A stretch of DNA of 64,000 bases, from sequence record PP658200.1. One strand, written 5' to 3'. This DNA is from Escherichia phage HY126. This document shows, one piece after another, positions 1 through 64,000 of this stretch. Under the pieces are notes generated by a model. That model did no database searches. It was given only the letters and a program-made list of their open reading frames with translations, and was not told the DNA's origin. The position numbers were made by a program, and so were the translations under genes. Every line of letters starts with the position of its first letter. The stretch's first letter is position 1.

Positions 1-1125
1 TGCAGACGGAGCATCAGAAGTTTTAACCGGAACTTTAGTTGTTGCTTTGCAATTAATAAGGTCGTTAACAGCGTCATCAACTTCTTTAATAGAAGAGATA
101 GCACCTAGTTTATATTTAGTTTCAATTGCATCTCGGAAAGGTTTGTGTTTAAACAACGGTCCCCAGAATTCTACACAATCAGTAGCTTTAGCACGCCATG
201 ATTTTTCTTCACGAATCATTTCGCCTGTTTCTTCGTCAAGGAATTCTCGAGCATACCACCCGGCTTTAGGCTTAACTACAAAACCGATTTCAGTTGCCAT
301 TTCTAACAAGCCACTGAATGGGTCAATACCGCCATCAAAATTAACCGTGATCGGGAAAGTAGATTTCTCTTTAACTGTACGAGATTTTTCTGCTTTCAAC
401 GTGAAGTCATAACCGGTCAATTCTGTACCTTCTTTAACCTGACGTTTAGAGATAAAAAATACCGTGTTGGCAGAATAAAGAATACCTGTACCACCGCCCA
501 TAATCTCTTTAGGATATAGTCCGCCGATTTCCATTGCTGTATGGTTAATTGCAACACACGGAATATCTTTAATAGTCAGATACGGGGTCACAATACGGAA
601 AAGAGATTTAAGTGCCTTAGCACGAGACATATCACCTACGACTTTCTCGTTCAACGCATCTTCGGTTTCTTTCTTAGATGCAGTATTACCGATTGAATCG
701 ATAAAGATAATAACTTTATCACCGCGTTCAATCGCGTCAAGCTGATTAGTCATATCAACTTTAAGTTGTTCGACAGATTGAATCGGAGTATGAACTACAC
801 GGTCTAAATCAACACCCATTGAACGAAAATAAGATTCTGAAGCACCAAATTCTGAATCATAGAACAAACAAATTGCATCTTTATATTTCTTCATATATGC
901 TGCAACCATGGTCAGTCCAAACAACGTTTTAAAGTGTTTAGAAGGAGCAGCAAAAATAGTTAAGCCTGATTGCAACCCAGCATTCAGTGCACCACCTAAT
1001 GCAATATTCAACATCGGAATACGAGTAGGGACTTCATCGCGATTATTAAACAACTTAGACTTAGTCAAGTCTGCAGTCATTTTAGAAGTAGAAGCTTTAA
1101 TCAGACGAGATTTTAAATCAGACAT
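1..1125 (-). CDS. uvsX: UvsX RecA-like recombinase, C-terminus cut by window edge
   Basis: Minus frame open to window edge, ATG at 1125..1123; translation MSDLKSRLIKASTSK...GGTGILYSANTVFF matches T4-family UvsX. Absent from ORF track because it runs off the edge. Confidence 0.95.
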   Translation of the reverse strand, partial: MSDLKSRLIKASTSKMTADLTKSKLFNNRDEVPTRIPMLNIALGGALNAGLQSGLTIFAAPSKHFKTLFGLTMVAAYMKKYKDAICLFYDSEFGASESYFRSMGVDLDRVVHTPIQSVEQLKVDMTNQLDAIERGDKVIIFIDSIGNTASKKETEDALNEKVVGDMSRAKALKSLFRIVTPYLTIKDIPCVAINHTAMEIGGLYPKEIMGGGTGILYSANTVFFISKRQVKEGTELTGYDFTLKAEKSRTVKEKSTFPITVNFDGGIDPFSGLLEMATEIGFVVKPKAGWYAREFLDEETGEMIREEKSWRAKATDCVEFWGPLFKHKPFRDAIETKYKLGAISSIKEVDDAVNDLINCKATTKVPVKTSDAPSA

Positions 1126-1224
1126 TGTATTTTTCCATAGGCATCATTATATTTTACTCATGTTTAAAAGATAAGACGATTATATACTAAGGGTTATACA
1201 GCATTTAAAACTTTAAACAGGCTC

Positions 1225-1773
1225 TTAACGAGCCCATTTGATAATTTCTGTAATCAAATTATTACGTTCGCTTGCATTAAATCCTATAACTTTGTTAGCA
1301 CCATCATGATTAAGTAATTGATACGTTTGGATTTCGTTATGAATTGCAAACTCTTCAAAATATGAAATGACTGTATTAAAACCGAACGAAGACAAAGTAA
1401 TAAGGTCGTCTTCAAAACTTTCAGTCATTTCGTTACGTGTTAAAATAATTGTGAACACATCATGGTTTTGGCAAAGACGAACATAATCCTGTTCATAAAC
1501 GTCAAGAACCGAGTCCGCATCTTGTCGAATACGTCCATAAACCCAGTTACTAATATATCCACGGTCTAACAGATAAATCTTAGTAGGGTCTAAATAATTC
1601 AACATCGTTTCGAAACAGCCAACTTCATTTCGAGACTTAACATCGAAACGTCCATCAACTGTTCGTTTAGGGAAATCAATCTTTACATATCTTTCACTAA
1701 TTTCCATTATGTCATTAATGAAAGTTGTTTTACCAGCATTATCCGGGCCATCTACTAAAATAATTTTAGCCAT
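1225..1773 (-). CDS. Thymidylate/dNMP-kinase-like P-loop kinase
   Basis: ORF track 182 aa; Walker A GPDNAGKTT and downstream LLDRGY (DR motif) as in Tmk-type kinases. Confidence 0.6.
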   Translation of the reverse strand: MAKIILVDGPDNAGKTTFINDIMEISERYVKIDFPKRTVDGRFDVKSRNEVGCFETMLNYLDPTKIYLLDRGYISNWVYGRIRQDADSVLDVYEQDYVRLCQNHDVFTIILTRNEMTESFEDDLITLSSFGFNTVISYFEEFAIHNEIQTYQLLNHDGANKVIGFNASERNNLITEIIKWAR

Positions 1774-1774
1774 T

Positions 1775-2674
1775 TTATTCCTCGATTACGACATCTTCAT
1801 ATTTAGGTATATTATACGGCGAAGAAATTAAAGCATTAAAGTAGATGAACTCGCCAAGACCTGGATGGAATACTTCTTCAGGATTTTCGAAATATTGAAT
1901 CTTCGGACGTCCTTTAAGAATTTGATAGTACTCAGTTTTAGTTGGTTTAAAAATTCGAATCAACGCTTCTTCAGGATACTTATTTCTGTCGAAGCTATTA
2001 TTTGGATCGGTTATATAAAGCGGTTGGCCTAATTGAATTGCACATTCAACCACTTGTTCAAAACGATAGCACGGGTCACTAATTCGAAATGGATGAAAAA
2101 TACCATCTAGATGAATAGGAGCCAAATCACCTACAAGACGCTGCATGATGGAAGGACGTATAACTTTCTGCGTTACGATAATCTTATTACCATCTGCACC
2201 TGCGTTAACCAGCACTTCTTTTTGACGTTCATTCAACACAGTAGTTTGAAGTGAACGATTAACCGACAACATATCAGTTTTTAAGAATTCGTCAATATAA
2301 AAACGTGGTTTATTAGGGTCTGCAGTGATATTGAAATTGAATTCCACATCAAAAGTGCCGGCATATCCGGTGATATCTGTGATTAGAAAATCACAATCAT
2401 AATAAGCAATTAATGAATCAACCACAAATTCATTTTCAGACCAGAAATATTTACGAGTGTTATACGCGTTATCTTTATACCATAATGGAACAAACTTAAA
2501 TTCTGGAAAAAGACGTTCGCATTCTTTAATATCAGATGCATTACGTGGATATGTAATCACATCACCCGGATTAGCACGGTGCAAATGAAGTTGGAAGTTG
2601 CCATCCTTAAGGATAGCATACTGTCCAGTTTCATAAGACCGCATACTCAAGATAGGTACGCGGAAAATAGCCAT
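1775..2674 (-). CDS. Hypothetical protein at the position T4 uses for beta-glucosyltransferase
   Basis: ORF track 299 aa; ATG overlaps gene 42 stop; no recognisable similarity to T4 beta-gt or alpha-gt. Confidence 0.6.
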   Translation of the reverse strand: MAIFRVPILSMRSYETGQYAILKDGNFQLHLHRANPGDVITYPRNASDIKECERLFPEFKFVPLWYKDNAYNTRKYFWSENEFVVDSLIAYYDCDFLITDITGYAGTFDVEFNFNITADPNKPRFYIDEFLKTDMLSVNRSLQTTVLNERQKEVLVNAGADGNKIIVTQKVIRPSIMQRLVGDLAPIHLDGIFHPFRISDPCYRFEQVVECAIQLGQPLYITDPNNSFDRNKYPEEALIRIFKPTKTEYYQILKGRPKIQYFENPEEVFHPGLGEFIYFNALISSPYNIPKYEDVVIEE

Positions 2675-3390
2675 TAGTCAAGGAATCCTTTAACATAATC
2701 AAAATCACGTTCAAACACATGGGCACTTACCATGGTATGAGTATAATCACCAACTTCTACACCACATTCGTTAGCGATATAATGAAGTAATTTTCCTTGG
2801 AGATAAAAATCCAACTGCATAACAACAGCACAGTTCTGAGAACGCATATGACAGTGGGTATAAAGCTTACCATCACGAATATAATAAGTCACTGAGTCAG
2901 TACATGGATATTCAAGCGTTTCGTCTGAATCAAGCAAAGCCTGATCGGAACTTTCTAGAATTTGGAACACAACTCTTCGGGAGTTAGGCTTCTCTTTAAG
3001 TTCTTTTAGAAGAGCTGGTAATTGGGCCGCAATGCGAGGACCATAGAAAGTGTTGAAGTTTGCAGGCAAAGCGTCTGATTTAGGTTTAGAAATAAATTTA
3101 GCGACGTTAGGATATGCCTTAAATGCTTCTTTTGCATCAGTACCACCAGAAATCATAAATTTCCAGAAATCTTCAGCATATTCATAAGAGATGCGATTAA
3201 TACGTGGGTCGGTCATTTTGAATGATGAAGGGGTATCAACAACTACTGTCATAGACCCAATTTCATTACAACGTCCAATACGAGAATCAGTAACGAACTG
3301 TGGATTTTCTAAAATTTCACGATTGACAGCTTTAAATGCGGATTGAAAATCTGCGGCTTTAATATATTTCATTGTGTTATGTTTTCCCAT
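2674..3390 (-). CDS. 42: dCMP hydroxymethylase
   Basis: ORF track 238 aa; thymidylate-synthase-fold signatures (NSRRVVFQILE, CTDSVTYYIRD, SAHVF) as in T4 gp42. Confidence 0.85.
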   Translation of the reverse strand: MGKHNTMKYIKAADFQSAFKAVNREILENPQFVTDSRIGRCNEIGSMTVVVDTPSSFKMTDPRINRISYEYAEDFWKFMISGGTDAKEAFKAYPNVAKFISKPKSDALPANFNTFYGPRIAAQLPALLKELKEKPNSRRVVFQILESSDQALLDSDETLEYPCTDSVTYYIRDGKLYTHCHMRSQNCAVVMQLDFYLQGKLLHYIANECGVEVGDYTHTMVSAHVFERDFDYVKGFLD

Positions 3391-3572
3391 GTTTACCTCA
3401 ATACAGTTATTATATACTCAATTCATAAAGCTTATTTGAATTTCTTAGCGATGTTGATATAACGTAAAGCTTCAGCATCGATACTTCCAAGAACACTATG
3501 AAGAAATGCATCAGCATAGTATTCTAGTTGAACAGGTTTCTTTAATCACTTTAAGCCGCTTTGGTTTCAAAC

Positions 3573-3592
3573 AGGCCCATAAGGGCCTTTTT
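3573..3592. terminator. Stem-loop AGGCCC-ataa-GGGCCT with T5 run on the plus strand
   Basis: Perfect 6-bp stem read directly; lies ~80 nt 3' of the 3670..4830 stop in the 42/sugar-module intergenic gap. Confidence 0.35.
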
Positions 3593-3669
3593 AAGAATTT
3601 GTTCGTTGCTGTTAATTTTCATAGTCAAAATCTCTTCATTAAGTTGGTGGTTAAAAGTTTTTCTAGAAA

Positions 3670-4830
3670 TCATTCTGGGTACCTCAAAGCGTCGTCAGAG
3701 TTAGTTATATCAATAATAGATATAGAGTTTTCTGATAACCCATTTTTAGATAATTGACGTTTATAATATCTTTCACAATATGTACACGTCGTCCCACAGA
3801 TTTCATTAGCACAATCGAAATCTGGATGTCTGAACCACCTTTTTTCTAAAAAGCCATCTAACAAAGAGGTTTCAATATTTACCGTATGTGAAAACTCGGT
3901 CTCATTTTCAAGAGTGAAAATGGTCTCTAAAGGCTTCCACAATTCCAACAAATTACCTTCAAATTTTTCGGAAGCATAAGCTTCAAGAACTTTCAAAATG
4001 TAGTCTGTGCTACCTGTACGTCCTGAAACTTTGAATTGAGTGATACCAATATCATTATAAAGTTTCAAATCTTGAGGACGAACAAAACGAGTTCTCAACC
4101 AGTTAAATGGATCTGTATCACGAGCTTTAATGCAGTGTTGCATTGGATATCCATTTAAGGATTTAGCATCATCAGCGGTAACATCAGTACTATGGAAAAT
4201 ATAGCAAGAGTCACGATAGCTACAATGTGTTGTATACCCTTTACCAGCATTAGAACAGAACTCATTTACAAGAACTTCAAATATTATATTGTTCTTATTG
4301 CAAAACTCTGCTGCACGCTTCAGGAAAGAAACCGAACGGTTCTTATGAATTCCACAGCAGACCTTTTTGATATTATACTGGTCATGCAAGTATTTGATTT
4401 GAGTTACAGCATCGACATGTAGAATTGTTGAAACTTCAATCTCAATGTCTTTATTGACTTCACGAACAATTTCCATAACAACAGGGTTAGCGATAGTAAT
4501 ACGCCATACGCCTATTGACCAAAGATACTGAACATAATCCTGAATAGCTTTCTTCTTCCACTCAACTAGTTCTCTTTTTGAACCAGGATTTATCGTGTTG
4601 AGTGTATAGTTAAAGCAAATACCTAATTCGTTACAACGTTTAACGTAATCTTCTAACATCTTTTTGTCAACGTCAGGAAGCCTAAAATCAGGTCTGGCTG
4701 CTACAAAAGCCATTTCTCTTGTAGAGCCGTATACTTCATTTATCAAGCTATTAGGATAAGTTTTATTGAGCTCTACGATTTTATCAAGAAGAGCTAAATC
4801 AAAATTCGTTCCGATTTTAAAAGTATTCAT
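3670..4830 (-). CDS. Cys-rich protein of unknown function, last gene of sugar-nucleotide module
   Basis: ORF track 386 aa; C-terminal CANEICGTTCTYC cluster; weak resemblance to TIM-barrel/U32-like proteins, not firm. Confidence 0.6.
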   Translation of the reverse strand: MNTFKIGTNFDLALLDKIVELNKTYPNSLINEVYGSTREMAFVAARPDFRLPDVDKKMLEDYVKRCNELGICFNYTLNTINPGSKRELVEWKKKAIQDYVQYLWSIGVWRITIANPVVMEIVREVNKDIEIEVSTILHVDAVTQIKYLHDQYNIKKVCCGIHKNRSVSFLKRAAEFCNKNNIIFEVLVNEFCSNAGKGYTTHCSYRDSCYIFHSTDVTADDAKSLNGYPMQHCIKARDTDPFNWLRTRFVRPQDLKLYNDIGITQFKVSGRTGSTDYILKVLEAYASEKFEGNLLELWKPLETIFTLENETEFSHTVNIETSLLDGFLEKRWFRHPDFDCANEICGTTCTYCERYYKRQLSKNGLSENSISIIDITNSDDALRYPE

Positions 4831-4884
4831 TTTTACATCTCGCGTTAATTGATGCGATGGTTTTTGCAGGTCTTACTTAAATTA

Positions 4885-5271
4885 TTATAGATTCGGTTTA
4901 TATGATTTAAATGTTTCGAATTCGCCTTTATTCATAAGAGCTTTGAATTCGTCAGGACGCATAGCTTTGTCGTCGATAATCCAATCATATACTGGTTTAT
5001 GTGTTAGCAAATTATGGTACTTCAAGCCAATGTTTGCCAAGTTCTGAATCAGACTTGGGAGAATGTCAATTGCTATACGACCAGGACCTACTGACTTCAT
5101 ACCGCGAGCAGTGTAAAGCGTTATTGTATGCCCTGCATCATACAGGGCATTAATGGCAGACACCATTTCGACGTCTGGTTTGAAGTTCACGTAATCACGA
5201 TTGTTATTCCACTCGGTTATACAATCATCGACATCAAAACAAAGATTAAGCATGTTTTCTACACGGTGCAT
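4885..5271 (-). CDS. HAD-superfamily phosphatase (sugar-phosphate phosphatase-like)
   Basis: HAD motifs FDVDDCIT, TARG, DWIIDDK; start moved to second ATG (5271) which overlaps upstream stop by 1 nt (track start 5286). Confidence 0.7.
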   Translation of the reverse strand: MHRVENMLNLCFDVDDCITEWNNNRDYVNFKPDVEMVSAINALYDAGHTITLYTARGMKSVGPGRIAIDILPSLIQNLANIGLKYHNLLTHKPVYDWIIDDKAMRPDEFKALMNKGEFETFKSYKPNL

Positions 5272-6959
5272 TAGATTCGTTCCCATTGATGAGTGATATC
5301 GCCACCGATTGGACGATAGGAAACACCAGTTTCTTTATCAGTTAGTACCCATTTACCAGGATTTTTTGTAATCAGAGTAGCCGTTACAGGTTCTGCTACG
5401 TCATAACTAATAGAGCCGTCCTGAAGTACACGGCCCATGTTACGTAATTGCTTAGTCAGAAGTTCCATACCTTTATAATATGCGGCTACCGCTTTAAGTG
5501 GATTATTCTTGAAATAACCACCTAATGCAATCCAGATAATTGCCACTGCCAAATGATGATACTCGTTAAACGAACTCATCTTTCCATATTTGTAAACTAA
5601 TGGATTGATGTTAATAGACACATTACAAGTTGTTTCATCAATAGTAAACTGTCCCCAAGTCGGATTAGCGTTGAATTCATCATAACCTGAAACAGCGTAA
5701 AGCACTTTAGCTTCATCATACAATTTTGGCCCATAAATCTTGGTTTCACCAAAATATCCACGAGGGTCGATAAACTTGACTTCACAATTATCAGTAATCA
5801 TAGTATTACTGAAGTTCGGGTCGCCATGAATAACAGAGTACTGTCCCTGAGAACGGTTATGATAACGAATAAGGTGTTCTAAAGCTTGTTTCAACATTGG
5901 CTTCAGACGCCCAATCTTAGTGTAGTTCACATGTGTTATTTTACCAAATGAATCAATCAATGGTTGAATACTTTCACAACGATCAATAACTTTAGTATAG
6001 AATTCTTTAGTGAAATCACGACGAACAGTTTCAGGACTTACAAAATAAGTGTCTGTGCTGAATTTCAGTGCATCTAAAATTGCATCAACAATTTGTGGAC
6101 GAGCAAGACTTGATTTGGATTTAATATATTCAAATGCTGGCTTACCTTTAATACGTTCCATAATAAAGTGGCCGCCAGGATGATAACTTACAATCCGTGG
6201 AACTGAATCTGATTTAACTTTCTTATACCAATTGACTTCATCTTTTTGAAGTGCAACGCCCTGTTCTGTTAAAGCAATCTTTGTTACCGTTTCTTCGCCA
6301 ATTTCAACTGCATTAAAACTACGATTAAGTTCACGAACTTCATGAGCTTTTTCAAGTTTAGGCATATCACCAAGGTCGATGATATTCATAAGCTCTGATT
6401 TATTGAATGCGCTGCCGTAAAGGAATTCTACGAAATCACGTCCTTTGCAGTATTCATGAATTTCCTCATCAGTAGAACCCATATAGAATTCCCAGTCTTT
6501 GAACTGATAAATTCCTACAACATTACCACCTGTTGAACCTACATTAGTGATATTTTCACCGTCGAAATTATATCGACATTCGTCACCCTTAACATAGATT
6601 GCGTTAACATTCCAAGACCACGAACCAAAATCAGGAATAATATCACACCAGTTAACAATTACATTATGGCCGTCTAAATCTTTGTGCAATTTAGCAAGAG
6701 CATAAGCAGAACCATACGCTTCATCAACTGTACGAATAGTCACATTGAACCCTTCTTGCTCACAATAAGCTCGAACAGTTTCAGCAAATTTTGAATGAAC
6801 TACTACAATAATTTCATCTGCGCCAAGGTCAGAATAAATTGTATACAAATTGCTCAGAATAGTGTCTTGTTTATAGTTAACAAGCACCTTAGGAATATGA
6901 TGCGTTATTGGATACAAACGAGTTGCCAGTCCAGCACCAAGAATAACAGCTTTTTTCAT
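5271..6959 (-). CDS. Bifunctional sugar-1-phosphate nucleotidyltransferase / sugar kinase
   Basis: ORF track 562 aa; N-term ILGAGLATRLYPIT...PKVLV (NTP-transferase fold); C-term IHGDPNFSN (APH/choline-kinase-like catalytic loop). Confidence 0.75.
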   Translation of the reverse strand: MKKAVILGAGLATRLYPITHHIPKVLVNYKQDTILSNLYTIYSDLGADEIIVVVHSKFAETVRAYCEQEGFNVTIRTVDEAYGSAYALAKLHKDLDGHNVIVNWCDIIPDFGSWSWNVNAIYVKGDECRYNFDGENITNVGSTGGNVVGIYQFKDWEFYMGSTDEEIHEYCKGRDFVEFLYGSAFNKSELMNIIDLGDMPKLEKAHEVRELNRSFNAVEIGEETVTKIALTEQGVALQKDEVNWYKKVKSDSVPRIVSYHPGGHFIMERIKGKPAFEYIKSKSSLARPQIVDAILDALKFSTDTYFVSPETVRRDFTKEFYTKVIDRCESIQPLIDSFGKITHVNYTKIGRLKPMLKQALEHLIRYHNRSQGQYSVIHGDPNFSNTMITDNCEVKFIDPRGYFGETKIYGPKLYDEAKVLYAVSGYDEFNANPTWGQFTIDETTCNVSININPLVYKYGKMSSFNEYHHLAVAIIWIALGGYFKNNPLKAVAAYYKGMELLTKQLRNMGRVLQDGSISYDVAEPVTATLITKNPGKWVLTDKETGVSYRPIGGDITHQWERI

Positions 6960-7000
6960 GTTGTGGTCCTCATTGGTAAGTAGGAGTATTGTACACTATT

Positions 7001-7144
7001 CTAGTTAAAGCATTCATACTTTGCTTGTAGTCCAATCATAATCCATCCGATTATAAGAGTCGGAATCATTACTGGAGCCGTTAAGCTCCAGTAGATAGTC
7101 ATGACAAGCATCAATAGTAAAAGTCCTATTGTTATTGCTTTCAT
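7001..7144 (-). CDS. 47-aa hydrophobic peptide (MKAITIGLLLLMLVMTIYW...)
   Basis: ATG overlaps SIS gene stop (ATGA); stop TAG at 7003..7001 precedes the GAGG SD of 5271..6959; two predicted TM stretches. Below ORF-track size cutoff. Confidence 0.4.
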   Translation of the reverse strand: MKAITIGLLLLMLVMTIYWSLTAPVMIPTLIIGWIMIGLQAKYECFN

Positions 7145-7776
7145 TGTTCGCCTCGTAACATGGCACCTAGTGCACCGCCAGGGTGGAACTTAAGGAAGTC
7201 ATTAGAGGTAAATCCACGTTCAGACGAAAGGTTGATAGCAAACGTATCGATAAGCGCTAACAACAATGTAGTGGACATAGTCGGAGCCAGAGAATTCTCA
7301 TCAACCTCTACTGCGATGCCTGTACAGAACGTATAATCAAAAAGAGCTTCGTATTCTTGTGGAATGTCCGGGTTACAATGCAACAGAATCTGTTTGACGT
7401 TCGGACGAATCATTTTAAGATGCTTAGCCACGCCTATCATTTCTTCAGTTTTACCAGAACGACTAATATGAATCAACACATCATTAGGCGCAATGAATCC
7501 TGCATCACCGTGAGAATAATGCCCAGTGTTCAAGTACATACTCGGGATACCGAGTGAAGCAAATGTCTCAGAAGCTTTAGTTGCAATATTAGCATTCTTA
7601 CCAACACCTGTAATAATTACTCGGCTTTCATAATTACTAAGTCCTGGGCGTCGAAGAGTTTCTAGAATAGCATTATAACGAGCAGGGTTTTGACTAATTA
7701 CTTTGGCCATAGCGGCCAAAGAAGAAGCTTGTTTTATGATTGCGTCAATAGCGATAGTAATAGGAGTAGTTTTCAT
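7141..7776 (-). CDS. SIS-domain sugar-phosphate isomerase, KdsD/GutQ-type (arabinose-5-phosphate isomerase-like)
   Basis: ORF track 211 aa; VIITGVGKNANIATKASETFASLGIPS, HGDAG, ISRSGKTEE, PTMSTT pattern typical of KdsD-type SIS domains; no CBS domains. Confidence 0.75.
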   Translation of the reverse strand: MKTTPITIAIDAIIKQASSLAAMAKVISQNPARYNAILETLRRPGLSNYESRVIITGVGKNANIATKASETFASLGIPSMYLNTGHYSHGDAGFIAPNDVLIHISRSGKTEEMIGVAKHLKMIRPNVKQILLHCNPDIPQEYEALFDYTFCTGIAVEVDENSLAPTMSTTLLLALIDTFAINLSSERGFTSNDFLKFHPGGALGAMLRGEQ

Positions 7777-7816
7777 ATTTCTCTCATTTAATTAGTTTAC
7801 CGTCCATGACATTATA

Positions 7817-10528
7817 TCAAAAATCGAACATATCGAACAGAGATGCTTTCTTCTCATAATCGAGTTTCGCTGCTGATGTGAATCCTTCAAGTGGTTTAAT
7901 AAATGTCTTCTCAAGGAGAACAGTGTAGTCCATCCAGTGAAGTACATCGTCTTTAATTAAATCTGTGATTTCAGTACCAGAAGGCCATGCGATACATTTA
8001 TCACCGAATGGGTTTCCTTCACGTAAAGGCAGAACATATACTTTTTCACCTTCTACAACTTGCGGTGCATCGATATTACCTTTGATAGCACGGTTATACG
8101 TCAGAATTCCACGAATATGGAACGGGCATTTGGGACCAGGGAATCCACCTACATCATATTTAGCAATGTTATTCGCAGAAGATACCGACGCGATGCTAAT
8201 ATAATTCAATTGACGGAATTCTTTTTCAAACTCTTTAAAATATTCTTGTAATGATTCTTCACCTTCTTGAAGCATACGACGAATACATTCTTTAAGAGCT
8301 TTCTGTACTGCTTTAGGAGTCGAAGATTTCTGAGTCTCTAGACCCATGATTTTGAGTTTAGGCTCAGCGTAACGAGTACCTTCCATATCCCACACGTTTA
8401 ATGCATAACGTTTCTTACCAGTCCAGAATCCACCAATACCTTTAGAACCGAGTGGAGGCCCAGCGATAGCTTCTCGGTCCATGAACATTAAGTGTTGTTT
8501 ATTGTTCATGTATTCACACATTTCACGGAAACCTCTATCAATAGCTGGTTCCATACGTTCACGTGCAAACTTATCTAAGAAGTCTACCCAATGGTTGGTA
8601 TCACGGAATTTAGATTCACCAACCTTATCGATAATTTTATCAGCAGATACGTAAATAGAGTCTGTATCACCATAAAGAACGAAAGCTTCACCTTCTGTAC
8701 CACAAACTTCATTCAGATATTCATTAACTTTACGTTCAATCCACTGTAAAGCCATTTGCCCGAATGTTGTGATTGCAGTAGCATTACGCAAATCATAATA
8801 ACGGAACCAAACGTTGCCAAGTGCACCATAAAGCGAGTTGATGAGCAATTTACGGTTAATTTGGGCAGTCATACCTGCAACTTCAGTACGTTGAGCTCTA
8901 AACAACATTTCATTAAGAGATTTAGCAGACAACTTTTTAATCTTTTCTTTAATCTCATCGCTGAAGTCGAAACGATAATCAACATCTAATGGTTCGTCAA
9001 CAGAAAGATTAGGATTATGCAATGCCTCTTTAATTATTTCACCATTACGTTGAGCTGCAAGCATGTAACCTTTATGTTCTTTACGTTGATTAAAGACCTT
9101 AGTGATTTCAGTTGGAACTACACCATCACGGTCTTTATAATACATCATGCCGTTAGGAGAACAACTGTACACATCAGAAGGACGTTCAGCAACAGCGTTA
9201 ATATAATCATGCAATGGAGCTACTTTAAACGTTCCTGCTATTGTTTCTGGGCTAATATTCACTTGGCGAATAATACTTGGATACAGAGATGTGAGGTCGA
9301 AGCTCATCACATATTTGTATCGATTTGGAATAGGTTCCTTAACAAAAGCACCAGGATAAGGTTGAACCGGATGAGAACGACCTTGTGGAATCACCTTGTT
9401 CTGCTCTTTAAGGCTATTAAAAATAATAGCATCCCATGTTTTAATTGGGCTAAACACGGATTGAATCTGTATCTTAGCATAATAACCCATGTCCAAACTC
9501 AAGTTGATGAACTGACGCTTAGCATCAATTTGCAATACACGATACACGTCGATAATGTTATAAGAAATATATCGTTGGTGATTGCTTTCACGAAGCTTAG
9601 AAATAGGGCCGTCATATTTCAGTTTACCAACGTTCAATTCAAATTCTGAAATGTAATCCAGAGAATACGACGGTTGATTGGTAAAAGAGAATTTTTTGTA
9701 AAGGTCAATGTAATCAAGAACAGAGATACCGAACAGTGTAATGATTTCACGAGAACCATACATGTTTTCGATAACTTTAACACGAGTTTTACGATGTGGT
9801 GATAAACGTTTCGCAGTAGATTCGCCAAAAATATTCTTGATTCGGTTATACACATATGGAATATCAAATGACTCAACGTTCCATCCAGTCAAAATGACAG
9901 GAGTTTTCTGTTGCCAGAAGTTGAGATATTCCATCAACAATTCTTTTTCGTTATCGAACGGCATATAAATGATTTTATCGATAATTTCGGATGGAACTTC
10001 ATCACCACCTTGTTCTTGAAGCTTAGCTGCAATTTCGATAGACCATTCTTCCACATTACCATATGGAGAATTCAATAGATCAAATACGTAGAACCTGTCG
10101 TCAATTGAGTCATAATGAGTGATAGCATCAATAGGATGTTTTGCTTGTGACGGCTCAGGGAACCCATCCGGAGATGTTACTTCGATGTCGAAGTTAGCCA
10201 CACGAATTTTTGTATGGTCGTATTTGATTTCATAGTTATAAGTGTCAGACAAATACGCCAATTTGAAATCGTCCATGCCAAGTGCTTCAAGTCCGATATC
10301 TTCCATGCGTTTAATCCATTGTGAGGCATCACGCATATTAGCGAACAACTTACGAGTACACGGCTTACCGTAGATATCGAAATATTTCGTAGCCTGACTT
10401 TCCGGACAATGAGCAAACAGTGATGGTTTATATTCTACTTCACGAGTACGTTCACGGCCGTTAGAATCGATGTAACGTTCAAAAATTGAATCACCAATCT
10501 GTTCAACCGTTAAGTAAAATTCTTTCAT
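7817..10528 (-). CDS. 43: DNA polymerase
   Basis: ORF track 903 aa; family-B polymerase with exonuclease domain; sequence is RB69-type gp43 (MKEFYLTVEQIG..., YGDTDS). Confidence 0.98.
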   Translation of the reverse strand: MKEFYLTVEQIGDSIFERYIDSNGRERTREVEYKPSLFAHCPESQATKYFDIYGKPCTRKLFANMRDASQWIKRMEDIGLEALGMDDFKLAYLSDTYNYEIKYDHTKIRVANFDIEVTSPDGFPEPSQAKHPIDAITHYDSIDDRFYVFDLLNSPYGNVEEWSIEIAAKLQEQGGDEVPSEIIDKIIYMPFDNEKELLMEYLNFWQQKTPVILTGWNVESFDIPYVYNRIKNIFGESTAKRLSPHRKTRVKVIENMYGSREIITLFGISVLDYIDLYKKFSFTNQPSYSLDYISEFELNVGKLKYDGPISKLRESNHQRYISYNIIDVYRVLQIDAKRQFINLSLDMGYYAKIQIQSVFSPIKTWDAIIFNSLKEQNKVIPQGRSHPVQPYPGAFVKEPIPNRYKYVMSFDLTSLYPSIIRQVNISPETIAGTFKVAPLHDYINAVAERPSDVYSCSPNGMMYYKDRDGVVPTEITKVFNQRKEHKGYMLAAQRNGEIIKEALHNPNLSVDEPLDVDYRFDFSDEIKEKIKKLSAKSLNEMLFRAQRTEVAGMTAQINRKLLINSLYGALGNVWFRYYDLRNATAITTFGQMALQWIERKVNEYLNEVCGTEGEAFVLYGDTDSIYVSADKIIDKVGESKFRDTNHWVDFLDKFARERMEPAIDRGFREMCEYMNNKQHLMFMDREAIAGPPLGSKGIGGFWTGKKRYALNVWDMEGTRYAEPKLKIMGLETQKSSTPKAVQKALKECIRRMLQEGEESLQEYFKEFEKEFRQLNYISIASVSSANNIAKYDVGGFPGPKCPFHIRGILTYNRAIKGNIDAPQVVEGEKVYVLPLREGNPFGDKCIAWPSGTEITDLIKDDVLHWMDYTVLLEKTFIKPLEGFTSAAKLDYEKKASLFDMFDF

Positions 10529-10556
10529 TTAATTTCCTTTAGACGAGTTATTGTCT
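10529..10556 (-). promoter_or_regulatory. Gene 43 translational operator (hairpin with loop AAUAACUC plus SD)
   Basis: mRNA-sense AGAC-AAUAACUC-GUCU followed by AAAGGAAAUUAA-AUG; loop sequence identical to the T4 gp43 autoregulatory operator. Confidence 0.6.
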
Positions 10557-10586
10557 TTTGTTTGTTGATGAACTTATTATACTCCA

Positions 10587-10606
10587 AATGGGACCGAAGT
10601 CCCATT
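10587..10606 (-). terminator. Stem-loop AATGGGAC-TTCG-GTCCCATT 3' of regA
   Basis: 8-bp perfect stem with UUCG tetraloop directly after regA stop; followed by TATAAT; weak U tract. Confidence 0.5.
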
Positions 10607-10609
10607 GCT

Positions 10610-10978
10610 TTAATTACCAATTGTATATTTTGCTTTCAAAGTCCAGTCATCTTTCTGTTTAAAAGAGATAACACGGAAGTTATTAGTCAGGCCAAACAGA
10701 TCTTCACGAGCAGAGTCTTCAATAACAATCAATCCCCATTCTTCAAGCAACTGAGCAATCGAATCACGTCGCTGATAGTCTTCACCGTCAATATCAACCT
10801 GACGTCCGTCCATACGCAACATTTCTTTAAAGTGGACGATATAGTATTTACCTTGCTTTTGGAGGATATGACAAGACTGGTAAAGGACTTTATCCTTGTT
10901 ATTAGCGATGCCCATACGGGTCAAAGTCTCTTTGACTTTCAGAAAATCTTCAGGGTTCTTCAATTTAATTTCAATCAT
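10610..10978 (-). CDS. regA: RegA translational repressor
   Basis: Matches T4 RegA (MIEIKLKNPEDFLKVKETLTRMGIANNKDKVLYQSCHILQK); start taken at fourth codon ATG (track start 10987). Confidence 0.9.
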   Translation of the reverse strand: MIEIKLKNPEDFLKVKETLTRMGIANNKDKVLYQSCHILQKQGKYYIVHFKEMLRMDGRQVDIDGEDYQRRDSIAQLLEEWGLIVIEDSAREDLFGLTNNFRVISFKQKDDWTLKAKYTIGN

Positions 10979-10980
10979 TT

Positions 10981-11544
10981 TTACCATTCCAATGCTAATT
11001 TTTTAAATTGTTTTTGTTCTTTCACATTTTTTGTAACTTCTTTGAGAAACTCATCAGTGACCATGGCCTTCAGTTCTTTAAGGACTATTGGCAACTTGTT
11101 ATTTTTTTCAAGGAGCCGCTTATACTCAGTAGCATCATTCATGTTGATTGTGTAATGTTTCATCAACAGTTTGATAACTAGTAACTCTGAAGTGTCTTCG
11201 ACTAGTTTAGCCCATTTAGAGAATCGACGACCACGCGGAATTGCCGCCATCATATAGTTGAAGTGCGCTTCATCACTTAATTCAGAACCGACTAAGTTCA
11301 TCATGTAAACAGCTGGCATACATTCTGGGAACTGGGATAATGAGTTCTCAACCATAAATTTTGAGTAGTCAACCTGAGCAATTGACATAGATTTCTTTTC
11401 ATTAATAGCATTAATGATTTTAAAGAATTCATTCTCAGGTTTTTCTTTAAACATATCAGCACATTTTTGAATCGCATCAGCGTCATTAGACTTCCATGCA
11501 ATTTGGTGCTCGTTAAGCTGGACGTCATCATCGAATAAGTTCAT
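10981..11544 (-). CDS. 62: Clamp-loader small subunit
   Basis: ORF track 187 aa; position and length as T4 gp62. Confidence 0.9.
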
Positions 11545-11545
11545 A

Positions 11546-12508
11546 TTATTTCCAAGTCAGTTCGCAGGTCAGTTGAAGAAGCATATACATAACATGTAAT
11601 TCAATATTACTTGCTAATCCATGAAACTTATTATTTTCGCCTGCAATTTCGTAAAGCGAAATAATACTTTTACCAGGTGCAACTTGGTCATAACATTCTG
11701 AAACTAATTTATCGATGAACCATGAATAATCTGCAGCATATTTTGGAGCTAATGCACGAAGTTGTTTGATATCTTTGTTCTTCATTGCTTCGATAACATC
11801 AGAGACTGTGCCACGGTCATTAGTTACGATAGACAGAATACCTGCGTCAAGAACACCTTTAGACGAGTACTGGTCTAATTGGCCAATTGTACGACGAAAG
11901 TCTGGGAAGTTCTTTTTAACCAGAGCTGCAACAACTTTCATATCAGCGATTTCGATATTTTCGTTCTTACAGATTTCAACCATACGATGAATCATTTTCT
12001 TCATCATCGAGATTTTATCTTCTTCAGTCGGACGACCGAATTCGATAACTCGACAACGGCTACGTAATGGTTCAATAATTCCATCAATATTGTTAGCAGT
12101 GATAATAATAGAGCAGTTACTAGAGAATTCTTCCATAAACGTACGAAGGTGACGTTGTGATTCGGCGAGGCCACTACGGTCAAATTCATCAATAACAATA
12201 ACTTTAGGCTTGCCTTCCATTGAGACTGAACGAGCGAATGCAGTTAACGGACCACGCACAAAATCAATCTTACAATCAGAACCGTTGACGAACATCATTT
12301 CGGCATTGATATCATTACATAATGCTTTTGCTACGGTTGTTTTACCTGTACCAGGAGAAGGAGAGTGCAAAATAATATGAGGAAGTTTTCCTTTAGATAC
12401 TAAAGACTTGAATGTTTCATGGTCATACGCAGGCAGAATACATTCGTCAATGGAAGAAGGACGATATTTCTGTTCTAGAATGTGTTCTTTGGAATTGATA
12501 GTAATCAT
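11546..12508 (-). CDS. 44: Clamp-loader large subunit (AAA+ ATPase)
   Basis: ORF track 320 aa; Walker [11 protein letters not shown], Walker B VIVIDEFD. Confidence 0.95.
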
Positions 12509-12533
12509 GTAATTTTCCTCATTATCATTAAAC

Positions 12534-12577
12534 TGGAGGATTTCTCCTCCATAATCGTACTACATTAAACGTAAAGC
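12534..12577 (-). promoter_or_regulatory. Putative MotA-type middle promoter and stem-loop upstream of gene 44
   Basis: mRNA-sense aGCTTTA box, 12-bp spacer, TACGAT; adjacent hairpin TGGAGGA-gaaa-TCCTCCA, then GAGG SD of gene 44. Confidence 0.35.
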
Positions 12578-12583
12578 TTTGAC

Positions 12584-13270
12584 TTAGAAGTCGTGAGTAG
12601 AATCGGCTTCCATTGCAATAACATAACTTACTTGAGAGCTTTCAAACTTGGCTGCAACTTTATCACCAGCTCCCCACAACATTACTTTATAGTTACCCGG
12701 CTGGATTTTCATATTAGCCATATTGATTACGAAGTTAAAGTTGTTAGAACCATCGTAATCGGTAAGAGTCAAAGAATACTTAGGACGAGTCAAGCCAGAA
12801 TCTTCAACTTTATTATAGCCGTTGATAACAATTTTACCATCTTTATTTGTAATAGCAATTGTATCAATCTGAAGACCACGTGAAACTCGAAGCAATTGTT
12901 GAAGGTCTTCAGCTTTAATTTCAGTAATCACAGAAGCCACTGGGAATTGAATTGGCTTATTAGGAAAAACAATGGTGCTCTTGTCAGCGGCAGGCCAATA
13001 AACCGTGGAACGTGTATCTGCAATTTTAATATTGCCATCGGTGTGCATCGAAATTTCAGCATCATCAGACACTAGACTCAAAATGCTTAAGAAGCTATTC
13101 AAATCATAAAGTGCTACGTCAAAATCAATTTCATCAGAGATATTTGCTTCCGCATAAGTGGTGCCATTAACTGCACGAGTCATAATAAATTTACCTTGAC
13201 TCAGCAGAATGCCGGAGTTAATAGAGGCAAAGTTTTTCAGAATAGCGATAGTATCTTTAGACAGTTTCAT
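12584..13270 (-). CDS. 45: Sliding clamp
   Basis: Matches T4 gp45 from MKLSKDT (228 aa); track ORF begins 5 codons upstream at 13285. Confidence 0.95.
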   Translation of the reverse strand: MKLSKDTIAILKNFASINSGILLSQGKFIMTRAVNGTTYAEANISDEIDFDVALYDLNSFLSILSLVSDDAEISMHTDGNIKIADTRSTVYWPAADKSTIVFPNKPIQFPVASVITEIKAEDLQQLLRVSRGLQIDTIAITNKDGKIVINGYNKVEDSGLTRPKYSLTLTDYDGSNNFNFVINMANMKIQPGNYKVMLWGAGDKVAAKFESSQVSYVIAMEADSTHDF

Positions 13271-13310
13271 TTTATTTCCTTTCAAGACAATTCAAAGTTT
13301 AACAAATTTA

Positions 13311-13727
13311 TTATGCAGCAACCATCTGCTTTTTAATAGCTTCAGGCAGTGATTCAATATATTCTGGAATTTTAGAAGCAACAATTTCACCAGCTGCAAT
13401 TAGTTGTTCGTCGGCATCAACACAGTAGAGATCTTCCAGACGCTCAGAACCATCTTTATCAAGAACGATTTTTCCGCCGGCTTCAATAGAATCTTTATAG
13501 TGCTTACGCATCAGATGAATCCACATATCAGATACATCGTTATCAATAAAACCATAAATCATAAAACGAGTTTCTTGTGGCAAAGATTGGAGTTTTTTAG
13601 CACTTACGTCATCACAATGCAGGACCCATGCTTTACGAACACGATTATGGTTATGTGGGTTAGCGTCAGTACGGATAGAAGTAACTTTCAGATCAGCAGC
13701 AGTGAAACCTTTAGCAGTAGTAAACAT
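13311..13727 (-). CDS. rpbA: RNA polymerase-binding protein RpbA (positional)
   Basis: ORF track 138 aa; between 45 and 46 as in T4. Confidence 0.6.
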   Translation of the reverse strand: MFTTAKGFTAADLKVTSIRTDANPHNHNRVRKAWVLHCDDVSAKKLQSLPQETRFMIYGFIDNDVSDMWIHLMRKHYKDSIEAGGKIVLDKDGSERLEDLYCVDADEQLIAAGEIVASKIPEYIESLPEAIKKQMVAA

Positions 13728-13739
13728 ATTATTTCTCTC

Positions 13740-13940
13740 TTATTCGTAGAAGTCGGTAACTGTCCATGCGGAATTGCGATTAGACATTATTTTATTATAC
13801 TCATCTTTAAAAGCAGATTTGAGCATTTGTTCAGTAACAATATGTTCTTCACCTGAAAACGTATTGGTCAAAACATATTTTTTAATTTCAGGGACAACGA
13901 GAAGATGTTGCCCGGTTGAATACTCCATGTTGTTCTCCAT
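13740..13940 (-). CDS. Hypothetical small protein (45.2-like position)
   Basis: ORF track 66 aa, tightly packed between rpbA and 46. Confidence 0.45.
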   Translation of the reverse strand: MENNMEYSTGQHLLVVPEIKKYVLTNTFSGEEHIVTEQMLKSAFKDEYNKIMSNRNSAWTVTDFYE

Positions 13941-13982
13941 TTAATTTGATGTGGTCATTATAACCACATCATGTTAAAGCGT

Positions 13983-15671
13983 TTATGAAACAGTCATTAC
14001 CGTAAATCGTCCAACTTTGCTCATCTGAAGATGTTGTCCATAAGCTTGTGGGTCATGGTCTCTATGACTAATTATAAACACGTTTGCATCGGTTAGAGAG
14101 TTAAGAATTGTTGAAATAGCTTTAATACCTTCAGAATCAGTAGCGGAATCCATGACTTCGTCCATAATTAATGTATTGATTCTAACACCAGAGACCTTTT
14201 CAGCAATATCTCGCCATGTAAACAACAATGCGATATCGATACGTGCCTTTTCACCTTGACTAAATGAAGCATAACTAAAATCTTCACGACCACGTGATTT
14301 TATAGATTCATTGAATTCTTCGTCAATAGAAAATACGTAATCAGCTTCCATGATTTTAAGATAATGGTTAATCTGCTTGTTGAACAGAGGCACATATTTT
14401 TTAATGATAGCACCTTTAATACCAGAATCTTTTAACATATCTGTGATAATACCACGATGGTATTTTTCAAGAACGATATCAGATTTTGTTTTAATGATTT
14501 TATCAAGTTCTTTTTGAAGCAAAGCTATCTCATCAGCATGGTCGATAAATTCCGCCGAGGCTTGTTCTATTGCAGCTTTAACTTTCTTAGCTTTATCAAT
14601 AGTGGCAATCATTGCTTGTTTCTTGGTACGAATATCAGATGCAAGGTCCTGTTTAGTCTTAACATTAGCTCTATATTCGTCCACTAGGACACTCAGATTA
14701 TCTCTGTGACATGTAAGTTGCTCGAATGAGTGATTACATTCATGAAGCTTATTGGTAATCTTAGAGACAATAGGATCACCCTGGTGCAACTGTGATGCAC
14801 AAGTAGGACATGTACCACCATCATGATACATCTTAATAACTTTGTTATACGAGTCAATTTTAGATTTAATCAAGAATGCTTCTTGTCCTATCTTGTTGAA
14901 TGCCTCAGTAGGGTCTTCATCAAGAACGATATTAAGTAGTCGCTCATTAGCTTCTTCGATTTCTGCTTTTAATGAACGAGCTTCTTTGGCTAGGTCGTCA
15001 TACATATTCTGTAGACGCGCTACATTATCACCAGATAATTTCTTTTGACGTTCGATATTCTCGTTATAAATCTTAATTTGTTGGATAACACCATCTTTCT
15101 TGGCATCGAGAACTTGTCCCTGGGAATTAAGTTCTCGAACTTGAGACTTATTGATTTTATCCATTTCAGCGAGTGTGCCGACTTCTAAAAGGTCTTCGAC
15201 AAGTTTTCTGCGAGCAGGGGTGCTAAGAGCCATGAAAGGGGTATACCCTGCCGTCCCAAGCACAACGATTTGTTTAAAAGACGCGTATGACATTCCGATG
15301 CTGCGTTCAAATTCTTCTTGGAAGTCACGACTGCTGGCAGATTCATCAAGACGAACACCGTCAACGGAGATTTCGAAAATATTGGGCTTTTGGCCACGTT
15401 TAATGAAGTATTTTTTACCATCGAATTCCATCCAAAGCTCAACTAAGAGCTCTTTCTTGTTCGTGCTATTAATGATTTGCCCTTTCTTAACATCACGAAA
15501 TGGTTTACCGAAAAGTCCGAAAGTAATGGCTTCTAACATCGTAGATTTACCACCACCATTTTTACCAGTGATTAATGTCTTTTGGACTTTATCTAATTGG
15601 ATGTCAATAGGATTCCCACCTACCGACATGATGTTTTGATAACGAACACGATTTAATTTAAATGATTTCAT
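13983..15671 (-). CDS. 46: Recombination endonuclease subunit (Rad50/SbcC-like ATPase)
   Basis: ORF track 562 aa; Walker A GKNGGGKST, long coiled coil, C-terminal signature region. Confidence 0.95.
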   Translation of the reverse strand: MKSFKLNRVRYQNIMSVGGNPIDIQLDKVQKTLITGKNGGGKSTMLEAITFGLFGKPFRDVKKGQIINSTNKKELLVELWMEFDGKKYFIKRGQKPNIFEISVDGVRLDESASSRDFQEEFERSIGMSYASFKQIVVLGTAGYTPFMALSTPARRKLVEDLLEVGTLAEMDKINKSQVRELNSQGQVLDAKKDGVIQQIKIYNENIERQKKLSGDNVARLQNMYDDLAKEARSLKAEIEEANERLLNIVLDEDPTEAFNKIGQEAFLIKSKIDSYNKVIKMYHDGGTCPTCASQLHQGDPIVSKITNKLHECNHSFEQLTCHRDNLSVLVDEYRANVKTKQDLASDIRTKKQAMIATIDKAKKVKAAIEQASAEFIDHADEIALLQKELDKIIKTKSDIVLEKYHRGIITDMLKDSGIKGAIIKKYVPLFNKQINHYLKIMEADYVFSIDEEFNESIKSRGREDFSYASFSQGEKARIDIALLFTWRDIAEKVSGVRINTLIMDEVMDSATDSEGIKAISTILNSLTDANVFIISHRDHDPQAYGQHLQMSKVGRFTVMTVS

Positions 15672-15922
15672 ATGTATTCTCTTCGAATGAAGTCCTCTAC
15701 ATATTTTAACATGTCATCTCTATCAGCAAAATATTCATCTAGTTCTGCATACATAACAACACCTGGTGCGTACTCACAGGTAACATACATTGTTCCAAAG
15801 AAACGAGGAGTTGATTCCTCGTAATTCTCAGTCCATTCAACGATACCAATATAACCGTCACCAATACTAAATTCGTGACGATGGATTTCATAGTCAGTCT
15901 TCGTCATTATACGCATCCTCAA
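15668..15922 (-). CDS. Hypothetical protein
   Basis: ORF track 84 aa; start overlaps upstream ORF end. Confidence 0.45.
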   Translation of the reverse strand: MRMRIMTKTDYEIHRHEFSIGDGYIGIVEWTENYEESTPRFFGTMYVTCEYAPGVVMYAELDEYFADRDDMLKYVEDFIRREYI

Positions 15923-16151
15923 TACACGCTTCAGCCATTTTAAGAATAGAGCCAGGAGTATCGTTGTCCATTATATTAAAGCTAAATTCAATAGCCCAGT
16001 CGGTGCAGACATGAACTGCTTTAACTTCATTACCTTCAACGCGTAATGGCTCAATCCAATACTTGATAGTGTTCTCGAATCCATCACCATCTTTAACGTC
16101 TATTTCAGCTTCAAGCCCGAGCCCAGCATTGTTAAATTCATCTAAAGTCAT
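15894..16151 (-). CDS. Hypothetical acidic protein
   Basis: ORF track 85 aa; ATG overlaps gene 47 stop. Confidence 0.45.
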   Translation of the reverse strand: MTLDEFNNAGLGLEAEIDVKDGDGFENTIKYWIEPLRVEGNEVKAVHVCTDWAIEFSFNIMDNDTPGSILKMAEACIEDAYNDED

Positions 16152-17167
16152 TGTGTTGCCTCAATATAAAGTTCGTTAGAATATTTGACCAGCGCTTCTC
16201 TGTCTTCGTCTGAGATATCTGGAATCGCGTCAATATATTCTTTAATGATATCTTGAAGTGATTTAATCTCGATTTCCTGGTCGTCATCAGATTCAACACT
16301 GTTATCAACTTTAGAAACCATACGAAGAGAGTGTACTACTTTTTCAAGTTCAGATTCAAACTTAGTCAACTCTGAATCAATTTCTGATACTATAACACGT
16401 AAGGCTAGATTAGTATAATCAGAATAATTGATTTTGCCTTTAAATGGATAAGTGATTCGTCGATGCCATGTTGTTTCATTAGGAATAAATTCCATACGTT
16501 CAACATCAGTGTCAAATACCCAGAATCCGCGCGGGTCGTTCTCATCGCCTGCAGTAAGTGTCCATGGTGTCCCAATATATTTGACGTTAGCAGCTTCAGA
16601 GATTGTGTGGAAGTGGCCGGACCAGACTTGTTTATAGGTCTTTAAGAAATCAGGTTCAAGCCCATGAGACTTCATTCCTTTATAGAAATAAAAGCCGTTC
16701 AGTTCCCAGTGCCCAACACAATACGCTGCGGAAGAAGTCTTGATGTGCTCTAAGATTTCACCTGTATTTTCTTCACACATCCATGGAACGATATCAATCA
16801 GACATCCGTCAAAATCTACAGTAGTTGGATGCTCGTAAATAGTAAAGTTTTCAAATTGAGTTAACAATTCAGAAACAGTGTTAGGTGTTATTGTATTCTT
16901 AAACGCCATGTCATGGTTTCCTATCGTGACATGAACGTGAATGCCTGCTTTAGAAATCATATCAACAATTTCACGATTGAATTCCATTGTACGATGTGTT
17001 ATTGCTTTACGGACGTCAAACCAATCACCGTACTGAATCCAAGTTTTAATCCCGTGTTTCTTAGAGTATTCAATTGCTTGACGAATACCATCACGTTGAA
17101 TATCTTGAACCCATGGGTCGTCTTGTTTGACTCCGATATGGAAGTCGCCTAAGTGCAAAATTTTCAT
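16148..17167 (-). CDS. 47: Recombination endonuclease subunit (Mre11/SbcD-like phosphoesterase)
   Basis: ORF track 339 aa; MKILHLGDFH, GNHD metallophosphatase motifs. Confidence 0.95.
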   Translation of the reverse strand: MKILHLGDFHIGVKQDDPWVQDIQRDGIRQAIEYSKKHGIKTWIQYGDWFDVRKAITHRTMEFNREIVDMISKAGIHVHVTIGNHDMAFKNTITPNTVSELLTQFENFTIYEHPTTVDFDGCLIDIVPWMCEENTGEILEHIKTSSAAYCVGHWELNGFYFYKGMKSHGLEPDFLKTYKQVWSGHFHTISEAANVKYIGTPWTLTAGDENDPRGFWVFDTDVERMEFIPNETTWHRRITYPFKGKINYSDYTNLALRVIVSEIDSELTKFESELEKVVHSLRMVSKVDNSVESDDDQEIEIKSLQDIIKEYIDAIPDISDEDREALVKYSNELYIEATQ

Positions 17168-17213
17168 ATTATTTCCTCATTAGTTAATTCATTCTATCAT
17201 CCGTTTATAAAGC

Positions 17214-17238
17214 AAAAAAAGGAACTCCGAAGAGTTCC
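17214..17238 (-). terminator. Rho-independent terminator (GGAACUC-UUCG-GAGUUCC + U7)
   Basis: 7-bp stem, UUCG tetraloop and seven U on the minus-strand transcript, directly after the 17238..17411 ORF stop and upstream of gene 47. Confidence 0.7.
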
Positions 17239-17411
17239 TATCCACATAGTACACCGTACAGAGGCTCATTTGAACTTTTAAATCGAATGGGCTTGTATGT
17301 AATAGTTCCTTCGGCTTTAGCTTTATCATAAGACTCTTTAAAACGTCTCATTCTTTCTGCTTTGCCTTTACGGATTTTATCGAAATTTTCAGAGGTCAGG
17401 TCGTTCGTCAT
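17238..17411 (-). CDS. 57-aa basic protein (MTNDLTSENFDKIRKGKAERMRRFKESYDKAKAEG...)
   Basis: Hand-translated; ATG at 17411, TAG at 17240..17238, followed by terminator. Below ORF-track cutoff. Confidence 0.4.
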   Translation of the reverse strand: MTNDLTSENFDKIRKGKAERMRRFKESYDKAKAEGTITYKPIRFKSSNEPLYGVLCG

Positions 17412-17450
17412 GCATAATCACCTCTCAGAAAATACCTAAATCGATTTCTC

Positions 17451-17672
17451 TCATCGTTTCCACCATTTCTTAACTTGAAATGAATCAACCCACACGAGTT
17501 GTTTTGGGTCTGCCTTTACAATAGGCGGACAAATTTCTGTAATAGAACCGTCGTGATATTCCTTTTCGGAAATTTTAACACAAAGAGGACCTCCCAATTT
17601 AAGGGTGAACCCTGCGTTCAGCTTCAGACGTTTAAACTTTGTTTGAACTAGCGCCATTAATGATGTCCTCAA
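17451..17672 (-). CDS. Hypothetical protein
   Basis: ORF track 73 aa in region where T4 carries alpha-gt and small ORFs. Confidence 0.35.
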   Translation of the reverse strand: MRTSLMALVQTKFKRLKLNAGFTLKLGGPLCVKISEKEYHDGSITEICPPIVKADPKQLVWVDSFQVKKWWKR

Positions 17673-17955
17673 TAGCCTGACGAGTAGTAACCCACTGGAT
17701 TTTAATTAACTTGTCATTATATGGTTGTCGTAGAATATCCCGAGATTTCTTAATAGCATATTCGTAAGCTTCGAAGTTGTTTTGAATTGCTGCTTCTTGA
17801 GCATGAGCATAAAGACGGTTTAGCTCAAAACGATTCTTTTTAAGAATCTTTTCGGATTTTTTACGTGCTTCAGCTTCATTTTTCTTTTGGATTTCTTGTA
17901 GCATTTTAGCTACTGCATCTTCTGCTTCTTTATTTTCAATAATCTCGGTAGTCAT
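17632..17955 (-). CDS. Hypothetical Lys/Glu-rich protein
   Basis: ORF track 107 aa. Confidence 0.45.
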   Translation of the reverse strand: MTTEIIENKEAEDAVAKMLQEIQKKNEAEARKKSEKILKKNRFELNRLYAHAQEAAIQNNFEAYEYAIKKSRDILRQPYNDKLIKIQWVTTRQAIEDIINGASSNKV

Positions 17956-17956
17956 A

Positions 17957-18172
17957 TTATCTCATTAAATTAAAATAAAAACGTCCATCCTCTTCAATAC
18001 AGAACTCATACTCAACCGGAGTCCCATTTATCGAAAATGACACGTCATGTGGGTTCAAAGGGTCGATGTCAAAATTAATTTTAAATTCACGACCCAACAG
18101 TTTTACCAAATAAGGGATTGCTTCGTCAAAAGGTTCTTCTAAGTAGTTAGAGATGTCAATTGTCATCCTCAT
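17957..18172 (-). CDS. Hypothetical protein
   Basis: Track ORF 17957..18250 trimmed to internal ATG 18172 that overlaps the gene 55 stop by 17 nt. Confidence 0.4.
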
Positions 18173-18713
18173 ATAAAAAATCCAAACTAGGCGAATCGCT
18201 AACAACTTCCTTCTTTTCAGCCCCAGGAGCTTTATAAGCGGATTCTTCATAATGCGTCATTTTATCGTAGATGTCTTGAATAAACGTTTCATCTACCAAC
18301 GCTACCATATCATCGTCATGACTGTCGTAGACGTTATGAACGAAGTAACTATATTTCTTTGCAACTTCCTTACGCTCTTTTTTGATACGTTGGACAAAAG
18401 CATTAAAACAAGCTCGAGTTATGTATGCATGTGGGTTATTGTACTTAGTTTCGTCGAAATTATGAAGTCCCTTAATAGAGGCTTCAATCCCATCTGCAAT
18501 CATCTCCTGCTTCCAAGACTGGGTATATCCTGAAAAGTTGAAACGTTTGGACAGGCCTTCGGCGATAAGCATAATTGCTAAACCGATGGTATCATTCTGA
18601 CGAATAATTTTGTTTGGGTCTTTATTATTTAAGAGCTCCTTTTTCCACTCGATTATAGCGGCGAGAAGCTCTTTATTATTCACATAGTTATTTTTAGGTT
18701 TTTGTTCAGTCAT
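18156..18713 (-). CDS. 55: Late sigma factor
   Basis: ORF track 185 aa; near-identical to T4 gp55 (NYVNNKELL...[33 protein letters not shown]). Confidence 0.95.
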
Positions 18714-18734
18714 AAGTACCTCTTAGCTCAATTC

Positions 18735-18769
18735 ATAGGTCTATTATATCATAATATTTAGAGACCTAT
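18735..18769 (-). promoter_or_regulatory. Hairpin-embedded -10 element upstream of gene 55
   Basis: Inverted repeat ATAGGTCT/AGACCTAT flanking TATAAT (minus sense), followed by AAGAGG SD and gene 55 ATG. Confidence 0.4.
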
Positions 18770-18785
18770 CTTAAAGCACGAGATA

Positions 18786-19055
18786 CTATCGGAGCAAACA
18801 ATAAGCCTGAAACACTTTTTCCATTAAACGTTTGAACTCATGGATATCGATATAAAGCTCAGTAAGACCGGCATTATAAAGAAAATCTAAAAAGTTCTCA
18901 TGTGTTTCGTTATAGTCGCCTTCGTTTAATTGAGACACATGAGTTTCCCAAAAACCAACACCTTTAACGAATGGAAAATACGTGACTTTCATGTATTCGT
19001 CAACATAAAATTCGCCCAGCTTTTCTTCAGTTATACTGATTCGAGTTAATTTCAT
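18786..19055 (-). CDS. Hypothetical protein
   Basis: ORF track 89 aa. Confidence 0.5.
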   Translation of the reverse strand: MKLTRISITEEKLGEFYVDEYMKVTYFPFVKGVGFWETHVSQLNEGDYNETHENFLDFLYNAGLTELYIDIHEFKRLMEKVFQAYCLLR

Positions 19056-19279
19056 TCTAGTTCCTTTGCTGCTTCAAGAGCAGCATCTAACGAATCAAAT
19101 TGGTCAACGAAATCGATATTCAACGCATCGTCAGCCGTAGCATATAGCCACCATTGTTTGAATTCATATTCTAGGATAAATCCAAGCCCTTCAATCTGAG
19201 AAAGACCTAGACTATTTGTACCAACTTCGTAACCGGCTAGACGCAGGTCATTAATCAAAGTTTCTGTTAATACGCTCAT
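19052..19279 (-). CDS. Hypothetical acidic protein
   Basis: ORF track 75 aa; overlapping start/stop with neighbours. Confidence 0.5.
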   Translation of the reverse strand: MSVLTETLINDLRLAGYEVGTNSLGLSQIEGLGFILEYEFKQWWLYATADDALNIDFVDQFDSLDAALEAAKELE

Positions 19280-19608
19280 TTTACCGCCTTAACAATTTTC
19301 AGGTCAACGAATTTTTTCTTACGTTGATTTTTCATACGACGGATAGTCTTTTCAGAGATTTCATGTTTCTGATAAGCTTTAGATTCAACACCAAATGCAG
19401 CAACGTCAAATTCAGAAAGAATATATTGTACTAGAATTTCACGAATAGAATTACGTCCAATTTTCTGGTCGTGTTTTTGCATGATTTCATAAAGACGGAA
19501 TTCCCATGCGTCAAGAACTTGAGGAGTAACAATATTGCCGGATTCCAGAAGAGCAACAACTTTATCGAAAGCGAAAGAATTAACTACGTTTTTGATTTTA
19601 GTAGACAT
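19276..19608 (-). CDS. Hypothetical protein
   Basis: Track ORF trimmed to ATG 19608 (GAGGAAAATAAT-ATG) downstream of promoter cassette. Confidence 0.5.
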   Translation of the reverse strand: MSTKIKNVVNSFAFDKVVALLESGNIVTPQVLDAWEFRLYEIMQKHDQKIGRNSIREILVQYILSEFDVAAFGVESKAYQKHEISEKTIRRMKNQRKKKFVDLKIVKAVK

Positions 19609-19645
19609 ATTATTTTCCTCGGTTATTTTATTATCCAATGATAGA

Positions 19646-19674
19646 ATTATACTCTGCTCTCAAGAGTTTATATA
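19646..19674 (-). promoter_or_regulatory. Early-type promoter cassette (degenerate -35, TATAAT)
   Basis: Near-identical copy of the 50061..50095 cassette (CTCTTGAGAGCAGAG-TATAAT) but with the -35 degraded to TATAAA. Confidence 0.4.
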
Positions 19675-19914
19675 CTATTTTTTAAGCATGAAAAGTAAGT
19701 AATTTGTATCACGTGGAGTAATATCAACACCCATATCAAAGATGCCTTTATAGATTGGGTATTTGTTTTCGGTTGTATCGAAGCTGAAACTATTTCCATC
19801 ACAACTAACAGTAATAGCATCTGTTAAAATGTCATACTCAATCCTAACAATTGAATCCCCAATTTTAACGTCGAGGTGTTTTTTGAATTTGATAAAATCT
19901 AATTCTTGGGCCAT
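19675..19914 (-). CDS. Hypothetical protein
   Basis: ORF track 79 aa. Confidence 0.5.
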   Translation of the reverse strand: MAQELDFIKFKKHLDVKIGDSIVRIEYDILTDAITVSCDGNSFSFDTTENKYPIYKGIFDMGVDITPRDTNYLLFMLKK

Positions 19915-19936
19915 GATATTTTCCTCATTTTAAGAC

Positions 19937-19975
19937 GATAGGAAGATAATAACATGTCTTCCTATCGTTGTACAT
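19937..19975 (-). promoter_or_regulatory. Promoter/stem-loop cassette
   Basis: Minus sense TGTACA-17-TATTAT with inverted repeat ATAGGAAGA/TCTTCCTAT flanking the -10; GAGG SD and ATG follow. Confidence 0.45.
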
Positions 19976-19977
19976 TA

Positions 19978-20190
19978 TTAACCGAACTTTTTAGCGCCTT
20001 TCCAGCCTTCATACATAGCTGCGCAAGTCAATAGCACAGCGTGTTGGCATTCTTTGTATTTGTAAATCCAGAACCAACGTAAAAAGTCTTCGTCCTCAAC
20101 ACCGTTGAGTTTCATATTGGCAAAGAATTCGGCACGTTCTTCACGAAGTTGCCATGACACAATATTTTCAGGATTCATTTTGTGTTCCAC
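19978..20190 (-). CDS. Hypothetical protein
   Basis: ORF track 70 aa. Confidence 0.5.
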   Translation of the reverse strand: MEHKMNPENIVSWQLREERAEFFANMKLNGVEDEDFLRWFWIYKYKECQHAVLLTCAAMYEGWKGAKKFG

Positions 20191-20309
20191 GCCCCATTTT
20201 CATCGATGAACTTAATCCAGTCATTTACGGACCATTTAGTTGTATCACCCTTTGGATTAACATTTAAAGTATATAATCCCTGCTTAAAAAGCATTCGTTT
20301 GATATTCAT
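20175..20309 (-). CDS. Hypothetical small protein
   Basis: Track ORF 20175..20402 trimmed to ATG 20309 (GAGG SD) to avoid overlap with 20317..20610. Confidence 0.35.
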   Translation of the reverse strand: MNIKRMLFKQGLYTLNVNPKGDTTKWSVNDWIKFIDENGAWNTK

Positions 20310-20316
20310 AATTTCC

Positions 20317-20610
20317 TCAACTGTAACGATAACATTCATTAGCTTTACGTTTGGCTTCAGTATGAGAAGTATTATAATCATAATCTTCTTTACTGTAAAC
20401 ATCTTTTTTCAACTTACGAACTTCTTTGCGGAGTTGTCGATTCATTTCGTTCTTGACTTCAGAATCAACGCCTTTCATACGTTTCCATTTATCTGAGCGG
20501 AATATGTTTTCAACCATGTCTTTGTGGCTAACACCGTCAGGAGCTTTACGTTTACCAAAATAGTCATAATCACGAACTTTCAAATCTTTACGACGATACG
20601 TTTTACCCAT
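20317..20610 (-). CDS. Hypothetical basic protein
   Basis: Track ORF trimmed to ATG 20610 preceded by GAGG. Confidence 0.45.
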   Translation of the reverse strand: MGKTYRRKDLKVRDYDYFGKRKAPDGVSHKDMVENIFRSDKWKRMKGVDSEVKNEMNRQLRKEVRKLKKDVYSKEDYDYNTSHTEAKRKANECYRYS

Positions 20611-20617
20611 AAGTACC

Positions 20618-20866
20618 TCAGAGGTTGATTGATACAATACGTTTGATAAAATTCACTTCACTTACTGAAAGGTCTTTAAGACCGATTGATTCTAAACGCT
20701 GAGTAAGAGTCAACATTGGGATATAGTCCCATTGTGTTTTAGACGTTTGATAAGTACGGACGCCATTAGCAATTTCAACATGCAAATCGGAAATGGTAAC
20801 GAATACTGGACGTTCGTTGTTTACATTAAGAGTTAGAACAACTTTCTTTGAATCTAAACTAATCAT
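20618..20866 (-). CDS. Hypothetical protein
   Basis: ORF track 82 aa. Confidence 0.5.
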   Translation of the reverse strand: MISLDSKKVVLTLNVNNERPVFVTISDLHVEIANGVRTYQTSKTQWDYIPMLTLTQRLESIGLKDLSVSEVNFIKRIVSINL

Positions 20867-21165
20867 GGCTTAATTTCCTTCGCAATTGAACAGAAGATAC
20901 CACGGTCACAAAGCATTTCACCAATTTCTGGATATTTGATTGAACGGTACCAAACATCCAGGCTTGAAACTCTGGTTATCTGTATTGCATTACCATTGAC
21001 AGAATAGTACTGGTCGACCTTAATTTCTTTATCTTCAATTGTCATTTTATTTTCCTCTATAGTAGATGGTTTAATCTTAACACATCTATTGAGGATGTAA
21101 ACTGTTTTATGAAAATATTTTCGATTTGAGAGGGGCACAAGGAGATAGTGAAGTGAAGATTCCAA
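20863..21165 (-). CDS. Hypothetical protein
   Basis: ORF track 100 aa. Confidence 0.5.
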   Translation of the reverse strand: MESSLHYLLVPLSNRKYFHKTVYILNRCVKIKPSTIEENKMTIEDKEIKVDQYYSVNGNAIQITRVSSLDVWYRSIKYPEIGEMLCDRGIFCSIAKEIKP

Positions 21166-21210
21166 TGGATTATATTAGAAATGAGATAAAGAAGACCAGG
21201 CGGCACCTGG

Positions 21211-21534
21211 TCAATCTTCTATGATATCAGAGTCGTATCCTAATGAAATCAAGGACTTTTTAAACTCTGCAATATTCTTTTGTTTCTTATCATTTAAAAA
21301 TATGACAGGATAACGAATATTAAGTGAAGTGAATCCTGCACGTTTAGCAAGAGATACGATTAAAGGACGGTCATATTCAATCTTACCATTATTAGTGAGG
21401 ACTTTATAAAATGTATAAGGAGCATTGAGCTCCTTTAAAAGTTTTGTAACAGTATAACATCCCGGACAACGTCCTACTTCTTCAGGGATGCCATAAATTT
21501 CAATCTTGTTCTTTAAGTTCGAGTTTTGTTCCAC
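21211..21534 (-). CDS. Glutaredoxin-like protein (NrdH-like)
   Basis: IEIYGIPEEVGRCPGCYTVTKLL with CPGC redox motif; N-terminus of track ORF overlaps upstream gene, so start placed at GTG 21534 (uncertain). Confidence 0.5.
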   Translation of the reverse strand: MEQNSNLKNKIEIYGIPEEVGRCPGCYTVTKLLKELNAPYTFYKVLTNNGKIEYDRPLIVSLAKRAGFTSLNIRYPVIFLNDKKQKNIAEFKKSLISLGYDSDIIED

Positions 21535-21817
21535 GAGAAATAATTCCTTGGTAAGCCCAATAAGGAGGATTAACAGAATCCTCGCCAGAGTTTTCTTCAG
21601 GAAAATAAACCTGGATAACAAATCCAGATGCATCAAAGGTAAAATAAACCGTAGGCAGTTCACCTAACAATTCGGCGCGAGCATTAATTTCTTCGAGATC
21701 TCGTTCACGTCCAGCCCAAAAACTAGGATTTAGACTACATTCATAGAAATAATAGTCATTACCGAACATATCAAAACCTTTCCAATTCTCTACCACATAC
21801 CGCTCAAAACTAATCAT
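21500..21817 (-). CDS. Hypothetical protein
   Basis: ORF track 105 aa. Confidence 0.45.
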   Translation of the reverse strand: MISFERYVVENWKGFDMFGNDYYFYECSLNPSFWAGRERDLEEINARAELLGELPTVYFTFDASGFVIQVYFPEENSGEDSVNPPYWAYQGIISRGTKLELKEQD

Positions 21818-21819
21818 AA

Positions 21820-22059
21820 TTAAGCCTTTTTATCAAGAACAGAATTCAGTTTATTAGTAATTTTGTCCAAACGTTCATTGAATTCGCTGGAGGATAAACC
21901 CTTTTCCGGAGAAATTAAACTAATCACGAAAAATACACCAGTAAAAGGAATAAGAAAAATAGCTCCAACTGCCATAAACAAAAAGAACGTTACAGTTGTA
22001 AGAAAATCAGCTAAACCTTTACGAAATTTATACATATTTACCCTTAATTGATTAACCAA
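21820..22059 (-). CDS. Small membrane protein
   Basis: ORF track 79 aa; hydrophobic stretch FLFMAVGAIFLIPFTGVFFVISLI. Confidence 0.5.
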   Translation of the reverse strand: MVNQLRVNMYKFRKGLADFLTTVTFFLFMAVGAIFLIPFTGVFFVISLISPEKGLSSSEFNERLDKITNKLNSVLDKKA

Positions 22060-22149
22060 ACATTGATAAACACTAAACTATATTGCGAATAAAATTCTGG
22101 ACCAAAACGAAAAATCATATCATTTATAGTATCCATAGTGTAATTCAAT

Positions 22150-22620
22150 TTAATCATGTTTCCACACCCCATCGGTATTTGACCAAAGTCGCTGATTATC
22201 TGATCCTCGCCACAGTTTTTTGGTCGGAAGATTTTTCTCATACTTCCCATCAATAATAACATCAACATATTTAAGCATTTCTAGTTGTTTAATATCTTCA
22301 AACTTGTACCCTGTCCACAACCAAATGCTTTTATTGGGATAAAGATTTTTTACTGTTTGAGCAATGCAATGAACAACATCTCTGTTATCAGGATAAAGAG
22401 GGTCTCCTCCAGTTATAGTTAATCCTTCTATATAATCATTATTCAAACATTCAATTAATTGCTCTAGTGTTTCACCAGTGAATGGAACGCCATTTCTAGC
22501 ATTCCACGTTGATTTATTATAACACCCTTCGCATTTATGCAAACAACCTGTAACGAAAAGAACGACCCTGCATCCAGGGCCATTCACAAAATCACAGGGA
22601 TAAAATCTATCATAATTCAT
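22150..22620 (-). CDS. nrdG: Anaerobic ribonucleotide reductase activating protein (radical SAM)
   Basis: ORF track 156 aa; CLHKCEGC cluster. Confidence 0.9.
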   Translation of the reverse strand: MNYDRFYPCDFVNGPGCRVVLFVTGCLHKCEGCYNKSTWNARNGVPFTGETLEQLIECLNNDYIEGLTITGGDPLYPDNRDVVHCIAQTVKNLYPNKSIWLWTGYKFEDIKQLEMLKYVDVIIDGKYEKNLPTKKLWRGSDNQRLWSNTDGVWKHD

Positions 22621-24434
22621 TGGTGTTTAACCCTATGCATGATTTCTTTATTTTTGCCGAGATTAAATCCGCGTTCGTTAGGATTTCCCAAATAACCACA
22701 AGTTCTTCTTATTGTGTTCATCTTTTTAGGGTCAGTTTCTCCACAAATAGAACAAACAAATCCGTTTTCAGTAGGAGTCATTTCATGGGTACTTCCACAT
22801 GTAAAACATTTATCTACTGGCATATTAACACCAAAATAATCTAAATGTTGTGCAGCATAATCCCACACGGCCTCAAGACCTTTTAGGTTATTTTTCATAT
22901 CAGGAAGTTCAACATAAGAAATGTGACCGCCTGTCGCAATGAAATGATATGGGGCTTCGCGAGAAATCTTTTCAAACGGAGTAATATTTTCTTCTACTGA
23001 AACATGGAAACTATTAGTGTACCAGCCTTTATCAGTAACATCTTTTACACTTCCATATTTTTCGGTATCAAGTTTACAGAAGCGATAACAAAGGTTTTCA
23101 GCAGGAGTAGAATACAAACTAAAAGCAAAACCAGTTCTTTCAGTCCACTGCTTAAGACGAGCATTCATTTTAGTCAAAATTTCTTGCCCAATATCACGAC
23201 CGACAAGAATATTCAATTCGTGAATACCAATGTATCCTAAGGACACTGAACTTCTGCCGTTTTTAAATAACTCAATTATATCGTCATCAGGTTTAAGACG
23301 AACCCCGAATGCACCTTCTTGGTAAAGAATAGGAGCAACAGTAGCTTTAACTCCTTTTAAGGAACTAATTCTACACATCAATGCTTCAAAACATAAATCC
23401 ATTCGCTCATTGAATAATTCAGTAAATTTCTGTTCATTGAACTGTGTTCCAATATAAGAATCTAGCGCAATACGAGGAAGATTCAGTGTTACAACACCAA
23501 GATTATTACGTCCATCAAGAATTTCATTACCAGTCGAATCTTTCCATACGCTCAAGAAACTACGGCAGCCCATTGGAGAAACTGGAACTGAAGAACCGGT
23601 GATAGCTTTATTATTCTTAACTGAAATAATATCAGGATACATTCTTTTGCTTGCACATTCTAAAGCAAGCTGCTTAATATCATAATTCGGATCGTCTTTA
23701 TAAAGATTAACACCTTCTTCAACGAACATAACAAGTTTAGGGAAAATAGGAGTTATCCCATCACGACCGAGACCTTTAATACGTTTTTTCAGAATTGCTT
23801 TCTGAATCATTCGTTCAGTCCAGTCAGTTCCCGTGCCAAATGTAATTGTTACAAAAGGCGTTTGCCCGTTTGAACTAAAGAGAGTATTTACTTCATACTC
23901 ATAAGCTTGGAATGCATCGTATACGTCTTTTTCTGTTTTAGATTGAGCATAATTCGGTGCATCGGTGATTTGCCATTTTTCTGCATCCTCGATATGTTTT
24001 GCATAGGTGCGTTTAACATAAGGAGAAAGTACTTTATCTACATTCGCAAAAGTCGTTCCACCATATTGATGAGAAGCAACTTGTGCAGTAATTTGCGCCA
24101 TAATTGCAGTAGCAACACCAATTGATTTAGGTGTTTCGATCTGCGCATTACCAAGCTTAAACCCGTTCTCAAGCATTCCTTTTAAATCTACTAAACAGCA
24201 ATTAGTAAATGGAAGAGCAGGGGAATAATCAATATCATGAAAATGGATAATTCCACTTTCATGCGCTTTCATAATAAAAGACGGGACCATATTTTTGGCA
24301 ATGTGCTTAGACACAATACCAGCCATAAGGTCCCGTTGAGTTGGAAAAACACGAGAATCTTTATTAGCATTCTCGTTCAAAAGATCTTTATTAGTTTTAC
24401 GAATTAATCCTTCAATTTCTTTTTCAATTTTCAT
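22617..24434 (-). CDS. nrdD: Anaerobic ribonucleoside-triphosphate reductase
   Basis: ORF track 605 aa; C-terminal glycyl-radical motif RRTCGYLG; contiguous, no intron. Confidence 0.95.
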   Translation of the reverse strand: MKIEKEIEGLIRKTNKDLLNENANKDSRVFPTQRDLMAGIVSKHIAKNMVPSFIMKAHESGIIHFHDIDYSPALPFTNCCLVDLKGMLENGFKLGNAQIETPKSIGVATAIMAQITAQVASHQYGGTTFANVDKVLSPYVKRTYAKHIEDAEKWQITDAPNYAQSKTEKDVYDAFQAYEYEVNTLFSSNGQTPFVTITFGTGTDWTERMIQKAILKKRIKGLGRDGITPIFPKLVMFVEEGVNLYKDDPNYDIKQLALECASKRMYPDIISVKNNKAITGSSVPVSPMGCRSFLSVWKDSTGNEILDGRNNLGVVTLNLPRIALDSYIGTQFNEQKFTELFNERMDLCFEALMCRISSLKGVKATVAPILYQEGAFGVRLKPDDDIIELFKNGRSSVSLGYIGIHELNILVGRDIGQEILTKMNARLKQWTERTGFAFSLYSTPAENLCYRFCKLDTEKYGSVKDVTDKGWYTNSFHVSVEENITPFEKISREAPYHFIATGGHISYVELPDMKNNLKGLEAVWDYAAQHLDYFGVNMPVDKCFTCGSTHEMTPTENGFVCSICGETDPKKMNTIRRTCGYLGNPNERGFNLGKNKEIMHRVKHQ

Positions 24435-24904
24435 TTTAAACTCTTTCTAAGCTGCTTTTTGAATGAAGCTATTAATTGTGTTTTAGTATCAGATTCATTA
24501 TATTCAAATCCTCTTTGAAGCATCTCGGCCATCATTTCCTCTTTACCTAGTCTTGAGAACTCTTTAGTTTTGTCTGGAACAAAATTAGGATGGATATTAT
24601 TATCAGAATAATCTTGTTTCAAATAAGCAAGAAGAGCTTCAAGCCATTCGAGGTAGTTGACATCACGGCCTTTAAGACCGGAACGGTTGAACTTATGCTT
24701 CATTTGACCTTCTGCTGCGTTGCACAGATTACAGAGTAACCCACGAACTCTACCTGCTTTTGGCCCGTTTAATTCGTGGTCGTGGTCAAGATGGTTACCT
24801 TGAACATCAGGGTCTAATTCACGGTGGCAAATAGGACACTTACCATTCTGTGCATCATAAAATTTTTGTTTTTCTTCTTTGTATAATTTGCCAGATAATA
24901 ACAT
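24431..24904 (-). CDS. 49: Endonuclease VII (Holliday junction resolvase)
   Basis: ORF track 157 aa; near-identical to T4 gp49 (MLLSGKLYKEEKQKFYDAQNGKC...). Confidence 0.95.
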   Translation of the reverse strand: MLLSGKLYKEEKQKFYDAQNGKCPICHRELDPDVQGNHLDHDHELNGPKAGRVRGLLCNLCNAAEGQMKHKFNRSGLKGRDVNYLEWLEALLAYLKQDYSDNNIHPNFVPDKTKEFSRLGKEEMMAEMLQRGFEYNESDTKTQLIASFKKQLRKSLK

Positions 24905-24932
24905 AATAAACCCTTACCATATTAGATAAGGG

Positions 24933-24940
24933 TATTTATA
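24933..24940 (-). promoter_or_regulatory. Late promoter TATAAATA upstream of gene 49
   Basis: Exact TATAAATA on the minus strand about 29 nt upstream of the gene 49 ATG. Confidence 0.55.
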
Positions 24941-24942
24941 AT

Positions 24943-25122
24943 TTAATAAATGTTATAAAAGTCACGATGGAAACGTTTGTATTGGCGAATCATTCTTTTA
25001 GTAGGACGTGTTACCGAAATGATTGAAGTCCTCATGTTCGGATTGTTTGGAGCACCAATTATAACAAATTTCCAAGATTTTTGACCGTTTGTTCTTTCGC
25101 CAAAAAATAATGCAGTTTTCAT
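24943..25122 (-). CDS. 59-aa basic protein, paralog of 25547..25717
   Basis: Hand-translated MKTALFFGERTNGQKSW...VTRPTKRMIRQYKRFHRDFYNIY; shares the RPTKR...R.HR.FY core with the second copy. Below ORF-track cutoff. Confidence 0.45.
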   Translation of the reverse strand: MKTALFFGERTNGQKSWKFVIIGAPNNPNMRTSIISVTRPTKRMIRQYKRFHRDFYNIY

Positions 25123-25131
25123 AATAAGCCC

Positions 25132-25545
25132 TTAACTTAAACGTCTTTCTAAATATTCAATGTATTCCGCTGCGGCTTGCATCAGATTACCTTCATAACC
25201 GTCATTATTTTCTTGGGCGGCTAATTTAGCTAAAGCATAAGAAATACGTTCACCTTCGAATTCGCCAAGTTCACCATCACAAACTACTTGGTCAATTTCT
25301 TCGAGTTCATCTATTGAATGGGATTCCCAGAAGCACCAAAGAGAAGTATCACGGTCATAGATGCAAAGTTTCTCACCTGTGTTCAACATCACTTCGATAA
25401 TGCCATGGTCGCCATAACCATCTTCGGTAGTAGTACCAATTACCTTGATGATCGTATCTTTCTTTAATTCAGGAAACTTATCTTGGAGTTCTTCGTCTTC
25501 TTTAACAATCTTGAACCATTTACCGCGAGTTTCAGAAATATTCAT
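25132..25545 (-). CDS. Hypothetical acidic protein
   Basis: Track ORF trimmed to ATG 25545 (MNISETRGKW...) to abut the upstream small ORF. Confidence 0.5.
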   Translation of the reverse strand: MNISETRGKWFKIVKEDEELQDKFPELKKDTIIKVIGTTTEDGYGDHGIIEVMLNTGEKLCIYDRDTSLWCFWESHSIDELEEIDQVVCDGELGEFEGERISYALAKLAAQENNDGYEGNLMQAAAEYIEYLERRLS

Positions 25546-25546
25546 A

Positions 25547-25717
25547 TCAATATTCTCTATAAAAGTTACGATGGGAACGTTTAGCTTTGCGAAGCTGACG
25601 TTTAGTAGGACGAACTGTAAATGGTTGTCCAGAGAAAAAATTCGGATCGGTTTTAATAAGCAAATACCAATCATGCTTGCCATTTTTTAATAAACGGTAC
25701 AATAATTTAACTTGCAT
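25547..25717 (-). CDS. 56-aa basic protein, paralog of 24943..25122
   Basis: Track ORF trimmed to ATG 25717 (MQVKLLYRLLKNGKHDW...TVRPTKRQLRKAKRSHRNFYREY). Confidence 0.45.
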   Translation of the reverse strand: MQVKLLYRLLKNGKHDWYLLIKTDPNFFSGQPFTVRPTKRQLRKAKRSHRNFYREY

Positions 25718-25845
25718 AATAATCTCTTCCCATTTCCATATCAATTAATTCATTTATTGAAGGTTCATCATAACACGTTTCTTCGTCATTGTAAACTGTT
25801 TCGACGTCTGGCTCGACTGTCTCCCATCGAGCCGAATACCACGGT

Positions 25846-26202
25846 TTAACCCCGGAGTTTATTGAGCTCTTCATAATCAATCCAGGATTCTAGTCCGGAT
25901 GGCAGGTCACATTCAATGTTCCACAGAAGCTCTTCAATGGCTTGCAGGCGATTATATTCTTCAACGGTAATGGTAACCATTGGTGCAACCGGTTCTGCCT
26001 TTTTAACCATCATATCGTTCATCAGGACGTAAAGGTCATCACGAACGACAGTGTCGTTCCAACCCCATGATTTGGCTTCGTAAGCTAATGATGAAGGGAG
26101 CACATTTAAAACTTCAATAATAGTTGGAGCATCAGGACCAAGTTCATTGGCACAAACTTCGTATACATCTTGGAAATCTTTAAGATTTAATGAATATGTC
26201 AT
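25846..26202 (-). CDS. Hypothetical protein
   Basis: ORF track 118 aa. Confidence 0.5.
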   Translation of the reverse strand: MTYSLNLKDFQDVYEVCANELGPDAPTIIEVLNVLPSSLAYEAKSWGWNDTVVRDDLYVLMNDMMVKKAEPVAPMVTITVEEYNRLQAIEELLWNIECDLPSGLESWIDYEELNKLRG

Positions 26203-26462
26203 TTAAAATATTCTCGTAGTTGGTCAAAGCCACCGATCGAAGTTCCATCAGGAGCAAACACTTGAGGCATAGTCAATCCAACTTGTGATTCACGACCAAG
26301 CTTAACCAGAAGCTCAGCAATTTTCTCATCATCGAACACACCTTTTTCTGGCATAACATTAATGAATTCGAATGGTTGTTTCTTAACAGTCAGCAATCGT
26401 TTCGCATTATCGCAATAAATGCATTTATGAATAGTAGAGTCATACCCGTACACTTTAAACAT
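26199..26462 (-). CDS. nrdC: Thioredoxin/glutaredoxin-like protein
   Basis: Near-identical to T4 NrdC from MFKVYGYDS...CIYC; start at sixth codon of track ORF. Confidence 0.9.
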   Translation of the reverse strand: MFKVYGYDSTIHKCIYCDNAKRLLTVKKQPFEFINVMPEKGVFDDEKIAELLVKLGRESQVGLTMPQVFAPDGTSIGGFDQLREYFK

Positions 26463-26868
26463 TATTTTTCCTTTCATCGATTAAATATGCAATGCCAAAT
26501 ACAATACATGTAATAAAACCTGTGATACAGATAGAAACCAACAACACTGTACCAAAGAACCAAATCAAGTTATCTTTAGTAGTTTGTTTGATATCCATCT
26601 CACGAATTTCTATAGCTATCGTATCACCTTTATTCAGAAGCGTATAAAACGATGGCGATACACGCCTGTCAAAAACTCGTCCTTGCTCATCTTTATAGAC
26701 TGCAATAAATTCTAATTTAGAATATTTTCCTGTAGATTGGCCTGAGATTAATTCCACTACCTCCACAGGAATTACTTTAGTTTCCATGTAAGTATTCTGG
26801 CTGTTCCAAATGAATGGAATAATAGCAAAAACTAAAGCTGCGATAAAACAACGAAGGCTATATCTCAT
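26455..26868 (-). CDS. Membrane protein
   Basis: ORF track 137 aa; N- and C-terminal hydrophobic helices. Confidence 0.5.
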   Translation of the reverse strand: MRYSLRCFIAALVFAIIPFIWNSQNTYMETKVIPVEVVELISGQSTGKYSKLEFIAVYKDEQGRVFDRRVSPSFYTLLNKGDTIAIEIREMDIKQTTKDNLIWFFGTVLLVSICITGFITCIVFGIAYLIDERKNNV

Positions 26869-27173
26869 TATAATGTTCTCTCAAATTTGTGGAAGCATTT
26901 ACGGCATTTCAATTTCAAGTTATCAGTGGTCCAGTTAACCAGTTGGACTTGGATAGTTCCACATTCCGGGCACGGATGTTTTGCTGCCGATTTGGCAGCA
27001 TTTTCACGTCGTTCAACCATTTTCATTATTTCGTTCCATGCCGGAGGAACGAACTCTTCTTCACCGTGGATTTTATCTCGCTGAACAAATTCAATCTTTG
27101 AACTATCGTCAATAAACTTAACCAAGCCGTGATTAGTGCTCATATCAATATCCTCTAAAAGACGTAGTTTCAT
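26868..27173 (-). CDS. Zinc-ribbon protein
   Basis: ORF track 101 aa; CPEC...CRKC. Confidence 0.5.
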   Translation of the reverse strand: MKLRLLEDIDMSTNHGLVKFIDDSSKIEFVQRDKIHGEEEFVPPAWNEIMKMVERRENAAKSAAKHPCPECGTIQVQLVNWTTDNLKLKCRKCFHKFERTL

Positions 27174-27847
27174 TATAAAACCTCAATGGCATTTCGTAAA
27201 CCATCAGCTTTTGCATTCAGAGCTTTTAATGATTTAGTTTGTTCTGCAATCTGGGCTTCGACTTCTTTCAGGCGAGATTTGAGATATTCGCGTTCTTCTC
27301 TTAAGTTATCAACTTTTTCTGCTTTAGGCTCTTTAATAGGCTTATACTCGTTAGGGTTCTTCAACTTAATTTGAATGCGAGAACTGTATAACATTGAACC
27401 ATTATCTTCGGTTTCATCATACATTTCTACCACGTCCATGATTCTTAACATCATGCGAAGTTTATAAGACAGCGAACGAATGGTTTTGTTGTGCTTATTA
27501 ATTTCTTCGGCTTTCATGGTACCGAGATTACGTGAGTAGTAATAAGGAACCTGGATATCAATTGATAATGATGCGGTACCATTACCTGTTGGTTTGAACA
27601 CTGCAGTAACCCAATCTTTAGCATGAACTGTATTTGTACGATCATCGCCACCTGTGAATAATTTACGTGAATGTTTAAAAAGCATATTCACTTGGTTATT
27701 GAATTCACAAGCAAATTTATCAGCAAATTTAGTTTCAGGAATGGTAGATAACCAATCAGCCAAATGAGTCTTTTTAACATCATTAACAATAGTGAATTCA
27801 ACCAAATCAGTTTTAGATGTCACAGATTTAATAAAGCTCGGCTTCAT
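27173..27847 (-). CDS. Paralog 1 of tandem family (C-terminal 224 aa from internal ATG); N-terminal region open but start codon is ACG
   Basis: In-frame extension of 95 codons upstream to a TAA at 28135..28133 contains no ATG/GTG/TTG; at the position where paralog 2 has ATG (SD GAGGAA + 6 nt) this copy has ACG at 28117..28115. Confidence 0.5.
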   Translation of the reverse strand: MKPSFIKSVTSKTDLVEFTIVNDVKKTHLADWLSTIPETKFADKFACEFNNQVNMLFKHSRKLFTGGDDRTNTVHAKDWVTAVFKPTGNGTASLSIDIQVPYYYSRNLGTMKAEEINKHNKTIRSLSYKLRMMLRIMDVVEMYDETEDNGSMLYSSRIQIKLKNPNEYKPIKEPKAEKVDNLREEREYLKSRLKEVEAQIAEQTKSLKALNAKADGLRNAIEVL

Positions 27848-28145
27848 AAAGTTTTTAATGTTATCGCGAGCTACAGTAGAAGATAATAAACGAGAACGTT
27901 TGAACCAATGAAGCAGTGTCCCTAATGAATGAGAATACGCATTCTGAGTATCTTTACAGATATGATTTTCTTGGCCTGTGTATGTACCAAAATCGCGAAG
28001 AATACCACTTACTACAACTCGGTGTGGAACATCAAATCCTAATGAACCAGAAGCACGTTGGGCATGAACGTTAGCGATAAGACCTGCAAAATAATCAATG
28101 TAATGTGAACGTGTCGTAATATTTTCCTCTCGTTAAGATAGAAAG

Positions 28146-28175
28146 ATTATACTCCAACCATCCTTGGTTGTAAAC
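28146..28175 (-). promoter_or_regulatory. Promoter/stem-loop cassette (GTTTACA, hairpin CAACCA-agga-TGGTTG, TATAAT)
   Basis: Minus sense GTTTAC-18-TATAAT directly after the stop of 28180..29115; repeated at 29142 and 30202. Confidence 0.5.
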
Positions 28176-28179
28176 TGAT

Positions 28180-29115
28180 TTATGATTTTAATGCATTCAT
28201 TGCGTTAAAAAGTTTAGAGTACTGCAACTGGAGCTTGGTAACTACTTGTTGAGCATCACGAAGCTTAGCTTGTGCTTTGTCAAGTTCAACAGACAGTTGG
28301 TCCACAGTGGCTTTGATTTGATTATAATAGTAATCTTCGGCAGGAAGAAGACCGTTAGAGATTTCCAGTTTAGTCGACGGTGAAGTGTATATAGATGGAG
28401 CAGTAAAATATGCACCTTGAACTTCAGCATTGCCAATTGGGGTTGTAGTAATTGACGCTTCGAACGTTGCATTTTCCTTTTTAAGATTTTGATAGTATTC
28501 AGAGTCTTTGTGCCACCATGGCGCAGGAACCTTTTTACCAATAGATACACGAGCCTGGATAGCGATATGGCCCTTATTCTTGATAGGGTTGATAATATTA
28601 AGCTCACGAGAATAAATTGCTTTAATCTGGTGGATATTATCACCTAAAACTTCCAACGCTTGATGGAATACACGAGCAACGTTATCATTCTTAGGTTTAT
28701 ACGTAAGAGTGAACTCGTTCTCACTGATAACCATGATTTCTAACTTATCGTAAGTATATTTCAAATGTTTCATGTTAATTGCTTGAGGACGAATACGAGA
28801 AGCAATGGCCATCAGATTGTTAAGGTTATTCCTGAACTGCTTAGCGAAATATTGCCCTTCACCGCCAATACAAAAATTACGAAGTTTCTGTTTGGCTAAT
28901 AAACGGCTGAACTCACCATTTTTAATGAACTCTTTAACGGGTGTGTTAGTAACGCATTCAAATTGAGTAAACTTACGAGAATTAATCCCATAATATGAAC
29001 AGATTTCCTCAATCTCTTCAGGAGTCTTTACAGGCATACGGATAGGATTAGGTCCTGGGGTATATGCGTTCGAGGTAAATTCTTTGATAAGTTCTCTACG
29101 TGTAATAGAAGCCAT
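28180..29115 (-). CDS. Paralog 2 of tandem family, coiled-coil C-terminus
   Basis: ORF track 311 aa; MASITRRELIKEF...; homologous blocks with paralogs 1 and 3. Confidence 0.6.
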   Translation of the reverse strand: MASITRRELIKEFTSNAYTPGPNPIRMPVKTPEEIEEICSYYGINSRKFTQFECVTNTPVKEFIKNGEFSRLLAKQKLRNFCIGGEGQYFAKQFRNNLNNLMAIASRIRPQAINMKHLKYTYDKLEIMVISENEFTLTYKPKNDNVARVFHQALEVLGDNIHQIKAIYSRELNIINPIKNKGHIAIQARVSIGKKVPAPWWHKDSEYYQNLKKENATFEASITTTPIGNAEVQGAYFTAPSIYTSPSTKLEISNGLLPAEDYYYNQIKATVDQLSVELDKAQAKLRDAQQVVTKLQLQYSKLFNAMNALKS

Positions 29116-29141
29116 TTTATATTCCTCATGTTGAAAAATTT

Positions 29142-29170
29142 ATTATACTCCAACCATCCTTGGTTGTACA
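29142..29170 (-). promoter_or_regulatory. Promoter/stem-loop cassette
   Basis: Minus sense TGTACA-17-TATAAT with CAACCA/TGGTTG hairpin; near-identical to 28146 copy. Confidence 0.5.
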
Positions 29171-30166
29171 TCATTCCTTAAGAAGTTTTACTACCTGAAT
29201 AAGATTAGCTCGTTCTGTTTTATTTTTACTGTTTAAGCCTGCTAATCGTGAGATTTCATCGTCAGTCTGTTGAATAGTTACATTAAGTTCGTTAATCAAA
29301 GCTTCAAAGTATTTGATTTGCTCAGCATGTTTTGATTCGAATTTCTGAACCGGAATAACGTCTTGGTTTAGTTCATCAATAAGGTCTTTAAGAGCATCTT
29401 CTTGGTTGATATCATATTCAACTTCTTTTATTTCTTCAACGAGCTCGTCTTTATATCTAACGTCTTTTAGTCCTGGTGCTGGTCCTGAAATCTCTTCTTT
29501 AAGAGTACAAACATATCCAATACGGTATCCAATGCTGTCTCGCTTGATATCAACTTCGTCAATAAATCCACAATGTTTAAGACCAGAGCCGATTAGGTCA
29601 AAATATCCTTGACGTCGTCCTTCAAACGTTACACGAACTACTAAGACAGTTTTACCTGCGACCTTTTGAAGCTCACATTTATAAAAGTCTGTTGAACCTG
29701 AATAACGTGGATGAGTTTTAAAGTTCATCTGACGATCTAGGCCCATTTGTAAGCGTGCTGATACGGCCATAAAACGTGTTTGGTTCTCGTTAAGATGTGC
29801 AACAATCCATTTCAAAGGCATTTTACACTGTTCACGGCCGAACAAATCAGTACGTCCTAGATTACGCAGGATGTTGTTAGAGTTAATCATCGACAGAACG
29901 TTAAGTTTATTCAGCGCGCTGAAGATTCCATCAGCCATTGATTTTCCGTAACCTTTACACGCTTTAATAAGCGCTCGCGGTAGATTAGTATAGATTTCAG
30001 ATGGCATATGAAAATCAAATTTACTAGTCAGTAATTGATGAACTTGGATAGCAATTTGCTCATAATTAAGTGCTCTGCGATCATTATGGTCTTTAAACCA
30101 CACTTTAATCTGTGAAGCACATAAACCGTTAATTTCATGTTTTACCGCATCAGATGTAATGCTCAT
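29171..30166 (-). CDS. Paralog 3 of tandem family, coiled-coil C-terminus
   Basis: ORF track 331 aa; MSITSDAVKHEING... Confidence 0.6.
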   Translation of the reverse strand: MSITSDAVKHEINGLCASQIKVWFKDHNDRRALNYEQIAIQVHQLLTSKFDFHMPSEIYTNLPRALIKACKGYGKSMADGIFSALNKLNVLSMINSNNILRNLGRTDLFGREQCKMPLKWIVAHLNENQTRFMAVSARLQMGLDRQMNFKTHPRYSGSTDFYKCELQKVAGKTVLVVRVTFEGRRQGYFDLIGSGLKHCGFIDEVDIKRDSIGYRIGYVCTLKEEISGPAPGLKDVRYKDELVEEIKEVEYDINQEDALKDLIDELNQDVIPVQKFESKHAEQIKYFEALINELNVTIQQTDDEISRLAGLNSKNKTERANLIQVVKLLKE

Positions 30167-30201
30167 AACTATTTCCTCAGATTGAATTGGAACTCAAAAC
30201 C

Positions 30202-30224
30202 ATTATAACCCATCCTTGGGTAAA
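30202..30224 (-). promoter_or_regulatory. Promoter/stem-loop cassette (degenerate)
   Basis: TTACC, hairpin ACCCA-agga-TGGGT, TATAAT on minus strand. Confidence 0.4.
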
Positions 30225-30228
30225 GCGT

Positions 30229-30756
30229 TTATGCGTGAACCGTCTTTAAACGTTCTTCAAATTTCCGAAGAGTACTAATACGTTCTGATTTCTGTTTTGT
30301 ATAGTTTGCAATACGTTCTGAAGTGAGAGCGTATCGTTCATTTACTGTTTCTTTCATGAAGTCAGGGATTTCACGAGAAGCTTTAATTTCATCAAACTTA
30401 TCGAGTACTGCCTGGTCTTCAGCGATTAAATTTTCGTACATCTCGATATCTTTCTTGATAAACTCGATATCTTCCTGGGTTACTTTGGATAAACGAGATG
30501 CTTTATCCTTTTTGTACTGCTCGTTAGTTTCACGAGACCAGAATAATGTACGTTTTTTGTTAGTGTTTTTATAGACTTCCACAATTCCAACTGAATCGAT
30601 GATAGCAATCCAATTCCAGCGAGATTTGAAAATCTGACCTCCGTCCACGGTAATCTCGTTACCATAAGCAACGTCATTAAAGAACTTGCTTTGTGCTTCA
30701 GATTTAAATTTACCGTCGTTATAATTTACCAGGTTGAAAATATCTTTAGCGTTCAT
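30229..30756 (-). CDS. Hypothetical protein
   Basis: ORF track 175 aa; GGAGGT SD. Confidence 0.55.
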   Translation of the reverse strand: MNAKDIFNLVNYNDGKFKSEAQSKFFNDVAYGNEITVDGGQIFKSRWNWIAIIDSVGIVEVYKNTNKKRTLFWSRETNEQYKKDKASRLSKVTQEDIEFIKKDIEMYENLIAEDQAVLDKFDEIKASREIPDFMKETVNERYALTSERIANYTKQKSERISTLRKFEERLKTVHA

Positions 30757-30774
30757 GTTTTACCTCCAGTAGTT

Positions 30775-30812
30775 GATAGGTCTATAATATCATAACCATA
30801 GACCTTGTAAAC
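30775..30812 (-). promoter_or_regulatory. Promoter/stem-loop cassette
   Basis: Minus sense GTTTAC-17-TATTAT; inverted repeat AGGTCTAT/ATAGACCT brackets the -10. Confidence 0.5.
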
Positions 30813-30814
30813 AA

Positions 30815-31102
30815 CTAAAAGAAACTTTTTTCGGTATTTTTTCCACTGAACCAAACAGACTTCGGGATTTTTTGTAATTTTTCAGATTTAAGTTTCTCTT
30901 CCTGTTCTTTCTTATATACAGCCTTGTCGTACTGGAGCATCTCTATGGCATTCTTTTGTAGACGGTCTAAGGTAATTAAGGCTTTAGTTTTTCCTTTCAA
31001 GGAAGAGTCCTGGCGAACCTCCTCGCTATATTGCATTGTAGAACTAACCATACGATGAGCATAGAGTTCTACTGCGGCTTTAATTTTTTGCATAAAATCC
31101 AT
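30815..31102 (-). CDS. Hypothetical protein
   Basis: ORF track 95 aa. Confidence 0.5.
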   Translation of the reverse strand: MDFMQKIKAAVELYAHRMVSSTMQYSEEVRQDSSLKGKTKALITLDRLQKNAIEMLQYDKAVYKKEQEEKLKSEKLQKIPKSVWFSGKNTEKSFF

Positions 31103-31240
31103 AACATATCCTCTTTGATTTGTACATCATTATTTTTAAATATTTCTATGCCCTCAGTAGGTTCCTGGTGTCCTTCTTTGAGGTAAGCCATATGATTATT
31201 CATCTTTATGGCTTTTGTTACCTCAGAACTTCCTATAAGC

Positions 31241-32242
31241 TTATTTCAGTAAAGTTACTTCGGAGATTTCTTCCCAACCATCTTTATCAGTTGAAATAAA
31301 ATCTGCTACATAAAGAGCCGTACGTAACGATACATTGCGAAGACGAGATACGTTAGCCTTCATCCAGGACAATGCTTTATACGTTTCTGCATCCGTCAGA
31401 CCACGTTTCTGCATCATGTCAGTAGATAATATTACATCTTCAACTCGAACCATAATCTCTTCATTAGAGTGTACTCCAAGGTCGAGATACACTGAACGAG
31501 ATACTAAAGCTTGAAGGTGTGGGGCAAGTTTCGAACCGCGTTCTAACTCTTTATCGATATCAACGTTTGTAATGAAAACGATAGTACCTTCAAACTCAAA
31601 TTCTTTATCAATACCCTTATCATCGAGATAAGATGACGCAGTGCTCCAGCAAACTTTGCGTTTATCTCCAGTATCTAATGCTGCTTTAAGAAGGTTCAAG
31701 ATGTCCATATCCGAGAATACGTCAACGTCGTCGATTAAGAGAACGCTGTCTGCATCACGGTTGAGCCAAAGTTGTTCGTAAAGGCCAATACCGGAGATTT
31801 TACCATTAATGCTTTTGTATTTGATGAAACCGTTATCATTAGCATTATTAAGTGCTTTATCCAGAGAATACGTCTTACCAATACCAGCTGCACCTGAAAT
31901 AATGAGTGAACGAATTTTGCCATCGATAATGCCATTCGTCATCATGTTCATTACTTTAAAGCGTTTGTTGATACGAGTTTTCATATCTTCAGTGCTTTCA
32001 ACAACTGCAACTGGTGACGTCTCAACTCCTTCCATTACGATGTCTGATTTGAAGACCCATACTCCACGTTCAGAACCATCAATCATAACGAAAATTTTAC
32101 CATCACCTAAGTGGGAACATTCAGGATTAAGCTTTGCCGGGAACCAGGTCTTTGTGGCAACATAAGAACCAGAGATTTCGTTATTACGATAGATACCTTT
32201 TTTGATTTGAACGTTGAACATTTTATTCTCCAATTTACTCAT
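31241..32242 (-). CDS. AAA+/P-loop ATPase of unknown function
   Basis: ORF track 333 aa; Walker A SGAAGIGKTY, Walker B VLLIDDVD, sensor-like FITN. Confidence 0.6.
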   Translation of the reverse strand: MSKLENKMFNVQIKKGIYRNNEISGSYVATKTWFPAKLNPECSHLGDGKIFVMIDGSERGVWVFKSDIVMEGVETSPVAVVESTEDMKTRINKRFKVMNMMTNGIIDGKIRSLIISGAAGIGKTYSLDKALNNANDNGFIKYKSINGKISGIGLYEQLWLNRDADSVLLIDDVDVFSDMDILNLLKAALDTGDKRKVCWSTASSYLDDKGIDKEFEFEGTIVFITNVDIDKELERGSKLAPHLQALVSRSVYLDLGVHSNEEIMVRVEDVILSTDMMQKRGLTDAETYKALSWMKANVSRLRNVSLRTALYVADFISTDKDGWEEISEVTLLK

Positions 32243-32250
32243 TTCGTTTC

Positions 32251-32288
32251 GATAGGTCTATAATAACATATCCTAAAAGCATGTACAC
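32251..32288 (-). promoter_or_regulatory. Promoter cassette
   Basis: GATAGGTCTATAATAACA...TGTACAC motif (minus sense GTGTACA ... TTATTATAGACCTATC). Confidence 0.45.
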
Positions 32289-32317
32289 CACTTTTTTAAA
32301 TATTTTAACCCCCTAAA

Positions 32318-32333
32318 GGGACCCGAAGGTCCC
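32318..32333 (-). terminator. Stem-loop GGGACC-UUCG-GGUCCC immediately 3' of 32339..32620
   Basis: 6-bp GC-rich stem with UUCG loop 5 nt after the stop; U tract weak (UUUAGGGGG). Confidence 0.4.
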
Positions 32334-32338
32334 CACAT

Positions 32339-32620
32339 TTACTTATCGCACTTAGCAACATAATTAGGCATATCACAGAATACGGAGCGAGTAACTACTC
32401 GGCCCTTTGACCATGCTTCAGTTGCTTGTCCGGCGGTGCTATTAATATAGCTTGATCTAATGTTCTCAATACCCTGAGAATGTGATGCATTTACCGAACC
32501 ATTAGAAGGCCCAGAAGACTGGTTACCACCAGCTCCTGCACTACCGCCAGCAGCACCCGTGGTAGCACCAACAGAGAACGCCATCATTACTGCGAATAAA
32601 CCAATTACTAATTTTTTCAT
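32339..32620 (-). CDS. Small secreted Gly/Ser-rich protein
   Basis: ORF track 93 aa; N-terminal signal peptide MKKLVIGLFAVMMAFSVGA, low-complexity Gly/Ala/Ser region. Confidence 0.55.
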   Translation of the reverse strand: MKKLVIGLFAVMMAFSVGATTGAAGGSAGAGGNQSSGPSNGSVNASHSQGIENIRSSYINSTAGQATEAWSKGRVVTRSVFCDMPNYVAKCDK

Positions 32621-32651
32621 ATTTACCTCAAGTTAATGGTTATTTATCTAC

Positions 32652-33641
32652 TTATTTATAGTAAGAATTATGATTTTCGAGATAGACTTGTTCAAGGAAG
32701 TCATCCCAGAAACTCATATCTACTTTTTGTTGCATACCGTTCTTGGCAGCTTGTTCTGACGCATGTTCAACTTGGTCAACGATATCTTCTAGGAATTCTT
32801 GTACAGTTTTAAACGTATGTTTACCAAGCTTAACATCGAGAATAAATGGAGCATCCTGAAGTGGGTAAACCAGGTCGCCGGTTTTGTAAATTTCCAATAA
32901 TTGAAGTCCACCACGACATGCATGACTCAATGCTTTCCAGTCAATACCTTCGTTAGCTTCTGCCTTACGAGCACGTTCGCCATAGTTCTCTTCCAGTTTA
33001 ACCAGGATGGCATTGAACTCTTTATTGGTTAACGTATCTTGGAATTTACGGTCTAACAGATTATAGAATGTTTGCTTACCTGTTTTCTCGTTTTCGGTTT
33101 CAACCCATGAAGCAAATTCACCTACAGGCAGAACATTCTTCATATGTGATAAACGAATTACTGCACCGTTATCAAAGTATTGTCCCCATTCATTAGAACG
33201 TTTAAGGGCTTGACGAAGAACAGCCAGTCGAGAACCCTTGACACCATATTTAGAAGCTTGCTTACGGACATACCCTAAATAAGATTTCATGTTAGTAGTA
33301 TAGAAACGAGACCTGTTATCTTGAATATACTTCCATACATCAGGCAAATCAGATTTAACTACTAGACTTTGTGGAGTGTGAAGCATATCTAATGCGACGG
33401 TTTCACCGTCTGCAGCTAGTTTAAAGAAATATTTGAGACTATACAACTCATGGTCCACGTCGTCTTTTGTGTTCTTAGAAGCAGTGTTGTTAGTGTTCTT
33501 GCTCATGTGTTCTTTAACGTTACCGGTCAAGATATCACGAGCATGAGGGACATAAATTTCTTTAAAATCGACGTCAGATTCAGGAGTAGACGTTCCATAA
33601 AGGTGGCTACCAAAGTAAGCCTTAACAATCGTTTTCATCAT
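32652..33641 (-). CDS. Nucleotidyltransferase-fold protein (pol-beta superfamily)
   Basis: ORF track 329 aa; YFGSHLYGTSTPESDVDF (GS-x11-DxD) plus downstream VALDML carboxylate strand. Confidence 0.6.
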   Translation of the reverse strand: MMKTIVKAYFGSHLYGTSTPESDVDFKEIYVPHARDILTGNVKEHMSKNTNNTASKNTKDDVDHELYSLKYFFKLAADGETVALDMLHTPQSLVVKSDLPDVWKYIQDNRSRFYTTNMKSYLGYVRKQASKYGVKGSRLAVLRQALKRSNEWGQYFDNGAVIRLSHMKNVLPVGEFASWVETENEKTGKQTFYNLLDRKFQDTLTNKEFNAILVKLEENYGERARKAEANEGIDWKALSHACRGGLQLLEIYKTGDLVYPLQDAPFILDVKLGKHTFKTVQEFLEDIVDQVEHASEQAAKNGMQQKVDMSFWDDFLEQVYLENHNSYYK

Positions 33642-34111
33642 TTAGCCTTATATTCAAGAGTAGGACAGACTTTTTCTTTACGAGCTTTAAGGTATTCACC
33701 TATTAATGATTTCTTACGTTCAATAGGCTCAAGTCCATTTTTAATTCGTTCTTGGTTTTGCGCAATGAGCTCAATTTCTTTATAATATTTTCTGTCGTTA
33801 TATTTGTCTAACAACCAAGACGGACCAATTACCGCCCCGACAGCAATAAGAACCATTACTGATATTGTTAAAATGCCTATACCAATTGAAGCAGGAACTA
33901 ATGTCCATAAACTACTAAAGACAAAGAATTTAGTTAAAATTTCTTGGCCAATGATTGCGGCACCTGCTAAAGTTGCAAATCCAACAATTGAAACAGCTAA
34001 TACCGGAATAAACGTTTTCCAAAAATAAGCACATAGCGTTTTTGGACGATTCCACGTACTATTGAACGCGGCATAAATTTTAAAGTGCCAAGAGTTTTCA
34101 TTGATAATCAT
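33638..34111 (-). CDS. Multi-pass membrane protein
   Basis: ORF track 157 aa; three hydrophobic helices. Confidence 0.55.
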   Translation of the reverse strand: MIINENSWHFKIYAAFNSTWNRPKTLCAYFWKTFIPVLAVSIVGFATLAGAAIIGQEILTKFFVFSSLWTLVPASIGIGILTISVMVLIAVGAVIGPSWLLDKYNDRKYYKEIELIAQNQERIKNGLEPIERKKSLIGEYLKARKEKVCPTLEYKAK

Positions 34112-34120
34112 AATAATTCC

Positions 34121-34651
34121 TTATTTCAAAGTCGGGATAATAGAATCAAGATAAGCTTTAAGAGCAACTGCTTCATCTTTGTCTAATGTAATGATATGTT
34201 GACGAAGGTCATCAATTTGACGAATAACTACGACATCACCATCTTCATAAGAAGGATTAACGCTCAGGACTGTTGTATAGTCAGGGCGGTCCTGATTTGT
34301 AATAAAAGCATTACGACATTTAGCCCATTGAAGTTTGGCCTTTTTGACTGTTTCAGATTCCATGAATTCTTTCACTTTAGTGACGAATGTTTTCCAATTA
34401 TTAATAGAAAAACATTCGTCTTCAGTTTCGATATTAACCCCACTATAAAGTCCGTGATAAAAACGAACTTGAAGGTCTTCATCAATGTTAATTACAGATG
34501 CATGGCCTGGCGGATTGAGTTTCAAAATCTTGTCTAGTTCCATAGGAAGAATAGTAACAGCATCATCTTCTTGCGTCAGAACGTAAGCATAACCGCGTTT
34601 TTCAATACATAAATCACCGAACAACTCTGTTGTTTCAATTACAGTTTTCAT
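34121..34651 (-). CDS. Hypothetical protein
   Basis: Track ORF starts at TTG 34663; first ATG is 34651 (MKTVIETTELF...). Confidence 0.55.
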   Translation of the reverse strand: MKTVIETTELFGDLCIEKRGYAYVLTQEDDAVTILPMELDKILKLNPPGHASVINIDEDLQVRFYHGLYSGVNIETEDECFSINNWKTFVTKVKEFMESETVKKAKLQWAKCRNAFITNQDRPDYTTVLSVNPSYEDGDVVVIRQIDDLRQHIITLDKDEAVALKAYLDSIIPTLK

Positions 34652-34652
34652 A

Positions 34653-34832
34653 TTATTCACCAATTAAAGTTTCAACAAAATTCACCAAAGCATTCTGGCA
34701 AGCGTCAACCTGATTTTCATAAAAGTCTTCGTTATCATTTACCGCATGATAAGCGACATCATTCAAATCTGAATCGGCTTCACGTAAGTCACGGATAAGG
34801 TCCATCAATTTATTAGCTTGTTCACGTGTCAT
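34653..34832 (-). CDS. 59-aa acidic protein (MTREQANKLMDLIRDLREADSDLNDV...)
   Basis: Hand-translated; stop 1 nt before next ATG. Below ORF-track cutoff. Confidence 0.4.
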   Translation of the reverse strand: MTREQANKLMDLIRDLREADSDLNDVAYHAVNDNEDFYENQVDACQNALVNFVETLIGE

Positions 34833-34958
34833 TTTACCATACTCGTTTCAATAAGATTCACTATGCCGTTTACCATGTTATAAGTAAACATCGGATAATT
34901 GTATTGTACTACAACATAAGCGATAAGCAAAAGTTTCATTTTGTTCTCCGTTTGTTTT

Positions 34959-34997
34959 GATAGGACTACTATAACATAGTCCTACCAAGATGTAAAC
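34959..34997 (-). promoter_or_regulatory. Promoter/stem-loop cassette
   Basis: Minus sense GTTTAC-18-TATAGT; inverted repeat TAGGACTA/TAGTCCTA around the -10; -35 abuts the stop of 34997..35233. Confidence 0.5.
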
Positions 34998-35233
34998 TAC
35001 CGATTGTGTTTTAAATGTTGATAAAGTTCTTCAACTTGTTTAGGGTCCAAAACAATTAAGTCATTTTCTTGACGAAGATAAATCCATCCCTTATCCCCAG
35101 GGCCATTTTTACAAAACATCACCGTCGTCATATCGTCATCTTCAGCGCTTTCAGGTAAAAGTTCAAGTACACCGTCTTCAGATTTTCCAGTATAATCGTA
35201 AAGCATAATATCCTCACATAATCTCGTTAACAT
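34997..35233 (-). CDS. Hypothetical acidic protein
   Basis: ORF track 78 aa. Confidence 0.45.
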   Translation of the reverse strand: MLTRLCEDIMLYDYTGKSEDGVLELLPESAEDDDMTTVMFCKNGPGDKGWIYLRQENDLIVLDPKQVEELYQHLKHNR

Positions 35234-35393
35234 ACATTTGCAATTCGGTGTGGGCTTCAGCCATCTTTTTCATAGCTCTGTTAATGTCGATGTCTCTATC
35301 TTCGCAACCATGAGCATTTTCCCAATCAGATACCGCATTAGCGTACTCTTCAATCAAAAACATTAACTTAGAAATTTTTTCTTTACGTGTCAT
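35214..35393 (-). CDS. Hypothetical protein (rI.-1 position)
   Basis: Track ORF trimmed to ATG 35393 (MTRKEKISKLMF...) preceded by GGAG. Confidence 0.45.
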   Translation of the reverse strand: MTRKEKISKLMFLIEEYANAVSDWENAHGCEDRDIDINRAMKKMAEAHTELQMYVNEIM

Positions 35394-35400
35394 AACGTTC

Positions 35401-35448
35401 TCCTCTAGTAAGTAAGGACTACTATAACACAACCTGAGGAGAAGTAAA
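35401..35448 (-). promoter_or_regulatory. Promoter/stem-loop cassette with SD in 3' arm
   Basis: Minus sense GTTTAC-ttct-CCTCAGG...TTATAGT...CTAGAGG then ATG; imperfect repeat. Confidence 0.45.
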
Positions 35449-35459
35449 CTGCTAAATGC

Positions 35460-35488
35460 CAAAAAGCCCCAACCATAAGGAAGGGGCT
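35460..35488 (-). terminator. Rho-independent terminator 3' of rI
   Basis: mRNA-sense AGCCCC-12 nt loop-GGGGCU followed by U6, 7 nt after the rI stop. Confidence 0.65.
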
Positions 35489-35494
35489 AGTAAA

Positions 35495-35797
35495 TTAGAT
35501 AGATGTAGGCTCTAATTTTATTTTCATGAACTCGGCAAATTGTCTGGCGGTTTTTATGCCTTGTTCATGACATTCAAATGCATCATCACAGGGGCTATTT
35601 TTGTAATGCTTTGCCATATACTTATAGAATTTTTCAGAATTCTCGACATTTTGAATTTCAAACAAAGTATATACGTTTTTAATCCCTGATTCCATAAAGT
35701 TATCAAAATATGGGTCGATATGTGCAGTACCAACGATAGGAGTTGTTGCTGCAAAAAACCCCAGCATCGCTATGACAGCTATCGCTCTTAAGGCCAT
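35495..35797 (-). CDS. rI: Lysis-inhibition regulator RI (periplasmic antiholin partner)
   Basis: ORF track 100 aa; signal-anchor plus DPYFDNFMESGIKNVY...CDDAFEC matching T4 RI. Confidence 0.85.
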   Translation of the reverse strand: MALRAIAVIAMLGFFAATTPIVGTAHIDPYFDNFMESGIKNVYTLFEIQNVENSEKFYKYMAKHYKNSPCDDAFECHEQGIKTARQFAEFMKIKLEPTSI

Positions 35798-35809
35798 ATA
35801 GGCCTCCTG

Positions 35810-36022
35810 TTAATTTTGGCCAGTATTTATTTTTCGCCTTTGGACGGCCTTAACATCTGTGAGGTATTTTTCCAGCTTGCGCTTGCGTGTATAATCAGCT
35901 TTAGAACCAGTTTGACGGATATCCTCGTTTAAATGAGAAATAGAATGTCCTAATTCTCTTCGGATTTCATCCAATTGGGTTACAGTAAGATTACGAAGTT
36001 GTCTTTCGTTTAATTGCTGCAT
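35810..36022 (-). CDS. Hypothetical basic protein
   Basis: ORF track 70 aa. Confidence 0.5.
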
Positions 36023-36049
36023 ATATACCTCTTGGTTAGATATTAGTAT

Positions 36050-36631
36050 TTATAACAACCCTGTCAAATCATTCCAATGCTTCCGGCATAATGACACATA
36101 TCTATCAGTATCACCAATTTCAATTTGACTGCCATCTGTAATTGGAAGTCCGTCTTCCGTGACTCTAGCTACCATTGTGGCCTTTTTACCACAATGACAG
36201 ACACCTTTAAGTTCAACAAGCTTATCGGCAATAGCCATTAATGCTTGAGAACCTTCAAATAGATTACCTTTAAAATCTGTTCGTAGTCCATATGCCATTA
36301 CCGGCACATTGTATACGTCAACAATACGACTAAGTTGATACACCTTTTCAGTAGTTAAGAATTGAGCTTCGTCAACAAATACACAATGAATATCCTTTTG
36401 TGCTGCAGCCCATTTATAGAATTCAAAGATATCCATGTCTTTTGTAATTATATTGGCGTCCTGACGAATACCAATACGAGAGACTATTTCACCTTTTGAA
36501 TCGCGAGTATCAATAGCAGGTTTAAGAACTAATACACCCATTCCGCGTTCTTTATAATTATGCGCAGCAGTCAAAAGAGAAGCAGATTTTCCAGCATTCA
36601 TTGCTGCATAAGTAAAAATTAAACTCGCCAT
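36050..36631 (-). CDS. tk: Thymidine kinase
   Basis: ORF track 193 aa; MNAGKS P-loop, VDEAQF, CxxC zinc ribbon. Confidence 0.95.
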   Translation of the reverse strand: MASLIFTYAAMNAGKSASLLTAAHNYKERGMGVLVLKPAIDTRDSKGEIVSRIGIRQDANIITKDMDIFEFYKWAAAQKDIHCVFVDEAQFLTTEKVYQLSRIVDVYNVPVMAYGLRTDFKGNLFEGSQALMAIADKLVELKGVCHCGKKATMVARVTEDGLPITDGSQIEIGDTDRYVSLCRKHWNDLTGLL

Positions 36632-36632
36632 C

Positions 36633-36821
36633 TTAGTCCTTAGTTAAATTTTCTAAATATGTTTCTAAATCATTTTCAGCTTTATCGATAGATTTTACTA
36701 ATTCGTAGTATGTTTCAGCATCTCCATAATCCGAAGCCAATTCAAAAGATAAATCTCGTTCTAAACTAATAATTTCGCTGATTAAAAATCGTATTTCATT
36801 CTTTTGTTCGCGAGTAATCAT
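36633..36821 (-). CDS. Hypothetical acidic protein
   Basis: ORF track 62 aa. Confidence 0.45.
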   Translation of the reverse strand: MITREQKNEIRFLISEIISLERDLSFELASDYGDAETYYELVKSIDKAENDLETYLENLTKD

Positions 36822-37024
36822 AAGGAATTTATATAATCAATAAGTTCTTGTTCTTTATCGTCGAAATCTTTACACAGTTCTTCGTATTCGTCGGTATTAA
36901 AAGGACCGCATTCATCGCAAACTTTTTCCAATTCACTATTTTTATCCATAACTTCGTGAATAAGAGAAAACAGTCTGTCTTTTTGTTCTTTACTTAAACT
37001 CATAACCATGTAACCTTTAAGCAA
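36818..37024 (-). CDS. Hypothetical protein
   Basis: ORF track 68 aa. Confidence 0.45.
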   Translation of the reverse strand: MLKGYMVMSLSKEQKDRLFSLIHEVMDKNSELEKVCDECGPFNTDEYEELCKDFDDKEQELIDYINSL

Positions 37025-37227
37025 TATTCTTCTACATGTTGTTTACGACCTTTCTTATCAATAAAGGTATATTCAACGAATGTTCCAATATAGTCTTTAT
37101 CTACATCATGTGGACTATTAATTGGGCATTTAGTACGGCAAATGCGTTCCCATTGACGAATAATTACTGCCTTATTCTTTGGGTCATACGGATGTGGATA
37201 ATGTATATTCATAATAATGGTTCCCAA
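37000..37227 (-). CDS. Hypothetical protein
   Basis: ORF track 75 aa. Confidence 0.45.
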   Translation of the reverse strand: MGTIIMNIHYPHPYDPKNKAVIIRQWERICRTKCPINSPHDVDKDYIGTFVEYTFIDKKGRKQHVEEYCLKVTWL

Positions 37228-37706
37228 TCAACAATCACAATTTCTAGTTTAGTGGAATACGTATCTAAAATCTCTTCAATGACATCCCAGTTTCCACCAC
37301 CGATACCTGCACCAATTCTTGGCATATAAATTACAGGCTTTGTTATCTTATTCTTTCCGAATTCATTTAATTCTATTATACAATTCATTAAAGCAGAGTA
37401 CTCAAAATTAGGTCCCGGCTCAAACTGTGTATAAAGATTAAAGCAATAAGCTTTATGGGTCTTAAAATATTTTTCATAAACCGAATAAGTCCCGAGTTTA
37501 GACTCGTCTCCGAATTCGGTTTGAAGTTTATCGGCTTCCAGAATTTTTGGATAAGCCTTTGCTAATTGTCCTGCTACACCGGCGCCCATTGTATGAAAAC
37601 AATTACACCCATGAGCAATATTATTACCTTTAGAAAACAGGGCGACAATATCGCCCTTGATATAGTTTTTAATCACTTGCTGCAAGTCCTCTAGTATAAG
37701 AGTCAA
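37209..37706 (-). CDS. Macro-domain-like protein
   Basis: ORF track 165 aa; NIAHGCNCFHTMGAGVAGQL resembles macro-domain glycine-rich ADP-ribose-binding loop. Confidence 0.55.
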   Translation of the reverse strand: MTLILEDLQQVIKNYIKGDIVALFSKGNNIAHGCNCFHTMGAGVAGQLAKAYPKILEADKLQTEFGDESKLGTYSVYEKYFKTHKAYCFNLYTQFEPGPNFEYSALMNCIIELNEFGKNKITKPVIYMPRIGAGIGGGNWDVIEEILDTYSTKLEIVIVDWEPLL

Positions 37707-38016
37707 CTAGACGGTCCACCATAGAATTGCATGCTGCCTTATCTTTAGGTTCCGCCACCGAGCATTCTAATATTTGCCATTTTTTATAGTATCTTTTAAT
37801 TAAGGTAGACGCCTTGAACCTACTAGACGCCCCATCTTTTTCTCCGTCTTTATACGCATATAACAATTTTTGTGAAAAATCTACTTTACACTCTTGACTT
37901 TTACCACAATAATCAGACGCCGTTCTGTTTGTATACTCCGTTACATCAGTATATGTAGTATTAGCAAGAGCGCTAAATGAAACCAAGCCAACTATTAAAG
38001 CCAACATTTTGGTCAT
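37669..38016 (-). CDS. Small secreted protein
   Basis: ORF track 115 aa; signal peptide MTKMLALIVGLVSFSALA, four Cys. Confidence 0.5.
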   Translation of the reverse strand: MTKMLALIVGLVSFSALANTTYTDVTEYTNRTASDYCGKSQECKVDFSQKLLYAYKDGEKDGASSRFKASTLIKRYYKKWQILECSVAEPKDKAACNSMVDRLVDSYTRGLAASD

Positions 38017-38555
38017 TCTTTTATTTCCAGTAGTTTATTTGATTTAAGGTAATTAGCCTTTTCTAGGACTTCAGAAGCATATTTACTTCCAGCACTTGTC
38101 TTCCATCCCGCGTTATATGAGGATATAGCTTTTCTTATATCCCCGTTATGTATATTTAACCAATAAGAAAATTCGATATAAGCCCATCTGGCTGAATTAG
38201 ACCGCTTAGATAGCATTTTCTTAATTTGGGCATCAGTCATATTATAACCAAGCTGGTTAATTCTTGCCCTCATTGTTGGTAGATAATTTTGGAACATTCC
38301 ATACGCATGGTGACCTTTCTTATCTTTAAGATTAATACCGGCAGATGATTCCTGCCATAGTATTGCGGCCATTATGTATCCAAGTCCTTTCTTATGCATA
38401 TTTTCATGCGTTTTAAATTTTCCATCCTTAGAAAACTGTTCCCCAAACTGATAAGCATAATTCAAGTTATCGAGTTGGACATTACTAAAAGTATGCTCGG
38501 AGCTATGTGCTGATAATGAAAGAGCAAATAGACCAGCGAGTAGTGCTTTTCTCAT
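38013..38555 (-). CDS. Periplasmic lytic-transglycosylase-like protein
   Basis: ORF track 180 aa; signal peptide; SLT motifs ILWQESS, GMFQ, SYNAG. Confidence 0.6.
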   Translation of the reverse strand: MRKALLAGLFALSLSAHSSEHTFSNVQLDNLNYAYQFGEQFSKDGKFKTHENMHKKGLGYIMAAILWQESSAGINLKDKKGHHAYGMFQNYLPTMRARINQLGYNMTDAQIKKMLSKRSNSARWAYIEFSYWLNIHNGDIRKAISSYNAGWKTSAGSKYASEVLEKANYLKSNKLLEIKE

Positions 38556-38563
38556 GTTTACCT

Positions 38564-39022
38564 CTAGATTTTAATCACTGCTTTAGAAGCTTTTCCTGGT
38601 AGTCGTTTACTGTTAATAATAGCCATTCTGCATTGAAGAGTCTTCATTTTGAATGCTGGATTTTCGCGACAAACTGTAAGTCCTAACCAAAGATTTCCAT
38701 CAGTTATTTCTAAACGGCCTGGGCGATATTCGACACCTTCGACAAAATCTTCATCAACATCTGGACGTGCTGGCATTGATAAAAATTCTGCAACTTCTTT
38801 AACATGATTTTTTACTTTACGAAATAATTCAAAAACGTAATTCTCATCTATTTCTCTCTGGATGGCACGATCTAAGAGATGTTGAGAATACTTGATATGA
38901 AAGCCTGGTAGTCCAAGAGACTTTGCAGCATCTTTTATACTGGCATTTATTTTGCGGAACTCCGTTTCAAAGATTCGACGGAGTTTATTACGGCGGATAA
39001 AAACGTCTGAATTGATAGTCAT
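38564..39022 (-). CDS. regB: RegB site-specific endoribonuclease
   Basis: ORF track 152 aa; near-identical to T4 RegB (MTINSDVFIRRNKLRR...CRMAIINSKRLPGKASKAVIK). Confidence 0.9.
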   Translation of the reverse strand: MTINSDVFIRRNKLRRIFETEFRKINASIKDAAKSLGLPGFHIKYSQHLLDRAIQREIDENYVFELFRKVKNHVKEVAEFLSMPARPDVDEDFVEGVEYRPGRLEITDGNLWLGLTVCRENPAFKMKTLQCRMAIINSKRLPGKASKAVIKI

Positions 39023-39032
39023 TTTGATTTCT

Positions 39033-39079
39033 CCTCTAGTTGACAGGTCTATAGTAACACAACTAGAGGAGAAGTAAAC
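39033..39079 (-). promoter_or_regulatory. Promoter/stem-loop cassette with SD in 3' arm (upstream of regB)
   Basis: Minus sense GTTTAC-ttct-CCTCTAGTTG...TTACTATAGA...CAACTAGAGG then 10 nt, ATG; 10-bp inverted repeat. Confidence 0.5.
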
Positions 39080-39420
39080 TACTCTTTGAAAGGAATTAAC
39101 TTTTTAACTGCTTTAGATACTTCGTCACGAACCTGGTGGAAGTTCTTGAGCTGTTCAAGGCGTTGTTCGTAATACGCAATCTCATCTTCTTCAAGACAAT
39201 CGTCAGCGTCTTCTTTCAGATATGCCTTGTACTCATTAAAGAGGGCCCATAGGCGATTCTCAAAGTCATCAAGGCTTTGAATTTTCTTGTGCTTCGGAAC
39301 AAGGCCAAAAGGATTGCTTTCAGTTATGCGTCGAGATGCTTCATAATGAGTTCCAAAGCCTGATAGGATTTGAGCCATTAGTATTTTTCCTCTGGTTGAA
39401 ATACCGCACGACAAGCCCAC
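39079..39420 (-). CDS. Hypothetical protein
   Basis: ORF track 113 aa. Confidence 0.45.
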
Positions 39421-39623
39421 ATACTAGCTTCCTTTAGGCGTTCTTTAGCACAGTTCAATTGGGACAAAGCCGTCAGAGCTTCAGGAGTATTTGCTGATAA
39501 TGCTTCTTCTGCCAGGGCGTCTAGAATAAGTCCTAAACGAACTTCGGCATCTTTAATAGCGTTCACTTTACCGATTTTATCATCGGTATGCGGCTTGTAG
39601 CCTTTGATGTCTTCAATCGACAT
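39378..39623 (-). CDS. Hypothetical 81-aa protein at the T4 vs.4 position
   Basis: Track ORF trimmed to ATG 39623 (GAGG SD); [31 protein letters not shown]... Confidence 0.4.
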
Positions 39624-39837
39624 AAGGAATTTCCTCATCTGTGGCAAGGTCATATTCGACCAATTGGATAGGCTCATTAATACCATATCCACGTACAGTG
39701 ATATCAGTTGCCGGATAGTTTCCAGTAATATCACCCGTTCTAAATGCTTCAATGAATGATTGCTCGCCTGAGCAACTAAACCAGGCGGCAAAACATTTTA
39801 AAACATCTTCAGACCCTTCTATAATCAATTTAGCCAT
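39613..39837 (-). CDS. Hypothetical protein
   Basis: ORF track 74 aa. Confidence 0.45.
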   Translation of the reverse strand: MAKLIIEGSEDVLKCFAAWFSCSGEQSFIEAFRTGDITGNYPATDITVRGYGINEPIQLVEYDLATDEEIPYVD

Positions 39838-40199
39838 TATAGACTCTCAGTAAAGGTACGAGCGATAACGTCACGCTGCTGTTCCGGAGTCAGAGAGTTA
39901 AAGCGAACTGCATAACCGGATACACGGATGGTCAACTGCGGATATTTTTCTGGATGCTTAACTGCATCTTCCAGAGTTTCACGACGCAGAACATTAACGT
40001 TCAGGTGTTGACCACCTTCAATTTTAACTTTAGGTTGATGTTCAATTTCAATTTCACGGGCATTCAAACCGTAGAAAATTTCCGGGTCTACAATAGCGTC
40101 TTCTTTAAAAGTCTTAGAGACAATAATCCGGGCTTGAGTACCGTCTTCAAAATAAATAGTGCCTTTGTGTGTGCCTTCAAGAATTTGATATGCTTTCAT
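39837..40199 (-). CDS. Autonomous glycyl-radical cofactor (GrcA/YfiD-like)
   Basis: ORF track 120 aa; C-terminal [27 protein letters not shown] matches the PFL/GrcA glycyl-radical motif. Confidence 0.85.
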
Positions 40200-40205
40200 A
40201 TAACC

Positions 40206-40514
40206 TCAATTAGAAAATAAATTTATCCAAGTTTTTTCTTTAATCAAAAATGGGACGGAATTAAACGCCATTAAACTTTGAGTGATTAATCCCTTAAATG
40301 GCCCATCAATAAATTCCATTTTGAAATGTGGAATACTAGTCATCAGTCGTGCATTAGGAGCAGTACAAAGAACCTGCTGCCCTGCGAACGGACCTTTAGT
40401 TAAACGATATCGTTTAGGTTTAAAATGGTAAATCTCGTAATTTTCTACAAGCGCCCTTTTATTGCATACTGGACTGTTATAACAATATTCAAAAACTTCA
40501 ATAGTGGTCATCAT
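40206..40514 (-). CDS. Hypothetical protein
   Basis: ORF track 102 aa. Confidence 0.5.
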   Translation of the reverse strand: MMTTIEVFEYCYNSPVCNKRALVENYEIYHFKPKRYRLTKGPFAGQQVLCTAPNARLMTSIPHFKMEFIDGPFKGLITQSLMAFNSVPFLIKEKTWINLFSN

Positions 40515-41086
40515 TGCATTCCAATCACAAAAAATTGAGGACGAGCATTACCGCCGATGCAATATTTGCTTTTACAGCAGTACTGTACTGTTTTAATATG
40601 GACATTGTAAATCTTATCCATATCAGGAGCTTTAATAGGCTCGTCAATTATATACAGAATACGAGAAAGCGTTAATCCACGGAATTTAGAACCTTCATTG
40701 CCAATAAAACTACGAACAGAATCAGTAAATAAACGGAATCGAATATCGTCGCTAGAATAACGAGAAAATTCTTTTTCAATGTTGCCAGCAGAAATTTTAG
40801 CATAAGCTGAAGTATTAGAAAGAACAATAACCGTTCCACCATCATACAGCCAATTAGCAGCAAAGTTAGTCACAGCAATTGATTTACCTGATTGTCGGCC
40901 GCCGTCTAAACGAAGTGTACAGTACTGCTTGAGTACGTCTTCAAATGGTGGGACATATCCGTTCTTACAAATTTCTTCTACTCTAGCATCAGAATGGTGT
41001 GTAAAAGCATTCATCAGGGATAGATAAGGTCCAGTTAAAAATGTTCTCATATTATTTCTCTTAAGGTTTGGGCCATTCCGTGGCAC
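40511..41086 (-). CDS. P-loop NTPase of unknown function
   Basis: ORF track 191 aa; Walker A GGRQSGKS, Walker B ILYIIDEP. Confidence 0.5.
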   Translation of the reverse strand: MPRNGPNLKRNNMRTFLTGPYLSLMNAFTHHSDARVEEICKNGYVPPFEDVLKQYCTLRLDGGRQSGKSIAVTNFAANWLYDGGTVIVLSNTSAYAKISAGNIEKEFSRYSSDDIRFRLFTDSVRSFIGNEGSKFRGLTLSRILYIIDEPIKAPDMDKIYNVHIKTVQYCCKSKYCIGGNARPQFFVIGMQ

Positions 41087-41222
41087 ATGTTAGGTCCTTC
41101 GACTCGCTATGTAAACCCATTACCGCATTGCGCTCGACCTTATTACAGGTTGGAAAAGGTACATCACTCAGAGGACTCGACGTTCATGAGGAGAGGTTGC
41201 GTTTCCCTTTATTAGGCAAGAA

Positions 41223-41552
41223 TTATACTCTAGGCTTTTGAGCTTGTTTGGTATTGGATTCCCATGCAGCTTTGGTAATTTTGTTAGCGGCATAACCAAA
41301 GGCATTAGATAGAACACCTTTAGAGTTGAATACATCCAATCCAATAAGTACACCGGCTGCGTTAAATTTAGGAGCAAAGTATGCATTAGTTTTAGAAAGA
41401 GCTTTTTTCAATTCAGGGTCTTGAACCAAACCATCAAAAACGCCTTTACTATTTACTTTATATGTTACTTTGGGATTTTTACCTTCTTCGATAGCAGCTT
41501 TCTGTTCCGCAGATAATGTAACTTCAGTGATAAACTCTTGATACGTTTTCAT
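41223..41552 (-). CDS. Internal-protein-like, capsid targeting sequence MKTYQEFITE
   Basis: ORF track 109 aa; N-terminal 10 aa match T4 IP targeting/protease-cleavage leader. Confidence 0.65.
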   Translation of the reverse strand: MKTYQEFITEVTLSAEQKAAIEEGKNPKVTYKVNSKGVFDGLVQDPELKKALSKTNAYFAPKFNAAGVLIGLDVFNSKGVLSNAFGYAANKITKAAWESNTKQAQKPRV

Positions 41553-41577
41553 TTTGTTCCTATTGTTTTAATTTATG

Positions 41578-41892
41578 TTATTCTTTAGGGAAGTTTTTAG
41601 AGTATGCATCATAAAGTTTATTACCGATGCGACGGAAGACTTTAGCTGCAAAACGGTTTTCAGGGTTTTTAATCATGATTTGCATCATGTAAGTTCCTGC
41701 ATCCGAAAGAGCTTCTTCATAGTACCCATTAATTTCTTTAAGAGTCCTACGTTTACCACCAGGACCATCAACAGTAATTTTCCATTTACCTGTAGAAGTG
41801 CGGCTAGGTGGCTCAACTTGTTCAATCCAAATATAACCACCTTCAACGCGTTGGTTGGCGGATTCTGCAATAAATTCTTTATACGTTTTCAT
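41578..41892 (-). CDS. Internal-protein-like, capsid targeting sequence MKTYKEFIAE
   Basis: ORF track 104 aa. Confidence 0.65.
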   Translation of the reverse strand: MKTYKEFIAESANQRVEGGYIWIEQVEPPSRTSTGKWKITVDGPGGKRRTLKEINGYYEEALSDAGTYMMQIMIKNPENRFAAKVFRRIGNKLYDAYSKNFPKE

Positions 41893-41913
41893 TTTTGTTT
41901 CCTTGGTTGTTTT

Positions 41914-41952
41914 GATAGAGTAATTATACCATATTAATACTTAAGCGTAAAC
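41914..41952 (-). promoter_or_regulatory. Early-type promoter (GTTTAC-18-TATAAT)
   Basis: Minus sense GTTTAC and TATAAT upstream of 41578..41892; -35 abuts the stop of 41956..42216. Confidence 0.45.
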
Positions 41953-41955
41953 AAT

Positions 41956-42216
41956 TTAAGCTTTACCGCCAGAAATAATTCCGAAGTTGTTAAAATCGTA
42001 TCCAATATCGTCAACATCTACTTTAGGGCTTGCTACAACATAAGCAATTTCACTACGTTTTGCATAGGTGTTGATTTCTTTACCATCGCCACCTAAGAAA
42101 AAATACCCATTACGTTTTAATGAGCCAAAGTCTTCCGCATCACCAATGAAAGCTTTAACTTTAAATTTAGGACCTTTGGCATCTGCTTCAGCGATAAATT
42201 CTTGATACATTTTCAT
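41956..42216 (-). CDS. Internal-protein-like, capsid targeting sequence MKMYQEFIAE
   Basis: ORF track 86 aa. Confidence 0.65.
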   Translation of the reverse strand: MKMYQEFIAEADAKGPKFKVKAFIGDAEDFGSLKRNGYFFLGGDGKEINTYAKRSEIAYVVASPKVDVDDIGYDFNNFGIISGGKA

Positions 42217-42222
42217 TTTTCC

Positions 42223-42636
42223 TTAGTAAATTGATTTACCATAGTATTTGTACCAAGTAGGGCGTTGAGCAATTTTTTCATCTAAGCGAGCTTGACTTAT
42301 CGCAATGGACGCTTCGGACGGGACATAATTATTACGAAATTCGGCAGGGATGTCGGAAATATCCTGGACAGTCGTGTCCTTGATTTTGAAACCACGTTTC
42401 AAGCATTCGGCGATTAGCTCGATTTGACGTAAACGTAAAAATTCGAGTTTGTCGTAAAAGAATGTTACGTGACCTGTGCCTAAGATAAATGTTGGAGAGA
42501 TTTTAAAATCCTTTACACGTTTACCGTTTTGAACATGTTTACGGACTGCACCAAATACGCGTGGTAATTCACGATACTCAGCCATAAGATGTTGGTCAGT
42601 CAGTTCAGAAACAAGTGTTAAATTGATACGAGTCAT
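42223..42636 (-). CDS. denV: Endonuclease V (pyrimidine-dimer DNA glycosylase)
   Basis: Near-identical to T4 DenV from [12 protein letters not shown]; start at fifth codon of track ORF. Confidence 0.9.
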
Positions 42637-42641
42637 AATTT

Positions 42642-42693
42642 CCTCCAAGTAGTTGATGAATGTATAGTATCAAAACCCTTGGAGGAAGTAAAC
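42642..42693 (-). promoter_or_regulatory. Promoter/stem-loop cassette with SD in 3' arm (upstream of denV)
   Basis: Minus sense GTTTAC-tt-CCTCCAAG...TACTATAC...CTTGGAGG-aaatt-ATG. Confidence 0.5.
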
Positions 42694-42694
42694 A

Positions 42695-42976
42695 CTATTT
42701 TTCTGAAGCGCCTGAAATATATTTTTCAAGACGTTGTTTCATCAGCGAGCCGTTCTTAGCGATTTCTTCCGGTTTATCGCACATACGTAACAAGGCTTCA
42801 AGCTTAGCGATATCGCTGGTACGTTCAAATTTGCGAGTATCTATCTTACTAGCAAGTTCAGAAATACGTGCTAGTAGACTTTCGGCTTCAACCAAAGCTG
42901 CACCTAGCTTAGTTGCAAATGTGTCAGTAGCTTCGTTAAGAATAGATTCTGATAAAAATTCACTATAGGTTTTCAT
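42695..42976 (-). CDS. Internal-protein-like, capsid targeting sequence [10 protein letters not shown]
   Basis: Track ORF trimmed to ATG 42976, overlapping gene e stop (ATGA). Confidence 0.65.
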
Positions 42977-43461
42977 ATATACGCTTTCCAAGTTCCTGTT
43001 TTAAATGTTGAGATTACACGTTTCGCGCGATTAGGTGTCTGACGATACCATTTAGATTGGGCTAGATTTACTGCCGCTTCATCCCAACGTTTCTGTTGAA
43101 GCATACGAAGAGAATTAGTAAAACCAGCGACGCCTGCTACACCCATTTGGAAGACCATATTGACCAATGCACAACGACGAACCGCATCTAAAGAATCATA
43201 TACAGGTTTAAGTTTAGCATTACCTAAGATTCCGCGAACGGCTTTATCAACGTCTTCATTAAATAGCTTTTCAGCCTCATCAAGGGTAATTGTACCGTTG
43301 CATTTACGACCGATCATTCTGTCAAGTTCAGCTTTAGCTACGGCTAAAGACGGGTTCTTTGTTACTAAATGGCCTATGCCAATCGTCCAAAAGCCTTCAG
43401 TGTCTTTGTATAAAGTCAGTCTAAGACCTTCGTCATTACGAAGCATTTCAAATATATTCAT
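42973..43461 (-). CDS. e: Endolysin (T4 lysozyme)
   Basis: Near-identical to T4 lysozyme from MNIFEMLR...[22 protein letters not shown]; track start is an upstream GTG. Confidence 0.95.
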
Positions 43462-43463
43462 AA

Positions 43464-43487
43464 TACCTCCCACGTTTATAGGAGGTA
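43464..43487 (-). promoter_or_regulatory. Gene e translational-control hairpin (SD sequestered; late-promoter-like TATAAACG in loop)
   Basis: Minus sense TACCTCC-TATAAACGTG-GGAGGTA-tt-ATG; same architecture as the T4 gene e SD hairpin. Confidence 0.55.
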
Positions 43488-43495
43488 TTTATTAC

Positions 43496-43954
43496 TTATA
43501 GGAGTGTAGTGAGCACCTTATATAATGATTTGCCCATTACATATTCCCATTGAGAAGGTTTAATTAAAGCGAATGCATCAAATTCAGGAATCTGTCGTCC
43601 GTCTGGGAATGTATGATATGAATTACAAACACTGTTTCTGAATTGCTCGTGCTCTACAGGGATGGTATATAGGAACAGATGAATATTCTTATTGTCTGAG
43701 TAATGATGTTCGCCTAGGTCTTTCAGGAAGGCAGGGTCATATTGTGTAAACCCAGTTTCTTCTTCGCATTCACGAATAGCGGCTTCAATAGGAGATTCAC
43801 CAGGCTCGACACGTCCTTTAGGAATATCCCAGCGATGAGCTAATGCACCTTTAGGACGAGAACCAGTTACACGCCCCATGAATAATTCTTTATCTTCGGT
43901 AAGGAAAATAATACCAGCTGATAATTCTTTCACTTTATTTTTCTTACTCATCAT
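43496..43954 (-). CDS. nudE: Nudix hydrolase
   Basis: ORF track 152 aa; Nudix box GRVEPGESPIEAAIRECEEETG. Confidence 0.85.
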   Translation of the reverse strand: MMSKKNKVKELSAGIIFLTEDKELFMGRVTGSRPKGALAHRWDIPKGRVEPGESPIEAAIRECEEETGFTQYDPAFLKDLGEHHYSDNKNIHLFLYTIPVEHEQFRNSVCNSYHTFPDGRQIPEFDAFALIKPSQWEYVMGKSLYKVLTTLL

Positions 43955-44195
43955 CTCGGTCCCATGATTTGGCCATTAATTCGGACATAAATTCTTCAAT
44001 GCGCGTTTCTTTAGATGGACTTTCACTATTAGAGACCGCAAGTTTGTAATCTGCAATAGGACAGAACATATCAAGGTCCATATTAAGGTCGTCTTTGATT
44101 TTTTCTTCTGACACATCTTTATCGTATGTGTACAGATAACTATCACATGATTCTGATTTAATGTAAATTGCTATACTCATCTCAAATTCCTGCAT
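43944..44195 (-). CDS. Hypothetical acidic protein
   Basis: ORF track 83 aa. Confidence 0.45.
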   Translation of the reverse strand: MQEFEMSIAIYIKSESCDSYLYTYDKDVSEEKIKDDLNMDLDMFCPIADYKLAVSNSESPSKETRIEEFMSELMAKSWDRDDE

Positions 44196-44668
44196 TCGGT
44201 AATAAAACGTTCAACTTCATTATTCTTGGCTTTTATCTTGTCTTTATGTTCTTGTAAACTACTTTTAATAAGATTAATAATGATGCCTACAGTACCTCCA
44301 CCAATTATACCGCCAATTATACTTACGATAGTAGATGCTAATAAGATAGCAATAATATCAACAAAACCGAAAGAACTCACCTTAGTACTAAAAAACCACA
44401 CTGATGGTACAAATATAATCCATCCTGTTATCCATTGACACTTATTGAAAAACTTTTCAAGCTCAGCTTGAGTTGTTCGTATTACTTCATCGATAGGTTG
44501 ATAACCATTAATATGTCTGTTCACGATAATACCTGCTGGCTGGTCGATTTTAAATTCTTGGCAAATACGTTTCACTAAGTAGGATGGACATCCTGTCCAA
44601 TCCACTGAATAGTACGAAATACCTTCATTGCCGTCGTCAATATTAGACCAATATGTTTTGTTAATCAT
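44177..44668 (-). CDS. Membrane protein, C-terminal ERFITECR motif family
   Basis: ORF track 163 aa; hydrophobic helices then Lys-rich tail ending NEVERFITECRNLR. Confidence 0.55.
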   Translation of the reverse strand: MINKTYWSNIDDGNEGISYYSVDWTGCPSYLVKRICQEFKIDQPAGIIVNRHINGYQPIDEVIRTTQAELEKFFNKCQWITGWIIFVPSVWFFSTKVSSFGFVDIIAILLASTIVSIIGGIIGGGTVGIIINLIKSSLQEHKDKIKAKNNEVERFITECRNLR

Positions 44669-45381
44669 TACCAGCCTTCCATAGGGAATTCCAGATAAAC
44701 TTGAGCGTTGACACGAATTTCGTTGGTAATCTTTTTAACTCGGTCTGTATTACGAGATACACGTCCGAACCAACGCCATCCATTACTAATTGCACGAGAA
44801 CCAGTGTGCCATGTTTGCCAATCAAACTGAAGAAGAGTACGGTCTGGAGCTTCCCATTTCTCTAGTTCGCCTTTTTCGATTTTTTCGAGGACTTCTTTGT
44901 GCCACTGGCGATAGATAAGTTCGCCATCAGGAATCTGACTGAACTCTGCAGTTCCTGTTGCAAAATGAGTAGGACACACATCAGCGTTAACAAGACCAAG
45001 AATATGTTCAGAATGGTAACGAGGGTTGTCATAATCAGGTTGTCCTGCAGTAATAAAGTGTTGACCAACCGGAATATCCGGGCGTGGTACATCATCATGG
45101 TGATAACCTGGGATAGCAGGGTACCAACCAGGCATCAGCATGTGGACTCGTGAATCAAATACAACCTGGTCGGTGTTCCAATCATCAGGCAAGTTCATGA
45201 TGAAGCTGCGAGTAATAGGACCACCGTTATTATAAGCAAATTCTAAACTACAGTTGAAGAACATAGGCTCGTTTTTAATCTGGTCATTTTTAATCGCATG
45301 AGCAAAACCACCTACTGCACGAGCTTGACTATTAAACACTTTAGAACTATTCATATTATTTTCCTCGACATTCTTTAACAA
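44668..45381 (-). CDS. Hypothetical protein
   Basis: ORF track 237 aa; Trp/His/Pro-rich, no recognised motif. Confidence 0.55.
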   Translation of the reverse strand: MLKNVEENNMNSSKVFNSQARAVGGFAHAIKNDQIKNEPMFFNCSLEFAYNNGGPITRSFIMNLPDDWNTDQVVFDSRVHMLMPGWYPAIPGYHHDDVPRPDIPVGQHFITAGQPDYDNPRYHSEHILGLVNADVCPTHFATGTAEFSQIPDGELIYRQWHKEVLEKIEKGELEKWEAPDRTLLQFDWQTWHTGSRAISNGWRWFGRVSRNTDRVKKITNEIRVNAQVYLEFPMEGW

Positions 45382-45661
45382 AATTTTCTAAATCTGTTGA
45401 TTCAATAGCTTTTTTACGAGCTTCAGCGTGTTCTTCTTCAGTTAATCTACGTTTAAACTTGACCCAAACATTATGGTCGAAACCTGTTGTCGCGTATAAT
45501 AACAGAGCACCAACGAATAACAAAAACGGTGATAAAAATACACAACCAGGAACACCGTCCATGCCATAGGCCTTTTGTAATACTGCAACAGAAAGCACAG
45601 CATAAAAAGGTGATGTAAGTATCGTTAAAAGGCCAATTCGGTTGGTTTCGGATAATTTCAT
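45356..45661 (-). CDS. Membrane protein, C-terminal ENFVKECR motif family
   Basis: Track ORF trimmed to ATG 45661 (GGAG SD; MKLSETNRIG...); two TM helices; ends ENFVKECRGK. Confidence 0.55.
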   Translation of the reverse strand: MKLSETNRIGLLTILTSPFYAVLSVAVLQKAYGMDGVPGCVFLSPFLLFVGALLLYATTGFDHNVWVKFKRRLTEEEHAEARKKAIESTDLENFVKECRGK

Positions 45662-45680
45662 AATATTCTCCTCATGTTTA

Positions 45681-45718
45681 ATAGGACTACTATAACATAG
45701 TCCTATCAGTTTGTACAC
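45681..45718 (-). promoter_or_regulatory. Promoter/stem-loop cassette
   Basis: Minus sense GTGTACA...TGTTATAGTAGTCCTAT with inverted repeat ATAGGACTA/TAGTCCTAT. Confidence 0.5.
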
Positions 45719-45919
45719 TTATTTTGACATTTCTTCGATGTCACGACGATACCCATCACGAACTTCACGAAGAGCTTCAAGGCCACACATAGGCTCGATA
45801 CCAGTAATGTGAACTTGATTAATCTGATACTCTACATCTTCTAACTGAGCGAAAACATAACGACGTTCTGCTGCACAACCAGGTTTAGCTTTACCGAAAC
45901 GTTTATTCAAAGTAGTCAT
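45719..45919 (-). CDS. Hypothetical protein
   Basis: Track ORF (GTG start 45937) trimmed to ATG 45919 with GGAG SD. Confidence 0.45.
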   Translation of the reverse strand: MTTLNKRFGKAKPGCAAERRYVFAQLEDVEYQINQVHITGIEPMCGLEALREVRDGYRRDIEEMSK

Positions 45920-45948
45920 TTTTATATCTCCATTCACTCATTTGTTTT

Positions 45949-45987
45949 GATAGGTCTATAGTATCAACAACTACAGACCTTGTAAAC
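45949..45987 (-). promoter_or_regulatory. Promoter/stem-loop cassette
   Basis: Minus sense GTTTACA-AGGTCT...TACTATAGACCTATC; -35 abuts the stop of 46000..46956. Confidence 0.5.
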
Positions 45988-45999
45988 AGTTTTGCGAAA

Positions 46000-46956
46000 T
46001 TATTTGAAAGGTTTTACCATATGGAAATTTTGTTTGAAACGTTTGACGTAATCGTCATGTCCTAAGCTTTGGTACATACTTACTACTTTGCTGTAGTTTT
46101 CCCAGGCATACTCACGGAACCAACCAGAGGTGATGCTTGTACAGACTTTTTCCAATGCCATCATGAAACTGACTTCAGGATTAATTTTAAAGTCATTAGG
46201 AATTTGAGAACGTTCTAATGCTAGTACACATGATTCTTCGTATACACCGGCCAATTTGACCATTTCTGGTAATGATTCAAACTTCTCGCGTGAGGTCATG
46301 ACTTCAGAACCATCTTTCATATAAAATGTATACGCTGGACGGTCTGTTAGTGCAATGGCTTCATGAATAGTATCATGGTCATACGTATAGATGTCATCTT
46401 TAAAGAACGCACTTTTAGAAGTGTCAAGAACTGGGTGAGCATAGTTCAAGGTTTCTTTCTGGCGTTTCAGCATAATTTCAGTAAGTTCATCGTTCAGTGT
46501 AACACCTTTACCACGAAGATACTGAATATGGTTCATAGTCTTTAAAAAGAATGGATTATTTTTCTTGAAACGATGAGACATCTTAATTGCAAGACATAAC
46601 TCAGGAGTTGCCCAATAAAACCCGTTCAAACGGTCTTTAGACAAATTTTTCTTGGCGTATTTTAAAAGGTCATAAGAAGACGTGAAATCTTCAGGAGTGA
46701 GTTCACCGACTAATTCACGGACATTAGTGATTGCCGGAACAATATATGCTTCAAAATGAGTTTCGCGTCCATTATGGAAGCATTTGAAAACTTGGACATC
46801 AGGGTTATCTTGTTGAACATATACACCCATCATTTGATTTTTGAATGCATTCCAAGAACCTTGGTCTGCAATAAAGTCCCAGTCACTATTTTTGATAGCG
46901 TTAGAATCAATAAGACCATGATAGTGAAGTGCACGAGAACCAATAACTAACATCAT
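46000..46956 (-). CDS. Hypothetical 318-aa protein
   Basis: ORF track; N-terminal IGSRALHYHG...SDWDF is only loosely nucleotidyltransferase-like (spacing atypical). Confidence 0.6.
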   Translation of the reverse strand: MMLVIGSRALHYHGLIDSNAIKNSDWDFIADQGSWNAFKNQMMGVYVQQDNPDVQVFKCFHNGRETHFEAYIVPAITNVRELVGELTPEDFTSSYDLLKYAKKNLSKDRLNGFYWATPELCLAIKMSHRFKKNNPFFLKTMNHIQYLRGKGVTLNDELTEIMLKRQKETLNYAHPVLDTSKSAFFKDDIYTYDHDTIHEAIALTDRPAYTFYMKDGSEVMTSREKFESLPEMVKLAGVYEESCVLALERSQIPNDFKINPEVSFMMALEKVCTSITSGWFREYAWENYSKVVSMYQSLGHDDYVKRFKQNFHMVKPFK

Positions 46957-46984
46957 AATATTTTCCTCGGATTAATTCATTAAC

Positions 46985-47224
46985 TTAAATTTCACGACAT
47001 GCGATATCATATTCATCCCAGAGGTCATCGTGTGAAGCCTCTACCAATGGAACGATTGTACCATTTATGTCTTCATTATAAGGGCAAATTGTACAGTGTG
47101 CGTCTTCGAATCGGATACCTTTGTGTTCAGATTTTTTATAACGCATATCGAATATCTTTGCAAATTTTTCACGAGTAATGGTTTTACCAACCACTTTGGT
47201 TCCGATACTTTCGTAATAAATCAT
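46985..47224 (-). CDS. Hypothetical protein
   Basis: Track ORF trimmed to ATG 47224 with GGAG SD; CTICPY...IACREI. Confidence 0.45.
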   Translation of the reverse strand: MIYYESIGTKVVGKTITREKFAKIFDMRYKKSEHKGIRFEDAHCTICPYNEDINGTIVPLVEASHDDLWDEYDIACREI

Positions 47225-47243
47225 TGTGGACTCCATTTAATTT

Positions 47244-47282
47244 GATAGGACTACTATAACATAGCCCTATCTTGTTGTAAAC
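47244..47282 (-). promoter_or_regulatory. Promoter/stem-loop cassette
   Basis: Minus sense GTTTACA...TGTTATAGTAGTCCTATC. Confidence 0.5.
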
Positions 47283-47286
47283 TGTT

Positions 47287-47484
47287 TTAGCAAGAATAAC
47301 TAGACGATACCCAGCCTTGAACAGTGATACTATTGTGGGATAATGAGATCGCGTCCTGGAGATTCAGACCTGCGTTATCTTCAATCCATAACGTAACTTC
47401 TTCGCGTTCTTCTGTTGCAATTTGGAACAGGTTTTCCAGAGCAGCTACTGCCGTACGTACAGCACAATCTAATTCACGAGACAT
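47287..47484 (-). CDS. Small acidic protein, member 1 of C-terminal W-x-SS-x-x-C triad
   Basis: ORF track 65 aa; ends QGWVSSSYSC. Confidence 0.5.
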   Translation of the reverse strand: MSRELDCAVRTAVAALENLFQIATEEREEVTLWIEDNAGLNLQDAISLSHNSITVQGWVSSSYSC

Positions 47485-47493
47485 ATGGTTTCC

Positions 47494-47766
47494 TTAGCAA
47501 GTGTGAGAAGATGCGATCCAACCACCAGTTTCGAGGCTTAGGTTGTAGTCGTATTGGTAAACGTCGGCCCATTCAGCATAGCCGTTTTTTGTACAACGTT
47601 CAAGGTCGGCTTTAAGCTGTCCGGGTGAATGATATGTTCCACCCATACCATAAGCTGGATACAAGTCGAATGTTGTGTTTTGTTTATCAGCAATTTCTTT
47701 GGCAGCCTCAATAGCTGCATAGATTTTTGCTACAGCTTCAGCCAGTTCGGTTTGTTCTTTAGACAT
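47494..47766 (-). CDS. Small acidic protein, member 2 of triad
   Basis: ORF track 90 aa; ends TGGWIASSHTC. Confidence 0.5.
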   Translation of the reverse strand: MSKEQTELAEAVAKIYAAIEAAKEIADKQNTTFDLYPAYGMGGTYHSPGQLKADLERCTKNGYAEWADVYQYDYNLSLETGGWIASSHTC

Positions 47767-47775
47767 AGTGATTCC

Positions 47776-48081
47776 TTAGCACAACGCAGAAGACGAAACC
47801 CAAGCACCTTCAGTAATAACGTAACCATTACCTTCACGCTTAACATCGCCACCATTATTTTCAATTTCATTTTTCATCCACTGGGATACGATTTCACCCT
47901 TAGGATAATAAGTACGACCGCTACCATAATCACCTACAGAAAATGATACGGCATATTGGTCTGCGATCTTTGTTGCTTCTTCTTCGATACGTTCAGCTTG
48001 ATTCAGAAGTTTATAAATTGCATCTGAAGCGGATTTGGCATCATTAAACTCTGGTACTTTAATTTCAATAATCTTACTCAT
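47776..48081 (-). CDS. Small acidic protein, member 3 of triad
   Basis: ORF track 101 aa; ends EGAWVSSSALC. Confidence 0.5.
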   Translation of the reverse strand: MSKIIEIKVPEFNDAKSASDAIYKLLNQAERIEEEATKIADQYAVSFSVGDYGSGRTYYPKGEIVSQWMKNEIENNGGDVKREGNGYVITEGAWVSSSALC

Positions 48082-48437
48082 TTTCTACATTCCTTAATAA
48101 AGTTTTCGATTGTTTCATTTTCACGTCTAGCTAGGAGTTCATTATAACTAATCATTTGAGAAGCGTAAACCTTTTTATTTTTCTTGTTGTGGTTTATAAA
48201 ATCGTAGTAAAAATAGACTACAGTACAAAATGATGCGATGGATGCAAAGGCTTGGGTATACCGTAAGTCCTGCCATTGGTCTGTGAATCCACCAGTGTTC
48301 CCTATAAATCCTAACACAACGCCGTCAATAAGAAATCCAACTAATCCAAAGGCAAATCCCATGCCAATACTCATAATAAAAATTAGAATGTTCTCACCAA
48401 GAGAAGGCCATACGGTTAAGAGTTGAGGCTTTTGCAT
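48078..48437 (-). CDS. Membrane protein, C-terminal ENFIKECR motif family
   Basis: ORF track 119 aa; two TM helices; ends ENETIENFIKECRK. Confidence 0.55.
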   Translation of the reverse strand: MQKPQLLTVWPSLGENILIFIMSIGMGFAFGLVGFLIDGVVLGFIGNTGGFTDQWQDLRYTQAFASIASFCTVVYFYYDFINHNKKNKKVYASQMISYNELLARRENETIENFIKECRK

Positions 48438-48811
48438 CTTATTTCCTTAACGAATTCCATAGCTTCTTCATATTCATACTTTTTAACAGCTTCATCATAC
48501 TGAGCTTGGGCTTTTGCGCACTGAACTTTCCATTCTCTTAATCGGGCTCTGTGATGACGGCCTTGGTGCCAATATCCTACCCAATTAATAGGCATTAATA
48601 AAAACGGTACAATAAGTGGTGCGACGAACATTAATGAAAATGCTGCATCAGACGATATAACTTCACTAGAATCTAAAACAGCTCCTATAATCATAAAGAT
48701 TAAAAATGCTAAAGCCAAAATAGGGCCAAATAGTACTTCGTTTGGGATTAATTTACGTTTGTATTCGTATGCCCAGGGCTTAATTGGCATGTACAGGGTT
48801 GGCTTTGACAT
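48416..48811 (-). CDS. Membrane protein, C-terminal MEFVKEIRCK motif family
   Basis: Track ORF (TTG start 48841) trimmed to first ATG 48811; start uncertain. Confidence 0.5.
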   Translation of the reverse strand: MSKPTLYMPIKPWAYEYKRKLIPNEVLFGPILALAFLIFMIIGAVLDSSEVISSDAAFSLMFVAPLIVPFLLMPINWVGYWHQGRHHRARLREWKVQCAKAQAQYDEAVKKYEYEEAMEFVKEIRCKSLNS

Positions 48812-49382
48812 ATTCTCTACATTCCATAATAAATTGCTCAAGGATTAAATTGTTAGTGAAATTAGGACTAACAACCATAGTTTCATAAAGCGCATCAATA
48901 GCACTTAAAGCATCAACTCTTTTAAGCAAAAGCTTGCCTTCATACATAGTTTCAGAATCGACGATTAACGTAAAGTAATATTTTTTATTATCGACTAGAA
49001 CTTCTGTATCGATATAAAACATATTAGACCTCAGAAGCTTATCTCTAAAACCATAATAATCTTCTGAATGTTCACTGATATATTCCCATTCAGTGTTTAA
49101 ACAACAAACAGACCACGTAGGAGCGACGAAATCAGTGAATCTAATATCATGGTCTGCAACTAGTTTAGCAATAGCTCCGATATCATGAATCATAATACCT
49201 GGGGCTAATAAAGATTTTCTGCTATGGCTAGCCGTTTTCTCGGTGGTCTCATAAGAAGCTGACCAGTACCATTTACGTCCGGTTGCAACATATCGTAATG
49301 AATCAACTAAAGACGTAGGTGGATTTACCTTATCTCGGAACTCTTCGAACATTGAGTCAATATCATTATTTTGGTTTCGCAT
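48780..49382 (-). CDS. Hypothetical protein with LEQFIMECRE motif near C-terminus
   Basis: Track ORF trimmed to ATG 49382 (MRNQNNDIDSMFEEF...). Confidence 0.5.
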   Translation of the reverse strand: MRNQNNDIDSMFEEFRDKVNPPTSLVDSLRYVATGRKWYWSASYETTEKTASHSRKSLLAPGIMIHDIGAIAKLVADHDIRFTDFVAPTWSVCCLNTEWEYISEHSEDYYGFRDKLLRSNMFYIDTEVLVDNKKYYFTLIVDSETMYEGKLLLKRVDALSAIDALYETMVVSPNFTNNLILEQFIMECREYVKANPVHAN

Positions 49383-49431
49383 GTTAACTCCTTTATTATC
49401 CAAAAGGAGGACCGGAGTCCTCCGTATTATT

Positions 49432-50025
49432 TTATTTCAAAGAGTTAATATATTCTTGTACATCAGCAGAAGTGGTTTCGACACCGGCTGGAGTACCATT
49501 GAACGTTTCAACACGAGTCAGAGTGTCTTCGATATCAACCTTAGTCAGCGCAGCGATTTCAATTACATCATCGGCCGTAGAGATACCAAGGGCATTGGCT
49601 GCTCGAGTTTCACGAATGTATTCGAGTTTGATTGCCAGATTCTGACGAGCATCATCAAGTTCAACCACCTTACGAGCAATTTCAATTCGCATAGCGGCAT
49701 ACCCGTCAGCTTTTGTATTAAGTTGTTCGGCAGTTCGACGATACAGAAGACCAAGCTTAGCATGCATGGTAACATCTTGTCCTTCAGCCAGGAGCTTACG
49801 AATTTCACGTTCCTTAGAAGCGGCTTGCTTATTCTTTTCAATAACAAGTTCGCGAATACGTTTTTCTTCATTAATAGATTTAACAGAAGCCGTTTTTAGT
49901 TCTTTGATTTGGGTAATCAACTTATCTGCAGCTGCGTTATACTGTTCTTCGACAGTCAGATTTTTAGCCATAGCAGTACCCAGTTTAGTGCGGATGAATT
50001 CAACAAGTTTCTTCAGTGTGTTCAT
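49432..50025 (-). CDS. Coiled-coil protein (PspA-like resemblance only)
   Basis: Track ORF (TTG start) trimmed to ATG 50025; ~200 aa predicted all-helical. Confidence 0.55.
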
Positions 50026-50060
50026 ATTATTACCTTTCAATTGGTGGTTTATTATCCAAT

Positions 50061-50095
50061 GAGAGCATTATACTCTGCTCTCAAGAGTTTGTAAA
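50061..50095 (-). promoter_or_regulatory. Early-type promoter TTTACA-17-TATAAT with GAGAGC/GCTCTC repeat
   Basis: Read directly; canonical spacing; inverted repeat brackets the -10; duplicated at 19646..19674. Confidence 0.45.
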
Positions 50096-50323
50096 TTATT
50101 TTTTAATCAAATTGACATAAAACTTGGCGTCTTCGGGGTGCATGCCTTCACAGTATTCTTCAACCATGAACTTCTTAACAGCTTCATAAGGACCGCTCAG
50201 ATTAAGCTCAGTTGTCCAGAACTTGGAATCTTGGACTGAATCGATACGAACTTCAGGGTGTCGGTTGCGAATAACTTCTTCGGTGTATTCATAATCAACG
50301 ACATCAATACTAACTTTAGCCAT
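50096..50323 (-). CDS. Hypothetical protein
   Basis: ORF track 75 aa. Confidence 0.5.
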   Translation of the reverse strand: MAKVSIDVVDYEYTEEVIRNRHPEVRIDSVQDSKFWTTELNLSGPYEAVKKFMVEEYCEGMHPEDAKFYVNLIKK

Positions 50324-50342
50324 TTTGTTTTCCTCTTGATTT

Positions 50343-50380
50343 GATAGGACTACTATAACATAAACTTACTTAGATGTAAA
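50343..50380 (-). promoter_or_regulatory. Promoter cassette TTTACA-17-TATAGT + AGTCCTATC
   Basis: Minus sense; -35 overlaps the stop codon of 50370..50534. Confidence 0.5.
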
Positions 50381-50534
50381 TTATTTCAACGTCACCTTTA
50401 GCTGCTTTATAACCTTCAGCCCAAGATACAACAGAGTTTTTATCTGAGGATTCAAATTCAGGCATTGGGCTTTCGCCAATGTTCACACAGTATGTTTCTT
50501 CATTTTCGTCAAACCAAATAATTAAAGTAGTCAT
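50370..50534 (-). CDS. Hypothetical 54-aa protein
   Basis: Track ORF trimmed to ATG 50534 (MTTLIIWFDENEETY...). Confidence 0.4.
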   Translation of the reverse strand: MTTLIIWFDENEETYCVNIGESPMPEFESSDKNSVVSWAEGYKAAKGDVEIIYI

Positions 50535-50555
50535 TTTGTTTACTCCTCTGTAGTT

Positions 50556-50593
50556 GATAAGTCTATAGTAACACCGTCCTTGGCGTTTGTACA
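50556..50593 (-). promoter_or_regulatory. Promoter cassette TGTACA...TTACTATAGACTTATC
   Basis: Minus sense; -35 abuts stop of 50594..51097. Confidence 0.5.
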
Positions 50594-51097
50594 TCATTTA
50601 TTTTTAATTTTGCAAATTTTTTCTGCTTCAGCAATTGCAGCGTCAATGATGCTTTGTGCAATTTTATTACTAGTTGACCTGGCAATCACACTAAGAACAA
50701 TTTCTTTTTCTTCACCACCCCAACCCCAAGTCCTTTGTTCGTGGGTACCTTTAACTACAGCTGAAACTTCAACAGAACGTCCACCATCAGAAGTTTTAAC
50801 ATCTACAACCCAATCACCATCTTTCTCTTCTACCCTTGATTTATCCCAAGAAATACTAATATATGATTCGCTGTCAATAGAAGTCGCCGGGTTTTTCTCT
50901 ACCGTAAGACCTTCACTTTCCAGCCATTCAATAGTATTTGCGCATAAATCAGAAGAACACCTCATCGGAAACCTGCAAGATTTTTCACCTTTAGCTGCAG
51001 TGTTATACATCTTTTCTAAAATACGCTTTTGCACGTTTTTAAAAATAGTTTCAGCAGATTCTTCAGATTTTTTATTCAGTTCGGTATAAAGACTCAT
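50594..51097 (-). CDS. Hypothetical protein
   Basis: ORF track 167 aa. Confidence 0.55.
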   Translation of the reverse strand: MSLYTELNKKSEESAETIFKNVQKRILEKMYNTAAKGEKSCRFPMRCSSDLCANTIEWLESEGLTVEKNPATSIDSESYISISWDKSRVEEKDGDWVVDVKTSDGGRSVEVSAVVKGTHEQRTWGWGGEEKEIVLSVIARSTSNKIAQSIIDAAIAEAEKICKIKNK

Positions 51098-51116
51098 AAC
51101 ATTTTCCTCATGTTTT

Positions 51117-51154
51117 TATAGGTCTATAGTAACACATCTAGGGAAGAAGTAAAC
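51117..51154 (-). promoter_or_regulatory. Promoter cassette GTTTAC...TTACTATAGACCTATA
   Basis: Minus sense, upstream of 50594..51097. Confidence 0.5.
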
Positions 51155-51186
51155 AACTTTTTCAGTAAGTTATAGACCCCCTAATG

Positions 51187-51202
51187 GGGACCGAAGTCCC
51201 CA
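51187..51202 (-). terminator. Stem-loop GGGGAC-UUCG-GUCCCC immediately 3' of 51207..51833
   Basis: 6-bp GC stem with UUCG loop 5 nt after stop; no U tract, so may be a stability element rather than a terminator. Confidence 0.35.
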
Positions 51203-51206
51203 TTCT

Positions 51207-51833
51207 TTACTTACGAGTTTTTGCATACTGAGCAGCGTCAGCAGCCAAACGACCTGCCTGACGAAGTTTTTCTTTAATCGCATCGTGAAGTGGTTGAGTA
51301 TACTTCAAACCTTCGATAGTCAAATAAAGACGATAAAGGTCTGGGGTATCAAGGTTGTTGATATGTTGGCCATTACGAAGACTGTTGAATTCACGAACGA
51401 GTGAAGATGTATCGGATTCAATATCACGAACAAGCGAAGATAGTTGTTTATATTTTTTTTCCAGGCTAGAAGTATCAAACTTAAGAGCAGGAGCTTTAGG
51501 AGTTGCTTTTACTTCCGGCTTAGGCTCAGGTTTTGCTATTGCTTTAGGGGTCGCAGGTTTAGGAACGGTAGGAGCAGGTTTTACTTTAGGCGAACCCGAT
51601 TTAGCAGAAACACCGCCACTAACAATATCTTTGAATGCTTTAGAAGCTCTGTAATATTCTTTTTGGCTGGAAGTGTCGATACCATACATGGCTTGAACGT
51701 TTTTGAAAAACTCTGTACTAGTTTTTGTACCAGAAATAGCATCGTAAGCAGCTTGCCATTTCTCTTTTGTCATACGTACACCGGCTTCGGTGATTACTTC
51801 CGTTTCGGCTAAAAATTCATTAAAAGTATACAT
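51207..51833 (-). CDS. Internal-protein-like (leader MYTFNEFLAE) with Lys/Pro/Ala-rich central region
   Basis: ORF track 208 aa; CTS-like leader; SPKVKPAPTVPKPATPKAIAKPEPKPEVKATPKAP low-complexity segment. Confidence 0.6.
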   Translation of the reverse strand: MYTFNEFLAETEVITEAGVRMTKEKWQAAYDAISGTKTSTEFFKNVQAMYGIDTSSQKEYYRASKAFKDIVSGGVSAKSGSPKVKPAPTVPKPATPKAIAKPEPKPEVKATPKAPALKFDTSSLEKKYKQLSSLVRDIESDTSSLVREFNSLRNGQHINNLDTPDLYRLYLTIEGLKYTQPLHDAIKEKLRQAGRLAADAAQYAKTRK

Positions 51834-51868
51834 TGATGGTCCTTAGAAAGTAGGTTTATTGTTTACTA

Positions 51869-51876
51869 TATTTATA
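51869..51876 (-). promoter_or_regulatory. Late promoter TATAAATA
   Basis: Exact TATAAATA on minus strand ~36 nt upstream of the 51833 ATG. Confidence 0.5.
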
Positions 51877-51877
51877 C

Positions 51878-51906
51878 AAAAAAGCCCCAACCTTTCGGAA
51901 GGGGCT
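51878..51906 (-). terminator. Rho-independent terminator (AGCCCC-loop-GGGGCU + U6)
   Basis: GC stem and six U on the minus-strand transcript, 3' of the ORF-free 51950..52200 region. Confidence 0.7.
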
Positions 51907-51949
51907 ATATACCTTGTCGGGGTTTCCACCTACTAAGGCAAGTGTTTGT

Positions 51950-52195
51950 ACGAAACGCCGGGATTCGAACCCGGTTATTAAGCAGTTGACGCTACTCAAT
52001 ATTTTTAAAAGGCCATATCTCGACCATATCCGAACGTTCCGTCAAAAACGCTACTCGGCTTACGGCAAAGATATTTCCTCGAATCGATAATTCTTTGCGC
52101 CGTTTCTGCTGTGATGTAAGGGGATATTAACAAATCATAAAGATTTATTAAGACCAGTCCTTACTCAGGGAACATCAGTCCGACGACTTGCCGGT
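51950..52195 (-). ncRNA. Candidate stable RNA with tRNA-like 3' end (T4 rnaC/rnaD-like position)
   Basis: ~250 nt without credible ORF; minus-strand 3' end CCGGGTTCGAATCCCGG-CGTTTCG mimics tRNA T-arm/acceptor but no full cloverleaf; several internal stems. Confidence 0.3.
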
Positions 52196-52209
52196 AGCGA
52201 CCCGGCTTC

Positions 52210-52554
52210 TTATTTTGACATATCATCAATTTGTTCTCTACGTCTACGCCATAGATTAATTACTTCATCAACACATTCAGCATTTGGTATATGACGACAA
52301 TAGTATAGTGATTCGCGTTTCTGGAACCGATGTTGTAATGGAATTTCGTTTAAAAGGTCTTTACGGTCAAAGTATTCAAAACTAGTTAACCCGGAACGGT
52401 TTTTAAGAAACTTCCAATGTCCGAATTCATTTTGAAAATAGACATAATCAGCATGCTGATACAGCGAATTAATTAACCTATCGGAAATAACTGTTTCACG
52501 TTCGTTAAAATAAAACGTTAAGTCATGAACTACCAGATAAATATTGCCTTTCAT
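52210..52554 (-). CDS. Hypothetical protein
   Basis: Track ORF trimmed to ATG 52554 with GAGG SD (MKGNIYLVVHDLTF...). Confidence 0.45.
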   Translation of the reverse strand: MKGNIYLVVHDLTFYFNERETVISDRLINSLYQHADYVYFQNEFGHWKFLKNRSGLTSFEYFDRKDLLNEIPLQHRFQKRESLYYCRHIPNAECVDEVINLWRRRREQIDDMSK

Positions 52555-52633
52555 ATTTTCCTCACTTAAAGTTGGTGCCTCTAGAAAGATTTGAACTCTC
52601 ACCATTAACCTTAGAACGATTATATGCTATCCA

Positions 52634-53299
52634 TTACACTATAGAGGCAATTAAATTATTTACAATATCTTCTTTATAAACTTCAGCATAATGAAGTTCA
52701 TATATTTCCCATCCTAATGATTTTATAATATCATGGCGTTCTTTATAATAAGGGGCCAAAATCTTTTTCTTAGGATTGGAGTAATGTTGGTTTCCATTAA
52801 CTTCAATAATAATCTTTTTATCTATTAAAGCAATATCCGTGCAATACGCTCGGTTTTTAACCGGTTGGTATTCTTCAATAAATGAAATTCCGTTTTCTAT
52901 TAATTTAGATTTCAAAAATTCACAAGGCACAGATTTAAATTTTGTATTTTTCTTCCAAGGATGTTTATCAGGGTTTTCATTCAACCATTTTTTCCGAGCA
53001 TTAGATATTTTTATTCTAGATTCCTCAGAGTGTTCTCTACCTAATGAAGCGGCTGACAATTTTTGTCTAGTCTCTTCCGAAATTACTACAGGGACACCAG
53101 TCTTTTTAGATACAACATACTGGTTTAAATTACCTGAAGCTATACGTGCTTTATTCATTGCTGCAATGGCTGATTTAGAACTTTCTTTATACAATTCCAA
53201 TTTAGGGTTGGATTTACACCATCTAGTGTGGTTAGCCATCCATCCTTTAGGTTTATTAGAAATATCAAATTCCATATTACAATGTTTACAAATGCTCAT
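52634..53299 (-). CDS. Freestanding homing-endonuclease-like protein (Zn finger + NUMOD-like repeats + DUF559/Vsr-like nuclease)
   Basis: CKHC...HTRWC; ISEETRQKLSAASLGREHSEESRIKISNARK; IIEVNGNQHY...ELHYAEV; start at ATG 53299 (track start is TTG 53305). Confidence 0.6.
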   Translation of the reverse strand: MSICKHCNMEFDISNKPKGWMANHTRWCKSNPKLELYKESSKSAIAAMNKARIASGNLNQYVVSKKTGVPVVISEETRQKLSAASLGREHSEESRIKISNARKKWLNENPDKHPWKKNTKFKSVPCEFLKSKLIENGISFIEEYQPVKNRAYCTDIALIDKKIIIEVNGNQHYSNPKKKILAPYYKERHDIIKSLGWEIYELHYAEVYKEDIVNNLIASIV

Positions 53300-53309
53300 T
53301 ACCAATTAT

Positions 53310-53328
53310 CTCCTATAAAATATAGGAG
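53310..53328 (-). promoter_or_regulatory. SD-sequestering hairpin upstream of the endonuclease-like gene
   Basis: CTCCTATA-ttt-TATAGGAG; 3' arm contains AGGAG 10 nt before the 53299 ATG. Confidence 0.4.
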
Positions 53329-53373
53329 TATTTATTATTTGGATAGAGCACTTAATTTACTTCGTTTAAATTA

Positions 53374-53445
53374 CTGGCGCACTTGGACTCGAACCAAGAT
53401 AAAGGAGTTAACAGCTCCCCGTAATAACCTTTATACGATGCACCA
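53374..53445 (-). tRNA. tRNA-Asn (anticodon GUU), CCA not encoded
   Basis: Hand-folded: acceptor TGGTGCA/TGCGCCA, D-arm with GG, anticodon stem GGGAG/CTCCT loop CTGTTAA, T-arm CTTGG-TTCGAGT-CCAAG. Confidence 0.8.
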
Positions 53446-53451
53446 TTTGTT

Positions 53452-53526
53452 TGGTGACCCTGGCTGGTTTCGATCCAGCTACCTATCAGTTATGAGCTGA
53501 CAGCTCTCCCATTGAGCTACAGGGCC
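53452..53526 (-). tRNA. tRNA with CAU anticodon (Met, or Ile if lysidine-modified), CCA encoded
   Basis: Hand-folded: acceptor GGCCCTG/CAGGGTC, D-arm GCTC-AATGGGA-GAGC, anticodon loop CTCATAA, T-arm GCTGG-ATCGAAA-CCAGC, 3' ACCA. Confidence 0.8.
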
Positions 53527-53605
53527 TAAATAACTTTCTATTATGAAAGGCACTTTAGAGCACCTTTGGTAATAGAGGGTATGAATTAATAATAACACAT
53601 AATTC

Positions 53606-54121
53606 TTAAAGCAAATCAATCATTTTAACAGTCGGCAAAACAATTTCTTCTTCAATATAAGCGAATTCAACACGTTCAACTACACGCAAGAAATCATAGT
53701 CGTAGTATTCAGAAGCATAGCCAAGAATATCAATAAGGCCTTGGGATATCTCATCGCCTTTCACAAAGAACAGGTCGAATACACGCGATTCGTCTTCTTC
53801 AGATTTATTACCAAGGTCGACTTCAATATCAAAGACCTTTTTAATGAATTCTGGATAAAGCTGGTCTGAGAACAGTCCTTCAACCAAGTATTCATAGATT
53901 AAAAGCGAGCAATCACTGAATGGTGTATTACCACAGTAACGTTCAGCTTTAGTGCTAGAATGACGACTCTTAAATTTCTTCAAGAGATATTTAAACTGTT
54001 GGAGCTCATGCTCTTCTACACCAAATAATGTTTTGGTTTTATAGTTGTCGCCGTCATTTTCCCAAGTAGTGACATCAATTACGTAACCTTTAGGAATTGT
54101 ACTGCCTAAACAAATATTCAT
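53606..54121 (-). CDS. Hypothetical acidic protein
   Basis: ORF track 171 aa. Confidence 0.55.
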   Translation of the reverse strand: MNICLGSTIPKGYVIDVTTWENDGDNYKTKTLFGVEEHELQQFKYLLKKFKSRHSSTKAERYCGNTPFSDCSLLIYEYLVEGLFSDQLYPEFIKKVFDIEVDLGNKSEEDESRVFDLFFVKGDEISQGLIDILGYASEYYDYDFLRVVERVEFAYIEEEIVLPTVKMIDLL

Positions 54122-54125
54122 TTAC

Positions 54126-54416
54126 TCACCGTACCATATTAATGTAATTATATTCAATGCAACATAATTTCAAAGGATTCTTGAAAATATCATATTCAAG
54201 AGGACCTTTTTCTGTTTCAATAAAGAAATCAAAGTTCACACTATTAAATTTGCGGTCTTCCCAAAGTAATTTAACCTGTGAAGATGAACGGTCGACGTAA
54301 ACCTTTTCAACTTCAAAGTGGGTCAAAATACCATAGTAATCGACTAGTGCTTTAGCTGCAGCTCGGTCGCTTTCATATCCATTCTCAACGGATTTTACCT
54401 TAGCATAAAGAATCAT
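54126..54416 (-). CDS. Hypothetical protein
   Basis: ORF track 96 aa. Confidence 0.5.
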   Translation of the reverse strand: MILYAKVKSVENGYESDRAAAKALVDYYGILTHFEVEKVYVDRSSSQVKLLWEDRKFNSVNFDFFIETEKGPLEYDIFKNPLKLCCIEYNYINMVR

Positions 54417-54775
54417 GAATGTTCCACCATTTCAAAGGTATGAGCATCAACAATATGATACCAGTCAAAATTTTCTTCTGCGTTTTTACAAATTTCGCGA
54501 AGAGCCTCAACAGTTTTTCCTGTAGCAACAAGGTCGTCAATACCGCCAAGAGGATAACAGTCGTAACCGGCAAACAGAAGGAAATTAATAGTTTCTGTAG
54601 GGGCCGGATGCAGTGTACCATTGTCATCGACTACTTCAAAGAACATATAACCAGGCGATTTAGATTTAATCCAAGCCCATGCTTGAGCTGCTGAATCAAA
54701 TGGTCTGCGTATCAAACGACAATCAGGGTCTTTAGAAGGATTTGCTTCAAAATCCGCATATACGTGATATTTCAT
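54413..54775 (-). CDS. Hypothetical protein
   Basis: Track ORF trimmed to ATG 54775 (MKYHVYADFE...). Confidence 0.5.
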   Translation of the reverse strand: MKYHVYADFEANPSKDPDCRLIRRPFDSAAQAWAWIKSKSPGYMFFEVVDDNGTLHPAPTETINFLLFAGYDCYPLGGIDDLVATGKTVEALREICKNAEENFDWYHIVDAHTFEMVEHS

Positions 54776-54776
54776 T

Positions 54777-54962
54777 TTACTCACCTTTTGCAATTTTATC
54801 CATAACGATAGCGATTAAGCCGATTAGAAATGCTACTACCAATGAGATAGAATTTTCTGTTGTTGTCAGTAGTCCACAAATGAATCCTACAAACATCGAA
54901 AAACTAAAAGCCATTGAAGCAATTACTACAGCAACATTACGAATCAGTTCAGCGCGTTTCAT
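54777..54962 (-). CDS. Small membrane protein
   Basis: Track ORF trimmed to ATG 54962 with GGAG SD; two TM helices. Confidence 0.45.
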   Translation of the reverse strand: MKRAELIRNVAVVIASMAFSFSMFVGFICGLLTTTENSISLVVAFLIGLIAIVMDKIAKGE

Positions 54963-54991
54963 TTTATTTCTCCATTTACTCATTTTGTTTT

Positions 54992-55030
54992 GATAGGACT
55001 ACTATAACATAGTCCTATCAGCGTGTAAAC
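54992..55030 (-). promoter_or_regulatory. Promoter/stem-loop cassette
   Basis: Minus sense GTTTACA...TGTTATAGTAGTCCTATC; -35 abuts stop of 55034..55321. Confidence 0.5.
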
Positions 55031-55033
55031 TAC

Positions 55034-55321
55034 TTACAGAAGAGTTTTTGCAATAATTTTAAGCTGAGCTACAGAAATGTGCTTAGCTTTAAACAGTGCA
55101 GTCTCTTCAGCCGGAGAGATAACAATAGTAGCGCCATCTTTCTTAGCGGACCACCCGTCTCCTAAGTAAACAGTACCTTTTACTTCTTCGCCGTCAGCTA
55201 GACTAATCATTGGTTTACCCTCACGGCCTTTGTTTGCTTTAATAACTTCGGAAGTAAGGGTTGCTTCAGTCAGAGTAGAAACGTTAGCAACAGGTGATAT
55301 AAATTCTTTATAGGTTTTCAT
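55034..55321 (-). CDS. Internal protein I-like (MKTYKEFISP leader), positional ipI
   Basis: ORF track 95 aa; CTS leader; lies just upstream of 57B as ipI does in T4. Confidence 0.7.
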   Translation of the reverse strand: MKTYKEFISPVANVSTLTEATLTSEVIKANKGREGKPMISLADGEEVKGTVYLGDGWSAKKDGATIVISPAEETALFKAKHISVAQLKIIAKTLL

Positions 55322-55346
55322 TTTATTTCCTTGAGGTTGTTTATTT

Positions 55347-55385
55347 GATAGGATGATAGTAACACACCATCATCCTTATGTAAAC
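55347..55385 (-). promoter_or_regulatory. Promoter/stem-loop cassette
   Basis: Minus sense GTTTACA-taAGGATGATG...TTACTATCATCCTATC; 8-bp inverted repeat. Confidence 0.5.
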
Positions 55386-55398
55386 TGTTTTGTGAAAA

Positions 55399-56084
<686 letters not shown>

Positions 56085-56088
56085 TTTA

Positions 56089-56823
56089 TTACCTTAAGAT
56101 TGTTTCAATTTTAGAATAAAGCTCTTCTAAAGAGCCGTCGTTTGTAATAACTAAATCGCCTTCTTCAATAGGCAACCCAGCTTCTGTAATATGTTTATCG
56201 GTGGATTCCGTACCAGAGCGAACCACATGAATAACTGTAGCACCCATCGCTCTAGCGGTTTCCATTTCATGGACTTGACGTGTATCGGTTACGACATAGT
56301 AATCGAAATCACTTCCAATATAATCCATATAGTTTAATGCAAAAAGTTTAACCCAATACATACGGTCAAATAAATTAACGACAACATCCGTACCGAGGGC
56401 TTGCATAAGACGGCGGATTGACCATGTGTCGTTGATATTATTTATAGCTTCACGCAGGGCTTCATATGGTTTAATATCTAGATACGAATATCCACCTTCT
56501 AACGATGATAATACTTTAACATTATTAATTGGTAAATATTGACTTTGCAAATAAATTAGCGCTTCTTCCAATAATTCAATAACATCCAACTTATTGAGAT
56601 TTAATGGTGTTTCACGGTCGTATCCAATGCCTTCAAAGTATTCGTATTTCAACTCTGTGAATACATCAGGGTTTTCAGCATGCCTACGTCCCCAGGCTAT
56701 TGCTAGAGCGTCTTTAATCGGATATGCCAATTGGTATTTTACGGATTTAAAGTTTGAATTGATGTAATCAGCAGTAGTGTCTTTACCACTACGTTTGATG
56801 CCACTTAAAAAGATTAGCTCCAT
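56089..56823 (-). CDS. 1: dNMP kinase
   Basis: ORF track 244 aa; near-identical to T4 gp1 (SGIKRSGKDTTAD...RRLMQALGTD...MYWVKLFAL). Confidence 0.95.
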   Translation of the reverse strand: MELIFLSGIKRSGKDTTADYINSNFKSVKYQLAYPIKDALAIAWGRRHAENPDVFTELKYEYFEGIGYDRETPLNLNKLDVIELLEEALIYLQSQYLPINNVKVLSSLEGGYSYLDIKPYEALREAINNINDTWSIRRLMQALGTDVVVNLFDRMYWVKLFALNYMDYIGSDFDYYVVTDTRQVHEMETARAMGATVIHVVRSGTESTDKHITEAGLPIEEGDLVITNDGSLEELYSKIETILR

Positions 56824-56876
56824 AGGTTTTCCTCATATAATTTATGAGTGATTATAACATACGGAGCTAGAAGCGA

Positions 56877-57467
56877 TTAACGCAAGGAAGGGTGTCTAGA
56901 AATGGATTTAGATTCGACAGCTTGGCGTGGTTGTTGAGATACAATGACTTCGCCATCCTTTTCTATCGTCATATACGCGTAGTGAATAGTTGCTACGCAC
57001 GTAACGGCAGGGTCAGAGTCTTCGGTGTAACTAAATTCAATTTCACTCAAATCGGAAATCCATGGTTTATAGAAATTTGCCGTCAAAACTACTTCGGTCT
57101 TATTGTTGTTTAAAATGTGCAAAGTAACAAACTCAGGACCATCAGAGTGGGCCGTATTATGGCCGGTTATATAGTTATTAGTGCTGAGCATCCATTTATA
57201 CATGTTCATCCAGGACGTCATGTCTTCATCAACTATAAATCGTACAATAAAAGGGTCATATTCAAATGTGGTGCCTGCACGCATTGCACGTCCTAGCCCC
57301 ATTGTGCCTGTCACAGTTTCAACAACAGGAATTCTCACACCTGGCAATGGAGCCGTTTGGGCATTGAGCACAAAACCTGAAGTTCGTGTACTATCTGGGA
57401 TATCCACAACAAAGTTTGTTATATTTGTTTGGTTAAAAATCTGTCTCGCTGGACGAGTCATAAGCAC
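56877..57467 (-). CDS. 3: Tail completion / sheath stabiliser protein (positional)
   Basis: ORF track 196 aa; between genes 1 and 2 as in T4. Confidence 0.75.
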   Translation of the reverse strand: MLMTRPARQIFNQTNITNFVVDIPDSTRTSGFVLNAQTAPLPGVRIPVVETVTGTMGLGRAMRAGTTFEYDPFIVRFIVDEDMTSWMNMYKWMLSTNNYITGHNTAHSDGPEFVTLHILNNNKTEVVLTANFYKPWISDLSEIEFSYTEDSDPAVTCVATIHYAYMTIEKDGEVIVSQQPRQAVESKSISRHPSLR

Positions 57468-57563
57468 CTCAAAAACGCTTTAATAAAAATGCAGTATAAT
57501 GGTTTTAGGTCTCTTCCATTAATCCGGTTCAACAGAATATCAGAAGAACGGAAGAGAATAGAA

Positions 57564-58385
57564 TTAAGATTTCCAAACAGTATTCGCAGAGAAACGTTTT
57601 CCTTTTGACATAAACTGCTGAGTAGGTAACATGATTATGTTAGCCCAGTCTTTAGGAGCTATTTCTGTTATTGTTCCTCTAATGTGGCCTGGCAGGTATG
57701 CTTTAATCATTTTGTCAGCACCTTGAAATCCTTTCACCTTGCTCCAGTCTATCTTCAACTTTGTGTTATTAGTAATAGTAGTTGTGCTAGCATATTGCTT
57801 CAGCAATTCTTCAAGAAACTGTTGACGTGCTTTAGGTGGGATATAGTGCAAGTTTAACCCATACATCAAATTATGTTTACCTAATCCTAAATAAATAATC
57901 AAAGGATATCGGTCCCAGTATGGCAGAGTATCTTTATGTTTAGCATCATAAACGTAAGTATAAATTTTGCCTGGCGTAGGCTTGACTACTTTATGACCTT
58001 TTACACTTTTCTTAATTGTTTCAACAAACCACTTAGATGATTTGTTGTTTACTGCTGCGCCTTCATTTCTAATCTTTTCTCGTATTGAACTGTGAAACGA
58101 GTTTATCATCAGAAGTTGACGTTCTTGCTTATTGAGTTTATTTTTAGGTTTAGATTCAAGCGTTTCAATTTTCTGTGCAGTCTTAATAGATGATGCATAT
58201 CTAGACATTGCAAATGTAAACGACGAGTATTTTATTCCTTTTGATTCTGCAAATGCTTTTGCAGTGATTCCTTTCTCTTTAGCTTTCTTGTATTCTAATC
58301 CTATCTCAATCCATTTTCTTTCATTCATAGACTGAGCAATCTTAGGGGCTTGTACGCCTTCAGATATAATTTGGAATATGCTCAT
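57564..58385 (-). CDS. 2: DNA end-protector protein
   Basis: ORF track 273 aa; position and size as T4 gp2. Confidence 0.85.
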
Positions 58386-58387
58386 AA

Positions 58388-58837
58388 TTACCCCTTGTAT
58401 CCGAGTTTTCTAAGACCATCTTCGGTTAGAACTCGAAATTTTATATTTCTCTTTTCAGCAACAGCTGAGGCGGCTTTCCATTTGTCACAGTTCACAGACC
58501 AGGTATATATTTCATTCATATAACGTTTCTTTGCTGCAGTTGTAAGATTTGCAGGCTTAATAGGTGGTTGAGTTTCTTTCTTTGGTTTTATTTCTACAAA
58601 GAACTCTTGACCTGATGCATCTTTCATCCATATGTCCATATAGTATCGACGTTTCTTACCTTCAGCATTACAAAAATATGGAATTACTGCTGTTTCACTA
58701 CCCCATGCAATAATTTCTGGATTTTTATCTAACCATTCGAAAAAGAATTTTTCCCAGTTTGAACGATACGTTATTTTGGTATGGTCTCCACGGTATTTTT
58801 TTAAATTTTTTGGGACCCATTTACCAGAGTAGGCCAT
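58388..58837 (-). CDS. 4: Head completion protein
   Basis: Near-identical to T4 gp4 from [11 protein letters not shown]; start at ATG 58837 with AGGAGG SD (track ORF begins upstream). Confidence 0.9.
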
Positions 58838-58848
58838 GTTGTCCTCCT

Positions 58849-58856
58849 TATAAATA
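58849..58856 (+). promoter_or_regulatory. Late promoter TATAAATA for gene 53
   Basis: Exact TATAAATA on plus strand ~43 nt upstream of the gene 53 start. Confidence 0.55.
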
Positions 58857-58863
58857 GTATTAT

Positions 58864-58871
58864 TATTTATA
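58864..58871 (-). promoter_or_regulatory. Late promoter TATAAATA for gene 4
   Basis: Exact TATAAATA on minus strand ~27 nt upstream of the gene 4 ATG; divergent from the plus-strand copy. Confidence 0.55.
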
Positions 58872-58898
58872 CCAATTTCATATTGGAAGGAGACTATC

Positions 58899-59474
58899 TT
58901 GTTATTTACATTCTTCGACCCAATAGGATATAGTGCTAAAACAGTTAATAAGAATGCACCTACTATTCCTATGACAGACATATTTCGTAACTATAAAGAG
59001 TACTTTAAACGTGTTGCTGCCAATTATAGATTACGTTCTTATTATATTAAAGGTTCTCCGCGTCCTGAAGAACTAGCAAACATAATTTATGGCAACCCTC
59101 AATTATACTGGGTCCTTTTGATGTGTAATGACAACTATGATCCGTATTATGGTTGGATTACATCTCAGGAAGCAGCATATCAAGCTTCTATTCAGAAATA
59201 TGCTAATGCTGGCGGCGACCAAGTTCTTTACCATATTAATGAAAATCGTGAGAAATTTTACAATTTGGTTTCATATCCGGACGAGCCTTTAGTGTGGTAC
59301 GATAAAGGTGATGAAGCTCGTAAGTATCCGCAATATAAAGGACCTTTAGCTGCAGTAGATACTTATGAAGCGGCAGTATTAGATAATGAAAAACTTCGTA
59401 AAATAAAAATTGTTGCAAAAGAAGATATAAACTCGTTTATCACAGATTTGATTCGTGAGATGGAGATTGCATAA
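58899..59474 (+). CDS. 53: Baseplate wedge protein
   Basis: ORF track 191 aa; near-identical to T4 gp53 (MLFTFFDPIGYSAKTVNKNAPTIPMTDIF); apparent TTG start. Confidence 0.9.
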   Translation: MLFTFFDPIGYSAKTVNKNAPTIPMTDIFRNYKEYFKRVAANYRLRSYYIKGSPRPEELANIIYGNPQLYWVLLMCNDNYDPYYGWITSQEAAYQASIQKYANAGGDQVLYHINENREKFYNLVSYPDEPLVWYDKGDEARKYPQYKGPLAAVDTYEAAVLDNEKLRKIKIVAKEDINSFITDLIREMEIA

Positions 59475-61207
59475 TGGAAATGATTAGCAGTAGCCTTAAT
59501 TGGTTCGTTGGTGTTGTCGAGGACAGAATGGACCCATTAAAACAAGGGCGAGTTCGAGTTCGAGTCGTTGGTCTTCATCCGGCACAGAGAGCACAAGGTG
59601 ACGTACAAGGTATTCCTACAGAAAAACTTCCGTGGATGACTGTTATTCAACCTATTACGTCTGCGTCAATGTCAGGTATTGGTGGTTCTGTTACAGGTCC
59701 TGTTGAAGGAACTCGAGTATATGGTCATTTCTTAGACAAATGGAAAACAAACGGTATTGTACTCGGTACATACGGTGGAATTGTACGCGAAAAGCCTAAT
59801 AGACTCGAAGGTTTTTCCGACCCTACAGGTCAATATCCACGACGTTTAGGTAATGATACGAACGTATTAAACCAAGGCGGCGAAGCTGGTTATTATTCGA
59901 ACTCTAACGTAATTCAAGATAACAACTTGGATTATGGTATAAACCCAGATGATACAGATTTAGCAAATATTCCAGAAGATGATGACCCTAATTTTACAAT
60001 AACAGAAATGTTACGTCGTGACGAAGGTCTTCGTGATAAAGTGTATTGGGACCATCTCGGATATCCTACAGTAGGTATTGGACACCTTATCGTAATGGAA
60101 AAGACCCGAGATATGTCTCGAATTAATAAATTGTTATCTGATCAAGTAGGGCGTGAAGTAACAGGAAATCCCGGGACTATTACATTAGAAGAAGCAACAG
60201 CGTTATTTGAGAAGGACCTTGCTAAGATGCAGAAAGACATTCGTTCTAATTCTAAAGTAGGTCCTGTTTATGCTAAAATGAACAGATCACGCCAAATGGC
60301 ATTAGAAAACATGTGCTTCCAAATGGGCGTTGGTGGTGTAGCAAAATTCAATACTATGCTTAAAGCAATGGCCACAGGCGATTGGAAAACTGCATACAAA
60401 TCTGGACGCGATTCATTATGGTTCCAACAGACTAAAGGACGCGCTTCACGTGTAACAACAATTATTTTAACCGGTAACATGGAATCATACGGTGTTCCTG
60501 TTAAAACACCGCCTTCACCAGGAGTTGGTGCCGATTTAGTTACTAGAAATACCGATCCAGAAGACCCGGCTGGTCCTCCTGTTCCATTAGATTCGCGCAT
60601 CCTTTTTAAAGAACCGGAATCAAGTTATCGTGGCGAGTACCCATATGTTCATGCTATGGAAACAGAAAGTGGTCATATCCAAGAATTTGACGATACTCCA
60701 GGTAATGAACGTTATCGCTTAGTTCATCCAACAGGGTCATATGAGGAAGTTTCTCCGTCTGGGCGTCGTACTCGTAAAACTGTAGAAGACCTTTTTGACA
60801 TCACTAATGGCGACGGGAACTTCTTGATTTCTGGCGATAAGCTTGTTAACGTTGGCGCTAATGAAATATATTATAACATGGCAGACCGCCTCCATCAAAT
60901 AGACGGCAATGACACAATCTTTATTCGTGGTAACCAAGCTAAAACTGTTGAAGGCGATGGAACTCTTTACGTTAAGGGCAATATCAAAATAGTTGTTGAC
61001 GGAAATGCAGATATTCTTGTTAAAGGTGATGCTAAAACTCAGGTCGAAGGGAATCATGATTACACCGTCAACGGAAACGTTAAATGGACTGTTAATGGTA
61101 ATGTTGATATGACTGTTGCCGGGGATTGGGCAGAAACAATGTCTACAATGAGCTCAGTAGCTTCAGGACAATACACTGTTGACGGATCTCGTATTGATAT
61201 TGGGTAA
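59474..61207 (+). CDS. 5: Baseplate hub subunit and tail lysozyme
   Basis: ORF track 577 aa; MEMISSSLNWFVGVVEDRMDP, central lysozyme domain, C-terminal VxGxxxxxV beta-helix repeats. Confidence 0.95.
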   Translation: MEMISSSLNWFVGVVEDRMDPLKQGRVRVRVVGLHPAQRAQGDVQGIPTEKLPWMTVIQPITSASMSGIGGSVTGPVEGTRVYGHFLDKWKTNGIVLGTYGGIVREKPNRLEGFSDPTGQYPRRLGNDTNVLNQGGEAGYYSNSNVIQDNNLDYGINPDDTDLANIPEDDDPNFTITEMLRRDEGLRDKVYWDHLGYPTVGIGHLIVMEKTRDMSRINKLLSDQVGREVTGNPGTITLEEATALFEKDLAKMQKDIRSNSKVGPVYAKMNRSRQMALENMCFQMGVGGVAKFNTMLKAMATGDWKTAYKSGRDSLWFQQTKGRASRVTTIILTGNMESYGVPVKTPPSPGVGADLVTRNTDPEDPAGPPVPLDSRILFKEPESSYRGEYPYVHAMETESGHIQEFDDTPGNERYRLVHPTGSYEEVSPSGRRTRKTVEDLFDITNGDGNFLISGDKLVNVGANEIYYNMADRLHQIDGNDTIFIRGNQAKTVEGDGTLYVKGNIKIVVDGNADILVKGDAKTQVEGNHDYTVNGNVKWTVNGNVDMTVAGDWAETMSTMSSVASGQYTVDGSRIDIG

Positions 61208-61210
61208 TAT

Positions 61211-61726
61211 ATGGCACAAATACTTCCTTTAAATACCGACTTAGGAGAAGACATGGAAGGGGCGTCTATTGACGTCCTTTTTACTCCACAGTTAGAAACA
61301 ACCGAAACTTTAGTGTCAATAAATATAACAGATTATGAACCGACACAAGGCATTACGGTAGATGGTAATCGTTTATATGGAACATATGAAAGTGTGTTTA
61401 GCTTTTCTTCAGACGCATTGAAATACCGATTAAATGATGATTTTGAAACCGCATCTTCATGGGATGATTTACCAAAAGATGAGTCTACACAGTTATATTT
61501 GTGGAGAGCTCCTCAGAATCTTCGTAAAGTGTTTAGTTATACGGTTGAAATGATTTATAACTACCAAGAAGAAAGTTCATCAGGCGGTTCTAGAAGTGGC
61601 TCTGGTACAGAACCTCCACCGGCTCCAGTACAAAAAACTCTTACTAAGGTTTATACAAAAACTATAGTAGGAAATTGGAGCAAATGGGCTCATCAATTAC
61701 GAAACTATGTTTATGTGAGGCCGTGA
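61211..61726 (+). CDS. 5.1: Baseplate-associated protein (positional 5.1)
   Basis: ORF track 171 aa. Confidence 0.55.
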
Positions 61727-61728
61727 AA

Positions 61729-62022
61729 ATGTCTGGCTTAAGTTACGACAAGTGCGTTACAGCAGGTCATGAAGCATGGCCTCCTACTGTAATAAATGCT
61801 TCCCAATCTAAAGTGTTCACCGGCGGTATTCCTGTTCTTGTGGCAGGAGACCAAATAACACCTCATACAGAAATTAAAAAACCATACGAGACTCATGGAG
61901 GTGTTACTGAACCTCGTACATCTAAAGTATACGTCACCGGTAAAAAGGCCGTTCAAATGGCTGACCCAATTTCATGCGGGGATACTGTTTCTCAGGCCTC
62001 GTCAAAAGTCTTTATAAAATAG
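61729..62022 (+). CDS. 5.4: PAAR-repeat spike-tip protein
   Basis: Internal ATG of track ORF; [19 protein letters not shown]...PISCGDTV 97 aa, matching T4 gp5.4. Confidence 0.8.
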
Positions 62023-62030
62023 GAATTAAA

Positions 62031-64000
62031 ATGGCAAACACTCCTGTAAATTATCAATTAACACGAACAGCGAATGCTATTCCCGAGATTTTTATCGGGG
62101 GCACATTTGCCGAAATAAAACAAAACATTATCGAATGGCTCCATGGACAGAATGAATTTCTTGATTATGATTTTGAAGGTTCACGCTTAAACGTATTGTG
62201 CGACCTTTTAGCATATAACACTCTTTACATCCAACAGTTCAGTAATAGTGCAGTGTATGAAAGTTTTATGCGTACTGCAAACTTGCGTAGTTCTGTTGTA
62301 CAAGCGGCTCAAGATAATGGATATCTGCCTTCATCTAAATCAGCAGCACAAACAGAAATTATGCTCACATGTACGGATGCATTAAATAGAAACTATATCA
62401 CCATTCCACGTGGCACTCGTTTCTTAGCATACGCTAAAGATACTTCTGTTAACCCATATAACTTTGTTTCTACTGAAGATGTCATTGTAGTTAAAGACAA
62501 AAATAACCAATATTTTCCACGTCTTCGATTAGCTCAAGGACGTATTGTTCGCACTGAATTAACATTTGATAAATTAAAACCTATCATTATTCGTGATAAG
62601 AATATTGACCGTAATTTGGTTAAGTTGTATGTTGACGGAGCAGAATGGATTAACTGGACTCGTAAGTCGATGGTTCACGCTGGTTCTACGTCAACAATCT
62701 ATTATATGCGTGAAACAGTTGATGGGAACACCGAATTTTATTTTGGTGAAGGCGAAATCTCTATTAACACGTCAGAAGGTGCGTTAACGTCTAACTATAT
62801 TGGTGGCCTTAAACCTGTTCAGGGTTCTAAAATCGTAATTGAGTATATTTCTACTAATGGCGCAGATGCTAACGGTGCCGTAGGATTTTCTTATGCTGAT
62901 ACATTAGCTAATATCACGGTAATCGATATTAACGAGAACCCTAGCAATAACCCGGACTTTGTTGGGGCTGACGGCGGTGGTGACCCTGAAGATATTGAAC
63001 GTATCCGCGAATTAGGCACAATTAAACGCGAAACTCAACAACGTTGTGTAACCGCTTCCGACTATGACACATTCGTTTCTGAGCGGTTTGGTTCTATTAT
63101 TCAAGCGGTTCAAACATTCACAGATTCATCTAAACCAGGGTATGCATATATTGCTGCTAAGCCTAAATCTGGATTGTATTTGACTTCTGTTCAACGTGAT
63201 GATATCAAAAACTATTTAAATGATTATAACTTAGGGACTATTACACCTGTTGTTATTTCACCTGATTATTTGTTTATCAAAATGAATATCAAAGTTACAT
63301 ACGCGTTGAATAAACTCCAAGAATCAGAACAATATCTTGAAGGGCAAATTATTAATAAAATTGACCGATATTATATTGAAGATGTAGAAATTTTTAACTC
63401 ATCGTTTGCAAAATCTAAAATGCTAACTTATGTCGATGATGCAGATATTTCTATTATTGGTTCTTCAGCTACTATTCAAATGGTTCGCGAAGTACAAAAC
63501 TTCTATAAAACGCCTGAGGCCGGTATTAAATACAATAATCAGATTAAAGATAGATCGATGGAATCTAATATATTCTCGTTTGATTCACACAGACCTAATC
63601 CAGAAAATGCAAACGAAACCATTAAATACGGTGTTCGCATAGTATCTTCTGACCGTAATGACCGTGGCATAGGTCAAGTTATTATTGGTCCATTTGCAGA
63701 CGGTGATGTTGTTGAAAACGAAAATATACAACCTTATACAGGTAATGATTTTAATAAACTTACTGTTACTGACGGACGAAACAAATACTATTCAATTGGT
63801 GAAGTGAATTATCCTGCCGATTCGATTTATTGGAACATTGCTAAAATTGACCTCACTTCAGACCGTTTTGAAGTTCAAACAATTGAACTTTATTCCGACC
63901 CTGCAGATGATATTATTTTTACAAAGGATGGTTCTTTAATCGTATTCGAAAATGACTTACGTCCTCAGTACTTAACTATAGATTTGGAGCCTATTTCACA
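62031..64000 (+). CDS. 6: Baseplate wedge protein, C-terminus cut by window edge
   Basis: ATG at 62031, frame open to window end; MANTPVNYQLTRTANAIPEIF matches T4 gp6. Absent from track because it has no stop. Confidence 0.9.
   Translation, partial: MANTPVNYQLTRTANAIPEIFIGGTFAEIKQNIIEWLHGQNEFLDYDFEGSRLNVLCDLLAYNTLYIQQFSNSAVYESFMRTANLRSSVVQAAQDNGYLPSSKSAAQTEIMLTCTDALNRNYITIPRGTRFLAYAKDTSVNPYNFVSTEDVIVVKDKNNQYFPRLRLAQGRIVRTELTFDKLKPIIIRDKNIDRNLVKLYVDGAEWINWTRKSMVHAGSTSTIYYMRETVDGNTEFYFGEGEISINTSEGALTSNYIGGLKPVQGSKIVIEYISTNGADANGAVGFSYADTLANITVIDINENPSNNPDFVGADGGGDPEDIERIRELGTIKRETQQRCVTASDYDTFVSERFGSIIQAVQTFTDSSKPGYAYIAAKPKSGLYLTSVQRDDIKNYLNDYNLGTITPVVISPDYLFIKMNIKVTYALNKLQESEQYLEGQIINKIDRYYIEDVEIFNSSFAKSKMLTYVDDADISIIGSSATIQMVREVQNFYKTPEAGIKYNNQIKDRSMESNIFSFDSHRPNPENANETIKYGVRIVSSDRNDRGIGQVIIGPFADGDVVENENIQPYTGNDFNKLTVTDGRNKYYSIGEVNYPADSIYWNIAKIDLTSDRFEVQTIELYSDPADDIIFTKDGSLIVFENDLRPQYLTIDLEPIS

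Follow-up and report, generated by a model that had tools for sequence, protein, structure and literature searches.

Near-identical, probable early-promoter/stem-loop cassettes upstream of two unrelated genes in a Mosigvirus phage

Why should two genes with unrelated products be preceded by almost the same stretch of DNA? The question was raised by a 64,000-nucleotide sequence of Escherichia phage HY126 (PP658200.1; this whole stretch is called the window below), in which a first-pass annotation had pointed to a near-identical repeat on the 5' side of two genes and had suggested that a regulatory module was recently duplicated or recombined. Megablast searches with positions 49000-51000 and 18700-20700 gave 98-99% identity to many Mosigvirus genomes, and by this similarity the window is a portion of a Mosigvirus, an RB69-like T4-type phage (Straboviridae, Tevenvirinae). 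The GC content of the window is ~37% and nearly all of its genes are on the minus strand. The gene names e.6, Frd.3, 55.2 and ORF075c are taken from the RB69 annotation. The 50-kb copy of the repeat lies 5' of an orthologue of the RB69/T4 gene e.6 (49432-50025, minus strand; 197 aa; phrog_1203, with no assigned function), and its 5' neighbour encodes a 75-aa Frd.3-like protein (50096-50323, minus strand; PF05798, E 1.3e-38). The 19-kb copy lies 5' of a gp55.2 orthologue (19276-19608, minus strand; 110 aa; DUF7570/phrog_1475), with a 79-aa RB69ORF075c-like accessory gene as its 5' neighbour (19675-19914, minus strand); the late sigma factor gp55 is encoded at 18156-18713. The e.6 and 55.2 proteins gave no BLASTP alignment at E ≤ 100 and fall into different families, in agreement with the earlier statement that they are unrelated.

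The repeat was confirmed. A 43-nt pattern, searched with up to three mismatches, was found at exactly two sites of the window, 50048-50090 (no mismatch) and 19627-19669 (two mismatches), both on the minus strand, and was absent from 100 dinucleotide-preserving shuffles of the window. Ungapped extension lengthened the match to 62 nt at 90% identity (19627-19688 versus 50048-50109), so that the similarity also takes in the A-rich ends of the two open reading frames lying upstream, each of which closes with two lysine codons and a stop. Within the core the copies differ at 50066/19645 (G/T) and 50063/19642 (C/A), and both positions belong to an inverted repeat, in its right arm.

The e.6 early-promoter cassette is complete and occupies 50026-50108 (minus strand). 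It begins with an A-rich tract that overlaps the end of the frd.3-like gene and stops immediately ahead of the e.6 ATG; its coding strand reads TTTACA-AACTCTTGAGAGCAGAG-TATAAT-GCTCTCATTGGATAATAAACCACCAATTGAAAGGTAATAATATG. The A-rich tract, GATTAAAAAATAA (50096-50108), contains the stop codon of the upstream gene. The -35 hexamer TTTACA (50090-50095) is intact, as had been noted, and TTTACA-17-TATAAT scores 11/12, the best sigma-70-like match within 44-56 kb. The -10 hexamer TATAAT (50067-50072) lies in the loop, AGAGTATAAT, of an 8-bp inverted repeat (TGAGAGCA/TGCTCTCA; TGAGAGC(A) and (T)GCTCTCA), of which the left arm TGAGAGC (50077-50083) is in the promoter spacer and the right arm GCTCTCA (50060-50066) reaches across the discriminator as far as the probable start of transcription. 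The start itself would be the A at 50060, 7 nt past the -10 hexamer and the last base of the right arm. A Shine-Dalgarno (SD) sequence and start codon (AAAGG...ATG) follow at 50037-50023. RNA reading through the cassette from upstream is predicted to fold into a hairpin of -15.6 kcal/mol (z -2.9). The predicted leaders of the promoters' own transcripts are unstructured (-2.2, the value for e.6, and -1.3 kcal/mol) and no better than shuffles, and a structure in the promoter's own 5' leader was accordingly rejected as a candidate. The orthologous site in RB69 is the predicted early promoter Pe:72069, with a score of 25.3 (Nolan et al. 2006, PMC1524935, additional file 3). The e.6 cassette is present at ≥95% identity in more than 140 Mosigvirus records; in the ATK47 and ATK48 GenBank records it is annotated as a host-like promoter.

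The 55.2 cassette (19609-19688, minus strand) is a degraded copy. Its A-rich tract, GCTTAAAAAATAG (19675-19687), includes the TAG stop codon of the upstream open reading frame; the -10 hexamer TATAAT is at 19651-19646, the left arm TGAGAGC at 19662-19656 and the SD sequence GAGG at 19620-19617 (GAGG...ATG spans 19620-19606). The hexamer at 17-bp spacing is TATATA (19674-19669), which corrects the TATAAA given previously as its -35, and the right arm is TCTATCA (19645-19639). This copy was not called by a simple sigma-70 scan of the window, and no hairpin was found in its fold (-5.9 kcal/mol, z +0.4). The orthologous RB69 site is also a predicted early promoter, Pe:42515, with a score of only 8.9 (PMC1524935, additional file 3). 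With its -35 hexamer spoiled at the point where the ORF075c-like gene adjoins it, and its stem broken by two mismatches, the 55.2 copy of the window is, on these features, a decaying element. The ORF075c-like gene is flanked by two promoter cassettes, at 19915-19990 and 19609-19688; the neighbouring early promoter (19934-19974, minus strand) has a 12-bp stem around its -10 hexamer (ACGATAGGAAGA/TCTTCCTATCGT) and folds at -18.6 kcal/mol (z -5.1). Given the decay of the 55.2 copy, this promoter at 19974 probably supplies the transcripts of both the ORF075c-like gene and 55.2, the latter by read-through.

That the repeats are 5' regulatory modules is supported by their -35 and -10 boxes and by the earlier prediction of the RB69 orthologues as early promoters, and the question becomes how much of their likeness such boxes can account for. 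When the 21 intergenic promoter cassettes of the window were aligned on the -10 hexamer, the e.6/55.2 pair was the most similar of 210 pairs (51/58 identical, against a median of 28/58). The next most similar pairs, from another cassette sub-family in the window, reached 50/58, 46/58 and 45/58. The similarity had been called extreme compared with other cassettes; it does rank first, but it is not an outlier. In this comparison the likeness is well past the generic consensus, yet not unique in degree. The result that the first-pass annotation had named as refuting its claim, a likeness confined to the promoter consensus, was thus not obtained.

The family to which the two copies belong extends far beyond the window. 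With the 87-nt cassette as BLAST query, a Mosigvirus genome yielded as many as four sites; hundreds of other T4-type phages gave weaker hits, that of T4 being at 7168-7219. The common frame can be written GTTTACAAACTCTTG-arm-AGAGTATAAT-arm', and it occurs at ~3-4 places per Mosigvirus genome (ndd, the pseT region, 55.2 and e.6). The close relative PNJ-6, for example, has a third copy 5' of ndd and a fourth in the pseT region, outside the two window loci; its motB promoter is of a different type. The same frame is carried by the motB promoter of T4 and by the e.6 promoter of the Tequatrovirus slur03. An IMG/VR pattern scan in which the arms were left free returned 30 stretches, some of them from Dhakavirus and Gaprivervirus genomes. 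The genes that follow these stretches are ndd, motB, 55.2-like, e.6-like, those of the pseT region and further small early genes; few Mosigvirus loci came from IMG/VR scans that used the leader of a particular locus as anchor. Family cassettes were also found in Kanagawavirus CIP9 (ndd) and Marfavirus VAC36 (55.2), so that six genera are represented (Mosigvirus, Tequatrovirus, Dhakavirus, Gaprivervirus, Kanagawavirus and Marfavirus), with cassettes at these or further early genes. Both copies also occur in RB69 (39/43 identity). In T4, 55.3/55.2 is without a cassette, and the one at e.7/e.6 is different and A/T-rich. Three parts hardly vary in the sub-family: AACTC(T/G), the loop sequence (A/T/C)GAGTATAAT and a GGA that directly follows the stem.

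These data bear on two simple accounts of the likeness. One holds that it reflects the generic T4 early-promoter consensus only, with no special relationship of the two sites, and it is true that GTTTACA, TATAAT-like boxes, A-rich tracts and SD sequences occur in all cassettes of the window; the identity, however, also extends over the spacer (17 bp) and 20 nt of the transcribed leader, where the consensus is weak, and the shuffle search together with the comparison of the 21 cassettes refutes this account, to which we give almost no credence. The other is a recent private duplication, by which one copy of a promoter module was pasted 5' of a second unrelated gene. The closeness of the copies (41/43) and the first place of the pair among the cassettes of the window are what such an event would leave, but it is contradicted by orthologous cassettes and extra copies in relatives: both loci hold family members with different, complementary arms in other genera (at 55.2 in Dhakavirus and Marfavirus, at e.6 in slur03), RB69 has both copies, relatives carry two further ones, and the e.6 cassette is widespread among Mosigvirus records. 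We regard a private duplication as very improbable. Since orthologous cassettes are found in other genera, further copies in relatives and both copies in RB69, the cassette family is, on this distribution, an old one, and it is the exchange and decay within Mosigvirus that are recent. Of the two events proposed at the outset, duplication in the recent past thus finds no support, and recombination between modules best explains the likeness. Our preferred reading, which we hold to be likely, is that both copies are members of one sub-family of T4-type early-promoter/stem-loop (PeSL-type) cassettes that exchange sequence with one another.

Evidence consistent with exchange came from the arms and from the 55.2 locus. 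In Mosigvirus, the copies at ndd, 55.2 and e.6 have GAGAGC/GCTCTC arms in common; the orthologous cassettes of other genera have GGGGTC, GGGACC, GGGAGT or GAGGAC arms, and the pseT-region copy of Mosigvirus keeps GGGAGC, as do its orthologues. Such a pattern is expected if some of the paralogues have been homogenised within one lineage. At 55.2, several forms of the cassette occur in Mosigvirus. PhAPEC2 has a 48-nt exact e.6-type cassette there, TTTACA included; PNJ-6 combines an e.6-type left half with TCTCTC on the right, resulting in a C·T mismatch; RB69 and phiE142 carry the compensated variant (C/T)GAGAGA...TCTCTCG; and the copy in the window adds a private C-to-A change. The stem is intact in RB69 and PhAPEC2, and the RB69 55.2 RNA folds into a hairpin. 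Exact matching at 55.2 in the phage collection, with 74-nt locus-specific queries, gave 27 e.6-type and six PNJ-6-type records, and two of the RB69 type that are both the same phage; the exact form in the window (87-nt cassette query) had no exact match among 50,697 phage records. The series of 55.2 haplotypes (e.6-type, PNJ-6, phiE142, RB69) fits either recombination or stepwise mutation with compensation. One position past the stem is either A or G, and in a raw count it is identical at 55.2 and e.6 in the six genomes in which both are known; several records with 55.2 'A' forms were missing from the e.6 exact-match list of the phage collection.

Gene insertions and deletions adjoin both cassettes. 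Besides the window, RB69, PNJ-6 and p000v have the ORF075c-like gene; in p000v it has a different 3' end, accompanied by a spoiled -35 hexamer. PhAPEC2 lacks the gene, and its 55.3 adjoins an intact cassette, as in Dhakavirus. At the e.6 locus, an extra 93-aa open reading frame lies between frd.3 and the cassette in L029, a metagenomic relative, and T4 and slur03 carry different cassettes. The comparison with related phages that had been recommended for finding the ancestral copy gave no simple answer, although the 55.2 state that lacks the ORF075c-like gene and retains TTTACA (PhAPEC2 and the Dhakavirus arrangement) looks older than that of the window. In the simplest history, an old 55.2 cassette would have had its -35 hexamer damaged when the ORF075c-like gene came in together with its own promoter, and in the window it would now be decaying. 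Taken with the demonstrated behaviour of PeSLs, these comparative patterns suggest exchange between cassettes as the explanation of the near-identity.

The arms of the sub-family vary in sequence and retain their pairing. They form a 6-8-bp inverted repeat bracketing the -10 hexamer, with the left arm in the spacer and the right arm over the discriminator, and the pairs observed were GAGAGC/GCTCTC, GAGAGA/TCTCTC, GGGACC/GGTCC(C/T), GGGAGC/GCTCC(C/T), GGGAGT/ACTCCC, GGGGTC/GACCCC, GGGGCC/GGTCCC, GGGATC/GGTCCT and GAGGAC/GTCCTC. Across 25 distinct sequences, 97.7% of the arm cells were paired versus 84% in column shuffles, a contrast which, in a set of related sequences, is not to be read as a probability; pairing was ≤53% when the partner was slid by one to three columns, and double changes were present in five of the seven pairs of the stem. 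There were 23 non-Watson-Crick cells: 19 G·U on the sense strand, one C·A, one G·A and two C·U. Two of the four imperfect cells that were not G·U belong to the window's own 55.2 copy. The sense strand folded better than the antisense strand in 24/25 sub-family sequences. The direction is clear: the stem is maintained, and within the sub-family it looks like a structure of the sense strand (the read-through RNA). Across the cassettes of the window overall, both strands fold equally well and the strand asymmetry was not significant (p = 0.25), and the claim on the sense strand is for this reason limited to the sub-family.

The arrangement is general among the early cassettes of this phage. There are ~20 cassettes between 19 and 56 kb, and in the read-through RNA of 14/20 other early cassettes the -10 hexamer is enclosed by a helix; the cassettes' own transcripts were unstructured throughout. 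In the e.6 cassette the SD sequence (50037-50033) lies beyond the right arm, whose last base is 50060, and the hairpin does not mask it; in neither of the two focal copies does the SD sequence pair with anything upstream of the -10 hexamer. No U-tract follows the e.6 stem (UUGGAUAAUAAA), and no terminator was called at the cassette in our own scan or in the RB69 TransTerm list (PMC1524935); a canonical intrinsic terminator was rejected on these grounds, which make classical intrinsic termination doubtful. A known RNA family was likewise rejected: Rfam covariance models identified only three tRNAs in the window, with no match at either cassette.

Each cassette consists of an A-rich tract over the upstream stop codon, a GTTTACA-type -35 hexamer, a 17-bp spacer and a TATAAT -10 hexamer, followed by a short unstructured leader with the SD sequence and start codon of the next gene. 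In the mechanism that we propose, host sigma-70 RNA polymerase would start ~7 nt after the -10 hexamer, and the cassette's own mRNA would therefore lack the left arm and be unstructured. RNA reading through from the upstream gene would hold both arms and fold into the hairpin, which would attenuate read-through, or mark or stabilise a 3' end, and in this way insulate one cassette from the next. At the DNA level, the cassettes would be 45-60-bp homology patches in the same orientation in a phage with very active homologous recombination, a combination expected to result in gene conversion and in junctions for the gain and loss of small accessory genes; exchange would keep the copies nearly identical. 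The match to consensus and the published predictions at the orthologous sites suggest early sigma-70 promoter activity. The attenuator or insulator function on read-through RNA is extrapolated from one stem-loop tested in RB49/phi1, and the possibility that the stem serves instead to form or stabilise RNA 3' ends has to be taken seriously. The inverted repeat might, with less probability, have a role at the DNA level.

Other functions for these elements have to be weighed against this mechanism. The hairpin could be an RNA processing or stability element that caps the 3' end of the upstream message after cleavage in the A/U-rich leader, or that acts as a decay boundary between cistrons. The missing U-tract and terminator call, the sense-strand-specific pairing and a conserved GGA(U/G)-A/U-rich stretch right after the stem are all compatible with such an element; the GGAG form, which we take to be a RegB-type motif, is found in some genera only, and GGAU is present in the window. 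We consider this a reasonable minority possibility. A role of the inverted repeat as DNA, either as a cruciform or hairpin presenting a single-stranded -10 hexamer to the polymerase or as the target of a junction-cutting or recombination protein that turns the cassettes into recombination hot spots, appears unlikely. A stem of 6-8 bp closing a loop of 8-10 nt is poorly extruded. The imperfect pairs of the sub-family are nearly all sense-strand G·T, which is A·C on the opposite strand and weakens a two-sided cruciform, and the free variation of the arm sequences makes a sequence-specific protein site unlikely. In favour of a DNA-level role are the insertion/deletion junctions at cassettes, the equal folding of both strands over the window's cassettes as a whole, and the suggestion made for PeSLs that their stem-loop serves DNA binding or recombination, in a study that also mapped one crossover to a loop (PMC2839356). 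For the 19-kb copy alone, a MotA-dependent middle promoter is suggested by a TGCTTA in the 3' end of the upstream open reading frame, followed after 12 nt by TAAACT, so that CATGCTTAAAAAATAGTATATAAACT fits TGCTT-N12-TAnnnT; such promoters have a Mot box, (a/t)(a/t)(a/t)TGCTT(t)A, centred near -30 and 11-13 bp before TAnnnT, in place of a -35 box. The TGCTT 5-mer is, however, expected more than 100 times in 64 kb, RB69 has no usable -10 hexamer at that spacing, no middle promoter is listed there for RB69 (PMC1524935), and the e.6 copy has no TGCTT; a middle promoter at this site has very little likelihood. Finally, the hairpin with the -10 hexamer in its loop might be a distinct strand-specific RNA element, present in at least six genera, that is neither a by-product of recombination nor a plain attenuator and that links what becomes of the upstream message (its processing or decay, or polymerase pausing) to the firing of the embedded promoter. 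We think this quite unlikely. If it were true, the hairpin might be recognised by a phage or host factor and would mark an early host-takeover regulon (ndd, motB, the pseT region, 55.2 and e.6).

Our preferred reading, of exchanging PeSL-type cassettes, rests in part on a described class of elements. A PeSL starts with an A/T-rich tract that holds the upstream stop codon, and the -35 and -10 boxes, the SD sequence and the ATG follow in that order (Arbiol et al. 2010, PMC2839356). Their stem-loop was found in five positions, most commonly between the boxes or overlapping the -10 hexamer, and is drawn with G-T pairs; in RB49/phi1, one such stem-loop cut lacZ expression like a strong terminator, and recombination between neighbouring PeSLs was shown to give mini-circles, with one crossover inside the loop (PMC2839356). 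PeSLs were later extended to PST/T4 and nt-1/KVP40, and degraded 'half' PeSLs were described (Comeau et al. 2014, PMC4122927), to which the 55.2 copy of the window corresponds. The window cassettes share with PeSLs the A/T-rich tract with its stop codon, the promoter with ~17-bp spacing, a stem-loop that may overlap the -10 hexamer and may hold G-T pairs, and the SD sequence and start codon; as with PeSLs, there are many copies in regions of small accessory genes, at the borders of insertions, deletions and replacements that distinguish close relatives. They differ in that Mosigvirus is a genus outside the two PeSL studies (PMC2839356, PMC4122927), in that the -35 hexamer is a T4-type TTTACA and not TTGACA, and in that the stems are GAGAGC/GCTCTC rather than polyG/polyC. 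In the PeSLs of PST/T4 the stem-loop lies just 5' of the promoter, whereas that of the window brackets the -10 hexamer. The sub-family AAACTCTTG-arm-AGAGTATAAT-arm' and its covariation across genera do not appear in the PeSL papers, and a limited literature search found no description of the sub-family or of PeSLs in Mosigvirus.

The cassettes also have the features of T4-type early promoters: GTTTAC(A/T) at -36 to -30, an A-rich, UP-like tract near -42, a TATAAT-like -10 hexamer, C-rich positions directly before the start, and a position 5' of an early-gene orthologue of the same strand. The T4 site 7168-7219 (motB) belongs to the same sub-family, and RB69 Pe:72069 and Pe:42515, two of 57 early promoters predicted in that phage, are the direct orthologues (Nolan et al. 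2006, PMC1524935). That study lists no terminator or middle promoter at the orthologous RB69 coordinates and, unlike the present analysis, treats promoters only, without stem-loops, sub-families or exchange. The repeat is real, and it is ordinary: a further instance of a known PeSL-type recombining regulatory module.

For annotation, the cassettes mark early transcription units in a Mosigvirus, one of the two focal copies being in decay. For evolution, they offer a clean example, outside the phages in which PeSLs were described, of promoter cassettes as portable and homogenised homology patches; their location at the borders of accessory-gene gain and loss bears on the divergence of therapeutic T4-type phages. 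The cross-genus covariation of the arms, with imperfections that are nearly all G·U, is the best sequence evidence known to us for selection of the stem as a sense-strand structure, and gives a simple testable handle on the function of PeSL stem-loops; current understanding is not overturned.

Two further systems place a promoter in a hairpin. The early promoters of coliphage N4 adopt a hairpin form with 3-nt loops and are read by the virion RNA polymerase. A promoter element within a small DNA hairpin is common to both, as a resemblance only: the element of the window is an ordinary duplex sigma-70 promoter and, to our knowledge, T4-type phages encode no N4-like polymerase. In the T4 genes e, 49, soc and I-TevI, longer transcripts form a hairpin that hides the ribosome-binding site, and the promoter is contained within that hairpin. 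As proposed for the window, the transcript initiated inside the hairpin lacks the 5' arm and only the read-through RNA folds; the classical cases of this type use late or middle promoters, and not early ones as in the window. The two focal hairpins also differ from that type in ending ~25 nt before the SD sequence, whereas in five other cassettes of the window (21101, 35448, 39078, 42692 and 51153) the spacer pairs with the downstream SD sequence.

A second sub-family of early-promoter cassettes, larger in the window than the focal one, was found on the minus strand at 34937-35003, 45658-45724, 47222-47288 and 54970-55036, with a degenerate copy at 50321-50387. Its core in the window is GATAGGACT-ATGTTATAGT-AGTCCTATC, and the -10 element is enclosed by a stem of 9-11 bp, in which the imperfect pairs are again G·T (47281, 34996). 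The identity between pairs of its members reached 50/58, just below that of the focal pair at e.6 and 55.2.

The members of the focal sub-family all carry, at the same two positions, near-invariant pentamers on either side of the left arm of the stem. These are complementary to each other (ACTCT, 50084-50088; AGAGT, 50071-50075), and the helix that they would form would preclude the main stem. The Marfavirus pentamers are ACTCG and CGAGT, a double change that, as a single case, may be due to chance.

Five further minus-strand cassettes (-35 elements at 21101, 35448, 39078, 42692 and 51153) have a spacer complementary to the downstream Shine-Dalgarno sequence; in the cassette at 39078, the pairing TCTCCTCTAGTTG/CAACTAGAGGAGA extends over 13 bp (-21.6 kcal/mol). 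Masking of the ribosome-binding site in these five would be confined to the read-through RNA. The masking logic is that of the T4 genes e, 49, soc and I-TevI, in which the site is masked solely in the read-through RNA; the five cassettes, however, use early promoters. Another promoter type is represented by an exact 27-nt repeat, TACAACCAAGGATGGTTGGAGTATAAT, with two minus-strand copies (28146-28172 and 29142-29168) and a small hairpin, CAACC/GGTTG, located within the spacer. The motB promoter of the relative PNJ-6 resembles this type, with the hairpin CATCC/GGATG (L003, 20140-20185).

Two pairs of repeated G+C-rich hairpins differ from the promoter-embedded stems, in which U-tracts are missing. 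Since the first pair (AGCCCC...GGGGCT; 35456-35489 and 51874-51907) has a T-run behind it on the minus strand, it has the appearance of a proper intrinsic terminator; the stem of the other pair, located at 10590-10622 and 51183-51219, is GGGACCGAAGTCCC.

The TTGGATAATAAAAT stretch of the shared repeat lies upstream of 55.2 in both Mosigvirus (leader; window 19632-19638 region) and Marfavirus (L049, about 335-350); its T4 counterpart forms the 3'-terminal coding part of 55.3 (L039, about 790-815). The 55.2 junction may be the original home of this stretch, in which case the e.6 copy would have received it. Two different promoter cassettes border, one on each side, an ORF075c-like accessory gene (19675-19914; 79 aa; phrog_11314), which is variably present or absent across the Mosigvirus genomes and whose protein had no match in Pfam. 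Rfam identified three minus-strand tRNA genes (52576-52648, 53374-53445 and 53455-53526); the corresponding place in relatives is annotated with tRNA-Arg and tRNA-Met.

Follow-up and report, generated by a model that had tools for sequence, protein, structure and literature searches.

Orthologues of the T4 stable RNAs rnaD and rnaC at the 3' end of the tRNA array of Escherichia phage HY126: comparative structure and distribution

The species 1 and species 2 RNAs, two small stable RNAs encoded beside the tRNA cluster of bacteriophage T4, were sequenced from phages T2, T4 and T6 in the 1970s. Host enzymes, RNase P among them, release the two from a dimeric precursor, and species 1 RNA is a classical in vitro substrate of RNase III. 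Laboratory hosts support the growth of T4 mutants that have lost the tRNA region. In the tRNA-like domain of tmRNA, in YrlA modules and in mascRNA, mimicry of an acceptor stem and T arm lets an RNA that is not a tRNA use the tRNA-processing enzymes and gain stability. The T4 genome record lists the two phage RNAs as the T4s001/T4s002 pair (GenBank NC_000866), that is, as two misc_RNA features without a CDS: rnaD, the species 2 RNA of about 119 nt, at 71171..71053, and rnaC, the species 1 RNA of about 139 nt, at 71046..70908.

RNAC has been detected by Northern blot in T4, where both RNAs are classed as late and accumulate as stable species (PMC9697503). Reviews continue to give the function of T4 rnaC and rnaD as unknown (PMC3014915), and no functional study of either was found in the literature searched, Miller et al. 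2003 and the primary papers of the 1970s and 1980s lying outside that search. The only hint of a function that was found comes from the T4-like phage BW1: a single convergent SNP in the rnaD region was reported to make it more virulent on E. coli ECOR34, the authors' relative bacterial growth (RBG) measure going from 0.17 to 0.98, and the authors suggested that the SNP may tune gene expression (PMC12685909). It could act instead via the expression of neighbouring genes.

The window analysed here is a stretch of 64,000 nucleotides from Escherichia phage HY126 (PP658200.1), a T4-like Mosigvirus. A first-pass annotation, made from the sequence alone, had singled out a region of about 300 nt as a candidate stable RNA that looked like the counterpart of the T4 pair. 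The minus strand of this region very probably carries the Mosigvirus orthologues of T4 rnaD (52213..52094) and then rnaC (52087..51949), which form the 3' end of the tRNA array and are followed by a terminator (Table 1). On direct alignment with NC_000866, the stretch 52213..51949 (-) matched T4 rnaD and rnaC over their full length, with 84.3% identity over 120 nt for rnaD and 137 of 139 bases identical (98.6%) for rnaC. The order tRNA-Arg, rnaD, 6-nt spacer, rnaC, trailer and terminator is that of T4, as are the strand, the lengths and the secondary-structure models. Hence, the proposed kinship with the T4 RNAs was borne out; the identity of both RNAs is already known, and the HY126 copy is a near-identical orthologue. 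As for the candidate itself, the locus does match genes for stable RNA, though the 300 nt or so read as a single molecule comprise two predicted RNAs plus a trailer.

Over the stable-RNA stretch the phage is 100% identical to Escherichia phages HX01 and JS09, and similar DNA was found by blastn in 806-814 phage genomes, nearly all from Tevenvirinae of Enterobacterales. A covariance-model search, which the first-pass annotation had proposed as a check, returned 174.7 bits (E = 8e-44) on HY126 DNA for a model built from rnaC homologues. The trailer after rnaC is 76% identical to that of T4, and the nearby tRNA-Arg(UCU) shows 65% identity between the two phages; at 98.6% against only 65% for this tRNA, rnaC is under far stronger constraint than anything else in the locus. 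No second copy of rnaC or rnaD was found within the 64-kb window.

Table 1. Features of the rnaD-rnaC locus and the adjoining tRNA array in the HY126 window
Feature	Position	Strand	Remarks
rnaD (species 2 RNA) homologue	52094..52213	-	About 120 nt; T4 alignment 84.3%; 5' end overlaps the stop codon of the upstream ORF
rnaD hairpin H1	52206..52190	-	Core model
rnaD closing helix P1	52187..52181 with 52102..52098	-	Core model
rnaD helix P2	52174..52171 with 52110..52107	-	Core model; followed by the invariant CCCUG loop
rnaD helix P3	52164..52159 with 52121..52116	-	Core model; followed by the variable apical hairpin
Spacer GAAUUA between rnaD and rnaC	52088..52093	-	6 nt; AAAUUA in T4, of equal length and in the same place
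rnaC (species 1 RNA) homologue, predicted tRNA-like four-way junction	51949..52087	-	139 nt; 137/139 against T4
rnaC acceptor stem	52086..52080 with 51957..51951	-	Fold and covariation
rnaC long arm P2	52079..52010	-	Apical loop UUGACG at 52045..52040
rnaC arm P3	52001..51976	-	Loop CGUCAA at 51991..51986
rnaC T arm	51974..51958	-	CCGGG-UUCGAAU-CCCGG, then CGUUUCG to 51951
Trailer hairpin between rnaC and terminator	51910..51940	-	Fold; kept in T4 and, though rnaC is missing there, in Dhakavirus
Intrinsic terminator of the tRNA/stable-RNA transcription unit	51878..51906	-	GC-rich stem 51906..51883, U tract to 51878; homologous terminator in T4
tRNA-Arg(UCU), nearest upstream tRNA of the same array	52573..52648	-	ARAGORN and Rfam; T4 annotation
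tRNA-Asn	53374-53445	-	ARAGORN
tRNA-Met	53452-53526	-	ARAGORN
114-aa ORF between tRNA-Arg and rnaD	52210..52553	-	Own GAGG ribosome-binding site; no such ORF in T4

The two loci differ in several respects. In T4, rnaD begins 2 nt after tRNA-Arg, whereas in HY126 the 114-aa ORF lies between them, its stop codon overlapping the predicted 5' end of rnaD; the sole Pfam match of this ORF is a weak one to DUF2654 (18 bits). HY126 rnaD has diverged from that of T4 in its apical hairpin, and the 3' end of the RNA reads CAAAG in place of the CACCA encoded in T4 (GCGCAAAG vs GCGCACCA), so that 3' maturation may differ between the two phages. Most relatives end in CACC or CACA, and an encoded CACCA is probably not a defining feature of the rnaD family. 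The RNA boundaries given for HY126 were carried over from T4 and may be in error by 1-2 nt.

The first-pass annotation had seen no credible ORF from 52210 down to 51878, and the longest one there is indeed 58 aa, the curated T4 record likewise holding RNAs and no CDS. The terminator that it had called strong was also confirmed, with a stem AGCCCC..GGGGCU plus a U tract at -16 kcal/mol (z = -3.4); a simple terminator scan missed it because the stem contains an internal loop. At 51869-51876 (-), 2 nt past the U tract, there is a T4 late-promoter consensus, TATAAATA, which stands 36 nt before a 208-aa ORF (51833..51207) without a Pfam match.

For the structure of rnaC, 28 distinct homologues were gathered from GenBank phages, IMG/VR and metagenomes, the sources including Tequatrovirus, Mosigvirus, Karamvirus, Moonvirus, Winklervirus, Tegunavirus and Erwinia phages. 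RNAalifold on 16 of them gave 44 pairs, 16 with compensatory changes, and the HY126 RNA folded alone adopts the same structure (-50.2 kcal/mol, z = -4.55). When the loop-loop pairing described below is included, 96.3% of the alignment cells are paired under the model, against at most 43% with slid partners, and the observed covariation was reached by none of 500 shuffles. The acceptor stem is built from both ends of the RNA as 7 bp, CGAUUCG/CGUUUCG, with two U.U mismatches; it covaries to CGGUUCG/CGUUCCG in Karamvirus and to CGGUCCG/CGGACUG, fully paired, in Tegunavirus. Next come P2, an irregular arm of 70 nt, and, after a 9-nt A/U-rich linker, P3, a 10-bp arm with compensatory changes in 8 of its 10 pairs and a conserved 6-nt loop as its cap. 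The T arm and acceptor-type 3' strand that had been described as perfect are present: the minus strand at 51980..51949 reads ...TAATAA-CCGGG-TTCGAAT-CCCGG-CGTTTCG-TA, a 5-bp stem with the T-loop consensus followed by a 7-nt 3' strand. At the third T-stem pair the alignment has G-C or U-A, and Enterobacter phage EnC15 has A-U. This terminus belongs to rnaC alone, rnaD having no acceptor or T-arm features, and the description of the region as having a tRNA-like 3' end therefore holds for the former RNA only.

It was observed that the apical loop of P2, UUGACG, is the exact complement of the P3 loop, CGUCAA, a complementarity with a chance probability of about 7e-4. In Tegunavirus both loops differ, reading UUGAUG and CAUCAA, so that one C-G pair has become U-A and the pairing is kept, and the loop-loop helix is paired in 100% of the sequences aligned. 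In EnC15 (L024 926-1071) the interior of P2 has been swapped while UUGACG is kept, and P2 contains a perfect 15-nt complement (AAAGTAGTTGACGCT) of the phage's own P3 loop plus 3' strand. Scans of IMG/VR and metagenomes, amounting to 28 distinct sequences, yielded no further kissing-loop variants. The predicted contact is thus well motivated and rests on few independent events, namely one compensatory change and the EnC15 variant.

Taken from these comparisons, rnaC is modelled as a tRNA-derived or tRNA-mimicking four-way junction in which the acceptor stem and T arm have been kept and the other two arms rebuilt. It resembles a canonical tRNA (RF00005) in its 7-bp acceptor stem that runs directly into a 5-bp T stem, its UUCGAAU loop, the four-way junction, its setting in tRNA arrays and a 3' trailer, U-ACA-AA, laid out as N73-CCA. 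In contrast to a tRNA, it has neither a D arm nor a 7-nt anticodon loop and carries instead the 70-nt arm and the 10-bp arm with its conserved 6-nt loop; the junction connectors are 0/9/1/0 nt as against 2/1/4-5/0, two of its loops are complementary and predicted to pair, and a tandem U.U occurs in the acceptor stem of most lineages. The first-pass annotation had been unable to fold the region into a canonical cloverleaf, and this is because, of the parts of a tRNA, rnaC retains just the acceptor stem and the T arm. Among Winklervirus-type copies (L019, L007, L020, L171, and L033 1500-1644 from the Winklervirus Erwinia phage Virsaitis27) the T stem is kept and the T-loop consensus is lost, the loop being UGCAUGC or UGCAUC vs UUCGAAU; hence, tRNA mimicry at the elbow is not universal. 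Overall, rnaC is conserved well above the needs of its helices alone.

The other RNAs with an acceptor and T-arm mimic are more distant, and no sequence relationship of tmRNA, YrlA or mascRNA to rnaC was found. Unlike tmRNA, rnaC lacks a tag reading frame and a G3.U70 pair, and neither ARAGORN nor Rfam gave a tmRNA match for it; unlike YrlA, it has no Ro-binding stem. A tmRNA-like reading of its 5' end (GAUUCGAGG) was supported by no tool and was abandoned.

The core of rnaD was aligned for 20 sequences from at least seven genera, and it is predicted to fold as a hairpin and, 3' of this, a stem of three helices built around a CCCUG loop that is invariant. In order, it consists of a 5' AGAA, H1, P1 (CGUCG/CGGCG), P2, the CCCUG internal loop, P3 and a variable apical domain. 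Under this model 87.9% of the cells are paired, against at most 43% when slid, with compensatory changes in 13 of 25 pairs; since fixed anchors guided the manual assembly of the alignment, these figures lean slightly toward the model. RNAalifold on an ordinary MAFFT alignment gave the same H1, P1, P2 and P3. P2 differs by lineage (UGUU/AGCA, AGYU/AGCU, UUUAAU/AUUAAA or UUGUU/AACAA), and P3 shows covariation at four of its five pairs. Two other pairings were considered and dropped: the P2 register CUGAUGU/ACAGCAG, which is the single-sequence energy minimum and gave way to the register conserved in all lineages, and a pairing of the H1 loop with the GUAGCG motifs of rnaC, for which covariation was absent.

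Judged by their distribution, rnaC and rnaD are independent modules, since each occurs alone between tRNA genes in other genera. The neighbours of rnaC are tRNA-Trp and tRNA-Gly, one on either side, in Karamvirus, Moonvirus and Erwinia phage COW86c, and in Tegunavirus it stands directly before tRNA-Trp; rnaD follows tRNA-Asn and precedes tRNA-Asp in Karamvirus, Jiaodavirus and COW86c. Homologues of rnaD are known from the T4 group and Dhakavirus, with diverged forms in Karamvirus, Jiaodavirus, Moonvirus, Erwinia phages and the Vequintavirinae phage LTH01. In all genera compared, both RNAs lie on the tRNA strand inside the tRNA transcription unit. As rnaC is absent from Dhakavirus, where rnaD is present, and rnaD was not found in Tegunavirus, neither is essential to its lineage. 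Outside phages, neither RNA gave a blastn match in 5,426 E. coli genomes, a search that short antisense seeds would escape, and a scan of GTDB genomes with the rnaD core pattern returned only chance matches in GC-rich bacteria, none of them credible.

Two arrangements were recorded separately. In Dhakavirus and its relatives (L025-L027, L035, L039, L041), rnaD is continued without a break by the sequence that in T4 forms the trailer of rnaC (…GCGCACCGAA joined to CACUUGCC…), a junction that looks like the precise loss of rnaC by clean excision. In Escherichia phage vB_EcoM-LTH01 (L006 1501-1600), the rnaD homologue stands immediately after tRNA-Met in a tRNA array; its ends are of the T4 type and its apical part of the Karamvirus type, and this version is mostly covered in six phage-collection records only. 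The mixed resemblance suggests horizontal transfer between tRNA arrays.

Records of this DNA suggest two other identities for it. Most modern T4-like GenBank records place 'hypothetical protein' CDSs or a 94-nt 'tRNA-Lys' over rnaC and rnaD; RNA features are annotated in only a few (RB55, RB59, RB68, Kha5h, ATK47 and T4), and the HX01 and JS09 records annotate neither RNA. It is highly improbable that the 3' 94 nt are a genuine, unusually long tRNA of the Lys or Sec type with the internal CGGAACG as the 5' acceptor strand. This motif does pair with CGUUUCG over 7 bp with one G-U, a 'tRNA-Lys' is annotated over the stretch in phage 55 and phages G4500/G4507, and the best sub-threshold Rfam match is tRNA-Sec (RF01852) at 51950..52042, with 16.6 bits, E = 6.5 and a cut-off of 47. 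However, the pairing is not kept across genera, with an A.C in Karamvirus and three mismatches in Tegunavirus, and the internal acceptor was rejected for that reason; it is the 5'-terminal strand that covaries with the 3' strand, and the sole candidate anticodon loop is the conserved 6-nt CGUCAA. ARAGORN, which called three tRNAs in the window, Arg(UCU), Asn and Met, found no tRNA or tmRNA in 51878..52213, and the Rfam tRNA model, for which at least 29 bits are needed, made no call there. No Rfam 15 family reached its gathering score over rnaC or rnaD, and a search at permissive E-values brought up the tRNA-Sec match alone. No canonical tRNA had therefore been overlooked, as the first-pass annotation had wished to see checked. 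The rnaC covariance model in turn matches true tRNAs end to end weakly (12-25 bits), and such scores are consistent with a common acceptor/T-arm frame and nothing more. The internal CGGAACG pairing is probably what lies behind the 94-nt annotations and the tRNA-Sec match. That the region encodes small proteins is so improbable as to be almost negligible: ORFs of 42, 47 and 58 aa do overlap it, and many automatic annotations put CDSs there, but these ORFs are short, use TTG starts and match no family, single-base indels occur among close relatives (L017, L002), the variation tracks base-pair covariation and not codon periodicity, and the curated T4 record carries RNAs only.

A function in trans is questioned by two further readings. 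According to one, which we consider very unlikely, the region consists of tRNA genes in decay, or is a spacer or 3' UTR that is merely passive, and has no function of its own; T4 phages with tRNA-region deletions grow on laboratory hosts and Dhakavirus lives without rnaC, as would be expected, yet rnaC is the most conserved element of its locus, compensatory changes keep the helices across genera with loops and junctions invariant, and the positions within tRNA arrays vary, rnaD having even spread to an unrelated phage subfamily. According to the other, which is unlikely, both RNAs are cis-acting modules for processing or stability, directing cuts by RNase P, RNase E or RNase III and shielding the tRNA transcript or the mRNA of the upstream ORF from 3' exonucleases, with no role in trans. 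The RNAs always lie within, or end, same-strand tRNA transcription units, the acceptor/T-arm minihelix of rnaC is the type of substrate that RNase P recognises, and species 1 RNA of T4 is cut by RNase III in vitro. In Karamvirus, however, the copies are internal in the array and not terminal, so that 3' protection cannot be their general role. Moreover, RNase P sites are already available in the ordinary tRNAs, a processing signal would need neither some 140 nearly invariant nucleotides nor a conserved loop-loop contact, and the T4 RNAs accumulate as stable species (PMC9697503). The reading favoured over a purely cis-acting role, tentatively and at somewhat below an even chance, is that rnaC and rnaD are trans-acting, protein-binding RNAs, rnaC being a tRNA mimic. 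The invariance of loops and junctions, together with the loop-loop lock and a spread that crosses phage lineages, suggests that each RNA is recognised by a protein as a three-dimensional object, and these features fit a passive spacer poorly.

By analogy with T4 and from the anatomy of the locus, rnaC and rnaD would be co-transcribed with the tRNAs and the inserted 114-aa ORF by read-through from tRNA-Arg, transcription stopping at 51878. RNase P would cut at the base of the acceptor stem of rnaC and thereby also free the 3' side of rnaD, and exonucleases would then trim the RNA ends, the trailer U-ACA-AA standing where N73-CCA would be. The compact folds would render both RNAs stable. As a trans-acting tRNA mimic, rnaC may conceivably engage a host or phage factor that recognises tRNAs, and both RNAs might perhaps be dispensable in laboratory hosts and important in particular ones. 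A narrower proposal, speculative and unlikely, is that rnaC has a distinct architecture, a tRNA frame in which a loop-loop helix locks together the arms on the D side and on the anticodon side, and that together with the independently mobile rnaD it serves as a decoy for, or a trigger of, host defence directed at tRNAs or sensing RNA. If true, it would account for the near-invariance of rnaC, for its spread through the tRNA arrays of phages and for the host-specific benefit of the BW1 SNP in the rnaD region.

As a discovery the locus is ordinary, and its value lies in comparative additions to a 50-year-old question. These are covariation-backed structures of both RNAs, a testable loop-loop contact in rnaC, evidence for separate modules across Tevenvirinae genera, and the occurrence of rnaD in Vequintavirinae. 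They supply concrete mutants and pull-down baits for a search for function. The structural results are possibly useful to specialists, and the papers of the 1970s may already describe parts of the rnaC fold.

Some observations concern the rest of the tRNA array. A 223-aa ORF at 52634-53305 (-), between tRNA-Asn and tRNA-Arg, occupies the position of the segB homing endonuclease of T4; its Pfam matches to NUMOD3, DUF559 and RAP are sub-threshold or borderline, and it is likely to be an insert of the homing-endonuclease type. The gene for tRNA-Asn lacks an encoded CCA (…GCGCCA-G-UAA), whereas tRNA-Arg and tRNA-Met encode it; as in T4, some tRNAs must therefore rely on the host CCA-adding enzyme. 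In the tRNA arrays of Karamvirus, Jiaodavirus and Erwinia phages there are two more conserved non-tRNA spacers, one of about 135 nt just after the rnaD-like RNA and one of about 160 nt between tRNA-Asp and tRNA-Met (L028 1278-1410; L003 610-750 and 838-985; L029 1277-1400 and 1487-1650), and these may be additional unannotated stable RNAs.

What the first reader, a model, noticed from the sequence alone, without database searches (positions are those of the whole stretch)
52634..53328. Homing-endonuclease-like gene inserted beside the tRNA genes, with its ribosome-binding site locked in a hairpin
The 52634..53299 product combines an N-terminal Cys/His finger, NUMOD-like DNA-binding repeats and a C-terminal IIEVNGNQHY...ELHY block resembling the DUF559/Vsr-type nuclease fold. 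It sits immediately downstream of tRNA-Asn; T4 also carries a seg-type endonuclease in its tRNA cluster. Its SD lies in the 3' arm of an 8-bp perfect hairpin (53310..53328), the translational-silencing arrangement typical of phage homing endonuclease genes.
Basis: partly seen in the sequence, partly recalled or inferred. Interest (0 to 1): 0.5.

Follow-up and report, generated by a model that had tools for sequence, protein, structure and literature searches.

The report
Mobile endonuclease gene fused to tRNA-Arg
A selfish DNA-cutting enzyme gene, carried together with two tRNA genes as an 874-base cassette, has recently been copied into this T4-like phage's tRNA cluster; it belongs to a large uncharacterised branch of a known endonuclease family that nearly always sits beside tRNA-Arg genes.

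Summary

The homing interpretation is well supported by comparison, though not tested biochemically. JS09 and HX01 match the flanks at 99.9-100% but lack the gene. An 874-bp cassette (tRNA-Asn, 5'UTR, ORF, T4-type tRNA-Arg) replaces 75 bp holding a different tRNA-Arg(UCU). The cassette is 99.3-100% identical in six phages whose flanks are only 81-96% identical. About 1% of relatives carry it. Decay products exist: a chimeric tRNA-Arg, a frameshift and a deletion.

- The ORF's last 15 nt are the first 15 nt of tRNA-Arg.
- Eight homologues in other T4-like phages have an exact late-promoter core TATAAATA abutting the hairpin. Here it is AATAAATA.
- All 39 homologous loci lie in tRNA clusters, and 20 have tRNA-Arg(UCU) as immediate neighbour.

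This is a new tRNA-Arg-linked subfamily of a known kind, and of moderate interest.

The parts
52577..53450 (-). 874-bp mobile cassette: spacer, tRNA-Asn, 5'UTR, endonuclease ORF and T4-type tRNA-Arg. It replaces 75 bp (spacer plus a different tRNA-Arg) of the JS09-type empty allele.
   Evidence: blastn against JS09: left flank identical to 53451, right flank identical from 52576. The cassette is 99.3-100% identical in ZQ3, Mizar, WFL6982, AV111, ELT1 and PTE-Eco05, whose flanks are 81-96% identical.
52634..53299 (-). Free-standing Vsr-like (EDxHD-superfamily) homing endonuclease gene, 221 aa. It has a CCHC finger (C5, C8, H26, C30), two NUMOD3-like helices (about 73-108) and a nuclease domain (about 104-221). 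Inferred active-site residues are E127, D155, E166, N168 and H172, possibly D190.
53310..53328 (-). Perfect 8-bp hairpin with a 3-nt loop. The SD AGGAG (53314-53310) lies in the 3' arm.
   Evidence: P(SD unpaired) is 0.00 in read-through RNA.
53331..53338 (-). AATAAATA, a 7/8 match to the T4 late-promoter core TATAAATA, abutting the 5' arm of the hairpin. It is exact TATAAATA in all 8 homologous 5'UTRs examined.
   Evidence: The mechanism is from PMC2988022.
53285..53353 (-). Outer helix: upstream UAAGUGCUC pairs with GAGCAUUUG, which begins immediately 3' of the AUG. It encloses the late-promoter-like box and the SD hairpin.
   Evidence: The helix is also predicted in PSD2001, DCP548 and the Klebsiella homologues.
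53374..53445 (-). tRNA-Asn(GUU), cargo at the 5' end of the cassette. It is absent from JS09-type relatives and 100% identical to tRNA-Asn of Salmonella phages SEA1 and STP4-a.
52573..52648 (-). T4-type tRNA-Arg(UCU). Its first 15 nt encode the last four codons (ASIV) and the stop codon of the endonuclease. It replaces the bacterial-type tRNA-Arg(UCU) of HEG-less relatives.
53452..53526 (-). tRNA-Met(CAU), resident and not part of the cassette. It is 98.7-100% identical in the phages compared, and the left recombination crossover falls inside it.

Best explanation
[quoted passage not shown] It moves between co-infecting T4-like phages together with its neighbouring tRNA genes.

**Shown by comparison**
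- An 874-bp block (tRNA-Asn, 5'UTR, ORF, T4-type tRNA-Arg) is present or absent among near-identical genomes.
- The block is nearly invariant across diverged backbones.
- Here it replaces a 75-bp stretch holding a different tRNA-Arg(UCU).
- The crossovers lie within 77 nt on the left (inside tRNA-Met) and 41 nt on the right of the heterology.

**Inferred mechanism**
1. In a mixed infection the enzyme cuts or nicks the HEG-less allele, in or next to the resident bacterial-type tRNA-Arg(UCU) gene.
2. Exonucleolytic resection removes that gene.
3. Repair from the HEG+ genome copies the whole cassette. The phage loses its tRNA-Arg and gains the endonuclease-linked, presumably resistant, T4-type tRNA-Arg plus tRNA-Asn.

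**Inferred expression control**
- On read-through early or middle tRNA-cluster transcripts the SD is buried in the hairpin.
- RNase P processing of tRNA-Arg would also cut off the last five codons (four sense codons and the stop).
- A late promoter abutting the hairpin would start transcription inside the 5' arm and free the SD, restricting translation to late infection.
- In this cassette lineage the promoter core is AATAAATA rather than TATAAATA, so its strength is uncertain.
For: **Fold and motifs**
- Domain-level hhalign against I-Bth0305I gives E 1.1e-5, with a shared IEVNG strand. PCE127, TD155, EVN168G and H172 line up with E170, D196, N208 and H213 (residue roles from PMC3239194).
- These residues are invariant, or nearly so for E127, in 36 homologues.

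**Modular DNA-binding parts typical of homing endonucleases**
- Zn finger and NUMOD3 here, HTH modules in homologues.

**Empty sites and spread**
- JS09 and HX01 match the flanks at 99.9-100%.
- Only 9 of 813 related records cover the cassette. Only 33 of 50,697 phage records encode a homologue.
- The cassette is 99.3-100% identical against flanks of 81-96%. Conversion tracts are short.

**Independent second case**
- In Klebsiella Jiaodaviruses, 5 of 186 related records are HEG+. There tRNA-Leu', the HEG and a T4-type Arg replace a bacterial-type Arg and tRNA-Leu.

**Life-cycle relics**
- DCP548 has a chimeric tRNA-Arg whose crossover lies in the T-arm.
- PTE-Eco05 has a frameshift.
- AV114 has a deletion.

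**Regulation**
- TATAAATA plus an SD hairpin is found in 8 of 8 other T4-like homologues.
- P(SD unpaired) is 0.00-0.16 in long RNA against 0.23-0.73 in late-start RNA, with Providencia as the exception.
- The design is published for I-TevI/II/III, segB and mobE.

**Niche**
- All 39 of 39 homologous loci contain tRNA genes, at a median distance of 42 nt.
- tRNA-Arg(tct) is an immediate neighbour in 20 of 39 loci, although it makes up only 21 of the 248 tRNAs in those loci.
Against: - No cleavage assay, target site or cross data exist for any member of this subfamily.
- The fifth EDxHD residue (I-Bth0305I D222) has no secure equivalent. hhalign puts it opposite Y184, and D190 is conserved in only about 85% of homologues.
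- Sequence searches against the PDB find nothing. The Pfam hits are marginal.
- A Vsr-type domain has one active site, so the enzyme may nick rather than make a double-strand break unless it dimerises.
- The late-promoter core is imperfect in this cassette.
- The cassette/flank identity contrast proves horizontal transfer, not that this protein catalyses it.
- Loci in the tRNA census are partly non-independent, because there are several near-duplicates.
Confidence: 0.8

Rival explanations
1. It is a decayed or domesticated endonuclease gene. The ORF is carried passively, and the cassette spreads by ordinary homologous recombination, or by selection for its tRNA cargo, without any cut by this protein.
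For: - tRNA genes can be anti-defence cargo under selection (PMC13096335).
- The late-promoter core is imperfect here.
- One copy is frameshifted.
- The fifth catalytic residue is uncertain.
Against: - The ORF is intact and 98.6-100% identical at the protein level in 8 of 9 cassette copies.
- Candidate catalytic residues are invariant, or nearly so for E127, across 36 homologues. The family has at least 541 50%-identity clusters, which argues for purifying selection on the nuclease.
- Conversion tracts end within tens of nucleotides of the heterology, as expected for break-initiated repair.
Confidence: 0.1
2. It is an RNA-directed nuclease or RNA-binding protein (RAP-like) that acts on tRNA precursors or on tRNA-Arg transcripts, for example in processing or in anti-defence, rather than on DNA.
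For: - The best Pfam score is to the RAP domain, E 4.3e-5.
- The family is strictly linked to tRNA genes, and the ORF overlaps tRNA-Arg.
Against: - The N-terminal modules (NUMOD3, HTH, zinc finger) are DNA-binding modules of homing endonucleases (PMC3239194).
- The best structural match is a proven DNA homing endonuclease.
- About 1% occupancy among close relatives is not expected of a processing factor.
- Presence/absence alleles and cassette mobility fit a selfish DNA element.
Confidence: 0.05
3. The hairpin is a transcription terminator or processing signal for the upstream tRNAs rather than a translational silencer.
For: - The scan flags the inverted repeat as terminator-like, but only on the + strand, which is antisense to the genes.
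- It lies just 3' of tRNA-Asn.
Against: - On the coding strand the stem is followed by AUAAUUGG, not a U-run.
- The 3' arm always contains the SD, while arm sequences differ among homologues.
- A late-promoter core always abuts the 5' arm.
Confidence: 0.05

Closest known systems
I-Bth0305I and the Vsr-like 'EDxHD' homing endonuclease family (Dassa 2009, PMC2677866; Taylor 2011, PMC3239194; PDB 3R3P)
   Same: - The architecture is the same: N-terminal NUMOD/HTH-type DNA-binding region and C-terminal Vsr-like nuclease.
- Both share an IEVNG strand, and the E, D, N and H active-site positions line up.
- Free-standing members of that family also carry 5'UTR hairpins, in 15 of 16 cases.
   Different: - Sequence similarity is only about 22-23%. 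It is not detectable by phmmer or hmmsearch against the PDB.
- There is an extra invariant NPDKHPW...KF.S.PCE segment.
- The N168-H172 spacing is one residue shorter.
- The fifth acidic residue is not securely placed.
- It uses a zinc finger and NUMOD3 rather than NUMOD2/HTH.
- It is free-standing in tRNA clusters rather than in a recA intron or a split intein.
T4 SegB (GIY-YIG free-standing homing endonuclease in the T4 tRNA cluster; PMC2330249)
   Same: - The genomic niche is the same: directly upstream of the T4-type tRNA-Arg, after another tRNA.
- The length is the same, 221 aa.
- The SD and AUG are sequestered in a hairpin.
- It mediates preferential inheritance of its own gene plus neighbouring tRNA genes, and exclusion of the rival phage's tRNA genes.
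   Different: - The nuclease family is unrelated, with no sequence similarity.
- segB ends 5 nt before tRNA-Arg, whereas this ORF overlaps tRNA-Arg by 15 nt.
- The SegB target is known (the T-psi-C motif GGTTCRANTCC). The target here is unknown.
Hef of phage U5 (Sandegren 2005), assigned to the Vsr-like family by Taylor 2011
   Same: It is a free-standing Vsr-like endonuclease in a T4-related phage.
   Different: - Hef lies at the nrdA/nrdB locus and targets nrdB.
- I could not obtain its sequence.
- None of the homologous loci I examined lies outside a tRNA cluster.
DUF559 / Vsr / RAP-domain PD-(D/E)XK-like nucleases
   Same: - There are marginal Pfam matches.
   Different: - DUF559 has E-x-D-G where this family has an invariant E-V-N-G.
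- The Vsr zinc site is absent, and this is not a mismatch-repair context.
- RAP proteins act on RNA.

Membership tests
Vsr-like / EDxHD homing endonucleases | C-terminal catalytic domain with the Vsr-like alpha/beta fold | tested here: met
   [not shown]
Vsr-like / EDxHD homing endonucleases | Composite active-site motif E, D, x, H, D (I-Bth0305I E170, D196, N208, H213, D222) | tested here: inconclusive
   hhalign (E 1.1e-5) aligns E127, D155, N168 and H172 to the first four positions. D155, N168 and H172 are invariant and E127 is nearly invariant in 36 homologues. D222 aligns to Y184. D190 is an alternative but is not invariant. No 3D superposition of side chains was possible.
Vsr-like / EDxHD homing endonucleases | Separate N-terminal NUMOD/HTH DNA-binding region | tested here: met
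   NUMOD3 at residues 87-103, E 1.5e-3, just under the Pfam cut-off. Two helices at 75-85 and 92-108. Homologues carry HTH modules, including a KYGVSD.AI..W motif shared with I-Bth0305I.
Vsr-like / EDxHD homing endonucleases | Site-specific DNA cleavage of the HEG-less allele | not testable with these tools
   This needs purified protein and JS09-type tRNA-Met/tRNA-Arg DNA.
Free-standing phage homing endonuclease genes (intronless homing) | Sporadic presence, with empty-site alleles in close relatives | tested here: met
   9 of 813 related records cover the cassette. JS09 and HX01 flanks are 99.9-100% identical without it. In Klebsiella phages 5 of 186 related records carry the gene.
Free-standing phage homing endonuclease genes (intronless homing) | Element more conserved than its flanks across backbones, with co-conversion of adjacent markers | tested here: met
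   The cassette is 99.3-100% identical against flanks of 81-96%. tRNA-Asn and tRNA-Arg travel with the ORF. Crossovers lie within 77 nt and 41 nt of the heterology.
Free-standing phage homing endonuclease genes (intronless homing) | Endonuclease-dependent over-inheritance in mixed infection | not testable with these tools
   This requires phage crosses.
T-even hairpin plus late-promoter translational control (I-TevI type) | SD and/or AUG sequestered in a stem on read-through transcripts | tested here: met
   Perfect 8-bp stem over AGGAG. P(SD unpaired) is 0.00 and z is -3.2 to -3.4.
T-even hairpin plus late-promoter translational control (I-TevI type) | Late promoter TATAAATA placed so that late transcripts lack the 5' arm | tested here: inconclusive
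   Exact TATAAATA abuts the stem in 8 of 8 homologues, but the window has AATAAATA. With a start 6 nt downstream, modelled P(SD unpaired) rises to 0.60. No transcript mapping exists.
GIY-YIG Seg endonucleases (SegB) | GIY-YIG catalytic domain, or sequence similarity to SegB | tested here: not met
   BLASTP against T4 SegB gives nothing better than E = 2.1. There is no GIY-YIG Pfam hit.
DUF559 (PF04480) | Pfam score above the gathering threshold | tested here: met
   21.4 bits against a cut-off of 20.6, but over only 60 residues (profile positions 43-96). The match is marginal, and the family-wide EVNG differs from the DUF559 E.DG.

The most novel reading that the evidence does not exclude
This uncharacterised Vsr-like subfamily has at least 541 50%-identity clusters. 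It may be a dedicated 'tRNA-Arg replacement drive'. On this reading it recognises bacterial-type tRNA-Arg(UCU) genes in rival phages, destroys them, and installs its own physically fused, resistant T4-type tRNA-Arg plus whatever tRNA lies upstream. It would then be a major force reshuffling phage tRNA repertoires, and with them resistance to host anticodon nucleases. It would work across phage families from Straboviridae to Rhizobium Kleczkowskaviridae.
Probability: 0.25. Interest if true: 0.65.

Novelty: new variant of a known kind. Interest (0 to 1): 0.45.

Why it matters
The window appears to hold a very recent homing product. The backbone is JS09-like (99.9% in the flanks) and the cassette is 100% identical to that of phage ZQ3, so both donor and recipient alleles are known to the base. 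That makes the target site and the co-conversion tract directly testable.

The protein represents a large metagenomic family with no dedicated Pfam or NCBIfam model. Its members sit almost exclusively beside tRNA genes, above all tRNA-Arg(UCU). This points to tRNA genes as a general landing pad for a third nuclease class, after the GIY-YIG enzyme SegB and the HNH enzymes.

Phage tRNAs are now known to counter tRNA-cleaving defences, and SegB has been shown to amplify them. An element that swaps tRNA alleles between phages is therefore relevant to phage-host arms races and to engineering therapeutic T4-like phages.

The gene/tRNA overlap is also a neat case of an mRNA whose 3' end is destroyed by maturation of the neighbouring tRNA.

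Tried and rejected
- **PDB sequence searches.** Neither the protein nor the family profile found anything at E up to 10. Only the fold comparison was informative.
- **NCBIfam.** No hit.
- **Full-length hhalign against I-Bth0305I.** It aligned only an HTH motif. The nuclease domains aligned only after trimming.
- **SegB homology.** Rejected.
- **N168 as an inactivating D-to-N change in the DUF559 E.DG motif.** Rejected. EVNG is invariant family-wide, and I-Bth0305I also has Asn at this position.
- **Rfam.** The locus gave only the three tRNAs.
- **Terminator reading of the hairpin.** Rejected, because the U/T-run is on the antisense strand.
- **Hef paper (PMC1275590).** It is not held, so Hef could not be compared directly.
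- **Metagenomic homologue 5'UTRs (L007, L009, L014, L029) and the Rhizobium phage RHph_TM39 5'UTR (L038).** These showed no significant SD hairpin. The promoter/hairpin module is demonstrated only for T4-like phages.

Full report
**1. What is there**

All genes in this part of the window are on the minus strand. The window is a Mosigvirus, a JS09/RB69-like T-even phage. In transcript order the features are:
- tRNA-Met(CAU), 53526..53452.
- A 6-nt spacer.
- tRNA-Asn(GUU), 53445..53374.
- A 74-nt leader.
- A 221-codon ORF, ATG 53299 to TAA 52634.
- tRNA-Arg(UCU), 52648..52573.

ARAGORN and Rfam both call all three tRNAs, at 53.6-59.4 bits.

The last four sense codons (ASIV) and the stop codon of the ORF are the first 15 nt of tRNA-Arg.

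The hairpin is exactly as reported. CUCCUAUA (53328-53321), UUU, and UAUAGGAG (53317-53310) form a perfect stem, with AGGAG in the 3' arm 10 nt before the AUG. A second, outer helix pairs upstream UAAGUGCUC with GAGCAUUUG, which begins immediately 3' of the AUG. The leader folds at -16 to -20.5 kcal/mol, z -3.2 to -3.4.

**2. The protein**

Pfam gives only marginal hits:
- RAP, 23.9 bits against a cut-off of 24.2.
- DUF559, 21.4 bits against 20.6.
- NUMOD3, 18.9 bits against 20.4.

PHROGs gives families of unknown function and 'homing endonuclease' families. NCBIfam gives nothing. PDB sequence searches give nothing.

An alignment of 36 homologues shows an invariant or near-invariant core: NPDKHPW..(n)..KF.S.PCE..K...F.EE...D(I)....EVNGNQHY...L..YY..R(HD)...GW.....Y. 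The N- and C-terminal modules vary (CCHC finger, NUMOD3, HTH). This is the modular build of homing endonucleases.

I retrieved I-Bth0305I from phage 0305phi8-36. A domain-level hhalign gave E 1.1e-5. The two proteins share the strand IEVNG. PCE127, TD155, EVN168G and H172 fall opposite E170, D196, N208 and H213, which are the residues Taylor et al. define as catalytic (PMC3239194). So the Asn in EVNG is the family state, not a decay mutation. The fifth residue (D222) has no secure counterpart.

A profile search of 1.84 billion representatives finds 541 clusters at E<=1e-30 and 2052 at E<=1e-3. This is a large, unnamed subfamily.

**3. It is a mobile cassette**

JS09, HX01 and pEK20 match the flanks at 99.9-100% but lack about 800 bp. 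The breakpoints are exact. Identity to JS09 runs to 53451 on the left and resumes at 52576 on the right. The 874 bp from 53450 to 52577 replace 75 bp of JS09 that hold a 3-nt spacer and a tRNA-Arg(UCU) of quite different sequence. The JS09 version has a bacterial-type D-arm AGCUCAAUUGUAUAGAGC. The window version has the T4-type GUGUAAUGGAUAGCAU.

| Phage | Cassette identity to window | Flank identity to window |
|---|---|---|
| ZQ3 | 100% | 92-95% |
| Mizar | 99.7% | 92-96% |
| WFL6982 | 99.4% | 95-96% |
| AV111 | 99.3% | 93-95% |
| PTE-Eco05 | 99.4% | 93% |
| ELT1 | 99.4% | 81-82% |

With ZQ3 as the donor type, the left crossover lies inside tRNA-Met (53451-53528) and the right crossover within 41 nt (52577-52536). 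The window phage therefore looks like a JS09-type recipient that recently copied the cassette. The conversion tracts are short, as expected if a break occurred in or near the 75-bp heterology.

Only 9 of 813 related records contain the cassette. Only 33 of 50,697 phage records encode a homologue.

**4. Independent replicas and relics**

- Klebsiella Jiaodaviruses show the same event with other cargo. In 5 of 186 related records, tRNA-Leu', the leader, the ORF and a T4-type tRNA-Arg replace a bacterial-type tRNA-Arg, tRNA-Leu and about 100 nt. The breakpoints are clean.
- The 15-nt (24-nt in phi1_146055) overlap of ORF and tRNA-Arg is kept in PSD2001 (83% aa identity) and in the Klebsiella phages (60-64%).
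- DCP548 has tRNA-Met, the ORF and a chimeric tRNA-Arg. The 5' two-thirds are T4-type. The T-arm and 3' acceptor strand are the resident bacterial type. It no longer folds as a cloverleaf and ARAGORN does not call it. This is a conversion tract ending inside the resident tRNA-Arg. It places the initiating lesion upstream of that T-arm.
- PTE-Eco05 carries a frameshifted copy.
- AV114 has lost 53385..51971 through an 11-nt T-loop microhomology.
- Salmonella phage SEA1 has the identical tRNA-Asn followed directly by a bacterial-type tRNA-Arg, with no ORF.

Together these represent the invasion, fixation, decay and loss stages of the homing endonuclease life cycle.

**5. Regulation**

Eight homologous leaders have an exact T4 late-promoter core TATAAATA directly abutting the 5' arm of an SD-containing stem. 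They come from E. coli, Klebsiella, Providencia and Acinetobacter phages and one metagenomic T4-like contig. Their arm sequences differ, for example CUCCUAU/AUAGGAG, AUCUCU/GGAGAU and UCUAUAAA/UUUAUAGA.

I modelled two kinds of transcript. In read-through RNA, P(SD unpaired) is 0.00-0.16. In RNA starting 6 nt after the promoter it is 0.23-0.73. Folding energy falls from -17..-29 to -2..-6 kcal/mol. Providencia is the one exception.

This is the published I-TevI/segB/mobE design (PMC2988022; PMC2330249). 5'UTR hairpins were also reported for free-standing Vsr-like endonuclease genes (PMC2677866).

In the window's cassette lineage the box reads AATAAATA, a 7/8 match. Whether a late start still occurs is open.

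Because tRNA-Arg overlaps the ORF end, RNase P maturation of the tRNA would remove the stop codon from read-through mRNA. That would be a second likely brake. This is inference.

**6. Niche**

I examined 39 loci encoding homologues. They include Rhizobium Kleczkowskaviridae (28% identity) and 30 IMG/VR contigs.
- Every locus contains tRNA genes.
- The nearest tRNA is a median of 42 nt from the ORF, and within 300 nt in 35 of 39 loci.
- A tRNA-Arg is an immediate neighbour in 25 loci, and tRNA-Arg(UCU) in 20.
- tRNA-Arg(UCU) is only 21 of the 248 tRNAs in these loci. So 20 of the 21 copies abut the endonuclease gene.

Some loci are near-duplicates, so the counts overstate independence. Even so, the association spans several phage families.

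T4 segB is an unrelated GIY-YIG gene of the same length. It occupies the same slot upstream of the T4-type tRNA-Arg.

**7. Comparison with what is known, and novelty**

Four things are already known:
- Homing endonucleases in phage tRNA clusters: SegB, plus HNH genes in mycobacteriophages and cyanobacterial arrays.
- Vsr-like (EDxHD) homing endonucleases.
- A Vsr-like free-standing enzyme, Hef, in a T4 relative.
- The hairpin plus late-promoter switch.

I found no description of four things:
- This particular subfamily.
- Its near-exclusive linkage to tRNA-Arg(UCU) genes.
- The ORF/tRNA overlap.
- The allele-replacement pattern, in which a bacterial-type tRNA-Arg goes out and a T4-type tRNA-Arg comes in.

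The library is incomplete, so prior description cannot be excluded.

I rate it a new variant of a known kind and of moderate interest. The mechanism is conventional and untested biochemically. The donor and recipient alleles are defined to the base, so the target is immediately testable.

Noticed in passing
L037 (Escherichia phage DCP548) 2152-2227: A chimeric tRNA-Arg. The 5' two-thirds are the T4 type and the T-arm and 3' acceptor strand are the resident bacterial type. The acceptor stem cannot pair and ARAGORN does not call it. It appears to be a recombination scar that left the phage without a functional tRNA-Arg(UCU).
   Followed up: yes
L046 (Escherichia phage AV114) 1257-1267; window 53385 joined to 51971: A deletion of about 1.4 kb between the T-loop of the cassette-type tRNA-Asn and the T-loop of a downstream tRNA-like element, through an 11-nt microhomology GGTTCGAATCC. 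It removes the endonuclease gene, tRNA-Arg and the ORF150c homologue.
   Followed up: yes
L051 (phage PTE-Eco05) 2312-2984: The endonuclease ORF is split into 79-aa and 161-aa pieces by a frameshift in an A-run. This is either pseudogenisation or a homopolymer sequencing error.
   Followed up: partly
window 51880-52205 (-): A non-coding stretch downstream of the ORF150c homologue. It holds a tRNA-like T-arm (CCGGGTTCGAATCCCGG) and a terminator-like hairpin GCCCCTTCCGAAAGGTTGGGGCTTTTTT. The position corresponds to the small stable RNAs rnaC and rnaD that follow tRNA-Arg in T4. There is no Rfam match.
   Followed up: partly
L052 vs L003 (Klebsiella Jiaodaviruses): HEG-minus and HEG-plus alleles carry non-identical tRNA-Leu(UAA) genes and opposite gene order: Arg-Leu against Leu-HEG-Arg. 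The whole tRNA pair is exchanged with the element.
   Followed up: partly
L054 11249-12049 (I-Bth0305I) vs family members P0029, P0032, P0036: The HTH motif KYGVSDvAIqrW of I-Bth0305I recurs almost verbatim (YGVSDNAIRKWIK) at the C-terminus of some members of this subfamily. This suggests shuffling of DNA-binding modules between distant Vsr-like endonucleases.
   Followed up: no
L011 2509-2839 (IMG/VR contig 3300021165_004379): ARAGORN calls a tmRNA gene (tag AQQQKALIT*) inside a 19-gene phage tRNA array, next to a family member.
   Followed up: no
L044 502-1155: A second ORF (217 aa) with a faint NUMOD3 hit lies just upstream of the family member in a metagenomic T4-like contig. It may be a tandem endonuclease gene.
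   Followed up: no
L050 (phage ELT1) about 2621-3178: This more divergent backbone has about 550 bp of extra sequence between the ORF151c homologue and tRNA-Met that the window lacks. Its content was not examined.
   Followed up: no
window 52581-52597 (-): The T-arm of the window's tRNA-Arg (GAGAG UUCAAAU CUUUC) departs from the GGTTCRANTCC T-loop consensus kept by the PSD2001 and Klebsiella versions. SegB needs that consensus for cleavage. I did not examine whether this reflects immunity to T-loop-targeting endonucleases.
   Followed up: no
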